Shown in pieces: positions 1-64,000 of a stretch of 64,000 nucleotides of DNA. The notes beneath the pieces were generated by a model that worked only from the letters and a program-made list of their open reading frames with translations, made no database searches and had not been told where the DNA came from. A program made the translations under genes and the position numbers. Every line of letters starts with the position of its first letter. Within the stretch, counting starts at the first letter, position 1. This DNA is from Podarcis vaucheri (taxonomy: Eukaryota). The stretch is from assembly GCA_965113315.1 (NCBI GenBank), contig OZ220369.1. One strand, given 5' to 3'.

Positions 1-1284
1 TCCAGCTCTCCTTTCTCCTCTGGTATGTTTTGCTAAGGATTACCACATGTAACAACAAGTTCACAAAGAAAATTCATCAGCTATGCGCGTGCACAAACAC
101 ACACCACACACACACCTTCCAGGTTGCTTTGCACACTTCCATGAGAAAGGGGATGGGCTGGCAAGACATCAGCGAGCAGCTGAAAAGTACTGCAATGGAA
201 TCAGGTGACTTGCTTGCATTCCCAGTGTCTGCAATCACCTCTGCTGAGAAAGTCTTTCTCCCTCCCTCCCTCCCTCTCTCCCCGTCCCCCAACCCAGCAA
301 ATCACACATACGCAGGCATCCCTTGGCTTTTGGAAGACGGAGTGAATTAAAAGCTTTTAATACAACTGATGACTAAAAGGGAAATAAACAACAACAACAA
401 ACAACAAGGGCAGACCCTGGTGTAGGACACAACAAACTCGCGGCACTGCAGCAAAACCAGCTACCCAGAATGCTAAACTGTGTTGCTGAATGCAGTACAG
501 CTACAGCCTGCTAGGAGACAGCTTTACTTGCACAGCCAGCTTGGGAGGAACTCTGCCTTTATATCTGCTGACATCTATACGAAATTTTGCCTTCAACAGT
601 GAGGTGTAGTGACCGTGTCTGTGTCAGTGTCTTGGGTTGCAATTCCGACGCAGCTGTGAAGCTCGCTGGGGTGACCGTGGATCAGTCCCACCCTCTTAGC
701 CTAACTGACTGAGCCTAATTTCGAGCAGATAAAAAGGTTGAAATAACATGTTTTTAAAGCTATCCGTGCACAAATAACTGAAATAAAAAATAGTTCCCAC
801 TTTTAATTTAAGGTGAAAGAATTGCCACTGGTGAACTGTGCTGCCATCTAAAGCTCTCCAGATGTTGCTGGACTCCAACTCCCATCATCCCTGATCATTG
901 GCCACGCCAGCTGGGGCTGATGGGAACCGAAGTCCAACAAGATCTGGAGGGTCACATATCCTGCCCCCCTTCCCGGTCGGCCTGACTAGAGTGTTGGTCT
1001 ATGACCAAGGAGTTCTGGGTTGAAATTCCTATAAAGATCACTCTGGATGACCTTAGTTGAGTTTCTTTTAGCAGCCTAATCTACCTCAAAGGGTTGTTGT
1101 GAGGAAAAAAGTGGTTTTAAGTTCATGGTAGGTAGGATGGGAGAGAAAAATGTCATTTATAAAGGCGGAACAATAAAATAAGCATAAAACTCTGGATGCA
1201 AAGGAATGGTTTAGAGACTACCTACACACGTTAATCCAGTATTGAATTGGTTTAACTATGGCCCTATTTGCTCCTAACCATTAA

Positions 1285-1590
1285 AGCAGTAGGTATAACA
1301 TCACTTTAACAGTCATGGCACCCCAAAAAATCCTGGGAACTGTTTGTTAAGGTGCTCAGAGTTGTCAGGAATTCCCCTATTCCCATCACTGAACTATAAT
1401 TCTCAGAGTCATTTAACAATCAATCCCTCTTCTCAGGGAACTCTGGGAATTGTAGCACTTTGTGATGGGAATAGGGGTCTTCTAACATGTCTCAAAACCC
1501 TTTACAAACCACAGTTCCTGTGATATTTGGGGGGAAGCCATGACTGTTAATAGTGGTGAAACACTCCTTTAAATGTAAGGTGCAGATGCA
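1285..1590. mobile_element. Palindromic MITE, same family as 16380..17030
   Basis: Fold-back of aatcctgggaactg... with ...acagttcctgtgat; boundaries approximate. Confidence 0.65.
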
Positions 1591-2646
1591 GAGTGTTTCG
1601 GATTCTCAACGCTGGAACCCTGGGAATGTCAAGTTCCCGTAAAGTCTTTTAAAGAAATCTTAGCGCCTATTCAAGGCTATAATTACTAGGGTCAAAGAAA
1701 ACCACAGGCAGCGAGATGGGTTTCAAAGCAGTTTAAGATTGTAGGCTATAGACACATCCTCAAGATAAAACACATCAGCCCCAAAATAACAATTTTCTCC
1801 TGGTGCTTCCTGGAATGATGTGAATAAACCTTGCACCAGAATGGATTTCTTTTTCCCTGCATATTCCATTCTGGTGGTATGTTTATCCATATCATACCAA
1901 AAAGCATCCCCATGGATGATGGAAAGATAGATAGATAGATAGATATATAAATCCTGTCTCCCAAACACACACACCCTCTCCAAGCAAAGGCACTGACAAC
2001 CTCTCCCTTCCTTCCCATTTGCCTTTGCCTGCTGCTTCCCAAACTAGACCAGTTCAAGGGATGCAGTTCAGTGGCTTTCCATGCAGAAGGGTGCAAGCTT
2101 CAACCCCAGGTAGGACTGTGAATGTCCCCTGCCTGAAACCTTGGACCGCTGCTGCCAGTCAGGGCAGACAATACTGAGGTAGATGGATAAGCTTCCTATG
2201 TTCCTTGTGTTCCTCTGTATCCCCCATCTGCTGAGATCCTGTTTGTTGCAATTTGGACTTCAAATTGGATTTCTCAGGCAAAAGAGCCATCCATGAACCG
2301 ATCAAATGATGTGACTCACAGCTCAATACACGAAACTCCTTTTTTTTTTTACAAAATACTGCATGAGTATGTACGTATGTATGTGGGATGGGGACAGGAA
2401 GGCCTCTTGTCTGCAGCGTCTTATCTGTATCTCGCAAATGCAAGTCATCCCACAATGTGACAGTTACTGACCACATTCAGACAAACACATGAGTTTTCTA
2501 GCCACAAACACACACAACCCGTCCCATCCTCCCTTTGCATGTGTGTCTTCCATTCACCATAATTTCCCAGCTTATTATTGGAATAAACCAATATACTAAA
2601 TCAACTTAAAAACCATGGTCTTACTATTCTGGCTTGTTTGGAAGTA

Positions 2647-2872
2647 CAGTGGTACCTCGGGTTACATGCGCTTCAGGTTACAGACTCTGCTAACCCAGAA
2701 ATAGTGCTTCAGGTTAAGAACTTTGCTTCAGGATGAGAACAGAAATTGTGCTCCGGCTGCGCAGCGGCAGCAGGAGGACCCATTAGCTAAAGTGGTGCTT
2801 CAGGTTAAGAACAGTTTCAGGTTAAGAACGGACCTCCGGAAGGAATTAAGTACTTAACCCAAGGTACCACTG
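2647..2872. mobile_element. Tc1/mariner (Tigger-like) MITE
   Basis: TIR CAGTGGTACCTCGGGTTA and TA TSD; five similar copies in the window. Confidence 0.9.
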
Positions 2873-3211
2873 TAGAGTAACCATAGTTTCCCAGCTCATA
2901 TGAAACAGGAAACCATAGTTAATGGGAGACATCCCTGTTTAGTGGCTGGCTTGCGCAAAGGGGCTGTGTGATCAGCAAAAAAAGCTCCCTGTGAATTCTC
3001 CCACCAGTGATGAAGATGTAAATGGCTCAGCTTTCCTAATCTGCAAAAAAGAGAGGGTGGAAGGTGGCCCACCTCACAGGGTTACTCTGAAAGTGAATTA
3101 TTATCACTCCATCTCCAAACCTCTAGGATAGGACCATCTGTAAGTCTAAATGAGTCATAACATTCCTGTGTCACTCCCTTGAGACAAACGCAGGGAACAT
3201 CCTGTTCTCTG

Positions 3212-3514
3212 AAGGGAATGTTTGATTGATGTTGGATAGAATCTAAGTGGTTAACAGCTGTAATGATAAAGATAATTGGGGGAAAAAAGAAGAAAGAAAG
3301 GTGTAAAATTAAGTGAAAATTAAGGGTGAGGATTTGCTGAATGAATAATTTGAATTGGAATACAAAAAGGGGAGGTATGAGGAGGTCCGAGAAATAAGTC
3401 AAAAGAAAATAAGTGACTGAAATTATATGTTTTTAATTTTTGTATTTTTGTTTTTGGTCTTTTTTGTATAAACTTGGAAAAGTTAATAAATATATATATA
3501 TATTTTTTTAAAAA
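3212..3514 (+). mobile_element. 5'-truncated L1-type 3' end
   Basis: 18-bp TSD GGAACATCCTGTTCTCTG (3194..3211, 3515..3532); G-rich then T-rich segments, AATAAA and an A/T tail. Confidence 0.8.
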
Positions 3515-4319
3515 GGAACATCCTGTTCTCTGCAGAGGTCAAGCAGGCAGGGCTTGATGCTGCTTAAAAAAAATTAACTGCCCCCTTCCCCAACTGAATG
3601 GCAAAGGCTGGTGCATTCTCTCCCCCACCCAAAGTCTCACTTGTCTGTGTGTGCTGAACTTTAAACTTGCTCTGAATAATGCAAAAAAAAAAGGAAAAGG
3701 GGGTTAGAGGTGTCACGATCCAACCAGTTTGAATTCCCCTTGATTTCAATGGGAAAGCTATAAAAGACACACACTGCTTCTTCAGTACGACTTCAAAGTG
3801 CTTAACTAGGGCTGAAGCATAAACCCACGTCATATTCTGGGTGTGTTTCAACCCACTCCCAATTTTCATGCCAATCAAACTAGCAAGTTGAACAACAACA
3901 ACCTGGTAGCGGGAAGGCAGAGGAGCAAAAGCAAGGGACTAAGAATGGTACCCAAATTACTGGGTGGGGAGGAGGAGAACCAGAGGGGAAAGACCCCCTC
4001 AGCTGATGTTCTTGGAAGGTTACAGGAAGGCTAAGATTTGGCTTTAAAAAATGGAGGGACCACAGGGGGTCAAGAGGATGGGGTTTGTAGATTTCACTAA
4101 GCACCCCCTTTCCCCCATAAATGATGCACTGGCCTAGAGGATGGCAGGCATGTTGTGAACTGTATATTGCATGCACTGCACTAGGAATACACTGAATTAA
4201 AAACAGGGCACTGCAGTTCTGCAGGAGACAAGTTGCCTTAGCTCTCTCTAGTTCCTCCTGGGAAAGACCCACTGAGCTCAAGCTCAGGACTGGCGCACAA
4301 ATGCAGAAGAGTGAAGTGA

Positions 4320-4776
4320 GGATAAGGCGACAGAAAGGGAGGGACAGACAAATCTAATGATTTTGGCTTCTCTCAGTTTCTCATTTCTCCATTCTTAGAT
4401 TCAGATCTCCACATTTCTAGATCAGTTTGCAGTGTTTTTTTTTTTATTTAAAAAAAAGGCGTCATGACAATTCATCTGCATTTTAATGAAAACTTCTACT
4501 ACTTTCGGAATGCTACTTTGCCTAATATACACATTTTTGCAAGGTGATTTTCTGTAATGTAATCATGCTTTTGCATGCTATCTTCATTCATATACACACT
4601 CCCAAGAATGTGAAATTTTGTTTACATTACTTGGATGGAGAACTGTGCTGCAAAAGTCAGAGAAGTGTGAACTTTGAAGTGTGGCTGCATTTTGGTTTGC
4701 GTATTTTTTCAGAGAGTGCAAATTAGGTAGGTTGAACTTTAAATGCAAACTGAACCGAATGTCTCTCCCATCCCTA
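4320..4776. repeat. Interspersed repeat (probably hAT-like); second copy at about 43250..43845
   Basis: Shared tctcagtttct...gaactgcactgcaa...aaatgcaaactga...catccc blocks. Confidence 0.55.
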
Positions 4777-6540
4777 CACAATGGGCCGCTACAAGTGGAA
4801 GAAAGCATTTTTCAATACTACACACACACAGGCACGCAAATTAAAAAAACCAAGCACAGTGGGGAAAAGCCTGGGAAATAACCTTCCTCCCTGATATCCT
4901 AGTTTTCTCTTTGCAAGGAGTTTATTATGCACAGAAAACCACTGAGACGCTAAACGCTTTCTGCCTTCCAGAGTACACAACATATGGCTAGATGGACAAA
5001 TATGTCACTCTTCCCCCAGCACAAGCAACAAGCTACTATTCCTGACTCAGTTATGCCCAAAATGGGGATCATTGTTTATTTCACTCCAAACAAACCACAA
5101 TGTTAAGCCAAGGTTTACTCTTGGCTTGCCAACAGCGGTTTGAGCTAAACAAACCACACACTTCAATTCGGACTTAACGCTAAGTTGGGGATTGGGGGTT
5201 TGATGGAGGTGTGAACTCCAGCCTTGTGGAAAACGGTTTGCTATGGTTTCCTATGGCGTGTGAACTGTGCCACTGCCTTGCCTTGAGGAATGGCCACAGC
5301 TCAGTGGCAGCACACACGTTTTGCATGCAAACTGTAATCTGGCATCCTCAGCCTGGGCTGGGAAATACTGTCTGAAACCCTGGAGAGCCACTAACTGGAG
5401 AGCTGGTTAGCCAAGGCACTTCTATTTTGTTATATCGTCGTATACCTCCAGCTGTGAAACCCAGGAAGTCCCCATCTAATGGGGTAAACCTACAGCAGCA
5501 CCACAAGTAACAAGTTCAGCCACTGAATCATGAAGCTCGCCACCTCTGAATGCTTTCTGATCCAGCTGTGTCTGCACCACTGCTCACATTTTGGGTTGAG
5601 CTGAAACGTTTGGGTTACGTGCTCCTAAAACTGCACATAGTCGCCGGGACAATCCATGCTTGTGTCCTTCCTTTGATTTTTGCAGGAACCTCCATTCAGC
5701 CAAGCAAATGCCTCAAATCTTCGCCAGCTGTTGTGTTGCAGAAGCCTAATTAAGAGCAAATGCTCACATGGATCCACCATGCTTGCAAGGCTGTTAGAAA
5801 TGCATTTTTGTTTTCTGCTGGGGGGGGGGAGACTGGGGTGAAGCTCCAAGCAGATAATTAAAACTCAACTTTATAAGATTACATTACAACATAAGCCTGA
5901 TATAGCCTATTAAAATCCATTGAGATATATTACACCACAAAGCGCACACATAATCCTCCATCCAGCTTCCAAGCAGCAACAAATTTACCTGGCGAAATGA
6001 CATCCTAGTGCAACATGGAAGGCACAAAGGCCAAATGACTATGGTGGGACCTTAGTGGAAGAACCAGGGCACCCTATTGCTTTCTCCTAAACTGCAGTCA
6101 ACAGCAAAAAGAAATGTCTGTGCACAAAAAGACAAAGACTTCCACTCTATAGAATGGATGGCACAAACATACAGTGGTTTATGAACCAGCAAGGCGATAC
6201 AGGGGTTAGAGTTTTGAACTGGGAGATCCAGGTTCAAATCCCCACTCAACCATGAAGTTCAGATTTGGTCTCTCCTTTCCCCTTTTTCTCTTTTATTGAA
6301 GAACAACAGGATATTTTAATGCCATCATCATCACAGAGGTGTCTGTGGAGGGGATATATTCACTGAAAATGTTATCTTGTTTTTCTTTTAGTTTTTTTTA
6401 AAAAGGAACCTGTTTGTTAAGTCTGGCACCAGACTTCTATATATATCCCTGCCACTCTGTAGGTTTTCTTAATAATAATTACTATTGTTTATATGCCGCC
6501 ACCTGACTGGGTTGCCCAGAGAGCCATGTTTTTGACATAT

Positions 6541-6545
<5 letters not shown>

Positions 6546-6592
<47 letters not shown>
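6546..6592. repeat. (TA)n microsatellite; further tracts at 6951..6992 and 11946..12005
   Basis: Directly visible. Confidence 0.98.
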
Positions 6593-6598
<6 letters not shown>

Positions 6599-6948
6599 AA
6601 GGTACCCCTGCCCGAACGGGCCAGTCTTGACAGACTCTGGGGTTTGTGCGCCCATCTCACTCAAGAGGCCGGGGGCCAGCGCTGTCCGGAGACACTTCCG
6701 GGTCACGTGGCCAGCGTGACAAAGCTGCATCTGGCGAGCCAGCACAGCACACGGAACGCCGTTTACCTTCCCGCTGGTAAGCGGTACCTATTTATCTACT
6801 TGCACCCGGGGGTGCTTTCGAACTGCTAGGTTGGCAGGCGCTGGGACCGAGCAGCGGGAGCGCACCCCGCCACGGGGATTCGAACTGCCGACCTTTCGAT
6901 CGGCAAGCCCTAGGCGCTGAGGCTTTAACCCACAGCGCCACCCGCGTC

Positions 6949-6950
<2 letters not shown>
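6593..6950 (-). mobile_element. Sauria SINE (divergent subfamily) inserted in (TA)n
   Basis: Head GGGACGCGGGTGGCGCTGTGG, B-box GTTCGAATCC, (ACCTTT)-type tail. Confidence 0.9.
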
Positions 6951-6995
<45 letters not shown>

Positions 6996-7044
6996 GGTTT
7001 TGGTGTCTTCGGGTGTCTTCCCGTGTAAGAGTCGGGGTGTCTGT

Positions 7045-7082
7045 GCGACGTTTCGACGAGGTCTCACTCGTCATCTTCAGGC
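7045..7082 (-). ncRNA. Identical minimal hammerhead ribozyme motif in the left arm
   Basis: Reverse complement of 11824..11861. Confidence 0.75.
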
Positions 7083-7314
7083 TGGTGCTTTCGGCTTCTT
7101 GTTACTGGAACAGAGCAGAGTCTGGTGTTTGAGTTCCTATAAATACTGTTGAGGGGTGTGGTGTATAGCCTCCAACGTTCTGGGCAGAGAGGAAGTTCCT
7201 AGATTAGTGTGCCTTTTCTTCTTTTGTTCCTTAATTACTTGAGGGATATCTTGAGTGATTTCATGAGTGATATTCTGAATACCACTGGGTGGGTCATTAA
7301 GTGTAGATTAGTTG

Positions 7315-8344
7315 CTAAAGCTTTCGTGTCTTGACCTCTTGAGCTTGTGAAGAGTTTTTCTGAGAAGATGGCTGTGCTGCATTTAGTTGTGCTCTGGCTT
7401 GGCTTCGTGTATAGGGGCGAGCTGTGGTTTTGTGCCTTGTGCCAGCCAGATCTGTGTAGGGATTGCAGGGGGGTGCAGCATCCGGAGGTGCCACTATAGT
7501 TTGGCTACTGGATGGAGTCTGTAATATGTCTGTGGAGAGGGTCTGGGTTTGGGTCTGGTGTGGTTGATTGGTGACGGCGTTCTGTGTGCCTCTGGTTCTG
7601 GTGTCGGTTTTTGTGGGGAGGGCTAATTTCCAGATGTCTGGCAGGCGGGACGTGTCGTCACGCTTGTTCATGTTGTGAGGGTGTTTCTCTATCTCGATGG
7701 CTTCCATGATTATTCTCTTGTGGTGATGTTCCATGTTAAAGAGCAATTTGGAATCTGCAAAATTAATTTCGTGTCCTGTTTCTTTCATGTGTTGGAAAAG
7801 AGAGGAAGTTTTTTCTTCTTTTTTGACGGCATTCTTGTGTTCTGCGATACGTGCATTTATTCGTCTGTTTGTTTGTCCAATGTACGTGGCTGGGCAGACT
7901 TTGCAGGGTATTTCATAGACCCCTTGGTTTTCCAGCTGGATTTTGTCTTTTGGGTTTCTGAGGATATTGGCTATTTTTTGGTTGGTGCAGAAGGCTGTTT
8001 TGATATTGTGTTTATGGAGGATTTTGCTGATTTTGTCTGTAGTGCCCTTGATATAAGGAAGGAGGGCCATGCCATTGTTTTCTTCTGTGTCTTGGTTTTT
8101 GGGGGGTGTTTCTTTTTGGATTAGCTTTGTAACCCTGTTTTTCTGGTATCCATTGGCGATTAACACATTTGAGAGATTCTGTAACTCAGTTGTCAAGTGG
8201 TCTTTGTCAGCCAGGCGTTTGGTTCTGGAGATGAGAGTCTTGGCTACGGAGTTTATTTGTGCAGGGTGGTGGTGTGATTGTGCATGTAAGTAGCGGTTGG
8301 TGTGTGTTTTTTTCTGGTAGATAGTGTGTCCTAGGGAGCCATCA
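7315..8344 (-). CDS. Penelope-like element ORF fragment (end of RT, linker, GIY-YIG endonuclease), left inverted arm
   Basis: ORF 7315..8196 contains GVYEIPCKVCPATYIGQT...R...EH...H...E...N GIY-YIG motifs; homology continues to the junction at 8344. Confidence 0.9.
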
Positions 8345-8986
8345 ATACCTACATCCCGATGACCTACTTGTGAGCTTCGATGTTGTATCTCTCTTCACTC
8401 AAGTGCCCATTAATGAAGCCTTGACAGCCATTCAAAACAAATACAACCCCCCCAAATACATCCTGGACCTGACCAACCACTGCCTAACCAACACATACTT
8501 CATCCACAATGGACAAAGATACAAACAGATAGAAGGAGCACCTATGGGATCACCCCTCTCACCGGTCATCGCAAATTTGTACATGGAACACTTTGAAACC
8601 AATGCTTTAGACAAGTCAGAACACAAACCCAAACTTTGGCTCAGATATGTTGACGACACCTTTGTAATTTGGCCACACGGGAAAGAAAAACTAGATAGCT
8701 TCCTCACACATCTCAACAGCCTACACCCCAAAATACAATTCACTATGGAAATAGAAGACAACAACCAACTCCCCTTTCTTGACGTCCTAATCTACAAAAA
8801 ACCTGATGGCTCCCTAGGACACACTATCTACCAGAAAAAAACACACACCAACCGCTACTTACATGCACAATCACACCACCACCCTGCACAAATAAACTCC
8901 GTAGCCAAGACTCTCATCTCCAGAACCAAACGCCCGGCTGACAAAGACCACTTGACAACTGAGTTACAGAATCTCTCAAATGTGTT
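8345..8986 (+). CDS. Penelope-like reverse transcriptase, 5'-truncated and interrupted by an insertion
   Basis: SFDVVSLFT, GAPMGSPLSPVIANLYMEHFE, WLRYVDDTF, LPFLDV and TNRYLHAQSHHHP are PLE-type RT motifs. Confidence 0.93.
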
Positions 8987-10726
8987 TTTTTTTTTTATAA
9001 TCATATTTATTAAAATTTAACAGAGTAGAAAAGATAAAAAAGATAAAGAAAAGAAAGAAAAAGAGAGACTAGCTTAGACCCTTCTTTTCATAACCTTCTT
9101 TCTGGGACTTCCTCCTTCCCCTCCCGACTGTATTCCCCTTTCCCTAAGTTGGTTCCACAAGTTCTCATCCCCAAATTTAAGCCTAATATATATTACTCAT
9201 AAACCAATTTAAATTTACACAATCTTAACATCACTCCTCGTCTTATAATAAAACAAATTTTTCCCCCAAGATCAGCTCTCATTCCTTCCACGAGTTCCCC
9301 CTTTCTAAAAAAGGAAAAAACGAAAACATATTAGATCAAAGTTATAAAGAATATAAGATAGAATATATAGAAAAGTTCAAAAAATTGGTTACAAAGCCTT
9401 TGGATTCTAGGGTTCCCCCTCCCTTCCCCGGTTTTGATTCCCCATGTCCATTTGTCTGTATGTTGTCGGCCTGGAGATCTTAAGTCCACAGCCAAATTTT
9501 TCTCAGTCCATCTTGCCGGTTTCTTCAGATTTGGTTGTTTTAATAATATTTAACTTCATAAATCCAGTCTAATAGAGGCCTTTAATTTTCCTTAATCTTT
9601 TGTTGCTCCTCCCGTTGTTCTTTCCGTGTCGTATTTAGTCATTTACTCTTTTGCTTCTTGTTTTCTCCGGTTTCTGTCTTGTTCAGCTGTCAAAACATTC
9701 TTGTTTCAAAACTTAGTGTCTCTACAGAGGTTTGTTATTCAGGGACAAGGACTTACGTCCAGTTCCTTTCTTGCTTCAATAGAAGATTCTATTGTATTAT
9801 GGTCACCTCTGTAGACAAAATAATATTTCAGTTCTGCAGCTTTCCCAAGAGATAAGACCTATGCACATCCCAGAGTAGTTTTCCACATACGACACTTGTA
9901 ATGTCCCGAAACCCCTCTAGGGGGATTGCAATAACTTTGTATCCTCTAATCCAAAAGTCAATTTGTTGTTTCTTTTTCCCCGACAGTTTATATCCATATT
10001 TATATCAAATTGTAGCAAAATTAACCAGCAAAGAAAAACTTGTAGCAAAGTCCTCTTTATATTTTCCAGCTTTGACAGCTCCTTTGGCAGCTGTCAAATT
10101 CTCCATCTCTCTTCGCCAGGCTCTCCGAATCGCCCCGGTTCCCAGGGGGGGGGGTTGTCTTTTTCCTCTCACCCTCAACTCTTCTCCTCCAGCACAGTTC
10201 TTATAGTTCACATCGTGGAGTTAATAATTTTTGTCATCAATAAACTTCTGAATCGATCTTGGTTTCTCAGTCCTTGTTTTAGCATGTTTACAATCAGGGA
10301 GGGGACTGACTTCCTTTTTGGATCCCCTCCCGCTCGTGCCAAATCCGGAAAAAATTTTCTTTTTTCCTCCTTTTATGCCCGGTTACCCAATTACTCACGG
10401 GTTGTTGTTAATTGTCCGAATTTTCTTTGGAAGAAGCCAGCGCTCTCCGCCGGATGGCATGCGGCTGCGCCCGGCAGGGGAAGCGGAGGACTCAAAGCAC
10501 CACGCCACTCCCCGGCGCCCGATCCGTAGCCTTTAAAAAGGCTCCTTCACAAGCCGGGAGGGCGATAACGGTGCCAGCCGAGTCACCATGTCCACGGGAT
10601 CCGTTCCCGTGGTTTTTGAGGGTCCCCGCGTCGCCGGCGCGGTAGGACCCAACCCCTGCCGAGCCGACTCCCTCCGGAGCTCGGAGGGAGTCCGCCATTC
10701 GGCGATGGCGCTAACCCGGAAGTCTC
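8987..10726 (-). mobile_element. Non-autonomous L1-type retroposon nested in the Penelope element
   Basis: 18-bp TSD GAATCTCTCAAATGTGTT (8969..8986, 10727..10744), AATAAA plus A-tail on the minus strand, TGTT/AA target, GC-rich 5' end starting GAGACTTCCGGGTTAGCGCC...ATGGCGG, and no long sense ORF. Confidence 0.85.
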
Positions 10727-10744
10727 GAATCTCTCAAATGTGTT

Positions 10745-11591
10745 AATCGCCAATGGATACCAGAAAAACAGGGTTACGAAGCTAATCCAAAAAGAAACAC
10801 CCCCCAAAAACCAAGACACAGAAGAAAACAATGGCATGGCCCTCCTTCCTTATATCAAGGGCACTACAGACAAAATCAGCAAAATCCTCCATAAACACAA
10901 TATCAAAACAGCCTTCTGCACCAACCAAAAAATAGCCAATATCCTCAGAAACCCAAAAGACAAAATCCAGCTGGAAAACCAAGGGGTCTATGAAATACCC
11001 TGCAAAGTCTGCCCAGCCACGTACATTGGACAAACAAACAGACGAATAAATGCACGTATCGCAGAACACAAGAATGCCGTCAAAAAAGAAGAAAAAACTT
11101 CCTCTCTTTTCCAACACATGAAAGAAACAGGACACGAAATTAATTTTGCAGATTCCAAATTGCTCTTTAACATGGAACATCACCACAAGAGAATAATCAT
11201 GGAAGCCATCGAGATAGAGAAACACCCTCACAACATGAACAAGCGTGACGACACGTCCCGCCTGCCAGACATCTGGAAATTAGCCCTCCCCACAAAAACC
11301 GACACCAGAACCAGAGGCACACAGAACGCCATCACCAATCAACCACACCAGACCCAAACCCAGACCCTCTCCACAGACATATTACAGACTCCATCCAGTA
11401 GCCAAACTATAGTGGCACCTCCGGATGCTGCACCCCCCTGCAATCCCTACACAGATCTGGCTGGCACAAGGCACAAAACCACAGCTCGCCCCTATACACG
11501 AAGCCAAGCCAGAGCACAACTAAATGCAGCACAGCCATCTTCTCAGAAAAACTCTTCACAAGCTCAAGAGGTCAAGACACGAAAGCTTTAG
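10745..11591 (+). CDS. Penelope-like GIY-YIG endonuclease region, continuation of the RT ORF after the insertion
   Basis: Removing the insertion and one TSD copy restores LTTELQNLSNVLIANGY in frame, as seen uninterrupted in the left arm. Confidence 0.9.
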
Positions 11592-11823
11592 CAACTAATC
11601 TACACTTAATGACCCACCCAGTGGTATTCAGAATATCACTCATGAAATCACCCAAGATATCCCTCAAGTAATTAAGGAACAAAAGAAGAAAAGGCACACT
11701 AATCTAGGAACTTCCTCTCTGCCCAGAACGTTGGAGGCTATATACCACACCCCTCCACAGTATTTATAGGAACTCAAACACCAGATTCTGCTCTGTTCCA
11801 GTAACAAGAAGCCGAAAGCACCA

Positions 11824-11861
11824 GCCTGAAGATGACGAGTGAGACCTCGTCGAAACGTCGC
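11824..11861 (+). ncRNA. Minimal type I hammerhead ribozyme motif in the Penelope pseudo-LTR
   Basis: CTGAAGA (11826-32), T, stem II GACGAG/CTCGTC, GAAA (11852-55), CGTC. Stem III is reduced to the palindrome ACGT. Stem I has only about 2 obvious bp. Confidence 0.75.
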
Positions 11862-11942
11862 ACAGACACCCCGACTCTTACACGGGAAGACACCCGAAGA
11901 CACCAAAACCTGCATTCCTGTACCCGTGAAAATCTACGAAAG

Positions 11943-12008
<66 letters not shown>

Positions 12009-13720
12009 ACCCAGGATTTTAACTGATACCTGCTGCTTTTTGTATTTTTACTGTTGCTACGATAACTGCTTTTGTTTCTGATGTTTCTAATCTGCTTTAT
12101 ATTTGTTTTATGTTTCTATTTAATTAAAAATTTATTTATTTTTAAAGTTCAGCAGCTGATATTGTGGCAGTCACTATCTCAGCCTTATTTTCCTCACAGG
12201 AGACAAAATCTTGTGGAGACAAAACGGAGTATCCCTTTATTTAATTTAGCACAGAGATTTCTTGGCTTGTGGAAATTCCTGACCAGGCTCAGATCACATG
12301 TAAGCTACCTGGTGTTGCCCTGCGATTAACAACTGGTGCACACAAGGTATGTTATGCCTTCCACATAGCTGGTCCAGCCCATCCGTTACTGCACACATGA
12401 ATGAAGAAAGCGAAAGGTGGACATATTCAGGTGCCTATATCCAGTGATAAGGAACCTCTGGCCCAACTGGCCTCCCCACTTAGCTTGCAAGTTCCTATGC
12501 CTGATGACATTTATAATGGCAAGTTGGGGGAGCAGAGAAATATGCAGCTCCCCCAAGAACAGATTGGCAAGCACTGCTGATCATCAGCAACTGCAAAGGA
12601 ATATGGGTTGCTTGATATCATTGTGACATCATGTGACTGACAGGTGCGTAACCCTACCCAATGGTCAAACGTGGCCTGTGGGAGTGGCCTACCAGTTGGA
12701 CCCCATTCCACTCCCTGCATTCTTCTGAATCAGATTATCTGGCCTGTCTAGCTCAGCATTCACTTTTCTGACAGGCAGAAACTCTTTCACCTGATCCTCT
12801 TATAGCTAGAGATGCCAGCGGCTGAACCTGGGACATTCAGCATGGATGGCTTTGAGTTACTGGGGGACCAACAATGGGATAGGTCAGTTGGCTTAATGTC
12901 CCACAACCCCCACTAAATTCTCTGAACACCTGCATGCCAGCCCTATAAAATTCATCCGATGCAGCATTCTCACTTCCAAGTTAATAATAATAATTTTTAT
13001 TCGATTGTGGTGTCAAGTTTGGTTTCCTAGAATAAACAAAAGTACGACTTCAACTCTGGCGACTTCCATATGCAACAGCAGTTAAGTGCTCTTTCACTCC
13101 ACTGAATAGAATTTGCTGTTCTGAATGAAGCTGACTTCTGCCTGATCATGCGAATGAGGACTGAACACAAGAAGTGACCGGAAATAAACACAAAGGAGTC
13201 AATGATTGCACCAACAGAGCTCTGAAGAATTACAAGGAGGGTATAAGCGTAGCTCACTTTAATGAAAGTGTAGGTAAATCTAATTAAATAGTTGTGATTG
13301 AGAATCTCCCAGCATGCACACACATTATTATTATTATTATTATTATACTATGGTGCCATATGGCTTGAGTTCACATTTACTAGGGCAAAAAGTCTCACCA
13401 CTCAATCTCCTGAAATTTCAAATACATCCACCTCTCCACAAAAACATCTGATATTCAGTTTCTAGGGGGAAAGACTGAGTTCCCCACTGTGAAGAAAAGG
13501 TTACTAAACTGGATGGTTCATTGGTCTGATCTTATGTTCTTACAAATTATGGCTTCTCCCCAGTACTGATGTCTTGGTCTGCATTCTGTTTTTCTCTAAA
13601 ACATTTCTTTCGACTGAGGATTCCAAGGCAGCTTGTAGATGATTCTGAGTGGCTGAGTCCAGGCCCAAATGCCTTTTGTGAAATACACACTTTTAAGAAA
13701 ATAAACTATTTGATTTACTA

Positions 13721-13885
13721 CCGTATTTACTCGAGCCTAATGTGCACCTCAATTTTCAGAACCTCGAAACAAAAAGGAAGTATTTGCTGACAAATGTAAA
13801 TGTGCCTTCGAATCTAATGTGCACCTTACTTTTTGCAACCTAATTTGACCAAAAAAATGTGAGCATTCGATTCGAGTAAATGCAG
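13721..13885. mobile_element. Tc2/pogo-like MITE
   Basis: TIR CCGTATTTACTCGA / TCGAGTAAATGCAG, TA flanks. Confidence 0.75.
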
Positions 13886-14151
13886 TATATTTTTAGCCCA
13901 CTTTCCACCCCATTAATCAAGAAAGGATATAGGAACACAGGAAGCTGCCTTACACTGAGTCATTGGTCCACCTAGCTGAGTATTTTCTACAATGACTGGC
14001 AGTTGCTCTCCTGGATTTCAGACAGGAATGTTACCCAACCAACCCTACCAGGAGATGCCAAGGTATAAACTACGAAGGATCTAATGTCTGCTAAAATCAC
14101 TGACTGAGTGGCCTTCAGCAAGCTAATCTGCCCCTACCCTAGCCTGCAGTA

Positions 14152-14282
14152 CAGTCATCCCTCATGTTGTATCCAGGTTTTGCCACTCGCACCTGCGCAG
14201 ATGCAGCACTTCGAGTTGTGGGCATTTCACGTTATGGATGGGCCTCCAGAATGGACCCCGTCCATAACATGAGGTACCACTG
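14152..14282. mobile_element. Short Tigger-like MITE
   Basis: Imperfect TIR CAGTCATCCCTCATGTT / AACATGAGGTACCACTG, TA flanks. Confidence 0.65.
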
Positions 14283-14287
14283 TATGT

Positions 14288-14642
14288 AAGGTAAAGGTAA
14301 AGGGACCCCTGACCATTAGGTCCAGTCGTGGCCAACTCTGGGGTTGCAGCGCTCATCTCGCTTTATTGGCTGAGGGAGCCAACATACAGCTTCCGGGTCA
14401 TGTGGCCAGCATGACTAAGCCACTTCTGGCGAACCAGAGCAGCGCACAGAAACACCGTTTACCTTCCCGCCGGAGCGATACCTATTTATCTACTTGCACT
14501 TTGACGTGCTTTCGAACTACTAGGTTGGCAGGAGCAGGGACCGAGCAACAGGAGCTCACCCCGTCACGGGGATTCAAACTGCCAACCTTCTGATCGGAAA
14601 GTCCTAGGCTCTGTGGTTTAACCCACAACTCCACCCGCGTCC
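14288..14642 (-). mobile_element. Sauria SINE
   Basis: Full-length; tRNA-like head and ACCTTT tail; similar to the other copies in the window. Confidence 0.9.
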
Positions 14643-16379
14643 ATCCACTGTATGTGGATGGTAGTAATAGCAGCCTACTTGTTGTAAGAACATGAAACCC
14701 TGCATTACATACCAATATGACCATTCTAAACACATCTGGCCACCTCCCCACAACCAAACGGTAGATTTTAAAGCAAAACCCTCACGCCAGTGAAGCACAT
14801 TTATAGTGTAACTACTCTGTAGTTTCTGCTTTGCATTTGCCCCGAGACGTGTTCAGTTATATACAATCTTCGCTCTTATGCAACAAATACCAGAAATATT
14901 ATATTACCCATATTACTGCAGACAGGAGTGAAAAGAAATAAAAGCGAAAAGGGGGAGAGTGTTGCAGAACGAGGGTGCTGTAGAGATGAAACGCATTAGA
15001 AAACAGGGAGCCCACAAAGTCTCCTAAGCCAGGCATGAAAAGTCATGCAAGAGCATGGTTCTGTGCCATTTGCACAGAGTGCATGTTGGAGACATAAGAG
15101 ACATCACAAGAGAGCATTAGCTGTGATTACCTCTTTGCTGGCCACACAGACCTGCAAAAAATGCATCTCAAAGAGTTTTTAAAAAAGGAGGGACTGTAAT
15201 GACTCTTGAAGGATTTAGGGCCCAGGCAGAAGACAAACTCCAGGTGGGGGATGGACCACATCATGTAAATTCATGGAGGATTATGCAGATAAAGGTATCC
15301 TCACCCAATATCAGGAATGCTTCTATTTAGGGGGGCGGCCAGCCAGCCATGCCTTCCTCTGGTTTCCAAAGGGGGCTCAAGCTTTCAACTCACTGTTCAC
15401 CCACCTCCATCCAGATAGTCTTTTTCAACGGAGGGCTGGTCTGCACTTCTGCTTGTCCCGTGCCTGGAAAGCACAGGTCCAAGTGGTTTCCCTCTTGCTC
15501 TGCTCCTTTTCTAGGGAAAATCAGCTCTTTAGTGCTAAATTGCAGTAAATGGCAATCCAGGAAAAAAAACCCCAATTGCTGCTTGCTCAGCCTGAGCACT
15601 TTTCCTTGGTGGAAAGCAGGGGGACGAGGAAGTGCGGGTTAAGTCCCGAAACACAACATCCTTTGCCTTCTGGAGGCCACTTTGAATTCTTTGTCCTCGT
15701 TTGGCTGGGGTTTTTTTGGGGGGGGGGCGGAGTGGCTTTTGCTCTTTGAATGCTTTTTTAAAAAGCATGTTTCATACTTTTGCATACATCTCTGCCTGAG
15801 ATCCCGGAAAGCTCCAGCTCCAGGTAGAAAAGCAATACTGGCCATGTATAAAAAATGACAGGATTGGCTCTGGTGAGGCAAGATTTGGGGTCTTGCTAGA
15901 GACCTCCAGGCTCAGAATCTGAGGTAGAAAAATATCTCTGTAAAGCGAAAATAATAATAATGCTGTTCTGGCTTTCAATGGCTTTACACATAGAGAAAAA
16001 TAAATGTTGCTAGCAATAGCACAGCCCAACTATTCTTGGATGAATTGCAGAACTAGAGCTGTTTTGGGGAAACTGGGGAAGGTTCTTCAGTTCTCAGTGA
16101 TGGGACCTATTTTACCCTTGCATTTTATTAATGGGAAACAGTAGCCTGCTGAAATCTGCTGGTGACACCAAGTTTGTAGGCGGTCTTGTCACAGAAAGAG
16201 ATCAGGAAGCTTCCTACACAACAAGTTAGGTGACCTCATGAATGGAGCAAGAACAGAACGAAAAGCAAAATATAAGGTCATGCACTTTTGAGGACTAATG
16301 TTACATGGACTCAACAAGAAACTGCAGAGGAGGATGGAATTGTGGAAGGCAACAAAGATGGTGAGCGTCCCAGAGACCA

Positions 16380-17030
16380 GGGCCACATTTCCACCATCCA
16401 TTTAAAGCATTATTATACTACCTTAAAAGTCATGGCATCCCCCAGAGAATCCTGGGAACTGTAGTTTCAGGATGCTGCAAGTTGTTAAAGGTAAAGGGAC
16501 CCCTGACCATTAGGTCCAGTCGTGGCCAACTCTGGGGTTGCGGTGCTCATCTCGTTTTATTGGCCAAGGGAGCCGGCATACTAAGCCGCTGCGAACCAGA
16601 GCAGCACATGGAAACGCTGTTTACCTTCCCGCCAGAGCAGTACCTATTTATCTACTTGCACTTTGACGTGCTTTCGAACTGCTAGGTTGGCAGGAGCAGG
16701 GACCGAGCAATGGGAGCTCACCCCGTCGCGGGGATTCCAACTGTGGACCTTCTGATTGGCAAATCCTAGGCTCTGTGGTTTAACCCACAGCGCCACCCGC
16801 GTTATTAGGAGACCCCTATTTCCCTCATGGAGCTACAATTCTCAGAGCGGTTTAACAATCAATCCTTCTTCCCAGTGAACTTTGGAATTGTAGCTCTGTG
16901 AGGGAAACTGGGGTTTCGCGACGCGTCTGAACACCCTTAGCAAACTACAGTTCCCAGGATTCATGAAGGGGAAGCCATGACAGTTAAAGTGGTATAATAC
17001 ATCTCTAAATGTCAGGTATGCTTGTGGCCC
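16380..17030. mobile_element. Long palindromic (Harbinger-like) MITE
   Basis: Termini GGGCCAC / GTGGCCC and an internal palindrome; related copies at about 1285..1590, 23368..23640 and 62600..62760. Confidence 0.7.
16487..16802 (-). mobile_element. Sauria SINE, internally deleted, nested in a palindromic MITE
   Basis: Same family; the interrupted MITE resumes at about 16803. Confidence 0.88.
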
Positions 17031-17035
17031 TAAGT

Positions 17036-17410
17036 CCTACTAGGAAAGGTTGAAGGAGCTGAGTGTGTTAACCTGGAATAGAGATTATCAAGAGATGATA
17101 TGATTGACATTTTCAAATCTCTGAAGGCCTGTCACATAGACAAAGGAATACGTTTGTTTTCTGTTGCTCCAGAGGGAGAATTGATCCAGCAGGTTCAAAT
17201 GTCCAAAAAAATGAATTTAGGAAGAACCTCAGGAAGAACTTCCTGAAAGTACGACCTGTTTGACAGTGGAACAGACTGGCTCAGGAAGCGATGGGCTTTC
17301 CCTCATTAGAGGCTTTTAAGCAGAGGCAAGGGTGTTGAAGTAGCAATTTCCTGCATCAGAATGGGGTTGGTCTAGATGACCTGTGAGGTCCCTTCCAACT
17401 CTATGGTTTC
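17036..17410 (+). mobile_element. CR1 LINE 3' fragment, old
   Basis: Similar to the other CR1 copies; ends gtcccttccaactctatg. Confidence 0.8.
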
Positions 17411-17896
17411 GTAAGGTCTACCATATAACACTTCCATTCGGGCCCAATTCACAAAAGCCTTCCCACCCTCCATGTTCTGTCTACATACAGTGAGGTGTAG
17501 AAATGAATTTGGGCTCATAACCAACGTCCCCCACCACAGAACATATCCATTAGAGCCACATGCGAGGTCATAGGCATCACTCATGAGATCCAGCAACCCC
17601 TTTAATAAACACCATGAACTGATCCAGCTGCCACAAGACGGAATAATGAAATCAACCTGCAGCCCCATCCCTAAAATTCAATCATAGTCTCCAACAAAAA
17701 AATATCATTACCAGACCTCATGATTAAAGCAAGCGAGTCCAACAAGGTGATGAAACGAATCTCAAACAAACCATAGTCATTTTGTTTCTTCAATTCACAA
17801 ATTTTTAGATCCATTTGCTGACAAGATTCTTCAGGGCCAAATCAATGATTGCTATTCAATGTCAGTGTTACGCAGCACAGACCCAATTAAATTAAT

Positions 17897-18287
17897 AAAG
17901 GTAAAGGTTAATAAAGGTAAAGGACTGACAGTTAAGTCCAGTTGCAAACGACTCTGGGGTTGCGGTGCTCATCTCGCTTTACTGGCCAAGGGAGCCGATG
18001 TTTGTCCACTGACAGTTTTTCCAGGTCATGTGGCCAGCATGACTAAGTGGCCAGCATGACTAAGCCACTTCTGGCAAAACCAGAGCAGCGCATGGAAACA
18101 CCGTTTACCTTCTTGCTGGAGTGGTACCTATTTATCTACTTGCACTTTGATGTGCTTTCAAACTGCTAGGTTGGCAGGAGCTGGGAATGAGCAAAGGGAG
18201 CTCACCCTGTCGTGGGATTCAAACCACCGACCTTCCTATTGGCAAGCCCTAGGCTCAGTGGTTTAGACCACAGTGCCACCCGCGTCC
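17897..18287 (-). mobile_element. Sauria SINE
   Basis: Same family; imperfect TSD aattaaattaata / aatgaaattaata. Confidence 0.88.
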
Positions 18288-19960
18288 CCGCTAATGAAAT
18301 TAATAGACATGACTAATTTAGGTTCATTAATCTCTGCGGACCTACGCTGAGTAGGCCTTAGCTGAATGCAACCCAATGTTTTCGACATTCAAAAATATTC
18401 CAGAATAAGATTATGCAAGTAATGCAATGTGTCTACAGCCTGTGGACATACCCCATTAATCAAGATGGAAGCTCTAGGTATGTAATTTAATAACTCTCTA
18501 AACTCTCAATTATTCTGTTGGCAAAGACAGCCCCATACAATTGTTCCAGTAAGACTGACTTCCAAGTGAGTGTGCTTAAGATCCCAGCTGTGAGGCACCA
18601 ACCAGATCTTTTCTCTTGCACATTGGGCTGATCTGCCCTTCCACCTTCCCATCACTGCAGGCAGCCAAGCCCTGGAAAAATCCCAAGCATGCCTGGGAGC
18701 TAGAGAGAGTGGAGTCACAGAACCACCACCAACACTTCCCCATTCCTGGCTGAGAAGTTTTGCAACTGGTTGAACCAGTCACAACAGCCCCCAGCCTAAG
18801 AATAGGGTGCTGCAAGCCTGCAGCTCATGGAATTTTGCTTTCCTGGCCACAAGGCCACAACTCAGTGGTAAAAAGCATGCTTTGCATACAGAAGGTCCTA
18901 GATTTGGTCCTTTGCTTCCACGGTCAAAAGGATTGATGATGTGGAAGACCTCTTTTTGCCTTGGAACTGGAGAGCCACTGCCAGTCAGATAATACTGGCC
19001 AATATGGACAAATAATCTGACCTGGTATAAGGCAGCTGCTTATGGTTCTAAGTGTTGCTAGAAGAAGCCAGGCCACGCAGCCTCTGGATCCGAGATACAG
19101 CTGGGTTTAACTGGTAAAAGGGGCATCTGCACAGGACCTTTCAGTGCTGTGCGGTGCAACAAAGCCATGCATTGGAGCCTGAGACTTTCATTTGACGAAC
19201 CATGGTTAAGATTGAAAACCGTTTTTTGGAATTAAGAGGACACAAAAAACCCTGCTTAATCGAAAACATAATTTGCAGCTGGTTTGTTTCCACAAACCAT
19301 AGTTAAATTAAACCACAAGGTTCTTGATAATTTTATCAGGTGTTCCTCAATGACAACATCAGAAACAGCCAACAAGCTTGAAAGTGAGCCCTAAAACTCT
19401 TCTGCGATATGCAAGGGTTCATTGGCAGAAACACCAATGCAGAATGTGCCACTGAAGATGCTAAGTTCTTCTTTCTTGAAGGAAAGAAAATGCTGCCACC
19501 CCCAACACCATCTGTCCACAGATCCTTAAGGAACTAATTCCAGAGGTCTAGCCAGGTGAGTCTGTTACAGCAAACATTAAGAGAGACTTGTGGCACTTTA
19601 AATACAACAAATGTGTTAAGTCTTCAAGGTGCCACAAGACTTTTTACGTGCATTTCCTTAGGCAAATCCATCTCCCAACACAACTCAACCATGTGTGTTT
19701 GTGTACATCAAAGAGACTTCTATCTACACCTATCACAATTGTGACCACTTCGCTGGGGAAGAGGGATGGAGAAATGAAGTGATGAAAATCTGATCCTTAA
19801 ACGGCCTAGGAACTACACACTTTAAAAGCTCGTCCGAGTTTCTTCAATCTGATTTAAAAGCTCCTTTAGCAGAACATCTAAAAATTCTTACCAAAAGCAG
19901 AGGGATGAAATTTGAACACGTTCCTTATTATAATCACAAAGACCTTTGTGAACATCCAGG

Positions 19961-20296
19961 TAATAATAATAATAATAATTTTTATACCCCACCCATCTGG
20001 CTGGGTTTCCCCAGCCACTCTGGGCGGCTTCCAACAGAATATTAAAATACAATAGTCTATTAAACATTAAAAGCTTCCCTAAACAGGGCTGCCTTCAGAT
20101 GTCTTCTAGAAGTCTGGTAGTTTTCTCTTTGACATCTGGTGGGAGGGCGTTCCACAGGGTGGGTGCCACTACCGAGAAGGCCCTCTGCCTGGTTCCCTGT
20201 AACTTGGCTTCTTGCAGCGAGGGAACTGCCAGAAGGCCCTCGGCGCTGGACCTCAGTGTCCGGGCAGAACGATGGGGGTGGAGATGCTCCTTCAGG
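19961..20296 (-). mobile_element. L2 LINE 3' fragment
   Basis: RAFSVVAPTLWNALP peptide, (TTA)n tail; homologous to 39779..40093. Confidence 0.85.
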
Positions 20297-21671
20297 TTCA
20301 AAAACAGGATACTGGTGAATACTGATGAACAACATACAAAAGAAGGGATATTGCCCTTGTGTCCCAGTTGTGGGCTTTCTGGAGGCACCTGGTTGGCCAT
20401 TCTGGGGTGTGGGCTTCTGGACAGGACATTGGCCCAGTCCAGCAGGGCTATTCTTATATTTACTAACAGAGCACTAAAGACCCGCTTCTGGATGGGTGCC
20501 TGGATTGCTCTCATCCCTGCAAGCCACTGTCAGCCTCCTGCTGCCCACCACTTGAAAAGTGATGCCAGCATGACTTCACTGGCATGAACTCCCCGTTCCA
20601 CTCAAGCATGCAAGCAGAAGTGCCTCCAAAAAACCCTAAAATGGGGCTTATCAGGGTGGGCTGAGCCAGCCCCATTCCCATCATATGATTGCATTGTGCA
20701 ACAGCTTCAGTCTCGCACAATAATCTGCCTGCCCACCACTGTCTTCCACCCCAGCCACTGTGCATGGAAGATGTACAGATGCAGCGATGACTCCATCAAG
20801 CCGTGCTGGCCTGAAGTGGTCTGGAAAGGAGTTAGGATTGTTTCCTAATAACTCAATGGGACACTTCCAAAAAGAGATGTTTGGAATCAGGCTATAAAAG
20901 AAACAGCACTAATAATTTTGTCGTTTATTTGTGTGTTTGCAATATTTCCTGCTAGATCGATCTTTTAGTCTGATCAAGCAGGACTCTTCATTGAGTTCTT
21001 CCATGGTGAAGATGCCTATAATCCACATTGCACAGTAGCTAGTTGTACGGGTGCCATGCCAATGTTGTTTTCCATTATCCTCTATTCCATGCCGATTTTA
21101 TTTTGTGGAGTTAAACCATGATGATTATTTTCTTAGTATTTGGAACGCACAATACCTGGAACCTTTGTTACTTCAGCCAGCAAGACTGGACTTGTCCACT
21201 CTTATTCATGCAGATTGCTAAATACGTGAAGTCAGCTCAGGATGAGTTTGCAAGCTGCCTGCCCCTGATGTGAAGATTAATGAAATAGATAGATTTCCAC
21301 GTTGCATGACTGTTCACCGCTTAGGTCACGGCAGAGCAAGATGCCCAGCCAATTAGAAGAGGCCCCATCCAAAAAAAAACCCCAATGAAGTTCAAATATC
21401 CCTTGTTACCCAATGCATGAACTACATGCTTGAAGTTCCCAGTTCAAATCTCATTAATGCAACTACTTAGGCAAATCCAATCCCTCGCTTAAGAATCTTC
21501 AGTCCCTCGAGTGGGCAGATGAAAAGTCACTGGGAAATGGATCATAGTGCAATAGAGGATCATTTGCTTTGAATGCAGAAGGTTTCAGGTTCAACCTCTC
21601 CAAGGATGGCTGGAAAAGATGCCCTGGAGAACTCTTGCAGTCCATTTTCCTTTAACCTCAGTAGTGTTTAC

Positions 21672-21674
<3 letters not shown>

Positions 21675-21750
<76 letters not shown>
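21675..21750. repeat. Compound (TC)n(TG)n microsatellite
   Basis: Directly visible. Confidence 0.97.
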
Positions 21751-21883
21751 TACTATATATTTTGGAACTTTGTCCATTGTCTTTGGGTACCTCTTAAGAT
21801 ATTGTAACCAAGTTATGCATGCTGGTACCTGCTTCAAGGAGCAGGTTTTCCTATGTTTGGAAACAACGGGATGCTGTCTAAAC

Positions 21884-22111
21884 CAGAGGTTGACAAGGTT
21901 TACCTCGCTTGGGCCGGTTCACTCCAGCGGAGATCCCTCCGTGGGCTGGATCACGCATGTGCCCACGATTTCCGGTGCCACATAAGCAAGTCCCCGCGCA
22001 GTGCACGGGGACTCACCGAGTGGGCGGCTCGGTTCGGGGGCGGCTCGGGGGCCTGTTAAACGACCCCCATGGTCCGCTTGTGGCCCATAGGCCTTAGGTT
22101 GCTGACCCCTG
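21884..22111. mobile_element. hAT-type MITE
   Basis: Perfect 8-bp TSD GTCTAAAC; ends CAGAGGTTG...GCTGACCCCTG; related to the 44520 copy. Confidence 0.85.
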
Positions 22112-23367
22112 GTCTAAACCAAGATGGTGGACTGAATCTTTCAAAACTGCACTGATTTTTAACCACTGATTTCAAAACTGCACTGATTTCTTCGGCTTCA
22201 TAGAATTCCTAAGTAACACCAGGTATGAGGCTACGTGAAACGTGGGATAACCTTTTCTTTCAAAACTGATAGAAGCTAGAGGGATGAGAGGTGGGAGTGC
22301 AGAGACTTGTGGTATGGAGAAATAATAAACGTTTTCACTCTTTCCTTGCACTTTTTTTTTGTTTGCACCATTATTCAGCCCTGAAGTCAAGATCCTTATG
22401 TGGCACTGACACAAGCAGACTAAAGACTGACAAATGTCATATAGCAGAAGCTTTCATGGTCTACCATCAGATGAAGTCTGAGCAACACAGAGTATGGGGC
22501 CTTAAGTGAAACTTGGGATAACACTCCATACATCTGATGAAGTGGTCAGTCGTCCCTGAAAACTACTGACCAAGTTCAGGCATGTTCATGGGACTCAGAA
22601 TTGAAGCAAAGGTATCTCGTAAGTGGTGGTCCTTGGACGCATTAAGCCGAAGGAGGAAAAAAGCTGGTAACTCTACTTTCCCCTGCAAATGGCCTGAGGC
22701 TTTTTCCTGGAATACCAGGGAGCAGAAGGGATTGCTACCTTTTTAAAAACCAGTCCTGCTCCTATGAGTTTAGCAGCAGCAGCAGCCTGATATGCAAAAA
22801 CTAAGCTGCTGAAACCATGCTCCTAATCTAAAGAGTGAATCCTCTTGAACACAGTGGGTCGAAGCATAAGGTTTTTTTCCCATGCCACAAACAGCTTTCC
22901 TTGTTTAATTTCCACATGTCAGGCTGCTGTTAAAAGTAGAGGAACGGGACCAATAGGGGGAAAAATGGCAAGGGGTTGGGAGTGCTCACGCCTACTGTTG
23001 GCTCTGCCTATTGTAGCCCCATGTTCCCCCTACCATAATTTGCCTACCTTCCACTCCACCAGGATCAATGGGGACCAGCCGCCACTGACATCTACATTTG
23101 CTGAACTTTCCTATTTAAAAGGCGCAAGAGCCTTGTCCTCTTTAGCAGCAAGACGCCCTATCCCTTGTGGGCATTTTGTTGAACAATAAAGGCCTGTCTT
23201 TTTAGAAGGGCATTTGGCCTACGGCATCTGTTTTCATAGCCAGCCGATAATGTTTTATGTTGTTGGGATGAGGTGTTAATATAGTTATTTTATTTTCTGC
23301 TGCTGCCGTTATCCTTTTATCAGTTGTGTTTTATCTCACGGTTTCACATTGCTTAGCCTTTGTAACT

Positions 23368-23640
23368 AGGCTTCCCTCCCCCAAAGAATCCTTGGAAGAA
23401 TAGGTTGCCAACGGTGCTGAGAGTTGTGGGGAGACCCCCATATTCACCTCAGAGCGACAATTCCCAGAGTTCCCTGGGACATTGGATTGACTGTTAAACC
23501 ACTCTGAGAATTGTAGTTCTGTGAAGGGACTAACAACTGTCAGCACCCTTAACAAACTACAGATCCCAGAACTATTTTGAAGCATCCATAACTGTTTAAA
23601 ATGATATGATACTGCTTTAAATGTGCAGTGCATATGGGGC
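23368..23640. mobile_element. Palindromic MITE, same family
   Basis: ggcttcc...caaagaatcc...aaactacagatcccag; boundaries approximate. Confidence 0.65.
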
Positions 23641-26600
23641 TTAAGTTAGTCAACTCAAGTTTTGTTTTTTTCCAATAGGAATGATGTTCAACTAATTTAC
23701 CAGCCTTGAATTGTTTTTCTAGGCAAAGCAGGGTATAAATCCTGTAGAAATATTGGGATCAATGAGACTTAGTCCCAGGGAAGTGAGTATAAAACTGCAG
23801 CCTTAATTAAATAATTAAAGAAAAGTAATGTATGCCTGCTATTATTACAGCAGAGTCGTATTTTCTTAGATTTCTTGCCAAAAACCAGGAAGTTTAAGCA
23901 ATTCTTCAGAACTACATCTCAAAGCGTCCATGTCGCAAACCAAAAAATTCAATGACTGACATTTAATCGCAGATGGAAGAGAAAATGAATAATGGGGTAA
24001 CTCATATAGCCTTTATGATTAGATAATTTCAAGATAACTACCATTTCAGAACTGCTGGGTGAATTAATTTAGTCATTGTTGCCCACACTACGGCATATAT
24101 TTCCTCTTCTCTTCAAATTTGATTTTAAAATGTGGACTTCATTTTCCATAGTGACAAGGCACTATGGTCCTTTAGCGAACAAAAGAGGGAGCTGCAATAA
24201 AATGTTGCAGTGTGAAGGCCTGTTCACACTTCTAGTCAGCCTGAAATGCTCCACGATATTCCTCCTCCCCTTTGGATTTCTATTTTTTCCCCACCAGCAA
24301 GCCAGTCCTGGGATATTGGTTCATAGCTACCGAGCATGTTCAGCCACCACTGGGTTTTGGGGGTGATTTCTCCCCCTCCTCACAATGTCCCCCCAAGAGC
24401 TAAAAAAAAACACACACACTTCTACAACCATATGCCTTCCTCTTGTGCCCAGATGGTGACATTTCCCCTACATAAACTACATGCTTCCCTACATAAGCAT
24501 CAGCACTCACACCTGGGCACTGGAAACAGGACGAATGGAACAGATAATTTCAAGACGACTACCAGTTCAGAACAAAATGAGTGGATTTTCCTTGCCTACA
24601 TAATTGTGCAGCTTTGCCCTTATCCATGATAATGATCATGTCCAGTATCTATAAGAAGTATCTCTCTTGTGATCACTTCAAGTGCTTTAGAAAGGTTTTC
24701 CAAACATGTGACAGCTATCCCAACAAAAACGGTTGTTAAATTTCAGTTTCTGTTTTCCTTGATTCCTACAGTTAAGATTTTATTATTCTTATTCTTGAAT
24801 GGGCCTGTTAACTTATGGACACACATACACACCCAGTTCCAATCATCCTATCACCAGCAGCTACATATTTCTGTTGTCTGGTGGAGATCAACTGAGGAAT
24901 TACTTTTCCATTCCTTTCTCTAATCCTAAAGCATACCCTTGTTCTCTTCTGGTCCTTGCTTTCGCTATTTCCCACCAATCTACTTGCCTCCACACCTTGC
25001 AAAATAGTTGGCTTTATCTTCATAGCACAGGTGGGTTGGGATCAAGCTTTTGTTTCTTGACTTGGGAAAGGCTTATTGCAAGAAAGTATGAAAAGCCCAG
25101 GTATAACTGGTTGCTGTCCTACAGCCTTCAAAGAAGAAAAAATTCAGAATAGCTATGGAAACATCTTGTTACTCAATCATCCTCTCTTATGCTGAACAGT
25201 TCAGCAGATTTTCAGCCAATGTCAAGATCCCACATAGATGCTCAATCAAGCACTTCAGAAGCTTTTCATCTAGACCCCAACACACACCCCATCCTCATCC
25301 TCACTATGAATAGCTATACCAGTTTTGGGGCAAAGGCCTTCAGTCATTATGGACCTCAGCTGGCCAATATTCTTTACCCCTCCTCCCAATTGCTGATAGC
25401 CAAAGCATCTGATGCTGAGCCCTTACATTTTCCATGCATCTGAGATGCTCGCTTCTATTTGCTTCCACTCACACACAGGAAGCAGCAGCTAAACGGACAA
25501 GGGAGGCCTTTGCCCAAAACTATCACACCAGGACCAAAGGGGTTAAAAGAGCCCTTTGCCCATGTCTCAGCTTGTTTAGGACCCAATTCAGCAAGTGAAG
25601 CCAATTGAAAGGGGCTGTGGACTCAAAATGAAGTGACTGCCAGTTCCCTGTTGAACGTATGGAGCTAGGGTAGCCAACACGGTGCTCCTCTCCCCCCAAT
25701 CCAATGTTTTGGACTACAACTCCCATCAGCCCAGCCACCATGGAACGATGGAAATTGTAGTCCAAAACAGCTTGAGGGCACCATGTTGGCCACCCGGTTG
25801 CATACAGCAATCAATGCAAATAAAAAAGTGAAAAGAACTAAAGGAATCTGGAGCCTGCCTTTTGTTCCTGCCTCTGTACAGAAGTATTCAAACAAAAACC
25901 AAAAACATGTTCCTTTGTTTCATCTTCTACCAGCCACTGCTAGTGGCCTTCAGTATTTGCTCAACTAAAAATATGATTTTGGAACAGATAAATTCAAGAT
26001 GACAGTTGATGGCCAGTTAAGGAATACACGCATTTTGGGAATCCACCCTTAACCAATGTGCCCCTATGTATTGGCAAACACTACCTGTAGGGACTAGCTG
26101 CAGGGCTAACACTGGGGGGGGGGAGCCAGCCCCCAATATTTAGTTGCCTAGAGTAGAGCACAAATGGTACACACACACTTATGATTAGGACCAACACTGC
26201 TTTTTTAGAAGTCTTGCCACACCTTTCATATACCAGTTCCTGCTTTCAAAGAGGGTGCCTTATATCAAATCAAACTATTGGTGCCATCTACTTCAGTGCT
26301 GTCTGCACGGACTGGCAGCAGCTCTCTAGGGTCTCTGGCGGACATTTGTTCCCACCCTATCTGGAAAATCTGGGGTTTGAACCTGGGACCTTTCACACGG
26401 AAATTACATGTACTACTACTGACCTACAACCCTTCCCTATCATCCCTTGCAGCCTGAAGGCGGAATGTGTTGCATGAGAGTGGGGGAAACACCTAAGAAC
26501 TTTCAGTCTCACAACTGAAATGTGGATGCATGAAAAGGATAAAACAAGCAACCAGTTTATGTGGTCCTTAAAATGAGAAGACCCACAATCATTCCTTGCT

Positions 26601-26937
26601 TAATATGTGCACGTTCCTCATTTTGTATTACCAGAAAATAGGCACAGAGAACACACAGAACATATAAAGCTGCTTTATACAATGTCAGATCATTTATCTA
26701 CTGTTGCCTACTCGACTGGCAGCAGCTCTCCAAGGCCTCAGACCAGTGGTGAAGAATGTGTGGCCTCCCAGATGTTGCCAGACTGCAACGCCCATCACTC
26801 CTGGCCACTGACCATAGCGGGCAGGGCTGATAGCTGCTGAAGTCCAACAACAACTGGAGAGCCAGATGTGACCCACCACTGCTTTATGCCATCAGTTCCA
26901 TAGGAACATAAGAAGCTGCCTTATACTACATCCGAGC

Positions 26938-27654
26938 CAGTGTTAGAAACTGGGATGGAAAAGCTAGGAACTAAAGGCTCCTGCAACCTAGGTTGTGGGC
27001 GCCAAAACAGAAACTCTTGTCGCCATTTTTTAGAGCGGGGTAGGCAAGACTTTTTATTTATTATTTTGTTAAGCATGAACTAATATGCAATTCACATAAG
27101 AGACACATTGTTAATATCACATTTTTATCAGAAATCATAAATGCATGTTTAATTTGGTGTTTACAATAAAGATATTGGTACCATACTTCGGTTTTCAAAG
27201 CACTCTACAGTCGTACCTTGGTTCTCAAACAGAATCCGTTCCAGAAGTCCGTTCGACTTCCGAAAACATTCAGAAACCAAGGCACAGCTTCCGATTGGCT
27301 GCAGGAGCCTCCTGCACTCAATCGGAAGCTGCGGAAGCCTCGTTGGATGTCCAGCTTCCAAAAAACGTTCACAAACCGGAACACTCACTTCTGGGTTTGG
27401 GGCATTCAAGAGCCAAAATACTCAAGTCACATGGTGTTCAAGAACCAAGGTACAACTGTACTCTTTCTTGTTAAACTCCTTAACATAGTGTCTCTCTTTA
27501 ACATATTCTTCAAGGCTTCAAAGCACTTACATTTCAGTAATCCTTGAGTGTCAGCCAGGTGCAAAAAAATGGCACCCAGACTTGTTGAGGTGTTCACAAA
27601 TAGAGAATCTTTAGGTGCAAAATGCGCCTGGCGCCCTGCTAATTTCGAACCCTG
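26938..27654. mobile_element. hAT-like non-autonomous element inside a tRNA-derived SINE
   Basis: Termini CAGTGTTAGAAA / TTTCGAACCCTG; SINE sequence on both sides. Confidence 0.6.
27208..27458. mobile_element. Tigger-like MITE, second family
   Basis: TIR CAGTCGTACCTTGGTTCT / AGAACCAAGGTACAACTG, TA TSD. Confidence 0.85.
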
Positions 27655-30569
27655 CATCAGACCTCTGATCCATCTAGCTCAGTACTGTCTACACTGATTG
27701 GCAGCAGCTCTCCAAGGTTTCAGGCAGGATCCCGTCCCAATCCTACCTGTAGATACCTAGGTTGAACCTGGGCCCTTCCGCATTCAAAGCAGATGCCATA
27801 ACCAGCAACCTACAGCCCGTCCCCACAAGCCTGCCTTTCATCCACTGCAAGTGATATCCTTAGGGTCAAAATCCCTATCTTGCAACACCCATTTTTTTGT
27901 CTTGACTCCAACACTAACCAACGATAATAAAGAAAAGGTCTCTTATGTGACTGTCCTTCAAATAAGTGCAGGGTTCTAGCTATGAGAGTGAGGGGGTGCA
28001 AGTCCCCACCACAGCCACCCCCAGCCTTGCCTACGGCGTGCTGAGTACCTGTAGTTTACTCCTGTGGCTTTGAATGAGAAACCAGATGCAATTAATAATT
28101 AAGGAAAGCAGAAACCCTTGGCCTGCTTTTGCTTGCAGACAATAGCCCGGCCACAGCCAAAAGTGCTAAATTCCATTGCTCTTTAGTGAAAACAAATGCC
28201 ATGTTTCCTCTTGGAGTAATGAGTCTTCAGTCGGCTCGCTCGTCAGCCCAGAATGAGCAAAAATGGACTTACAAGGCAATAAACATTGCTTAGCTTCACA
28301 CCCAGAATCTGCCCCTGTGTGCGAGGGAAAGATGGTTTCATTTTAGAAGAAGCTGGAGAAGAAGAAAAATTCCTCGGAGTAAATTGAGCAAAAGCATCTC
28401 TACCCTGGGGGTGAAGTCTGATTAAAATAAGTCTTTTTGACGCAGAACAATTCTCGGCTTTCTGGGTTTCCCCAGCCACTCTGGGCGGCTTCCAACAAAA
28501 TATTAAACATTAAAAGCTTCTCTAAACAGGGCTGCCTTCAGATACACCCGCCTCCCCATTTTCTCCTCAAAACAACATTGCACAGGAAGGTAGACTGAGA
28601 GACAGTGGACTGGTCCAAGGTTACCCAGTGAGCTTCACGTTCGAGTAGCGATTTTGAACCCTTGTCTCCTAGATTCTAGTCCATCACTGTAACCACTACA
28701 CAACACTGCCAACCAAGCAAAGCAAAGACACACACGCAGACATATCCCTACAACTGACAGTGCCTTGCCTAACCAACATTTTCCAGTGCTTTTCCTTACT
28801 CCAAAGTACTCTTCTTTGGAGTAGTCCAGCTTCTGTGTTGATTTATTTTTGTTTAAATGGAGGTTGTTTGGAACTGTATCTGAGAGCAAAGAAAACCAGG
28901 AGTCCTCACATGTTATTCTGTGTTTGTTTGTTTACCTTAAACCTTAGAGCAAAAGCTGCAGTCACCAAGGCTGGGGCAAGAAGCAACAGGTCTCCTCCAC
29001 CATTTTCACCCAAATCCTTTCCAAAACTGGTGAAGGGAAAGGTTCAACTCAAGTAGGTGAAGACAAAGTTTGCAGCCCCCACTCAGAGTTTGGCAAGATG
29101 TAGCAAAGAAGAGTGGGGAACCTTGGACCTTCAGATGTAGTGAGGCTCCAGCTCCCATCAACCCCAGCCAACATGGCCAGTGGTTGAGGATGATGGGAGC
29201 TGTAAAACAACAACATCTGGAGGAGCACAGGCTCCCCATCCATTGACTAAGAACCTTGAGTAGCATTTCTACCACGGGCAGTCTTGCATAGTGGTTAGAC
29301 TCTAGCTGTTAATGGTGTCAGACTGATCCTGAGTTTGAATCCCTGCTCAACCATGAAGCTTGTGACATGACTGTGCAACATTTGCTTTCTTCCACCCTAG
29401 CTTACTTCGCAGGATTGTCACAAGGATAAAAGAGTGGGGAAGAGCCATGTGCCCCAAAGGTCTTTGGAAGAAAGGTGGGATAGAAACACAATAAAGACAG
29501 CAGTGCAGAACTACAGAAATATAATCCAGATGAAAAAAGTGTTTCAAAGCCACACTAGCGCTAGCAATGACAAGCCTACCACAGGGAAATCCATCTCCCA
29601 AATTCTTAGGCACATAGGCCTGATTGCAAGAGTCCAAACACAATTCAGACAGTAAGATTTAGCATCCTCCTCGTAGCCGTGCACCCATCCTAAATTGCAA
29701 CCTTTTTTCTAGCTCACCTTCCCTGTACTTTTAACAACTGCACAACAGGCGGAAATTCTACAGATGCAGCTTTTGCTGGCACATATATGCATTCAATGAG
29801 GGAAGCTGTATCTGCTGAATGTCTATTGCAACCCTGTGAAAGGCACCAGCAGAAAATAGAAAAGGTGGTGGCAACCATAATGTTATTCCACCCGCACTAA
29901 TGTTCAACAAACCTGTGAGGTATGAAACACAATTACTCCACTTTTCAGGCCTGGGAAAGTTCGTCCAAGACAAAGGGACTTTTCCAAGGGTACTCAGGAA
30001 GTCGATAGCAGAATCACAATATGAGGCAGAAGTTTTTTTTCCAGCGGCTTTGTTCAAATGAGAAGCAACACCCCAAAAGGGTACTTCCTCTGAACGATAT
30101 TCACCGGATTGCAATGAGGACCTGCTCTAAGTATAGAACATTCAGGATTGCAGCCTTGCAGCCCAATCCTATGCATGTTTATTGAATTCAATGGGGTTCA
30201 CTTCTACATCATGGTGTGCTGCGATGGTGGGGAGAGCCAGGTTTATATCCTGCTCTGCCTCGCAGTTTACTGGGTGATCACATGCACACACACAGTCTCA
30301 GTCCAATCTACCTCACAGGGTTGTTGTGTAGATAAAAAAGTGAAGGAGCCATGTCCATTCCAACTCAACAATTACATAATTTTTTCTTTAGAGAATGGGA
30401 ATAAGAATAATGATACAAATCTAATCCAACAAGAAGTCTTAAGAAGATGCAACTGAAGCCAATCCCTGCGGCTGTGTAACCCTAAATATCCTTCTAGAGT
30501 TAAGCTTCACTGAAATCAGTGGGGTTTACTTCCGAGTAAACCCGCTTACGGTTATGCTACCAAAACGAA

Positions 30570-32120
30570 AAATCCGATGCGCACCTCCTTGCTCGCAACT
30601 CCCACTGCGTGACGTTTACTTCTGAGTAAAGCATGGCTAGGATCGGGCCGGAAGCCGATCCCTTTCGCCTGCGCTTGCATCCTTGGGAACGGTGCACCAT
30701 CCCCGACTCTTACCGCCAAGCCGTTTTTTCTACGAAGCATTTCCTCTGCAGGAAAGGGCCCGGCCTCTCCTAGAGACACCCGGGCAGAAACTTGGATGCT
30801 TGGGAAGTTCCCAGAGCGAGCGAACGAGAGAGCGAGAGCGATCCTCAGCCTTCTCTCTCTCTCTCTCTATCCCAAGCTAAGATTTCAAGGGCAAAAACAT
30901 AACAAAAAAAGAAAAGTAGTAGTCATCCTTTTTTTTAAAAAAAAAAGATGAAAACGAACCCAGCCACAGGAAACCCTCCCAGTTTCCAGTCGCTAATTAG
31001 TTTTTTTAAGGGTCTGTCTACACACACTGGCAACTTGAACAAAGCGGATGCCTTGAATTCCTTCCCAGCCCCAGCTTGGTTTTGGCAGAAGCCCATCTTG
31101 GAGCCCAGAAATCAGCCCAGGAGGAGGAGGAGGAGGCGGAAAAGGGCGATCGGGAGGCAGGGAGGAAGAGCCCCCCGCAACTTCCCCTCCTGCCCTGACC
31201 CCCAAAGCGCACCCCGATCCCACCCTGACTCAACTCACACATAGCAAACCCCACCCCACCCCACCAAAAAATAAATAAAAAATCCCCTCGCCTACCTCCT
31301 TCTTCTCCCCGCCGAATCCGCCACCTTTTTCCTTCCCCTAAGGAACTTAGCCGGGAATCGAAGGATCCAAGTCCGCCAAGGACTTTCTGGAGGAGCGGCG
31401 AAGGCGTCGGTAGCAGCCGCGCCGCCAACCAGCAGCAATTGCAGTTGCAGCAGCTGCAGCCCGGAGTTTCGTCGCCTCAGGCTGCGGCAGCGGAGACCCC
31501 CGGGGCCCCCCACTCCGCGATGCGCGGCGGCGGCGGCGGCCCGCTTGGATCCGGCCCGCTCGCAGGGCTGCAGTGCTGGGGCTCCTCCTGACAATGAGAG
31601 GCGGGGAGCAGCAGCAGCAGCCCCTGCTGGCGGGCGGGCGGGCGGCCCTGACGTCAGGAGGAAGGAGAAGGGTGGATGAGAAGGAGGAGGAGAAAAGGAG
31701 GGCCTGGCCGCTCGCCTCGCCTCCGCAGACTTCCCCCCAGCCGCCTTCTCTTGCTTGCTTCCCTCGCCCGCCAAAGTAGGGCCGCCTCGCGCGCCGCATT
31801 CGAGCCAGGACTCGCAAGGTCCCGCGCAGAAGCGCGGTCGTGAGGAGGGTTGCCCTCCTCCCCGTGTCAGCGCCACGCGCGGACCGCGGCTCCTTAAAAG
31901 GCAACACTTTTCCTCCTCCTCTGAGGAAGGTTTCGCGCGTTCCATTTGCTGCCTTTCCTTTCCTAAGCCCGCCTTCCCCCCCCCCACTCCCTCGGCGTTG
32001 CTTCTTTCTTGCTCCTTTCCCTTCCTCGCGCGTTTGTCCTCAGAGTGAGGTAGGTTAGGGTGAGCGAGACTTAGCCGCAAAGTCACGCAAGCGAGCGGGG
32101 GGCGGGGGGAGGTTCAGCTC
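30570..32120 (-). promoter_or_regulatory. CpG island, promoter/first non-coding exon of a neighbouring gene (probably LUZP1)
   Basis: Very GC/CpG-rich with (GGC)n runs and GC boxes, palindromic CRE cctgacgtcagg (TGACGTCA 31649..31656), E2F-like TTTCGCGC 31931..31938, and a candidate minus-strand donor GAG|GTAGGC at 31296/31295. Gene identity and strand are inferred only from the recalled vertebrate order HTR1D-LUZP1-KDM1A. Confidence 0.65.
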
Positions 32121-35100
32121 AGGGCTCCTTACTCCCAGGTCGTCTGGATCTCCAGGTGTGGGTGGTTTTCCCATCATCCCTGACCATGGATTGGCCGGTG
32201 CTGATGGGAGTCCGAAGGACACCTGGTTCCTCATCTGCACCCTGCTCTTCAACCAGCAGTGTGGGCACTAAAATAAATTGGTACGGCGTTATCTATCACC
32301 ACTGTGGCAGGTGGGTGGCACCGTGCTGGCTACACTCAGAGCTGCAATATCTGGGACTGTGGCTATTTCAGATCAACCCACCGAGCTTACAAGAGTAGCA
32401 AAAGGTATTTTTTTTATAAAGAGAGACACCTTTGATTAAACCTCCCCCCCTTTCTTTTCATACATCAGAAAAGCAGATAGCAAATTTCTCCCACCGGTTT
32501 TGCAAACCTGTCTCTGGAGAGCCTATATCGGCCCATTAATGCTCTAGGATTATGTAAAATAACATTATAATCTTAATGCTATGTTTATTTTTTGTGTGGA
32601 GACTGTATTAAATTTGATTTAATAAATAAATGAGAAAAGGAGCAATTGTGAGATACAAGAGGCAGAGGCAGACAGTTCTATGCAAAGCGTTAGTACATAC
32701 CAGCTAAGCACAGTGACCTTTGTTGTATTTGTTTTCCGGGGGGGGGGGACACAACTTAATTTGGAACAGAGCCTACAAGAGCCTACCTTATAACCTATTT
32801 CTAATGTTGCCACTCTTACCCCAAAGTCGAATTCTCCTACATCTTCCCAACATTTTATACAGTATATGGAAATCATTCATATGCCACACCTATCCTCACA
32901 TCAAGATTGATACCTGAGACCACCAACCCTCTTTCTCCATCCTGCTGTGGTTTGTGCTAGCCTGCCTGGCACTGGCTTCCGAAACTGGCCATAACTTCTT
33001 TTCTTTTAATAACTTTAATAAAATGATATAACAATTAGTCACAGAAAGGAAAGGAAATCCATATTAGGGCAAAACCTTTATAGGATGGCTGCCGGTCAAA
33101 ATGTACTCAACAATATTCACTGTTTGGATAGGTGATTATGGGGAGGTGGAAGGGAGGCAAGATAGAGCAGGGGTATTTGGGAAGGTACCATAGCTCAGTA
33201 TCACAGCACATGGTTTACCTGGTATGTGCAGGAAGTTTGAGGGTCTATCCCTGGCATTTCCAATTACGTAGAAGGATCTCTGCTACCCTAGAGAGCGGCT
33301 TCGAGTCATAGTACATATAGCATTGAGAAAGATGGGACAGTGTCATCAGTTAATTCATGTTACTTCATGTGGACTAGAGGCAAGATGCATGCATTACTTA
33401 TTTGGAGATTTAACTGCTTAAAGACCCAAGAAAAGGGGCTGATTAAAAAAAACCTCCCCAAAAGACAAAACACTGTTTTGCAAGTGGCAGATAACAGAAA
33501 GCAGATGTGGCCCCATCAAATAGGAGCAATGTGTACATATGGGCCAGATTCACATTTTCTATCACTTGATTATTCAATCCTTGGGACTAAAATTTAGTAC
33601 ACATAAGAAATTCAGCAGCATTTTGGCAACTGAAAACAACTTTAGCAATTGTTAGCATCTTCCATCTATTGTTTTTGAAATTCAGCTCTTAAGGGACACT
33701 TTAAAAAAACAAAAAACCTGCAACCTTGTGATTATTATTCCTTTTCCTGTTCATAGAAGGAAAGGGGTGGGAATCTTGCATAAGATTGTTGCTCTGACAA
33801 TATACACTGCCCATGAGAGTACAGCTGCTCAAATGAGTAATTATTTGCAGAAGGGAGCAGCAAGTAGATAGTCAGTGCAAGAAGTGAGTTTGCATATTTC
33901 TACTCTTCCTTCCACATCCTGATTTTTAGATTGTATGCTCCTTGAGACAGGGTCTTCTCCTTCTTGTAATTTGTAAAGCACCATCTATATGACAGTTCTG
34001 AGTCCAATGGGACTTAAACCCAGGTAAGCAGGTAAGCCCTGGATCTCGAGAATGTATTAATACATTACACAAGGCAAGAGGTATACATTGGTTCTTAATA
34101 CATTTCAAGGAAATGCTTATATCAACCTGTGTGACATAATGGTTGCCACTTTTACACAGATGTTACATACCATGTTGCACTAGTTACGTTTGGAAGGGTG
34201 AGACTGTGCGGGACAGGAGAAGATGTTATGGTTATTTCCATGCCAGTGCTGTCTGTCGCCTGGGAGTTGAGGCACTGGAGTAGAAAGTTACAACTTCATT
34301 CACCTATCCCATGTGATCTCCCACTTTCAAGCATGACCTGTTTATTGCATAGCTCAATCACACGCAAGCAGCTATCATGCTATACCACAAATGGTGTAAG
34401 AATCAGTTGTCAGGATCCTTCCTGTCCTGTTGCAAGTTGATTTTTCTTAGGGTGGCAATAATTGCTGCTGTCATCATGCAGTTTCCTAGACAAGGGATCC
34501 AGCCCTAAGGTCTCTCAACTGCCTCTAGGGTCAGATCCTAAGTTGGCTGGCCAAATATCTTCTAATCATTTAGTTCTGGGGTGGGAAAGCTAGTTGCCCT
34601 GTGGGTGATTTGAGGAGCAGTCCTTCAGCATCTGCAGGTTCCCCACTCCCTGATTTAGTTAAATAAGGTAAGTACTTGCGGGTCAACTCCTGACATCCAA
34701 GAATCATAGAAAAAAAATCAGTGACAAAATTCTAAATATGTAAAGTGTATCTTAGCTTGTATTTCTTTATTTGTTGATATTTTATTTTAAAAAATCAGTG
34801 ACACGCATCAATATATTGGAAACACAGGTGAGTACCTGAGACAACACCTAAAGCAGCCCAGGTGACTATATAGACACAAGTAAGCCCCAAGCTAAGATGG
34901 GGCCGAATATCAGCATTACAACGTAAAAAAAAAAGTGTCTGTCTTCCCCCACCCTCCCCAAAAAAAGCCTTGTAGGACTGAACTCCATTGAAAATGTTTA
35001 GAAACTTTTATCAAAATACAAGTTATATTTTAGTCTTGGATGCATGCAGTTTGACAATAGATCCTTCTTAAATTGGTACAGAATTTGTTGTGCACACCAC

Positions 35101-36462
35101 GATGCCATCATTTCCCAAATTGAGAGATACAGCACCAAGCAGACTTCTTAGCAGAACTTTCCCCCATTCCCTTTCCCTATCGCATATTATATATTCCTTT
35201 CATTTACCTTCCTTATCTCATTATAAAAGCTCACACCCTTCCACTCATGTACTGTAATAGCAGACATGAGAGGAGGAGGGGTGGGATGAAGAAGATAATA
35301 CGTTAGATTTGCAGAGTATTAGAACAATGGCTTTATTCAGCATTGACAGAAGAACGTTGCACTTGTCTTGATGCTTTGTAGTAGCCTTAGTTACATGTTA
35401 ATAGAAGGTTAATAATAGTTAACAGCAAAAAAGGGGGACTAAAATTTTGACATAGAGACTTAATTTGACACTTGTCCCCGCCATTCCAGTATCCCCCATA
35501 GTACTGACTGCATGAACTGAGAAGGCATGTCAAAGAGGCAGCTATAATGTTTCTAGAGGAAGGCATTCAATAAAAGGCATTCTGGGAGGCATTCAATAAA
35601 AGCAACGTCCTCCCATATGCAATTGTCCCATAAAGTGTCCCAATTTTTATTTTATTTTTAAAAGAACCTATCCAGAAATACAGGTGGGACAGAAAAATGC
35701 ATTTAAATATTAGCAAATCCAGATCTTTTTGTATGAACTGTCTTGATTTGCTATGCTGAGGTGCATTGTTCCATCCATTGCTAATTCAGCAATATTATTA
35801 TTTATTTCACTACTTCCCACTCTTGTATAAGCCATGCAACGCATTAGGTGTTTTAGACTGCATTCTCAGTCTGATAGAGGAAAAGATGCTTGAAATGAAC
35901 CTAAGTATTATTGTAAACTGAAAAAAACACAGCGTATACTCCATAAACTTCAATAAATTCAGTTACATCCATATTACACTGGGTGGATAAGCAATGCAAG
36001 GTAGTTTTCTACTAAACCATGCTTGCAGGGTGGGCGGAGTGTATTATTTTATGAAACCACAGAGTTCTGAGTTCTGAAAATCTCCCTGGCAAACCTGTGC
36101 AGATAACTTAAGCCATCAAATCCAAATGACTTTATAGAGTAGTCCCACTGAAACTTACTTTGATATATACGAACTGAGGACTGCAGCCTTCTTCACTAGG
36201 GAGAATTGTTCCTAAGAGTGCAAACCTACCTGAAAGTAAATCCCATTGAAATCTGTGGGATTTACTCCCATGTAAATCAGGATATTATGGTGCAACACAT
36301 AAACCTTGGGAGGCTTGCTACTGAGTTCGATTGCAGCCCTGGACTCCTAAAACCCATTCGCTTGGAAGCAATTCTCATTGGCGTGTCAGTCACATATAGC
36401 TCTAAGTGTGCTGAATCACAGGGTTCTAAATGGCTCATACAGTACTCTAATATCCTGCTCAG

Positions 36463-36465
<3 letters not shown>

Positions 36466-36501
<36 letters not shown>
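36466..36501. repeat. (CA)n microsatellite
   Basis: Directly visible. Confidence 0.97.
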
Positions 36502-36504
<3 letters not shown>

Positions 36505-37945
36505 ACCGTCGTATATTCATAGCATAATGCAGTACAAGAAAGCACAACAGAGAGAAACCACCGGATTTTACAAAAGCCTGTTTTCAACTTGGCAATAGGA
36601 AATAAATGGGGGCGGGGTGGGGGAAAAAGCCTCAATAATACCTGGAAGTAGGGTGAAGAAGTCTTGCTTCTAGTCATGCTGGGGCAGGCTGCTGCTGCTG
36701 CTGCTGCTTTTGTGAAATGCGGCATTGCACAACGGATCCCAGTATGGAGGCACGGGTGCGCTGCTGCAGTGCAAAATCCTGCCAGCAATTACTTGGTTAA
36801 ATCTCTGCTCTGATTGCTGATTCCAAAGGCTCAGCATAATTTCTGAGGAAGGGAAAGACAGTCCCTTCTGACTGCTTTGCCAGCTTTTGGAATCCGGATA
36901 ATCTTCAGAATGGGCAGGTTAGGAATGCACTCACAAAGCCGGGATAGGACAGCTCTTCTTGCCATGAACTCTTCCCAAAGCATTCAGGCTTCATCCGGAA
37001 TGAGGAAATGTGCTAGCTCTGGCAAACAGGATGCTCTCCACCATTTGAGGAGCAACGCATCATCACACGCTCCCAATACTTGAAAAAGCAAGGAGCATTT
37101 CTTGATGACATATACGGTGGCGATGTTGCAGTTTGGCTTCCTTTTGGCACCTCTGCTTTTTAGAGGATTCCTGGTTTTGAAAAATATAACCATGATCCCA
37201 TGGCAATTATGAGGAAGTGTGATCAGCATGAGGGACGCATACAATTCTGGGCAAGATTCCAAGGGCCACATGCTATTGACAGGCAGAGCCAAGGGCGAAA
37301 ATGAGCAGAACAATGAATGCAAACGCAACCTTTGTACAGTAGGCTAGTTTCTGCCCACATTCACACACACACAAACACCCAGCTCTATCTGCCATCAAGC
37401 AGGAGGTATTATCCTGATTTAAGGACACATTCCAGCCAGGCAACAACACTTGGGAGCGCAAAGCAGAGGGGTGTGGCCTGGGGAGAGGGGTGTGGCCTGA
37501 AGAGCGTTCCAAGGACATGATAGAGAAGTGTATAGATCCGTATCCGTCCCCACTGCCCTATGAATTCTATGCCTGTCTCTGGTTCAGTTTAAGGAAAACC
37601 TATTATCGCATGATCTCTGGTTAAAATGCCAGTATAAAGCACCTTCATCCATGTTTGTGGCAGCTTGCCATCCATGCAAGTTGGCACATGGAGACATGTA
37701 TGCTGGTGTGTGGAATTAAGTAATGAGGTTTGAAAATAGGGGAACCAAGCATGTTTACTGTTTATCGAAGTCCTTCCCAGCTTCATCAGACTACCCATAA
37801 CCTCCCCTTCTCAGGATAGCAGAGCCCAGGATGTTAACAGAGAACTACTGGCAGACATTGTTCTCAACCTGCAGAAGATACCATGTGAGCAATTGCAGTT
37901 GGGAAAGATATACCCAAACCTACAGAGGCTGCAATTCTACCTCTA

Positions 37946-38171
37946 CAGTGGTACCTCGGGTTACAGATGCTTCAGGTTACAGACTCCACTAACCCAGAAA
38001 TAGTACCTCAGGTTAAGAACTTTGCTTCAGGAAGAGAACAGAAATCACGTGGCAGCGGCACAGCAGCAGCGGGAGGCCCCATTCGCTAAAGTGGTACCTC
38101 AGGTTAAGAACAGTTTCAGGTTAAGAACGAACCTCCAGAACAAATTAAGTTCTTAACCCGAGGTACCACTG
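37946..38171. mobile_element. Tigger-like MITE
   Basis: Same TIRs, TA TSD. Confidence 0.9.
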
Positions 38172-38601
38172 TACTAGTAAATCTCACTAGATCCAGTCAC
38201 CTTAAGAGTAATGGGATTGGCTGGATGGTACAAATCAGTTTGCGTTTTATTTTTGCTTAGATAAAATGGTTGTGCGGCATTTATGATGGTTGACATGGAC
38301 CGGGTAAGGTAAGCAGACAGAAAAGTACAGAGATGTGGAAGTATTTAAACAGCCGAATGAAGTTCACATCTAGCAAAGCTCTCAGAAAATGATTCATGTT
38401 GGATTGCTGATGTTTTGCAAATGCAGGTCTTCAGCATTTCTACATTCTCCTTACTTGGTGGTTGTTGTTGTTGTTTGCCCTGCCTTCTTCCTTGACAGGA
38501 CTCAAGGCAGCTTACAGATAAAAACAAGAACCACTAAAAACATAGGAAAAAACCACCATTAAAAACAAACAAACATTAATAGAATGAAAACTATTTATAT
38601 A

Positions 38602-38832
38602 CAGTGGTACCTCGGGTTAAGTACTTAATTCGTTCCGGAGGTCCGTTCTTAACCTGAAACTGTTCTTAACCTGAAGCACCACTTTAGCTAATGGGGCCTC
38701 TTGCTGCTGCCGCCCGATTTCTGTTCTCATCCTGAAGCAAAGTTCTTAACCCGAGGTACTATTTCTGGGTTAGCGGAGTCTGTAACCTGAAGCGTATGTA
38801 AGCTGAAGCGTATGTAACCCGAGGTACCACTG
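38602..38832. mobile_element. Tigger-like MITE (opposite orientation to the 37946 copy)
   Basis: Same TIRs, TA TSD. Confidence 0.9.
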
Positions 38833-38869
38833 TATATAATATCTGTTTGAAATGTACAGATAATTACAA

Positions 38870-39455
38870 TAAAAACTGCATGGCAACAGCCCTTTCATTG
38901 AAAGCAGTCAGTTTTCAAAGCCTGTTGGAGAAGAAAGTCCTCACCTGCCGGTGGAAGGACAAGGAGGGAGACAGTCGAGCTTCTCCAGGTAGGGAGTTCC
39001 AGAGACTGGGAGCAGCCACTGAGAAGGCCCTTTCCCACCAAGTGGGCCTGTGTGGGTAACTGCACTTAGAGAAGTGTCTCATCTGAAGATCTCAAAACCC
39101 CAGCGGGTTCATATGAGGAAATATGATATTTAGGATAGCTTGGACCATAGGGCTTTATAGTTCATAACCAGCCCAGAAACAGACTGATGGAGCTCTTCTG
39201 ACAAAGGAGTCACCAGCTCCCTATAACCAGCCTTGGTCAGCAATCTGTCTGTAGCTCTTTGAGCCAGCTGAAGTTTGCGAGCACTTTTCAAAGGCAACCC
39301 CACATAGAGCACATTACAGTAATCCAAACAGGATGTAACTAAGGCGTGTGTCACTGTGGCCAAATCAGACATCTCAAGGAAAAGGCGCCGCTGGCGCACT
39401 AGACTTAAGTGTGCAGATGCACTCCTGGCCACTGCAGAAACCTGGCCATCCAGGT
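38870..39455 (-). mobile_element. Older L2 LINE fragment
   Basis: HALVTSCLDYCNVLYVGLP...KLQL peptide; the 3' end probably continues to about 38460 across the MITE. Confidence 0.8.
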
Positions 39456-39778
39456 TGCTGCTTCAGTTTTTTGTTCACCACTTAGATATGTTTTGATTAT
39501 GATGCAGTATATAAATTAAATAAATAAATTACTTATGACAAACACTGGTTCAGAACCAAGACAGCTTCCTTTGATTTAGGTGTAAAGAAAAAATAGAGCC
39601 GGGTGTCATCATCATACTGGTGACACCGAACCCTGAAACTTGGGACAACCTCTCCCAGTCCCACCTCTAATTTCCTAAGGCAAGATTAATATACTGCTAG
39701 GTACGCTGTGAAGCTACCGTAATTCTTTCACCAGTACAAGCTGCTCAATAAAGGAATCTCCTCACTCACATTTATTCA

Positions 39779-40042
39779 GCCTTCTGGCGGTTCCCTTGCT
39801 GTGTGAAGTGAGGCTGCAGGGAACCAGGCAGAGGGCCTTCTTGGTAGTGGTGCCCGCCCTGTGGAACACCCTCCTACCAGATGTCAAAGAAATAAACAAT
39901 TATCTGACTTTTTAGAAGACACCTGAAGGCAGCCCTGTTTAGGGAAGCTTTTTATATTTGATGAATTATTGTATTTTAATATTTTGCTGGAAGCCGCCCA
40001 GAGTGATTTGGAAAACCCAGCCAGATGGGCAGGGTATAAATA

Positions 40043-40093
<51 letters not shown>
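39779..40093 (+). mobile_element. L2 LINE 3' fragment
   Basis: Same family, with a long (TTA)n tail. Confidence 0.85.
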
Positions 40094-40116
40094 CTCTCTA
40101 ATTATATAATAAAAAA

Positions 40117-40467
40117 GGGACGTGGGTGGTGCTGTGGGTTAAACCACAGAGCCTAGGACTTGCTGATCAGAAGGTCGGTGGTTCGAATCCCCGTAGCGGG
40201 GTGAGCTCCCGTTGCTCGGTCCCAGCTCCTGCCAACCTAGCAGTTCAAAAGCATATCAAAAAACAAGTAGATAAATAGGTACCACTCCGGTGGGAAGGTA
40301 AACAGCGTTTCCGTGCGCTGCTCTGGTTCACCAGAAGTGGCTTAGTCATGCTGGCCACATGACCCAGAAGCTGTACGTCGGCTCCCTCGGCCAATAAAGC
40401 AAGATGAGCGCTGCAATCCCAGAGTCGGTCACGACTGGACCTAATGGTCAGGGGTGCCTTTACCTTT
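40117..40467 (+). mobile_element. Sauria SINE
   Basis: GGGACGTGGGTGGTGCTGTGG head, GGTTCGAATCC B-box, CCTTTACCTTT tail. Confidence 0.9.
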
Positions 40468-41149
40468 TTATAATTTTAAAACACAGGTGCGTGCATATGC
40501 AATTTAAGATGTATGCAATGGCAGACTGGAAAGTGCTTTATGCCAAATCAAGACTCCACCGAGCCCCATATCATCTGCCTAGCAGTGACTCTCCAGGGTC
40601 ACAGATCGCTTGCTGTTTGCCTTATGGCCGTCCTTTTAAACTGGCGATACCTGGAGTTGAACTAGGGCTGCATGCAAAGCACATGCTGTACCACCACTGA
40701 ACTATTGTTCCCCCTGTAGCAAAGCAGGGCCAGCCCTCCTGTTTTTGTATCCTGAACCAGTTGCCTCAGGTGGCAGATTGCATACTGATCAAAGACAGGG
40801 GTTCTGTGGCTTCAGAGCCAGCACCCTGACATCCTTGGGCAATTGCTGGGCCCCTGCACCCTGACATCACCCACTGATGTAGCCTGCCCTGCCTCCACCC
40901 TTTCCTGTTTAACCCCAGCCTGGCATTCCAAGCAGTGCCAAGAGCCTGAGATTTTAATTTCCCACAATGCCCCAATACAGCACCGCTCCAGGGTATTATG
41001 GGAAATATGAATGGTAGCTAGACCCAGCATCTCAAAACTGCTCATAGCAGGGTCACTTTCATCCTCCATCAAAGTAAGATCACCAGGTGCCACTGGTCCT
41101 ACCTAAAAGAGACTCCTAGGAGGCCAGAGGGACATTGCTGGAACAACTC

Positions 41150-41677
41150 TAGTATTCTGCTCTGGTCAGACCTCACCTGGAGTACTGTGTCCAGTTCTGG
41201 GCACCACAGTTCAAGAAGGACACTGACAAACTGGAACGTGTCCAGAGGAGGGCAACCAAAATGGTCAAAGGCCTGGAAACGATGCCTTATGAGGTACGGC
41301 TAAGGGAGCTGGGCATGTTTAGCCTGGAGAAGAGGAGGTTAAGGGGTGATATGATAGCCATGTTCAAATATATAAAAGGATACATAGAGGAGGGAGAAAG
41401 GTTGTTTTCTGCTGCTCCAGAGAAGCGGACACGGAGCAATGGATCCAAACGACAAGAAAGAAGATTCCACCTAAACATTAGGAAGAACTTCCTGACAGTA
41501 AGAGCTGTTCGACAGTGGAATTTGCTGCCAAGGAGTGTGGTGGAGTCTCCTACTTTGGAGGTCTTTAAGCAGAGGCTTGACATCCATATGTCAGGAGTGC
41601 TCTGATGGTGTTTCCTGCTTGGCAGGGGGTTGGACTCGATGGCCCTTGTGGTCTCTTCCAACTCTATGATTCTATGA
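41150..41677 (+). mobile_element. CR1 LINE 3' fragment
   Basis: [22 protein letters not shown]...WNLLP peptide; (ATTCTATG) tail. Confidence 0.93.
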
Positions 41678-44519
41678 ACTCTTGGATTGGGGCAACACAC
41701 AAAAAATGTTTTAAATGGTTCTAATTTTGGTTCCTCCGTTTTGTTTTTGTCAGGTTGATGTTGGTTAAATGTTTAGTTGGGGTTGGCGATTATTTTAATT
41801 TGGGTTTAACTGTAAACTGTTTATTCTTGTTATTCTTCTTGTTATTGTTATCTATTTATTGGTTTGTTTGTTGCTCGTATAGGATATTTTGCCTTTTAAT
41901 GTTTGATGCTTTGTTGTGTTTTTATATGTTGTAAGTGGTTGGGGGAAACCCAGCAAGATAGGCAGGATATAAATGTTAAAAATATTATTATTATTTAAAA
42001 GAAGGAACCTCACTAGAAAGTAAGTTGTGCAGCCCCCCCCCTTTTGCCACATGTCCACTTTCAGTGAGAAATCTATATTCATATATGTGGCTGTGTACAC
42101 ACAACATTTTATTTCAGAATCAATGGAAGCTGGAGAATCACTGGAAAAGAATGGAGACTTCTGTTTTCTACGCAATCCACACACAATCTAGATCCATTGC
42201 CTATCTCTGTTGCCCCTGAAAAGCACTTCTTGAAAAACTGGTTTCATTCAAAAAAATAAAAGCTCATTGCAGATTGATTCCGCATTTCCTCACAGTGTGT
42301 CCATTTGAAGAAGAAAAAAGATGCACACACACAAAGGCGGTCCCAGTAATGAGGTGTTTCCACGCCTGCCCAATGACGTTGTGGGTGGACCTTGATTATT
42401 GCAACCGCCACTTCCTCCTTCTCTCACCTGGAGCACGTGCAGGGAAGAAAAGGCATGCATAATCGAATCAAGGTGCGGGCTTTCAAACACGTACCAAACA
42501 AACCACACCCACCTTTCTTTGGGCAGCGGTATCTAGAATCAATCTAGATTAAGAGCAGCACGTTGAGGACGAGCTTGAAGAATTCCGGATGGAGGAAAAA
42601 CTGCATTTTTGTGCTAAGGACGTATTAGCGTGCACACAGCTTGTGTTAAGCGTGATACCCCGTTTGACCTTGGATTTGCTTTTGTAAGGCAGACATGCCT
42701 CGCTGTATCTTTGAAAGATAAATGGCAGAAAAAGGATCTATTAACTGCCTTCAATTTTGTTATCTCTGTTTCTCAGTGGGGCACCCCGGCTTCATGCAGT
42801 GGAAGAGCAATTTGGTTGGTTTCATTTTTCTTTTCTTTTTTGTCCTTTTCAATCTTGGTAACATTCTTCTCCCACAGCTTGTTGAACAAATGAAGCCCAG
42901 TACTCAAAATGCATGCGTATACCGCCCTCTCCTGACACACGACTATTATTACGTTAACTGACAGTAACTTCTTTTCTCAATGTATTTTGTTTTCTGTTTC
43001 ACAGAATCATGGAATCACCTAGTTCAACTCCCTCAATGCAGGAATATGCAGCTGTCCCATACCTAAATCAACCTGCAACTGTGGTCTTATCAGCATATTT
43101 CACATGGGATCAAAGGCATACAAATACAGGGCTCATGTATGTTTAAGAGCATAGGTAGGCAACCTAAGGCCAGGGGGTCAGATCCAGCCCAATCACCTTC
43201 TAAATCTGGCCCGCAGATGGTCCAAGTTTGCTGACCCCTGGCTAAGAGAGATGGTTGAACCTATCAGTTCTGGTTTCTCAGTTTCTAACTTTCCAATCTT
43301 AGGTTCAGTTTTCCATATTTACACATCAGTTTGGAAATCTATTTGCTTAAATTCCTCATGAAAAATTGTCAGCATTTTACAGCAAATTTCCTCATGCATA
43401 TATGTGTGTGTGTGCATCTATTTTTGTCTAAAATGCACAATTTTGCAAAGCAATTATCCCCTAATACAATGCATTTCTCTTGGTTTCTCATTTTTCCAGC
43501 CTTCAGTTCTCTGCATTTCTATGTCTGTTTGTGATTTTAAAACAGTCCTCATGAAAATTAATTCACACTTTAGCATAAATTTATCCTGATATACAGGATT
43601 ATGCAAAGCATTTTTCCATAATATAATCCATTTTTGTGTATTTCCCAAAGTATATATGCATTTTACATGCACTATTGTGCATTTTTGTGCACATTAGTTT
43701 GCTGAAGAACTGCACTGCAAGATTTGGAAAAGTGTGGATTTCAGAGGGTGGCTGTGTTTCTTTTTGGATATTGTTTCTGAAAGTTTGCATTAGGTAAATC
43801 CAGCTCTAAATGCAAACTGAAAAGAATTTCTCCCTCATCCCCATTGCTGAATAGTTGGAAGAATAAATTTTATCAGGTATGACTCTCTTAAGCCATTTTA
43901 TTATGCTACACAAGAAATACAGAAATGAAACCAAACTTCAGACACAGAGTACTATTTGAAAGTTTATGAACTAGATCTCATAGTCAGATGGAAATGGTTG
44001 CCTCAGAAATAAATTAACTGCTTAATGGGAAGGTCATGGGAGATTCTAAAGGTTTCTAAGAGGTATGGGAATTTGGGAGTAGAAACAGATGACACTGTGT
44101 TGAATACGGCATTGTCTAAACCTCTGCTGGAAGCCACATCTGCCAGGGTCCAGGAAGCATCTCTGAAGACACTTCTTCAATGGCATTGGACTCCCTGGAG
44201 TCGATCTCAGATCAATATGCCCATCTTTCCCCTTTGCTGACGCGGCTGCAATGCTACAAGGACATTTTTAACATGCGCCCCAAAGTGGCAACATTTTGGG
44301 AATTGGTAATTTGGGAAATTGCCAATATTATTTGCCAACCATCAACTCCGGAGCTCAAACTGCTGTCACCGGGTACTGATTCTAATCATCTCATGTGAGT
44401 AAAGAGCTGCTTTCGCTATTCCAGGCTGCTGCAAGAATAAAAGTTGGTGGATGCTGGAATTTGGTAAAAAGTCCTCCGGGGAGGGGTGGCTAAACAGTGT
44501 TTGGGCTATAGCCCTATCT

Positions 44520-44941
44520 CAGGGGTAATTGTCCTTTGTTTTTTCCGGTGTTATGCTTCGCTGACTAGCTGTACGAGTTAATCTGGTCAGTGACCGTTTA
44601 ATAAAATTTGATTTGATTTGATATCTCAGGGGTCAGCAAGCTTTATCTCGCCTGGTCCGGTTCCCTCCAGCAGATATCCCTCTGTGGGCCGGATTGCGCG
44701 CGCGTATCCACGCACACCCACGATTTCCGGCGTCTGCACAGACCCAATTTTTGACATTTGCGCATGTGCAGATGCGATTTCCATTGCCGTGGAAGCAAGT
44801 CCCCACACCATGCCGCACCGGTTTAACGCAGCGCGCGGGGACTCACCGAGCAGGCGGCTCAATTTGGGGGCAGCTCGTGGGCCAGTTAAACGACCCCCGT
44901 GGGTTGCTTGTGGCCCATGGGCCTTAGGCTGCCTACCCTTG
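44520..44941. mobile_element. hAT-type MITE interrupted by a short LINE tail
   Basis: 8-bp TSD CCCTATCT (44512..44519, 44942..44949); CAGGGGT terminus. Confidence 0.8.
44527..44621 (+). mobile_element. 95-bp LINE 3' end with (ATTTG)n tail
   Basis: 12-bp TSD TATCTCAGGGGT (44515..44526, 44622..44633); ends AATAAAATTTGATTTGATTTGA. Confidence 0.75.
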
Positions 44942-45963
44942 CCCTATCTGAACACCTCACCCCTCACCAGAGAGGGTGATAAAAGGCGACCAATCTCATA
45001 AGAGCATGGCATTCATTTCTCTGCTTTAGGAATGAAAACAGGCAGGCATGTCCACCTCTGCTAACCCAGGTAACCTTCTGGAGGGGCTATTTGAATATGA
45101 TCTGATTTGGAGGGGTTGAAAATGATAGCATACTACTTTGCAATAGGGCACCTGACCTTAACTTCTGTCCGCCATATGTATGCAAAGAGCATTGTGACTA
45201 GTGTTGTTCGTTCACAAAATTAAATCAACAATTGGGGGGGGGGAGGGAAAGACATATATTATGATAAAGGGAAAGGATGGCTTTTGTGGCCTTGAGACAG
45301 CAAGCTGCACCTGCCAAGATTCCACCTTCTACACACCTGTACAACATACAGCAGCTGTGGGTCATAGGGAAAAGACCATGGCTCAGGAGCACAACACCTG
45401 GTTTGTTTGTAAAAGGTTCCAGGTTCTAATCCTTGGTATGAGGAAAGACCTCTGTCTGTGAGACACCCTGGAATGCTCATGCCAGTCAGTGTGCCTGTAA
45501 TGCTTTCGGGGCAGCAGCGCTTCTAAATGCCAGGAGCACAGGAGGAGAGAGAGCTCTTGTGCTCATGTTCTGTTCCTTTGTTTCTCCCTGGCATCTGGTT
45601 GGACACTGCGAGAACAGGATGCTGGGCTGGGTGGGTTATTGGCCTGATCCATCAGGCTGTTCTGGCTTGGTGACATAAATATATTCTTATGAGCTGGGGG
45701 CGATTGGGATGTATGCCTGGGCCCCCTTTCTAATTCCTGGAATAGCCAGGCTAGTTTACTGGTGAGCTAATGGGCCATGAAGGAAACAAAGCAATGGCTC
45801 TGGCTGGTAGTCAGAAAAAAAAGGTGAGAGTTGAGTTGAGAGTTGAGCCAGAAGCTGGAGGCAAAGTGGCAAGCTGAGAAGCCAGAGAGTCAGAGAGGCA
45901 AGGTCCTTTTGGAGCGTTAATGTTGTGAACCCACCATCATAGGCTCAAGTTGAATATACAGTA

Positions 45964-46161
45964 CAGTGGTACCTCGGGTTAAATACTTAATTCATTCTGG
46001 AGGTCCGTTCTTAACCTGAAACTGTTCTTAACCTGAAGCACCACTTTAGCTAATGGGGCCTCCTGCTGCCACCACGCTGCCGGAGCCCGATTTCTGTTCT
46101 TATCCTAATCTGGGTTAGCGGAGTGTGTAAACTGAAGCGTATGTAACCTGAGGTACCACTG
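45964..46161. mobile_element. Tigger-like MITE, internally deleted
   Basis: Same TIRs, TA TSD. Confidence 0.88.
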
Positions 46162-46183
46162 TATGTGTAAATAAACCATTTAT

Positions 46184-46594
46184 AGTAGTGATGTATGGAA
46201 GTGAGAGCTGGACCATAAAGAAGGCTGATCGCCGAAGAATTGATGCTTTTGAATTATGGTGCTGGAGGAGACTCTTGAGAGTCCCATGGACTGCAAGAAG
46301 ATCAAACCTATCCATTCTTAAGGAAATCAGCCCTGAGTGCTCACTGGAAGGACAGGCTCCAATACTTTGGCCACCTCATAAGAAGACTCCCTGGAAAAGA
46401 CCCTGATGTTGGGAAAGATGGAGGGCACAAGGAGAAGGGGACGACAGAGGACGAGATGGTTGGACAGTGTTCTTGAAGCTACCAGCATGAGTTTAACTAG
46501 ACTGCGGGAGGCAGTGGAAGACAGGAGTTCCTGGCGTGCTCTGGTACATGGTGTCACGAAGAGTCGGACACGACTAAACGACTAAACAACAACA
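46184..46594 (+). mobile_element. Bov-B (RTE clade) LINE, 5'-truncated
   Basis: MYGSESWTIKKADRRRIDAFELWCWRRLLRVPWTARRSN peptide, (AAC)n tail, 11-bp TSD AAACCATTTAT. Confidence 0.93.
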
Positions 46595-48238
46595 AAACCA
46601 TTTATCTTAAAAGACACCACTCTGCTGTATCTCATTCCAAAGGAGACATGAAGCCTGGGTAAGCATCTGGAAGCTCTGGAATCTTGCAGTGCTCAGAGAT
46701 TGGGGTGTGGGAGCCATGAAGCCATGGCAAAGGCTTGTAGCGCCACCTGGTGCCTCACTGACCTCGGTGACCTGCATGTCCGTGCCTTGCAGTGTATTAA
46801 GTGCATAACCTTATATGGGAATGGGTGGGTTAAAGCCATGACCGGATGTAGGTAACGTGAGACATTGGCAAACGGCCATGCGACAGGAGAGAACAAAGGA
46901 TAATAAAAGAGACTGGGGAGGAGAGAAGTTCGAAAGGAGCTGCTCATACCATCCTGAAAATATTGCTGGCTCTCTGTGTCTTTATTTTATGCTAAACTGC
47001 GCCATTTGTGACGGCTGGCTTCCGTCATTGGGGTGGGGTGCAACAATATTAGTATTTTTGATGGATCTTTTGTGCAAATTTTCCCATCGGATTCTGGGAA
47101 CCCAACACTTTTGCTGAATATCTCATAAAATCCTGAAGGAATAGTGAAAATTGTTCAAAGCTGCATTGGAGGAAAAGAGAATTTGGGATAGCCAGGAGCA
47201 AAGCTTTATACCCATCCCATTTCTCACACTGTAATCTTCCCACAACCAACAATGTACAATTTCTTCTCATAATTTGCACAATGAAATAACAAGAGCAGCA
47301 GCAACAACAATAATATATAGTTCTTTGCCCAAATGCTCAAAAGCACTTCATATAATTTGCTCCGTAACCCTTAGAAAACAAACCCTGAAAATTCAGCCAG
47401 TGTTTCATTCCCAAATTACAAAAGTGGGTAGGTGAGAAATCTGAGACAAATAATACAGATCTGTTAATTTGTAGTAAAGCAAGAATGAAAAGATTGTGTC
47501 GAGCGACACAGTTCATAACAACTCCATTATTTATTTCATCCTGCTTGTTTTGAAATCTTCTTCTGGTTTTGCAGATACATGTATTCAATGCACAGACTAG
47601 TAAGTCTTAAAAAGTTATCTTTATCACAGAGAACAAAATAAAAGACAGTGAAAAGTCACACGCAACAATAGACTGGTTTCTTCCACCACATATTTGTTTA
47701 CTAAGATTTAAATAAGCCTTGTGGGCAGCCCCTTTTCTCCTCCCTTTGCAAGAGGAGTGAACAGACAAGGAACCCTGAAAATAACTATGGTTTCCTGTTT
47801 CAACTGACCCAGGAAACTATGGCCAATGGCTTCAGAACAAGCCAGGATATCAGGGCTGCAATCCTACACCTGCTCACATAGGAATAAGTCCCACTGAAAT
47901 TAATGAGTATTACTCCTGCATAAGACTGCACTGTAGGGTATCTTCAAACCACGAATTCATACATACTGGTTTGTTCTGAAGTCATTAACCACAGTTTCCT
48001 GGTTTGGAAGAAATGGAAGACTTCCATTCCGTTACTGTAATACTTCCTAGTTTGTTCAGCCAGAGAGGAAAATGGAGGGGTTGCATGCAAGTTGCCAAAA
48101 AGCGTCACTAAGCCGAGTTATAATCAGCTGAATACAGTCAATGAGACCGTCATCATCTACCCCATAGGAAACTATGAGTGCAGGTGGGGTACAGTTTATG
48201 CATTGGCAGCTATGTCAAACCCGGAAGGAGTTTCAGGA

Positions 48239-49375
48239 CTAGGAGCACTTCTTAAACCGAATCATTTTCTGAAAAGCCTGTTTGAAGTCTTCGTTAAAGG
48301 CAGTATATATCACAGGGTTGATCAGCGAGTTCAGGTAGCCTAGCCATGTGAAAATGTCAAGCAGAATGGGATGAGACCAGCAAGCTTCGTGACAGATAGG
48401 CAGGACTAAAGACACCACAAAGAATGGGAGCCAGCAGAAAATGAACGCTCCTAAAATAATCCCCAGAGTTTTTGTGGCTTTTCTTTCCCGGGCCGCTGAA
48501 ATCCGTTTCCTCTCCAGGATGCTATCGGCGACTTTGATCCTTACGTGGTTGATTAATACTGGGGAGCTGCTGGAATGAGAATGCCCTTCCTGAAGGTTTG
48601 AGCTGAGGGAGCAGAGGGAGGAGCCTGCTGAGCCAGTGATCAGGTGGGCCGTGGTAAATCGCTTCCCGTACAGCGATGGCGGCTTAAGAATCCGGGACCG
48701 AGCGGCCACGTAAATCCTACCGTAGAGGATGATGAGCAGCACCGTTGGGATATAGAAGGCGCCGCAGGTGGAGTAAATGGTGTAGGAGATCTGATCCGTA
48801 TTCACGACGCAGTGCAGTATTTCTTCCTGAGCTTTGGCTTGTCTCCAGAAAAGGGGCGGCATGGAGATGCAGATGGAAATGACCCAAACCACAGTGATCA
48901 TCAAGGCGGCTCTGCTGGCAGTCCGGCGCTTGGTATATTCGAGAGCATCCGTGATGGCCCAGTACCGGTCCAAGGCAATCACGCAAAGGTGCAAGATGGA
49001 GGCCGTACAGCAGGTGATGTCTGAGGACAACCAGATGTCGCACATGATTTGGCCAAAGTTCCATTCGTGGCTAATGGTGTAAGCAATGCTGATTGGCATG
49101 ACCAGGATGGACACTAAAAGGTCAGTGGCAGCCAAAGAGCCAATGAGGTAATTTGCAGGAGTGTGGAGTTTCCTGGTCAGAATGATGGTGATGATCACAA
49201 ACATATTGAAGAGCATTGTCGCCAGAGTGATCACAGCCAAGATGGCGGCAAGCGAAACCTTTAGGCCTAGCAGCGTCCCCTCATCCCACTCCTCTGGCAT
49301 TTCACTGGCATTGAGAGATCTGTTTGACATGCTGAGGAGAATAGACTTTGCAGACCAGTTGTACTGGGTCTTCAT
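48239..49375 (-). CDS. HTR1D: 5-hydroxytryptamine (serotonin) receptor 1D, class A GPCR, single coding exon
   Basis: 378-aa ORF with seven hydrophobic segments and aminergic GPCR motifs: D3.32 ([10 protein letters not shown]), DRY (ALDRYWAIT), CWLPFF, NPVIY. N-terminal [21 protein letters not shown] and ICL3 [25 protein letters not shown] match vertebrate 5-HT1D rather than 5-HT1B as I recall them. Confidence 0.97.
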
Positions 49376-49506
49376 GGCTGTGTTGGATTCCTCCCCTCCT
49401 CTTTTGAACTTAATCCTTTACATATACTTGATAACGTCTGTCTCGGTCTTTAACGAAACCAGGTTTTCTGAACTAGATCTTCGAGGTTGGTAAAAAAAGC
49501 ACGCCA
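49376..49506 (-). other. HTR1D: 5' UTR portion of the HTR1D coding exon, with splice acceptor at 49506/49507
   Basis: Minus strand reads ttgtctttgcttctgtttcacag|tggcg (pyrimidine tract + CAG), with TTAAT branch-like motifs just upstream. Confidence 0.7.
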
Positions 49507-50051
49507 CTGTGAAACAGAAGCAAAGACAATAACGGAAGCATTAACCAAGCATTAACTACAGTGTGCTTTGTGATGCAGACTTTGGTACTATGGAGCCCAG
49601 TGCAAGGCCAAAATCTGGTGGACACCCCCCCCCCCCAGACCTCGTGCTGCCTTCCCAAAAGTAAGTAAGGAGGTGGTCGGCTTTGGGAGGTGCCATGAGG
49701 TTCTGGCAGGGTCCTAGAGCCCTCCTTCCCAAAGCTGGGAAAGTGCTAACTAGGCTTTGGCAAGGAGGTGGGAGGACTCTAGGACCCTGTCAGAACCTCA
49801 CACTTCCTTACCAAAGCCCAGAGCCTTGCTTAACTGGCTTTGAGATTGTGCCCCCTTTGCTTGTGGCCAGTGAGTGTGCACCACTCAGACAGCCCTACAT
49901 ACCTGTGGTATGACTTCAGCAGCTAATCCTCAGGGACATATTAACATAGGCTATACAATCAACAGTAATAATTTAATTTCTACTGCAATTCTAACCGTGT
50001 TCACTCAAAAGTAAGAGCCAAACTAGACAGTATGTGAAATATGTAATTGCA

Positions 50052-50090
<39 letters not shown>

Positions 50091-51657
50091 GTGTGTGTGT
50101 CTCTCTCACACACATATCAGCTGTTGGAGACAGAATCAGGACCAGGACTATGGCATGTGTATGTCTGTGTGTTAATACTTCCATGCTGTGCTGAAGTCCA
50201 ACCAAAAATTGCTCTTATTTGACCCAGGATGAAAGCTGCTATTTGTACAAATAGCAGTTTCCATCCTGGGCCAAACAGCAGCTTTGGGGAGGAGGGGATT
50301 TTTGTAAGGAGTGCAGTGGTGGAAGTGGGGAAGAGTTGACTCTTCACATTCACACATGTCACGCACCTTCTAGTTTGGCCCCAAGGCTTTACTGGGTTCA
50401 CTGGAACATACTCCCTAAATCTGGAGTAGCCAACATGGCACCTTCCATCTGTGGTCAGACTTCAACCCTCATCAACCTACGGCAGCATGGCCAATGTCAG
50501 GGATGATCATAACTGCAGTCCTTCAAGAACTGGAGGGCACAATAGCTAGCTCTGCCCTAGAAAGCGGTTGGATCCAGAGTTCAGCAAATGCAACTCCCAT
50601 GTAGCTCCTGTTTGCAAAATATAATGCTGCAGAATGTTCAGGAATGCTTTTACTGCATGGGAGTTAAGGCAGACACTTCAACATACAATTTCCATGAGTT
50701 TCTCTGTAAGCTCCTGAACTCTTCTCTTAAACCGATTTAAGAAAGCAAACAAACCCAAACCTTGGATATTCTGGTGTTTGTGAGTTGTATTTTCAATTAG
50801 CAAAAGCCTCCACTTTGTGCTTAGATTCTCATCCAAGAAAGAGAAAGGAAAGTGTCCCATCATCACTGTAGTGATTTACCTACCCAACTGTTCTCAGCAA
50901 ACCATCGTTCCTCTGCCTTCAGGCATTACAGGTTCCAGAGTTAAACAGGTAGAGCTGCCCAAGGAAGGAGGGAAGGACAGTAACAAAGGCCAATCCAGCA
51001 ACTGGTGCTGCTCAGGCTGTCAAAAGCAATTGCTTCCTTAGCACAGAAAAGTTTGCACTGGCATTTTGCAATGAGTCATGACAGGAAGTCCAAAAGGAAT
51101 GATGTTCGCTAAAGCGTTAAATCGTTTTCGAATATGTTATTTTCCACTGCTAAGCACCATTAAATTGCAAGGCCTTCAGGGGCAAAGATACTTTTTTTTA
51201 CCCCCCTTTTCTTTTCAGTATATAATTGTAGAAACTTGGGCAACTTTCTTGAACCCTTTAGGAAATCTATACAACTGAAGAAATACTGAACTATATACAT
51301 AGAAAAATAAATTCAGTTTTAAATGCCAAGGCACACACACCAAGTCTTTGTGATACCTGAATAGAACAAACAGAGCTCTTCTAGATCAGAGCAAGGGTCT
51401 ATCTGGTCTACAGTCCTGTTCTGTTGCACACAGTGACTTTCCAGGTGCCTCTGAGATGTCTCCAAGCAGTACAGGGAGGCAACCCCTCTCTCATAACATT
51501 AGAACTTGCTTCAGAACAGAAAGTATTTCCTTAGGTACCTCTCTATCCACTTTCTCTCTCCCTCATCATTGTCCGTTCACTGCAACGATGTCATATTGCC
51601 GAGCTGCCATCTACCGCCATGCATGGACGAAGGTCTCTGCAGGTTCTGTGATCTTAC

Positions 51658-51783
51658 CTTCTGCAAATAGTTCATGATCAGGCAGAGGATGTTTTATTAT
51701 TCTTAACTGCAAAGCCACACAGGGATCCCGGAGCAGAGAAAGACCTTGACTAGCTGACCCTGCTCATTATTCTGGGACTGGAT
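51658..51783 (-). other. Candidate non-coding 5' UTR exon of HTR1D (126 nt)
   Basis: Acceptor ctaacacgctctgtttcttcctttag| with a CTAAC branch point; donor AAG|GTAAGA. Confidence 0.6.
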
Positions 51784-52278
51784 CTAAAGGAAGAAACAGA
51801 GCGTGTTAGCCCAGGAATATATCGTAAGTGGAGCAGTGACAGAATCACAACTAGCAAGAGATCTTCTGTCCATGACCCCTGTGCTATTCATTTATTTTAT
51901 TTGGAAGGCACGGACCATCCCATGGCATTGGGGCCCATCTGCAATTTGAAGGATTATTGCCCAGGCTGTGGCCTAGTCTCTCATGGAGGAGTAGGCTAAA
52001 GTCAGCCAGAATGAGCCTTGAGACTCCGAGGCCTAGTCCAAACCTCAAATCCACTGGAATCCCCAACCATAATGCTTTTAAATTGTGTCGCTGTCAGGGC
52101 AGCTCTCCAATTACCAAGAATGACCTTGTTTCTGAACGACTCTGGGCACATCGCTACACCTTTTGTTGCTAAAAGGTTCTATTATTAAGACATAGAGCCA
52201 TGCGGTTAATTTAACATTGTCCAGTGAGTCACCCATTAAGCTGGTGACAGGAGAGCGATGACAGAAGCACATTCTTAC

Positions 52279-52320
52279 CTGGCCTTAGAGACGCAGACCC
52301 ACATCAACAAGGTGAACCGT
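52279..52320 (-). other. Candidate non-coding 5' UTR mini-exon of HTR1D (42 nt)
   Basis: Acceptor tctctccattttccaccctcag|; donor CAG|GTAAGA. Confidence 0.5.
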
Positions 52321-53427
52321 CTGAGGGTGGAAAATGGAGAGATTGGAAACATAAATTTAAAAGCTTTACTAAGGATGGGAACACCCTTAATTCTTCTAGG
52401 GGTAAGCTTTCCTTTTTAATTTTTTTATCTTTAGTAGTTCTCATGGTTCGGGTTTCTAGCCTGTTACATATATAGTTGGTGAAAGTGCATTTTATTTCTC
52501 AAGCTTGAGAATGTTTTTGTCTGGCCTTTGTAAGTTCTGATCTTGCAGCCTTAAACTTTTGCTTGCTGATTAATATATGACATTTTACTGTACTCTATTG
52601 TATATTTTGTTGTTTTAATATGCTGTACACTGTGGGCCTTTCAGCTGCAGAGCAATATATATTAATAATCTGTAATAATAACTGTCATGATGATGATGGT
52701 GATGCTCTGGTAATAATAATTTTTTATACTCTGCCCTCCCCGGCCAAGACCGGGTTTAGGGCGGCTAACACCAAATATATAATACATTAAAAACACAAAA
52801 TCAAACAATTAGTTTAAAATACAATTCGAATCACATTTAAAATCAAAATAAAATTAAGTGGGAACCCACGAATCATAACCGTAGGGGCTGATAGAAAGAG
52901 CCAAGGAGGCCACTTACAGGATCCCATTGAAAGGAGGGGTCAGTCCTTTTCTAGAGGGAAAACTGGCAAGTGCACTGTTGTACCCATGTTCTGCTTTGGT
53001 CATCTGGTTGGTTACTGTGGAAACAGAAACCTTTGGTCTGATCCAGCCTGGTTCTCTTATGTTCTTAAACATTAGAAAATCAGGGCCTTTTCAGTGCTGG
53101 CACTGCAGTTGTGGCATTTTCTCCCTTGGGAGATTTGCCAAACCCCATTTTTTCCTGCTTTTAGAGGGTAACTGAAACCCTTTTTACACTGGAATTCTAT
53201 CTCCTTGCATTTGAAAAAGTTACTCTGTTCTGGATATTTTGTTTTCATTTGTTATTTTTGTAAGTCATTTAGGAATATATATTTTTAAGCAGGATATAAA
53301 CAATTAAAATAAATTCAATCACAGTTCCTTTTGCACTCTGTTGCAGGAAAATTTGATTACAGATACATTATGAAGGTGTTGCTAGGTTTACGTATAAATC
53401 AGCTCATCTTGCCTCTCATTTGTTCAG

Positions 53428-53428
<1 letters not shown>

Positions 53429-53474
<46 letters not shown>
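53429..53474. repeat. (AAT)n microsatellite
   Basis: Directly visible. Confidence 0.97.
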
Positions 53475-53477
<3 letters not shown>

Positions 53478-54347
53478 CAACTCTGGGCAGCTTTCAGCAG
53501 AATATAAAAACATAATAGCTGCAACAAAGTACAGAAGGAGCTGAATTTGGAAAGTTTTCAGTGAGCCATTGTGACTTTAACAAATAATGGTGTGTCCTAC
53601 AAAGGACAAGCAAATCCAAATGATAGAGTGTACTATAACATTGTTGGGAAATTGCTGTTTTGGATCTCATGCCATCGAAATCGTTTCACTTCCGAAAACA
53701 GTGCTTTGTACTACGTTTGGTATTTTATCAGTGCCATGCTTACAATCAGCTTTGTTTACAGTTCACGTCAAAAGGATATTTTTATGTTACATGTGTACGT
53801 ATATGGAGAAAAGTGCAGTAACTTGATTTTTGCAAGGTTAAAGGCTGCCAAGTAAAAGGCTTTTTCCCAGGCCTCTGGTAGTCTGGATTAAATAGTTCCC
53901 ATTGAATATGTCATGAGTTCTGCAAGAGGGATGAAATAACTCATCTGAGGCAGCTATCAGTATGAACAGTCATGGGCTAGTTATTTCAGCAGCAGTGGAA
54001 AAGAGAGTCATGCTTCCCTGTTCTGTTGACATTTGGCAGAAAACAGTCCTGGATTTTGTAAGATTCTGGACTCAAGAGTCTATAAAATTGCTGTCACTGC
54101 AACTGGGATTCCAAGGCAATGATAAAAAAAGGAAATAGTTCAGCCAAAATCTAAGACGGTATCCTGACAAAACCCTTCTTCTATACTTTTTTTGTTAAGT
54201 GACTAGACATCTCACTTCCATAAATGGCCAATGCTAAAATGTTATATATTATAGTGTTATAAATAAGTCCTCAGGTCTAATTCTGGGTTTGAAGGGGCCC
54301 TGGGCAAAAAGCCTTTGGTTGGGTCCTATCCCTGTTGGTGGGTCATA

Positions 54348-54719
54348 GCGGGTAGTGCTGTGGTCGAAACCACTGAGCCTCTTATGCTTGCCGATCAGAA
54401 GGTTGGCGGTTCAAATCCCCACAATAAGGTGGGCTCCTGTTGCTCTGTCCCAGCTCCTGCCAACCTAGCAGTTTGAAAGCATGCCGGTGCAATTAGATAA
54501 ATAGGTACCGCTGCAGCTGGAAGGTAAACGGCATTTCCGTGCGCTCTGGTTTCCGTCACAGTGTTCCGTTGCGCCAGAAGTGGTTTAATCATGCTGGCCA
54601 CGTGACCAAGAAACCTGTCTGGATAAACGCCGGCCTGAAAGCAAGATGAGTGCCGCAACCCCATAGTCGCCTTTGACTGGACATAACCATCCAGGGGTCC
54701 TTTAGCTTTTTACCTTTAC
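54348..54719 (+). mobile_element. Sauria SINE
   Basis: Same family, more diverged; TACCTTTAC tail. Confidence 0.85.
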
Positions 54720-55804
54720 TGCCTGTCCAAATAGTGACAGGCAGCTGGGTCTAGCAACCATTTTCATTTCTCACTGTGGCCCTATCTGGTTATCTTTGGC
54801 AGGATAGATGATATGTAGACAATACTAAATTTAATCCCTGCCATCTCTAGTTAACAGGTGGTGGGGACAGACCTCTGTTTTAGACCCAGAAGAGATGCCG
54901 CCAGTCAGAATAGCTACATGGACAAATATTACAAGACAATTTCCTGTGTTCCAGATTAACATAATATAAACCCTATAATATAAAGCTAATTGTTCATGTA
55001 TCCATGCTGATTTATTTTAAAATGCCTATTTTATTTACAAGCTACTTTTTCTCCACAGTGTTCAGAGTACTGTAATGTACAAGTTTCAATCTCTCTCCTG
55101 CTGCTGCCATGTTACCCTCACCTAGTAGGAAGGTTAAGACTAACAAAAAATTACAGATTCAAAATCACACAGAAAGCTTCTGCGCTTAAGTGTGTGGATT
55201 TGAACCCAGCCCCCGTCCCAGGTCCTAGTTTAACATACTGAGCCACTACTCCATGTTAGCTTTATTTTTATAGCCTGTTCCCCTCCCCCCGCCCGCCACA
55301 TATCGGTCCAAGGCAGCTTACGAAAACAAGCAAAAAGACTAATTATAAATCTAATATAACCAATCAAACCATAAGCGAAGCAGCATCAGTGCCAACATAA
55401 CTTTAAAAGGCAGTCATCAGCAATAGTCAAGTAAAGCACCTGGTGGTTAAATGCCTGGACAAAGCACACTGTACACACCTGGAACCAATCAGCTGGTTAG
55501 CTCCAGTGAGTGTTGCAAAATAGTGTACCACCTTACAAAAAGTCCTGTCTCATTTTAGCAGGGATGGGAAACCTGTGGTCCGCCATATGTTGTTAGACTT
55601 CAATGCCCATCAGTCCCAACTAGCATGAAATGGTATGGGATTATGGGAGTTGTAGTCAAGCAACATCTGGAACGCCACGTGTTCCTTATCTCTGCTCTTT
55701 CAGGTCAAACAGGGAAAACTATGGGTACCTAGTAGTCTGCTCGTAAACTAATCCCCCAAGAATTTGTCTAATCCTCTCTTACAACCATCTTTAGCTTAGA
55801 GGCG

Positions 55805-56704
55805 ACCTGGATGAATGAGTTGAGGGGATGCACATCAAAATTGCAGATGACATCAAACTGGGAAGGGTAGCTAATACCTACAGAAGATCGAATCAGGATT
55901 CAAGATGGCCTTAACAAATTGGAGAACTGGGCCAAGACTATCAAGATGAATTTCAGTAAGGGACAAATGTAAGGTTCTGCACTTAGACAGGAAGAACCAG
56001 ATGGGGAACATCTGGCTTGCCAGTAGTATGTATGAAAAGGATCTAGGGGTCTGAATAGATCACAAGCTGAACATAAGTCAACTGTGTGATGAAGCAGCAA
56101 AAAGAGCTAATGCTATTCTAGGTTGCATCAACAGAAGAATAATGTTTTTAGACCAAGGGAAGTAATAGGACTGCTATATTCTGCCTTGGTCAGACCACAC
56201 CAGGAGTACTGTGTCCAGTTCTGGGCGCCACAGTTTAAGAAGGTTGTTGACAAGCAAGAACATTCGCAGAGGATGGCAACCAAGATGATCACGGGTCTGT
56301 AAATCAAGCCTTATGAGGAATGGTTGATGGGGCTGGGAATGTTTAGCCTAGAAAAGAGGAGACTGAGAGGAGATATGATAACCATCTTCAAGTATCTAAA
56401 GGACTGTTGCATGAAAGATACAGCAAGTTTGTTTTCTCCTCTTCCGGAGAAAACCAATGGCTTCAAGTTACAAGAAAGGCAATTCTGACTAAACATCAGG
56501 AAGAACTTTCTGACTGTAAGAGCTGTTCAACAGTGGAACAGACTCCCTTGCAAGGTGGCAAACTCTCCTTCATGGGTGAAGGTTTTAAAGCAGAGATTGG
56601 ACAGCATCTGTCATAGATGCTTTAGTTGAGATTCCTGCATTGCAGTGGGTTAGACTAGATGACCCCTGGGGTCCCTTCCAACTCCACAATTCTATGATTC
56701 TATG
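55805..56704 (+). mobile_element. CR1 LINE 3' fragment, decayed
   Basis: Degenerate ADD motif, gagtactgtgtccagttctggg, ATTCTATGATTCTATG tail. Confidence 0.9.
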
Positions 56705-58053
56705 GACTGGTGGCAAAGAATTTCCCAAGTTAAAAATGAATGGCCCTTTTAAATCACTGCCCGGTTGCTACTGCTATTTCTCTTACCTGGTACTATATGT
56801 TTCAGTTGTGTGTTTGTAGATAGTTTTATCTGCATTTTCCTGTTAAATGCTTTATTCTAATTTTGTATATCCCCATACGAAGAACTGAAAGCAGGGTCTA
56901 GACTGTGGTTAATGGTGTGTGCGCAGAGTCCAAAAAGGAAGGCTGAAGATCGTTGGTCTATAATGTGACCCCAATCCAAGTGCACATGTTTCTCTGCGTT
57001 TGGCTAGGATTTGACGTTAGGGGGCACTGCAGCCTTCGCTTTCAGCTTTGGCAGCGAAAGCTAGATGAAGGAGAAAGCAGATCTCCTAGGCAAGCTGTTA
57101 AGCATGGATTCTCATTTAATGATTTGCCTCTATGGGGAAATAGCTATGAGAAACCAATGCTGGAATGTAAAATCCATTAGGTGAAACTGGGTGCTGGCAA
57201 GACCCACCTGTTCTTGTCTGTTCCTGTTCATAGGCCTTTCCTGTGAATCTGGCACTCCAGTGCAACCTTTTCACATGTGTTTCTCTTTAGAGTGGGGGTT
57301 GAAATTTCATTGCACAGTCCTGCTGATATTTTCCATAGCACATCAGGGGAAGAGCAATACTGTAGCTCAACGACAGAGCAAATGATTTGTGTGCAAAAAG
57401 TCCCATGCTCAGCCCCAAAGGATCTTGGTTATAGCAAGGCTAGGGAAAACTCTCCCCAGGCACCTGGAACAGGACTAGTTGGCAGGGTGCACTCCAAATG
57501 TTTTGAATTACAATTCCCATCAGCCTCAGCCAGGATGAGAAATGGTTGAGGATGACAAGACTTTGCAGCACATCTGGAGGGCATCTGTGGAATAAGCAGT
57601 GTAATGGAGGAGGACTATGGAAAAGGACTTGTAGAGTAATCCTGCCTGTTACATTTCTGGAACTAGAGCCCTGTTGAAGGAGATACTCAGCGCAGACCAG
57701 TAAAAGGTTGTAGGGGCCAGGAATGTCAAACTTGCCTGCTTTCAGCTTTGAATTCAGTCACTTCTGTGCCACCGTCTTGCATACAATTCCTCAGAAGTTA
57801 CTAGTCCATTAAGATAATCTACTTCATATAAGGGCCAAGGTGGACATGATGTTAACTGTGCAGCATCGAGACTGCAGGAGGAGGGAGAGTTTAACATACA
57901 CACACACACACCACTGTTTTCTTCCGGATAAAAGTAGCGGCTGGGGCAAGTTATTTAGTATGTACCACAATGGGTGTGTCTGTGTGTGTGTGACTCTGTC
58001 CCTCCCATATGGTCCCAGTACAGCTTAGCCACCTGCCCCCTATGTGGCTACTA

Positions 58054-58295
58054 CAGTGGTACCTCGGGTTAAGTACTTAATTTGTTCCGGAGGTCAGTTG
58101 TTAACCTGAAACTGTTCTTAACCTGAAGAACCACTTTAGCTAATGGGGCCTCCTGCTGCTGCCGCGCCGCCAGAGCACGATTTGTGTTCTCATCCTGAAG
58201 CAAAGTTCTTAACCTGAAGCACTATTTCTGGGTTAGTGGAGTCTGTAACCTGAAGCGTATGTAACCTGAAGCGTATGTAACCTGAGGTACCACTG
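58054..58295. mobile_element. Tigger-like MITE
   Basis: Same TIRs, TA TSD. Confidence 0.9.
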
Positions 58296-59960
58296 TATTA
58301 CATTTTTTTATGTTAATTGCATTTATACAATTAACATCACATCTAGTTCAGCCCTTAGTCATTAGTTTTATGGTACCTGCATTGGCCCACAGACTGAGCC
58401 AGTGGCACCACACATCCATCTCTCTTAGGATCAGAGAACTGTCTGGGTCTTAAACGAGTGCGTGCTTTTAATGTATTAAATTGCCGGCAAACTTCAATAG
58501 GTAAAAGGACTGGACACTTGCATTTTCAAATCCAGCCAAACCTGTCCCAGCACATTGGATTTGCCATGAATCTGCATGTAAAGTCTGAACTGCATTGTGT
58601 CCCAGAGTCTTTTTTCTTTGATTTTTAGGTTTGTTCTTGTATTATTTCAAACCTTGCCTGATGCCCCTTAAGGATCAGGGGTAGACAACCTGAAGATCTT
58701 CTCAGTAACATTAAATCCCTCTTTCTTCCAAGGTGGCACACATAGTTTTCCATTTCTCCATCTTATCCTTGTTCCAAGGTTTCACAGTAAGTTTCATAAC
58801 AAATTTAACCCTGAACACCCAAATCCTTGTCCAGTTAACATTCCTTCACCTTATTCTAAATTCTGGAAAAAAGATATAGAAATGAGTAAACTGGGTAAGG
58901 TCTCAAAATTTCCCTTTGGACTCAAAATTTATGGGATCCCTTGTTAGGGTCTTTAAAATTAACAGATTCAGGTTGAAATCCTGTACATACTTATCAGCGA
59001 GGCTTTGTACAGAGCCTATTATGATTCCCAGCCTAGGGTTGTTTGCTTTCTTTCTACCACTGAGCAACAACCCCTTCCCTATGATTTTGATGGGGGATTT
59101 GTTGGAAGAGATAGAGATCAGTAGGTGTGCTGAGAAAGAGTTCCTGACACAGTGGCCAGCAAATGGGCGGGGGGGAGGGGGAGGCAGAGTCATTAAAGGA
59201 TGCCCGGGATAGTGAATCTGGAAGACAGGACTGGCTCAAGACATTTTGGCACCTGAGGCGAACCACAAAAGGATGCCTTCCTCCCCACCAGGAAAGCAGG
59301 GGTGAGTGAAGATCAACACCATAAAGATATACATCGGGATCTGCTGCCTTGGTAGATCCTGCCTGTTATCTGAGGCAGTTACCTCACCTTGCTTCATGGG
59401 TGGGAGGGCTAGAAATCCTAGATACAGTTAGAGCAGGATATGAGTGAAGAATAATCACAACCATCATATCAAGGGGGATACGGACTCATACAGAGTGGGG
59501 AAACTCAGGCGTAAAAACTGACTCCAAGGGCGACATTCTGATAGCAGAGATAAAAATCTGTCACCAAGACAGCTAATGGCAAACAACAGTCGAAGGCTAA
59601 AACCCCACTGATTTAAATGGAATTCATCCCCCACATTAACCAGCCCTAACCAGATCTGCTGGAATAATGCTGGAACATTGTTTTTTGCTTAAGGCAGTGA
59701 TCTTATACACTCTTACGTGGCAGTAAGTCTCACTGAGCTCAATTGGCCTTGCTTCGCAATTACAGCTTAAGAGGCTAGCCTGACCCTAGCTCCGTGCGCA
59801 TGGCAGAATTGGCTAATGCAATACTTGAGTATGTAGCAGTAGGACAAGTGATCATTAATAATAATAATAGTAATGGAGCAAGTGGCAATTTTTTGCATGA
59901 GGCAACTGGAAGATTGTCCCTGCTTCTCTCCCACTGCAACCAATAGTGGCATAAACTATC

Positions 59961-60128
59961 GCAGCAAAACCTACAGTCCTGTGGCAACTTAAAAACTAAC
60001 AAGCTGATTGCAGTGGAAGCTTTTGTGGGTCAGGGAGCCCACATTTTCAGGTACAGGCTCTGGCCCATGGAAGATTATGCCACAATAAGTAAGTTTCAAG
60101 GTGTCATGGGACTCCTCCGTTTGCTTCC
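59961..60128. mobile_element. Old palindromic remnant of Penelope-type termini with a decayed hammerhead
   Basis: Minus strand CTGAAAATGTGGG..CCCACAAAAGCTT..TTGTTAGTTTTTAAGTTGCCACAGGAC; the plus strand carries a second decayed copy. Confidence 0.55.
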
Positions 60129-60559
60129 CTTCCTTAGCCCTTAAGCAGGAGTTTAGCTTGGACACAGCTGTACAAACCAGATCAATGATTTTATGCGGAT
60201 CTGCTCTATGGGCAAATAGTGGGGTTGGGGGGGGCGGCGGCGGCGATGTCTTAAAGCATCAAGATGTGAGGTCCAGACCCAGTCTACAAAGTGAAAGCTC
60301 ATGGAAATTTCTTTCCAATCATCCTGGATTTAGCTAGAAGTCGAGTCAGCTCACCAACTCTATTTCTGCCTTGATTCGGAAAGGCAAAACTGCAAGCCGC
60401 AGCTCCTAGATCTCATACAGAGTAGCTTGGATTGAATCAGACGATCGCCCATCAAACACTACATTTAGTCGAAGCAAGTTCTCCGTCTACATATGGCACT
60501 GTTACCCCACGCTACCAATCGCTTTCTCTCCTCTTCAAGTAGCATTTTGTCACCTAATC

Positions 60560-61520
60560 TTTGCTGAGTAGCCGTTTCCTCGCGTGCGCCAGAGTATCCC
60601 TTGCCCACAACCCCCCTTTCAGTTCCAAAAGTGGTGATTTCAAGGTGGTGGCATCTCTCGCAGCACGAAGGGAAATGGCAAGCCGCGTAGCCCCGTCGAA
60701 GTGGCCCGTGGCGTGGATCGCCACTGTCAACAGATTTCACTCCTGAGCTCCAAGTATCCCAAGTTGGACCAGGCAGCTGAAGCGGCTTTTGCTGAATATG
60801 TCCCTCCCGGAGCCCTACTCTTTCGCCCCGATCCCCCCGGCACACGCGTGTACACGCACATTCGCACGACTTACGGCAGACGCGGATACAAAACCACGTT
60901 CACTCCTGAGTTTCGCAGTCGGTCTGGCAACGCCAAGCCCCGCAAGGGGCTGCTGCTTCTTCAGGGAAAGAGGATCAGACGTTGCGATTAAGTGCGAGCG
61001 AGGAGCGCAAAAGTGCCCCGTCCTTCCTTTCCTCCTCCTCTGCCGTAGCTGCTCCTCCTCCACGTGGCGAGCTCCTCCGAACGCGGCGGTTCTCACTCCG
61101 GTCCGGCCGGGTCAAAAGGTACGCCCCCCTCGGGTCTCTGCTGACGCCTGAAGCGTACAGTTCTCACTCCGGTCGGAAAATGGAAGCGTCACCGCCTCCG
61201 TCCCGGCGCAGGACTGGGAGCCCTTTCAAAAACTCTTTTAAGGCGCCTCTGCCCAGGCAGCTGCGAATTCCCCGACGGCGGAAGGAAAACGTTGAGGAGC
61301 AGCAGCAGCAGCAGCTCTCCGGCGAGGGCTCAGCTGCCTGAACTGAGGGAGGTTTGTTTCATTCAGGTGGCGGCGGCAGCGGGTGTGCCGATGGAGGGAT
61401 CGGCTGTCCGATCCTCTGAGACCTCCTAGATTACATATGGAACTCCCCCCCATCCCCGAGAAATTCGCTGAGCAAGGGAGGGAGGGAAGGAGAGACGGGA
61501 GGGCGAGACCCGTTCAAGCT
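60560..61520 (-). promoter_or_regulatory. CpG island, probable HTR1D promoter / first non-coding exon
   Basis: Abrupt rise in GC and CpG density about 11 kb upstream of the minus-strand CDS; candidate donor GCC|GTAAGT at 60875/60874. The assignment to HTR1D is inference. Confidence 0.6.
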
Positions 61521-64000
61521 GGTTTCTTCCATGCAACCCCCCCCCCCCGCATGTTTACTGAATCCAGCCCGTTAAAAATCCAGCAATCGTTGCAATGCAT
61601 GTTTAAAGGGAAATAAAAAATGCCTTTCGTCTATAATTTATCACTTGTTGTTGTTGTTTGTTGATTAAAAAAAACACATATCTTAGAAGAAATGGGATGT
61701 GTTGACTGTTTTTCAAATGAAATTTCTGCCTAAACCCACCTATAAATTTCCTTTGTAAAACGATGGAGGGGAGTTTGTTTATATGTGTGCTTCCCATTCT
61801 TGTATCTGGGAAATTTGGGGGGAAATTATAATGGAGTAAAAAGGAAAAGGTGAAGGACAAGAAAGGGAGTCTTAATATGACAGTATAACTTGTTGATTTC
61901 CTTTAGAAGCACCCAACATAAGGATGCATTATTCGTTTTATAATGCCGAATTCAAGGACGACTAGAAGGATTTGTGCAGTAGTTGTGGAGACCATCACAT
62001 GGGGAGGACTGTAGAAATAACTTATGGGTTTTGGATAAGCACATTCCTCCTGAGCAAAAGATTGTTGGCTGTTGTGCCATACTTGCTGTCGGGGGAATTG
62101 CTTCCCTGGAAGTGGAGAATACGAAAGATGATGCATTTAAATTGTCCCTCATTTCCTCACCCTTCTGAATGAGGATGAGCAAGAAAAAAACTGGGAAAGG
62201 CCCAGAGCACAGTGATCAAGCAAACATGCAGAAGGGCCCAAATTCAGGCTACTAATACCATACCACAGAACTCAACTGGAGCTTATTTCTGAGTAGATAT
62301 GTTACACAATTGCATTGCCCGTCATTTGCATCTTCGCTTAGAAGGATCTCAGCTGTAGCAATGGGAAGGTGACTTCCCCTATGAGTCCCCACAGACCTTC
62401 TGCCAGTCAGATTTAGACAATTCTAAGCCAGATGGACCAGTAGCTGAACTCACTATTCTTCAGTATGTTTAAATCTGAACACTAATGGAAGGCCACTTCT
62501 TCTTCTGGCAGGGTTGCCAAAAATAGAATGGGTGATGCTGTCTCCACCATTTGCATCTTTATGCTAGAAAAAGTTCTGTCTATTGCTAGTTTCCCCAATC
62601 ACTTCCACATCATGTGATTAAAGCACACGGCTTTGCCCAAAGAATCCCGGGAACCCTGCACAGAGCTACAGTTCCCAGCACCCTTAATAAACTGCATATC
62701 CCAGGATAGTTTAAGAGAAGCCAAGTGTTTTAGATCTGATTTAGATGTACTTTGAACAGTTATTAGTTGTTCCCAGTGCTTTTTTCTGGGGGGATGAAGG
62801 GGTACGCATACCCATAAACATTTTGTGAATCTAACGGGAGAAGAAACTATTTTTTTATAAAAGTTTTTTTTTAAAAAAATAGTTTCTTCTCTAGCACGGT
62901 GAATTGGAGTCTCAGATGTGTGAAGTAGGAGTTGGAATCTAGCACGGTGATTGGTCAGCTTCATTGTTACCACCTCTGATGGCGGCTTCATTTCGTTTTC
63001 CAGTGTTTCCTGAGTCTCAGGCAGAAGCGAGCCTTTAATGTGTGGAGCAGTGTGGAATGTGGATGTGTGGTGTTTTACTGATGAAAGTTTGGCCTCATTA
63101 AGGGGCAGCACAGTTCAATATGAGTAGGAAAATCACTAACTATTTTTCATCATCACAGCCAGCAAAGAAGTATAATGTTAAGGATGACTCTGTACTTTTG
63201 TCCGTTTCCTGTATTTATTTTCCCCAATTTGAATTATAAAATGGTGATTTTCTTGAGTCAAAATGAGAGTACCCCTAAACATTTTTTAAAGAAAAATAGC
63301 ACTGGTTGTTCCTATCTACTACCTGGGGCAATTTATCAGACCAGTGGAATAGGTTAGACATTAGAGAGCAAAGGACTCACACAATGTGCAGTTGGCCCAG
63401 CCTGGCATGTGGAACCCCGCTAAATCCTACTAGACAATGCAAGATCAATGCAGTATCATGTTACAGACGCCTCAAGTCTGACCCAGTAATTTAGTAATTC
63501 TGCTACAACATTCCTCCCCACCAAAAAGAATCAGAAATGGGAGCATAAGTGAATTTTAATTTCCTCCTTTGTTTACGCCTGGTCATGAAAACGTGTGTTC
63601 CGCAAGGCAGAGGAGACCAAATGTTGCTTACCTTATGAATGCGCCATCAAGCACATTCCAAAACACAGGTTTTAAGCCAAAAGATTAAATTACTGATAGA
63701 ATGCAGCGAATGCGGAAGGAGATGTTAACCTCGCCGGTTTTAATTTCCTTGCTCCTGAGGGCGGCCATAAAAGAAAGATTGTTTAGATGAAAGGAAGACG
63801 CACAGCAGGAAATTCATAGGAAGAGTTGAAGTTATGAATGTGAGAAGCCGACACCGTCTTTCGAAAAGCCGATGAGTCATAGCATACAAGGATTCCAGAA
63901 GACGAGACAAATACCTTAGAGGGCCCCCTCCACCCCACAAACGGCAGATTGTTTTTTAGTGACAGATTTGTTATTAAAAAGCACCTGGGAAAGAAGAAGA

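Follow-up and report, generated by a model that had tools for sequence, protein, structure and literature searches.

A young non-coding retroposon family with L1-like ends and its ORF-bearing sister families in the lizard Podarcis vaucheri

The insertion and its internal features

The window, a stretch of 64,000 nucleotides from Podarcis vaucheri, contains a Penelope-like ORF at 8325–11591 on the plus strand, assigned from domain matches and ORFs, in which a reverse transcriptase domain (RVT_1, E 7e-13) precedes a GIY-YIG domain (E 5e-4, weaker than the Pfam cut-off). This ORF is broken in antisense by an insertion of 1.74 kb, which extends in minus-strand sense from 10724 down to 8987 and is flanked by identical 18-bp target site duplications (TSDs), located at 8969–8986 beside its 3' end and at 10727–10744 beside its 5' end. 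On the minus strand, a poly(A) tail of 10 A (8987–8996; two further A belong to the TSD) follows an AATAAA polyadenylation signal (9006–9011), and two extra bases, GA (10725–10726), lie between the 5' TSD and the element start. The target of the insertion was TT/AACA. In the Penelope element's inverted sister arm (6991–8344, minus strand), this site is present once and uninterrupted, within an open frame; the two arms show 6 differences over 1189 bases and 1 over 183. The TSD, the A-tail with AATAAA, the TT/AA-like target and the nested position missing from the sister arm, all described in the initial annotation, were thus recovered. The Penelope-like element (6991–8344 and 8325–11915) is itself young: its inverted arm is 99% identical, and each outer end is bounded by a (TA)n microsatellite. 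A ~350-bp interspersed repeat, presumably a Sauria-type SINE, also occurs several times in the window (6591–6946, 14292–14640, 16486–16802, 17908–18286 and 40118–40467).

The longest sense ORF of the insertion comprises 68 aa from its ATG (72 stop to stop). An upper limit of about 84 aa had been given for it; the lack of a long frame is correct, and the value of 84 aa is found in older copies. The 68-aa frame, which begins at an ATGGCGG motif, was rejected as a gene because it is not kept in a sister family (family B, described below). An antisense stop-free frame of 202 codons (9921–10529, plus strand) was rejected as well, since its length varies among copies from 95 to 241 codons stop to stop.

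The element starts at 10724 with GACTTCCGG, and the region 10692–10724 (minus strand), from GACTTCCGG to ATGGCGG, has the form of a lizard L1 5' terminus. CTTCCGG is located at 10716–10722 and ATGGCGG at 10692–10698, as first annotated; we take the former to be an ETS-like and the latter a YY1-like motif. The 5' 325 bases (10400–10724) form a CpG island with 64% GC, 35 CpG and an observed/expected ratio of 1.04, in agreement with the CpG-rich 5' end noted before. Beyond that annotation, the two motifs turned out to be part of a published terminus, as the accessible part of the anole study gives GACTTCCGGTGN8ATGGCG for the clade-1 L1 5' consensus (PMC5381506), which our sequence matches.

A splice-donor-like motif, GTGAGT, lies at about +325 (10392–10400, minus strand) and is conserved in the element family, the sister families and autonomous L1s; loci L103, L104 and L230–L259 show it besides the window copy. 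A role in transcription, or in splicing of the promoter into host genes, is conceivable. No spliced retrocopy was found at this conserved donor, as 0 copies were changed directly after it. An identity as a spliced L1 retrocopy (SpIRE) was rejected, because the donor motif is intact and the two internal deletions seen in the family have microhomology junctions. Two further motifs on the minus strand are a short inverted repeat directly upstream of the former start codon described below (9912–9924), similar in sister families, and TGACAGCTG within a near-palindrome (10088–10096), conserved across the superfamily and presumably TALE-homeodomain-site-like.

Neither an A nor a B box was present in the element, a tRNA search of it found nothing, and an Rfam search gave chance matches only, all under the gathering scores. 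There are 19 sense-strand runs of at least four T, which argue against transcription by Pol III. With no A/B box, no tRNA or Rfam head and internal T runs, a Pol III SINE was rejected. The same observations, together with the CpG island and AATAAA, point to Pol II.

Size, completeness and age of the family

The copy number was analyzed in the 1.6-Gb genome from which the window derives. Nearly the whole element was matched at 97–100% identity at 39 loci (40 of 3,096 candidates scored), and exact-pattern searches found at least 129 5' ends and at least 304 3' ends, counts that are lower bounds. Reversed-pattern controls gave 0 matches, and chance is therefore excluded as the source of the family. 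The 3' part of the window copy bears a private change and a subfamily deletion, so that an exact pattern based on it found no other copy. Among 60 exact 3' ends listed on three contigs (C1, C8 and C10), 53 retained the 5' end and 7 were 5'-truncated, so that the full-length share in this set is about 88%. When 40 of the 72 listed 5' ends outside the near-full-length matches were sampled, 36 belonged to copies of about 1.74 kb, two were internally deleted with TSDs, and two matched only to position 870. The internally deleted copies (L131, 798 bp; L157, 864 bp) have their own TSDs and microhomology junctions, and deletions of this type are possible seeds of shorter bipartite families. In the other two (L151 and L152), the same large insertion interrupts the copy at position 870 and the 3' ends lie about 8.5 kb downstream; they are likely to be one duplicated locus.

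TSDs of 12–23 bp (median 18) were found in 91 of the 96 copies with both ends. The target profile is TT/AAAA-like, with T at position −2 in 60%, a pyrimidine (T or C) at −1 in 90% and A at +1 to +4 in 55–79%. Extra 5' bases containing G were seen in 52 of the 91 copies with a TSD; such bases are readable as a copied cap. As judged from these sequences, the family bears the marks of target-primed reverse transcription (TPRT) of an L1-mobilised retroposon, namely TSD, A-tail and TT/AAAA-like target.

A tree of 66 full-length copies showed successive subfamilies, with the window copy in the youngest. Its nearest copies differ from it at 1, 4, 6, 6 and 7 bases, the closest at 1 of 1738, which confirms the recent activity proposed earlier, and identity is graded from 99.9% to 75% across subfamilies. 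In all 66 copies the longest sense ATG ORF was 68–134 aa, and an intact ORF1 was found in none. The initial exclusion of a tRNA SINE and of an intact HAL1 was upheld. Contigs of four sequencing runs with three organism labels cover the element, one thinly over the body; these contigs are uninformative on presence/absence polymorphism, because the empty site is also supplied by other Penelope copies. At one locus (L031; G000:C17:89014656-89018245), a family-B element lies antisense inside a copy 99% like the window copy, which indicates that both families were active very recently.

ORF-bearing sister families and L1-like ends

Family B is a related element of 1,843 bp (L031:5901–7743), which was found interrupting one copy of the element family. 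It has at least 40 copies at 98–100% identity, and a 201-aa ORF from about +822 was present in 11 of 12 checked. A protein search for the product of this ORF, hereafter the orphan protein, gave 232 matches among 150 scored candidates; of 30 loci fetched, 22 were 1.7–1.8 kb long, with a TSD and a 5' end that could be recognised. The resulting superfamily, about 1.8 kb long, shares a 30-base 5' motif with 1,253 exact occurrences in the genome. Of the first 100 motifs listed, on contig C1, 40 belonged to the window-element type, which extrapolates to about 500. From the other 60, 33 were sampled; all 33 matched the orphan profile, 26 had a frame of 175–201 aa, and 0 matched the ORF1 profile. The other superfamily members carry an ORF of 175–204 aa, and the window-element family is colinear with them from end to end and nested within the superfamily. 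The retroposons at L031:5901–7743, L200–L229 and L267–L299 are L1-ended and ORF-bearing and include young families at 98–100% identity.

In a tree of 5' sequences with L1 UTRs as the root, built from only ~460 bases and carrying FastTree support values, the ORF-less lineage grouped with L267, which has an intact 175-aa ORF, and with L279 and L288 (support 0.99). Identity between the window copy and L267 is 74% for the 5'UTR, 55% for the former ORF and 59% for the 3'UTR. The segment of the window copy at 9464–9894 (minus strand) is the decayed relic of the orphan ORF, with the start codon lost, stops, frameshifts and deletions. The oldest ORF-less members have ACG where L267 has ATG and still score 27.6 and 20.7 bits with the orphan profile; younger members lost three more bases at the former start, and indels run through the frame in all members. 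At the protein level the relic in the window copy matches the orphan protein with E 0.13, which is not significant alone, and the case is made by DNA colinearity and the older copies. On this sequence comparison, the window-element family likely descends from ORF-bearing sisters by gene loss, and the ORF-less lineage appears to have kept spreading after losing its start codon and frame.

For comparison with autonomous elements, genomic L1s were located via the endonuclease family. Many intact ORF2 frames of 1,249–1,258 codons with reverse transcriptase and endonuclease domains were found. A Pfam PF02994 search of the genome gave no L1 ORF1 match, but its control was likewise without a match anywhere, which makes this result uninformative. 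In many of the L1 loci fetched, from both lineages seen, ORF1 is preceded by a start like GACTTCCGG. The first 340–570 bases of the element have 63–67% identity to the 5'UTRs, ahead of ORF1 and ORF2, of one autonomous lineage (best E 6e-44), and the superfamily profile matches autonomous-L1 5'UTRs with E 2e-68. We take 10228–10724 (minus strand) as a 5'UTR of L1 origin that likely acts as an internal Pol II promoter. The 3' region (8987–9150, minus strand), G-rich and then T-rich, is homologous to an L1 3'UTR; it is 65% identical over about 165–168 nt to the sequence behind the ORF2 end in L105 (E 7e-11), and the superfamily profile matches L1 3'UTRs in L105, L190 and L104.

Across 50 autonomous L1 loci, the superfamily DNA profile matched only at positions 2–540 and 1593–1796 of its 1797, with no match over the ORF1 and ORF2 coding regions, and the middle of the element, about 1.1 kb, matched no L1. 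None of 40 sampled 5' ends ran on into ORF1 or ORF2, none of 40 3' ends followed ORF2, and none of 40 superfamily 5' ends matched the ORF1 profile. A closely matching autonomous partner was not found, the termini of L1s being only 60–67% alike. An autonomous L1 identity was rejected, as ORF1 and ORF2 are missing. Among the L1s, loci L063–L096 comprise at least two divergent intact lineages, one with 5'UTRs of 1.4–1.9 kb; their ORF1 is missed by Pfam, and its alignment matches human ORF1p in PDB. One contig of the genome assembly G000 (C41, 41 Mb) is strongly enriched in L1 copies and near-identical repeated loci, which suggests a heterochromatic or sex chromosome with segmental duplications.

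The orphan protein bears on whether the element is a decayed ordinary HAL1, that is, a half-L1 with a dead ORF whose sisters encode an L1 ORF1p shortened and diverged beyond recognition. We consider this unlikely. The architecture is that of HAL1 (L1 5'UTR, one ORF, no ORF2, L1 3'UTR), the orphan ORF starts at about +820, close to the ORF1 start at about +925 in a related L1, and a weak BLAST match to the ORF1 coiled coil was obtained (E 0.17). An AlphaFold2 model of the protein (mean pLDDT 48, pTM 0.22) is confident only for an N-terminal helix, residues 3–39, which would also fit. However, profile–profile comparison by HHalign of the orphan alignment with 11 lizard ORF1s gave a probability of 0.2%. 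In PDB, the orphan alignment found nothing better than E 0.1, whereas the ORF1 alignment, as a positive control, reached human ORF1p with E 1e-9. Only 11 of 1.84 billion database proteins matched the orphan protein, all of them unnamed Logan records or Podarcis hypothetical proteins, and none is an L1 ORF1p by length or name. The missing DNA-level match over L1 coding regions at the 50 loci also speaks against this origin. No Pfam match of 16 orphan members came near the cut-off, and the best ESM Atlas match (score 0.78) was rejected as a lead. The homologues share the N-terminal helix and a basic C-terminal motif, with a variable middle. From these comparisons, the orphan protein is not recognisably L1 ORF1p.

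Selection on the orphan ORF was analyzed from sister copies. The dN/dS values of family B against nine of ten other copies were 0.25–0.36, and those of all 55 pairs 0.24–1.0. The mean for the orphan ORF was 0.46 (15 pairs), as compared with 0.59–0.91 for other frames and 0.54–0.72 for the UTR, and 29 of 40 indels in the orphan ORF were in frame, versus 31 of 192 in the UTRs. Because the sister copies were picked by protein search and open frames, both the selection and the indel counts are biased toward open frames. These values point to moderate purifying selection on the orphan ORF.

Origin, mobilisation and relation to known elements

Two other explanations fared far worse. That the element arose from an L1 by simple deletion, as a bipartite fusion of 5'UTR and 3'UTR that never had its own gene, is largely refuted and very improbable: both ends are L1 UTR-like and shorter, internally deleted copies such as L131 and L157 do arise, yet the ~1.1-kb middle unlike any L1 can be aligned to the ORF-bearing sisters across the regions of their start and stop codons. 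Repeated formation of processed pseudogenes from a single host gene or lncRNA under an exapted L1 promoter, for which the ladder-like subfamily tree would be compatible with few source loci and related ORFs are annotated as hypothetical genes in Podarcis lilfordi, is equally improbable given the graded subfamilies, the copies with an exact L1 5' terminus, an L1-type 3'UTR as their end and, mostly, a retained promoter, and the parallel amplification of several sister families. A processed pseudogene of a spliced host mRNA, in particular a single-copy one, was rejected on the near-full-length matches at 39 loci and the at least 304 copies in subfamilies.

The data directly support the copy number, the TSDs and their target preference, the L1-UTR-like ends, the lack of a coding frame and the end-to-end sister homology. 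From the TSDs, ends, missing frame and sister homology, the family is with good confidence a non-coding, L1-mobilised parasite, likely transcribed by Pol II, neither a SINE nor a classical HAL1, and descended from sisters with an orphan ORF between L1-like ends. The initial view of a non-coding parasite that moves by TPRT and has a Pol II-type promoter inside it is supported in every testable part, and what it had lacked, besides the published L1 terminus, is the place of the element as an ORF-decayed branch of the orphan-protein superfamily. We infer that an ancestor joined an L1 5'UTR, a reading frame other than ORF1 and an L1 3'UTR. In one branch the start codon would have been lost and the frame would have decayed, the promoter part diverging least. 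Pol II would likely transcribe the element from the L1-type internal promoter, and polyadenylation at AATAAA would yield a capped RNA. L1 ORF2p would reverse-transcribe this RNA in trans by TPRT at TT/AAAA-like nicks, probably with ORF1p. In human cells, according to the available part of one study, Pol II transcripts also required ORF1p (PMC2666806), so that ORF1p is probably borrowed by this family too. The short length would leave most new copies full length with the promoter kept, and successive subfamilies could follow.

A wider reading, which we offer tentatively and at somewhat less than even chance, is a lacertid class of L1 parasites in which an L1 promoter and 3'UTR surround a selected orphan protein of 170–215 aa that would help its RNA to capture the L1 machinery. 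The present family would then be a protein-less cheater branch with hundreds of copies, possibly the first ORF-less bipartite element of the L1 clade, with a graded record from coding to non-coding.

To our knowledge, known non-autonomous L1 derivatives retain ORF1p. HAL1 of mammals is a non-autonomous L1 derivative encoding ORF1p in the accessible text of two sources (PMC5753468, PMC5786205); it is like the element in its L1 UTRs, absent ORF2 and TPRT marks, and unlike it in that the element family is ORF-less and the sister ORF is not recognisable as ORF1p. The family thus has L1 UTRs without ORF2, and no ORF in 66 of 66 copies, and was not assigned to HAL1. ORF-absent bipartite LINEs (RIME, NARTc, Bov-A, RTESINE/WALLSI3, Vingi derivatives and R2 SIDEs) are reported, in the part of Kojima 2018 at hand, only from the RTE, Ingi, Vingi and R2 clades, and are thought to be transcribed by Pol II and mobilised by the parent LINE (PMC5786205). 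They likewise are multi-copy, with LINE 5' and 3' ends and no protein. In contrast, the present family is L1-ended and 1.74 kb long, and a decayed non-L1 gene, not a deletion junction, makes up its middle; an origin by internal deletion close to a partner LINE was rejected on the 1.1-kb non-L1 middle and the 60–67% likeness of the ends. The anole clade-1 L1, as far as described in the consulted part of Boissinot and Sookdeo 2016 (PMC5381506), shares GACTTCCGG...ATGGCG, the CpG island, a T-rich 3'UTR, AATAAA and the A-tail. Unlike that L1, the element family has no ORF1 or ORF2 and is 1.74 kb long. The accessible part of a 2017 vertebrate review adds nothing on such elements (PMC5381603).

Neither the family nor a design with an orphan protein between L1 ends was found described in the titles and abstract starts listed by literature searches, and subscription journals, Repbase Reports or supplements may hold a description. 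The family is a real, young, non-autonomous L1 parasite, and appears new as judged from these listings. Anole clade-1 L1s measure about 6 kb. SVA and LAVA of apes are non-coding elements of 1.5–2 kb, mobilised by L1 in trans and thought to be Pol II transcripts. Unlike in SVA and LAVA, no Alu, VNTR or ERV parts were recognised in the element, and its promoter is the L1 5'UTR itself.

A long, non-coding, L1-ended element that is about 88% full-length suggests efficient mobilisation of a Pol II RNA in trans by lizard L1. The paired ORF-bearing and ORF-less lineages offer a testable system for what makes a good L1 substrate RNA and for what the orphan protein contributes. With their CpG islands and splice-donor-like motif, the ~1,250 intact 5' ends are candidates for mobile promoters. 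The sister ORFs are already entering annotation as hypothetical host genes: the only named homologues of the orphan protein are from Podarcis lilfordi, where pipelines have annotated related ORFs in this way.

Follow-up and report, generated by a model that had tools for sequence, protein, structure and literature searches.

A minimal hammerhead over the start codon of a Podarcis Penelope-like retrotransposon and insertion junctions that suggest its rare cleavage in vivo

A young Penelope/Poseidon-type retrotransposon of Podarcis vaucheri carries a minimal type I hammerhead in its pseudo-LTR. Here we describe this motif together with traces in the genomic copies of the family that quite probably record its rare cleavage in vivo, in a minority of transcripts. 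The motif lies at 11824-11861 (+) of a 64,000-nt stretch of contig OZ220369.1 (the window). Because the family has more than 11,000 near-identical copies, its insertion junctions can be used as a map of RNA ends; this map points to a start site at element position -41 and, more weakly, to the cut at +28/+29. The motif, its overlap with an AUG, the inversion and the tail are already in print, and the interest rests on the family-wide cut signal rather than on this locus. Indeed, passages in earlier work call the in vivo cutting and the purpose of minimal hammerheads in Penelope-like elements (PLEs) "still a mystery" (PMC7761336) and "still unclear" (PMC8557442), and a search of the open-access literature, with subscription papers outside its scope, returned no paper in which a PLE hammerhead cut is supported by evidence from genomes or living cells.

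The motif and its element

With the A at 11832 numbered +1 and 11831 numbered 0, the hammerhead core spans 11826-11859, and an identical hammerhead, located by sequence identity and by descriptor search, lies in an inverted arm at 7045-7082 (-; core 7047-7080), in agreement with the sequence and coordinates of the original prediction. The site carries the CUGANGA, GAAA and UH elements that a minimal hammerhead (min-HHR) core requires, with C3 at 11826, A9 at 11832, an extra U at 11833, G12 to A15.1 at 11852-11855, C15.2 at 11856, G16.2 at 11857, U16.1 at 11858 and C17 at 11859. Stem II pairs 11834-11839 with 11846-11851 (6 bp), including the G10.1-C11.1 pair next to the extra nucleotide after A9; stem I is formed by C11825-G11860 and G11824-C11861 alone; and stem III is reduced to the ACGU palindrome at 11855-11858 (palindromic 15.2-16.2, no helix III loop), so that, as had been anticipated, a monomer lacks it. 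The predicted cut falls between 11859 and 11860, that is, between +28 and +29. Folding gave pair probabilities of 0.90-0.99 for stem II and of at most 0.19 for stem I, whose weakness (about 2 bp) had likewise been foreseen, and a competing hairpin that covers the cut site. A double hammerhead came out at -19.1 kcal/mol vs -22.6 kcal/mol for two monomers, i.e. 3.5 kcal/mol worse, and a longer stem I pairing the leader with the 3' flank was rejected at a probability of at most 0.044.

The hammerhead search proposed beforehand gave a divided answer: a minimal-hammerhead descriptor found two sites in the window, both of them the known copies, and none in 100 shuffled windows, while Rfam returned no hammerhead family among 33 matches up to E=10 at positions 6000-13000. 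The two copies are not independent evidence, because they stem from one duplication; of 1189 positions, 6 are different between the inverted arms, all outside the motif.

The original assignment to a PLE pseudo-LTR is borne out by reverse transcriptase (RT) and GIY-YIG domains and by a tandem-unit ORF. Exact copies of the 34-nt core number 11,140 across the 1.6-Gb genome (reversed-pattern controls, 0), and at one locus (L038) a 2961-bp tandem unit holds an intact 906-aa RT/GIY-YIG ORF (RVT_1, E=7e-15; GIY-YIG, E=0.001, below Pfam's cut-off). EN+ Penelope-like elements are marked by one ORF in which GIY-YIG lies C-terminal to RT, a pseudo-LTR from a partial tandem, an inverted 5' copy and an optional tail, and this family shows all of these. 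Furthermore, the 90 aa that precede the GIY motif contain 1 Cys, and the linker has no Cys-rich motif, which by the criterion described in PMC8557442 fits the Penelope/Poseidon type at the level of sequence. A search of solved protein chains yielded no PLE structure and four distant RTs as matches.

The 906-aa ORF starts at A9-U-G10.1 (11832-11834, +), and the extra U of the hammerhead therefore belongs to the start codon of the element, a reading that the original prediction had overlooked. In the window copy, the frame from this AUG enters (TA)n after 38 codons. Just beyond the motif, an A/C polymorphism at 11862 marks a subfamily, with C in 24 of 159 copies; relatives have C together with a second change at 11863.

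Conservation of the core across copies, which had been named as a check along with covariation, was found; covariation was not. In 159 flank-anchored copies the helices are invariant, single changes aside, and do not covary, and eight runs of contigs from relatives revealed neither covariation nor an extension of stem I. Other hammerhead families, searched genome-wide for covariation, gave 1 match vs 3 in controls. The core is conserved because the family is young, and its conservation does not amount to selection seen through covariation. In the relatives' contigs no change is listed in 11788-11861 while the flanks are changed, and changes begin just after the 2-bp stem I; a contig that spans the region has 9 changes, none of them in this interval (p about 0.013), a weak signal that promoter and coding constraint confound. 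Within the same contigs, we found no joint that would mark an intron with its end ahead of the ribozyme, the arrangement in D. virilis.

Insertion junctions as a probable map of RNA ends

The original prediction had pointed out a TATA-like box, TATTTATA, upstream of the ribozyme at 11761; it lies at 11761-11768 (+), and arm ends now mark it as a likely promoter. Genome-wide, 654 arms start at -41 (11790, +), the main pile-up of arm 5' ends, vs 14 at the control site -58, and in a sample 13 of 110 arms do so. Hand counts agree: the 50 of 610 junctions listed include 14 that are symmetric at -41 and 27 with an arm starting there, none reaching beyond, and 9 of 16 head-to-tail template jumps at the RNA start land on -41, with none upstream. 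Since -41 lies 29 nt downstream of TATTTATA, the box is likely to be the promoter and -41 the putative RNA start, as judged from genomic ends.

At the predicted cut, arm 5' starts were counted with matched patterns (two mismatches plus an 18-mer). In the main subfamily, 64 arms start at +29, compared with 29 at +26, 9 at +28, 15 at +30 and 18 at +31, and 25 start at -13, a control whose opening four bases match those of the cut product; a second subfamily adds 15 starts at +29, which gives 64 + 15 vs 9-29 at the five control sites. By hand tally of the 100 of 326 starts listed from an unbiased sample over 15 positions, +29 has 17 and +21 and +33 have 12 each. Exactly symmetric junctions number 12 at +29 and 1 at -13, and among the 50 of 78 junctions listed, the 4-nt palindromes ACGT and TCGA account for 3 and 0 vs 7 at +29. 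Without symmetric junctions, the excess over +26 is gone (36 vs 29, p=0.23).

The partner arm behaves differently at +29: its own start lies upstream in 10 of the 51 junctions there vs 26 of the 49 at control positions (Fisher p=8e-4), or p=0.015 once symmetric junctions are removed; set against +26 and +28 alone, the difference is not significant (10/37 vs 13/29, p=0.19). In this count, symmetric pairs entered once, matches at +30 and +31 were left out, L094 (no partner), L141 and L148 (both TA-joined) were dropped, L084 was set to +31 and L123 (-13) fell out. Microhomology also shapes junctions nearby, with hot spots joining +26 to +41 and +26 to +14.

Direct head-to-tail junctions from +107 to +182, searched with the start left free in the patterns, land on +29 in 8 of 8 cases (6 loci) and are mostly blunt; all eight are already contained in the 64 + 15 starts. 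The same search gave one (TA)-separated match at +32, and a further search gave none. At locus L157 (G000:C29:65332720-65333660), three pieces that start at +29 are chained, each following a 3' end (+147, +150 and +157), and three different 3' ends suggest several cut RNAs rather than one circle. Taken together, start counts, partner test and jumps make it likely that a physical 5' end of the RNA lies at +29, where the cut had been predicted, after the GUC at 11859.

Such ends would be rare. Roughly 99% of arms span the cut site uncut, and ends at the cut are about a tenth of those at the start site (79 vs 654, background included). Ribozyme-defined 3' ends were rejected, as only 4 matches end at the cut. 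With the site spanned by nearly all arms and 3' ends lying elsewhere, cutting is not required for insertion, as in Poseidon_Ac (PAc) of Anolis carolinensis. The jump partners at L157, L167, L178, L181 and L055 have their ends between +147 and +182 of the ORF. It seems that short transcripts of the 5' part of the ORF, ragged at the 3' end, are used as templates, near the 172 nt that PAc needs.

Inverted pairs and the insertion at this locus

Head-to-head pairs are the usual outcome of insertion in this family. Among neighbour pairs within 7 kb in the first 100 copies listed, 37 of 57 diverge, 11 are in tandem and 9 converge. For 40 of 44 clusters, 105 ends divide into short ones at +84 (51), long ones at +113-118 (50) and ends that run into the ORF (4), and 33 of 39 head-to-head pairs combine one short with one long end. 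A single fold-back with a fixed longer arm is disfavoured, since by eye either arm can be the longer one. Insertions are often chained at L031-L070, a new pair sitting in (TA)n beside an older one (e.g., L042, L070).

The locus in the window is one such insertion, lying between a (TA)n tract on its left (6951-6992) and another on its right (11947-12006), both from a repeat scan. Its inverted, 5'-truncated arm (6991-8344, -) holds RT thumb, GIY-YIG and pseudo-LTR and has a short end at +84. With a 2-nt overlap at the joint, the forward arm (8343-11949, +) starts with an RT fragment (8343-8986), is split by a 1740-bp insert and continues at 10727-11949 with thumb, GIY-YIG (stop codon at 11589-11591), pseudo-LTR and tail, ending at +118. 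The tail, the stretch between the 3' end sites +84 and +113 to +118, lies at 11916-11949 (+) in this arm only. Ends at +84 and +118 fall short of the 172 ORF bases that PAc needs as template, and both ribozymes are therefore likely passengers. Since the two motif copies diverge, any one transcript has at most a single sense copy, and no dimer can form in cis.

The insert that splits the forward arm (8987-10726, -) is a later, unrelated, poly(A)-tailed element flanked by an 18-bp target duplication (8969-8986 and 10727-10744). It has a GC-rich 5' end, recurs at the same full length at L203 and L204 (99.8-99.9%) and has at least 40 near-identical copies; it looks like a member of a young non-autonomous L1-like family, the L1 label being our presumption. 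Adjoining the left arm is a SINE-like repeat (6594-6950) with (TA)n on both sides and several copies in the window.

Relation to known systems and the likely role of the cut

Many of these features have precedents. Like the metazoan PLE min-HHRs described by Cervera and de la Pena (2014; PMC4209133), the motif combines the conserved core with an extra nucleotide between 9 and 10.1, G10.1-C11.1, a palindromic 15.2-16.2, a long helix II, thousands of dispersed copies and pairs on opposite strands. Unlike the usual 4-5 bp of helix I in that account, 2 bp are present here, as in its D. virilis variant; the Podarcis family is also nearly invariant, unlike the set in that study, whose relevant sections give no in vivo evidence. 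Monomers of this class are reported to be inactive and dimers weak in vitro (PMC4209133). The head-to-head inverted 5'-truncated copy and the 30-40 bp tail at one end resemble Adineta Pen2a/EN+ PLEs (PMC3846280; PMC8557442, Fig. 2 legend), inverted PLE copies with a one-sided tail being already published there, and the pseudo-LTRs of those elements likewise carry a TATA-like box and the first codons. D. virilis Penelope, in contrast to the TATA-like TATTTATA here, is described with a TATA-less internal promoter (PMC2377424). Head-to-head palindromes have been explained by self-priming on an antisense template (PMC3846280); the common stops at -41 and +29 would be better explained by a pair of cDNAs made on sense RNA than by such self-priming.

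The closest functional comparison is PAc (Frangieh et al. 2024; PMC11167929), where, by description rather than by alignment, the extra U of the hammerhead is also the U of the AUG. According to the sections of that paper on the ribozyme and the template, the PAc ribozyme needs protein in order to cleave, mutants of the ribozyme showed normal insertion in vitro, RT starts at 111-118, 172 ORF bases are needed as template and the protein is predicted to be a dimer. A term search of PMC11167929 gave no discussion of inverted insertions or palindromes. The systems differ in that the genomic copies here signal a cut and a TATA-linked start, whereas RNA-seq of PAc revealed no ends at the cut.

On balance, we favour a hammerhead that sits over the AUG, is off in most transcripts and cuts a minority of them in vivo, probably as a protein-assisted dimer, and would thereby act as a brake. 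Transcription would start at -41 from the promoter at TATTTATA, and translation at the AUG inside the ribozyme. RT would start internally at +84 and at +113-118, once for each side of the (TA)n cut, giving head-to-head arms; a cut after +28 would leave a 3' RNA that keeps these start sites and could be copied as far as the newly formed 5' end, +29. Since the cut is placed 28 nt past the start codon, a cleaved message would be silent, which speaks for a brake rather than a maturation step. Indeed, the capped leader of 69 nt, AUG included, would be lost on cleavage, and a cut within a tandem transcript would separate the ORF from its RT start sites; since either loss harms the element, a brake is the likeliest role. 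By analogy, a PAc-like protein dimer could join two ACGU palindromes. Only tentatively do we suggest the further step that two RNAs, held by the predicted dimeric protein, cut in trans through this palindrome, a feedback by which the element would remove its own cap and start codon.

We think it rather unlikely that the motif never cuts in vivo and is kept as start-codon context or as a protein-binding hairpin, with the +29 excess due to microhomology joins or RT pausing. The 2-bp stem I, the competing hairpin, the lack of covariation, the near equality of non-symmetric counts at +29 and +26 and the negative PAc RNA-seq all lean that way; yet the self-complementary centre at the cut measures just 2 nt, the four-base-matched -13 site and the longer palindromes ACGT and TCGA yield fewer symmetric junctions than +29, the template jumps onto +29 are mostly blunt, and +29 lies away from the foot of stem II (+20). 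Cleavage could, conversely, be obligatory, as in the model of Cervera and de la Pena (2014), releasing unit-length or circular RNA for transposition. This is improbable: the motif is unchanged in relatives and head-to-tail junctions onto +29 are present, but 3' ends lie at +84 or +113-118, away from the cut, all 11,140 core copies span the site intact, none of 30 fetched +29 arms runs into the ORF, and the ends of the jump partners fall at six separate positions, in contrast to a ligated circle.

Hardly credible to us is the initial idea that, in read-through transcripts, the ribozyme is regulated by its inverted copy, which would mask it as antisense. The arms show 99% complementarity along 1189 nt, and the modelled sense-antisense duplex of the motif reaches -66.6 kcal/mol, so that read-through RNA would be masked. 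Inversion is, however, the usual shape of insertion, both in this family and in the inverted copies described in PMC3846280 and PMC8557442, which makes masking a by-product that needs no regulation; moreover, the arm promoters would fire outwards from the antisense, and a monomer is predicted to be inactive in any case.

Elsewhere in the window, 31001-32000 forms a GC-rich island (64% GC), probably a host promoter, in which the long ORFs scanned had no Pfam match. An intact single-exon gene at 48239-49417 (-) encodes a rhodopsin-family GPCR (7tm_1, E=6e-74), which we take to resemble a serotonin 5-HT1D-type receptor.
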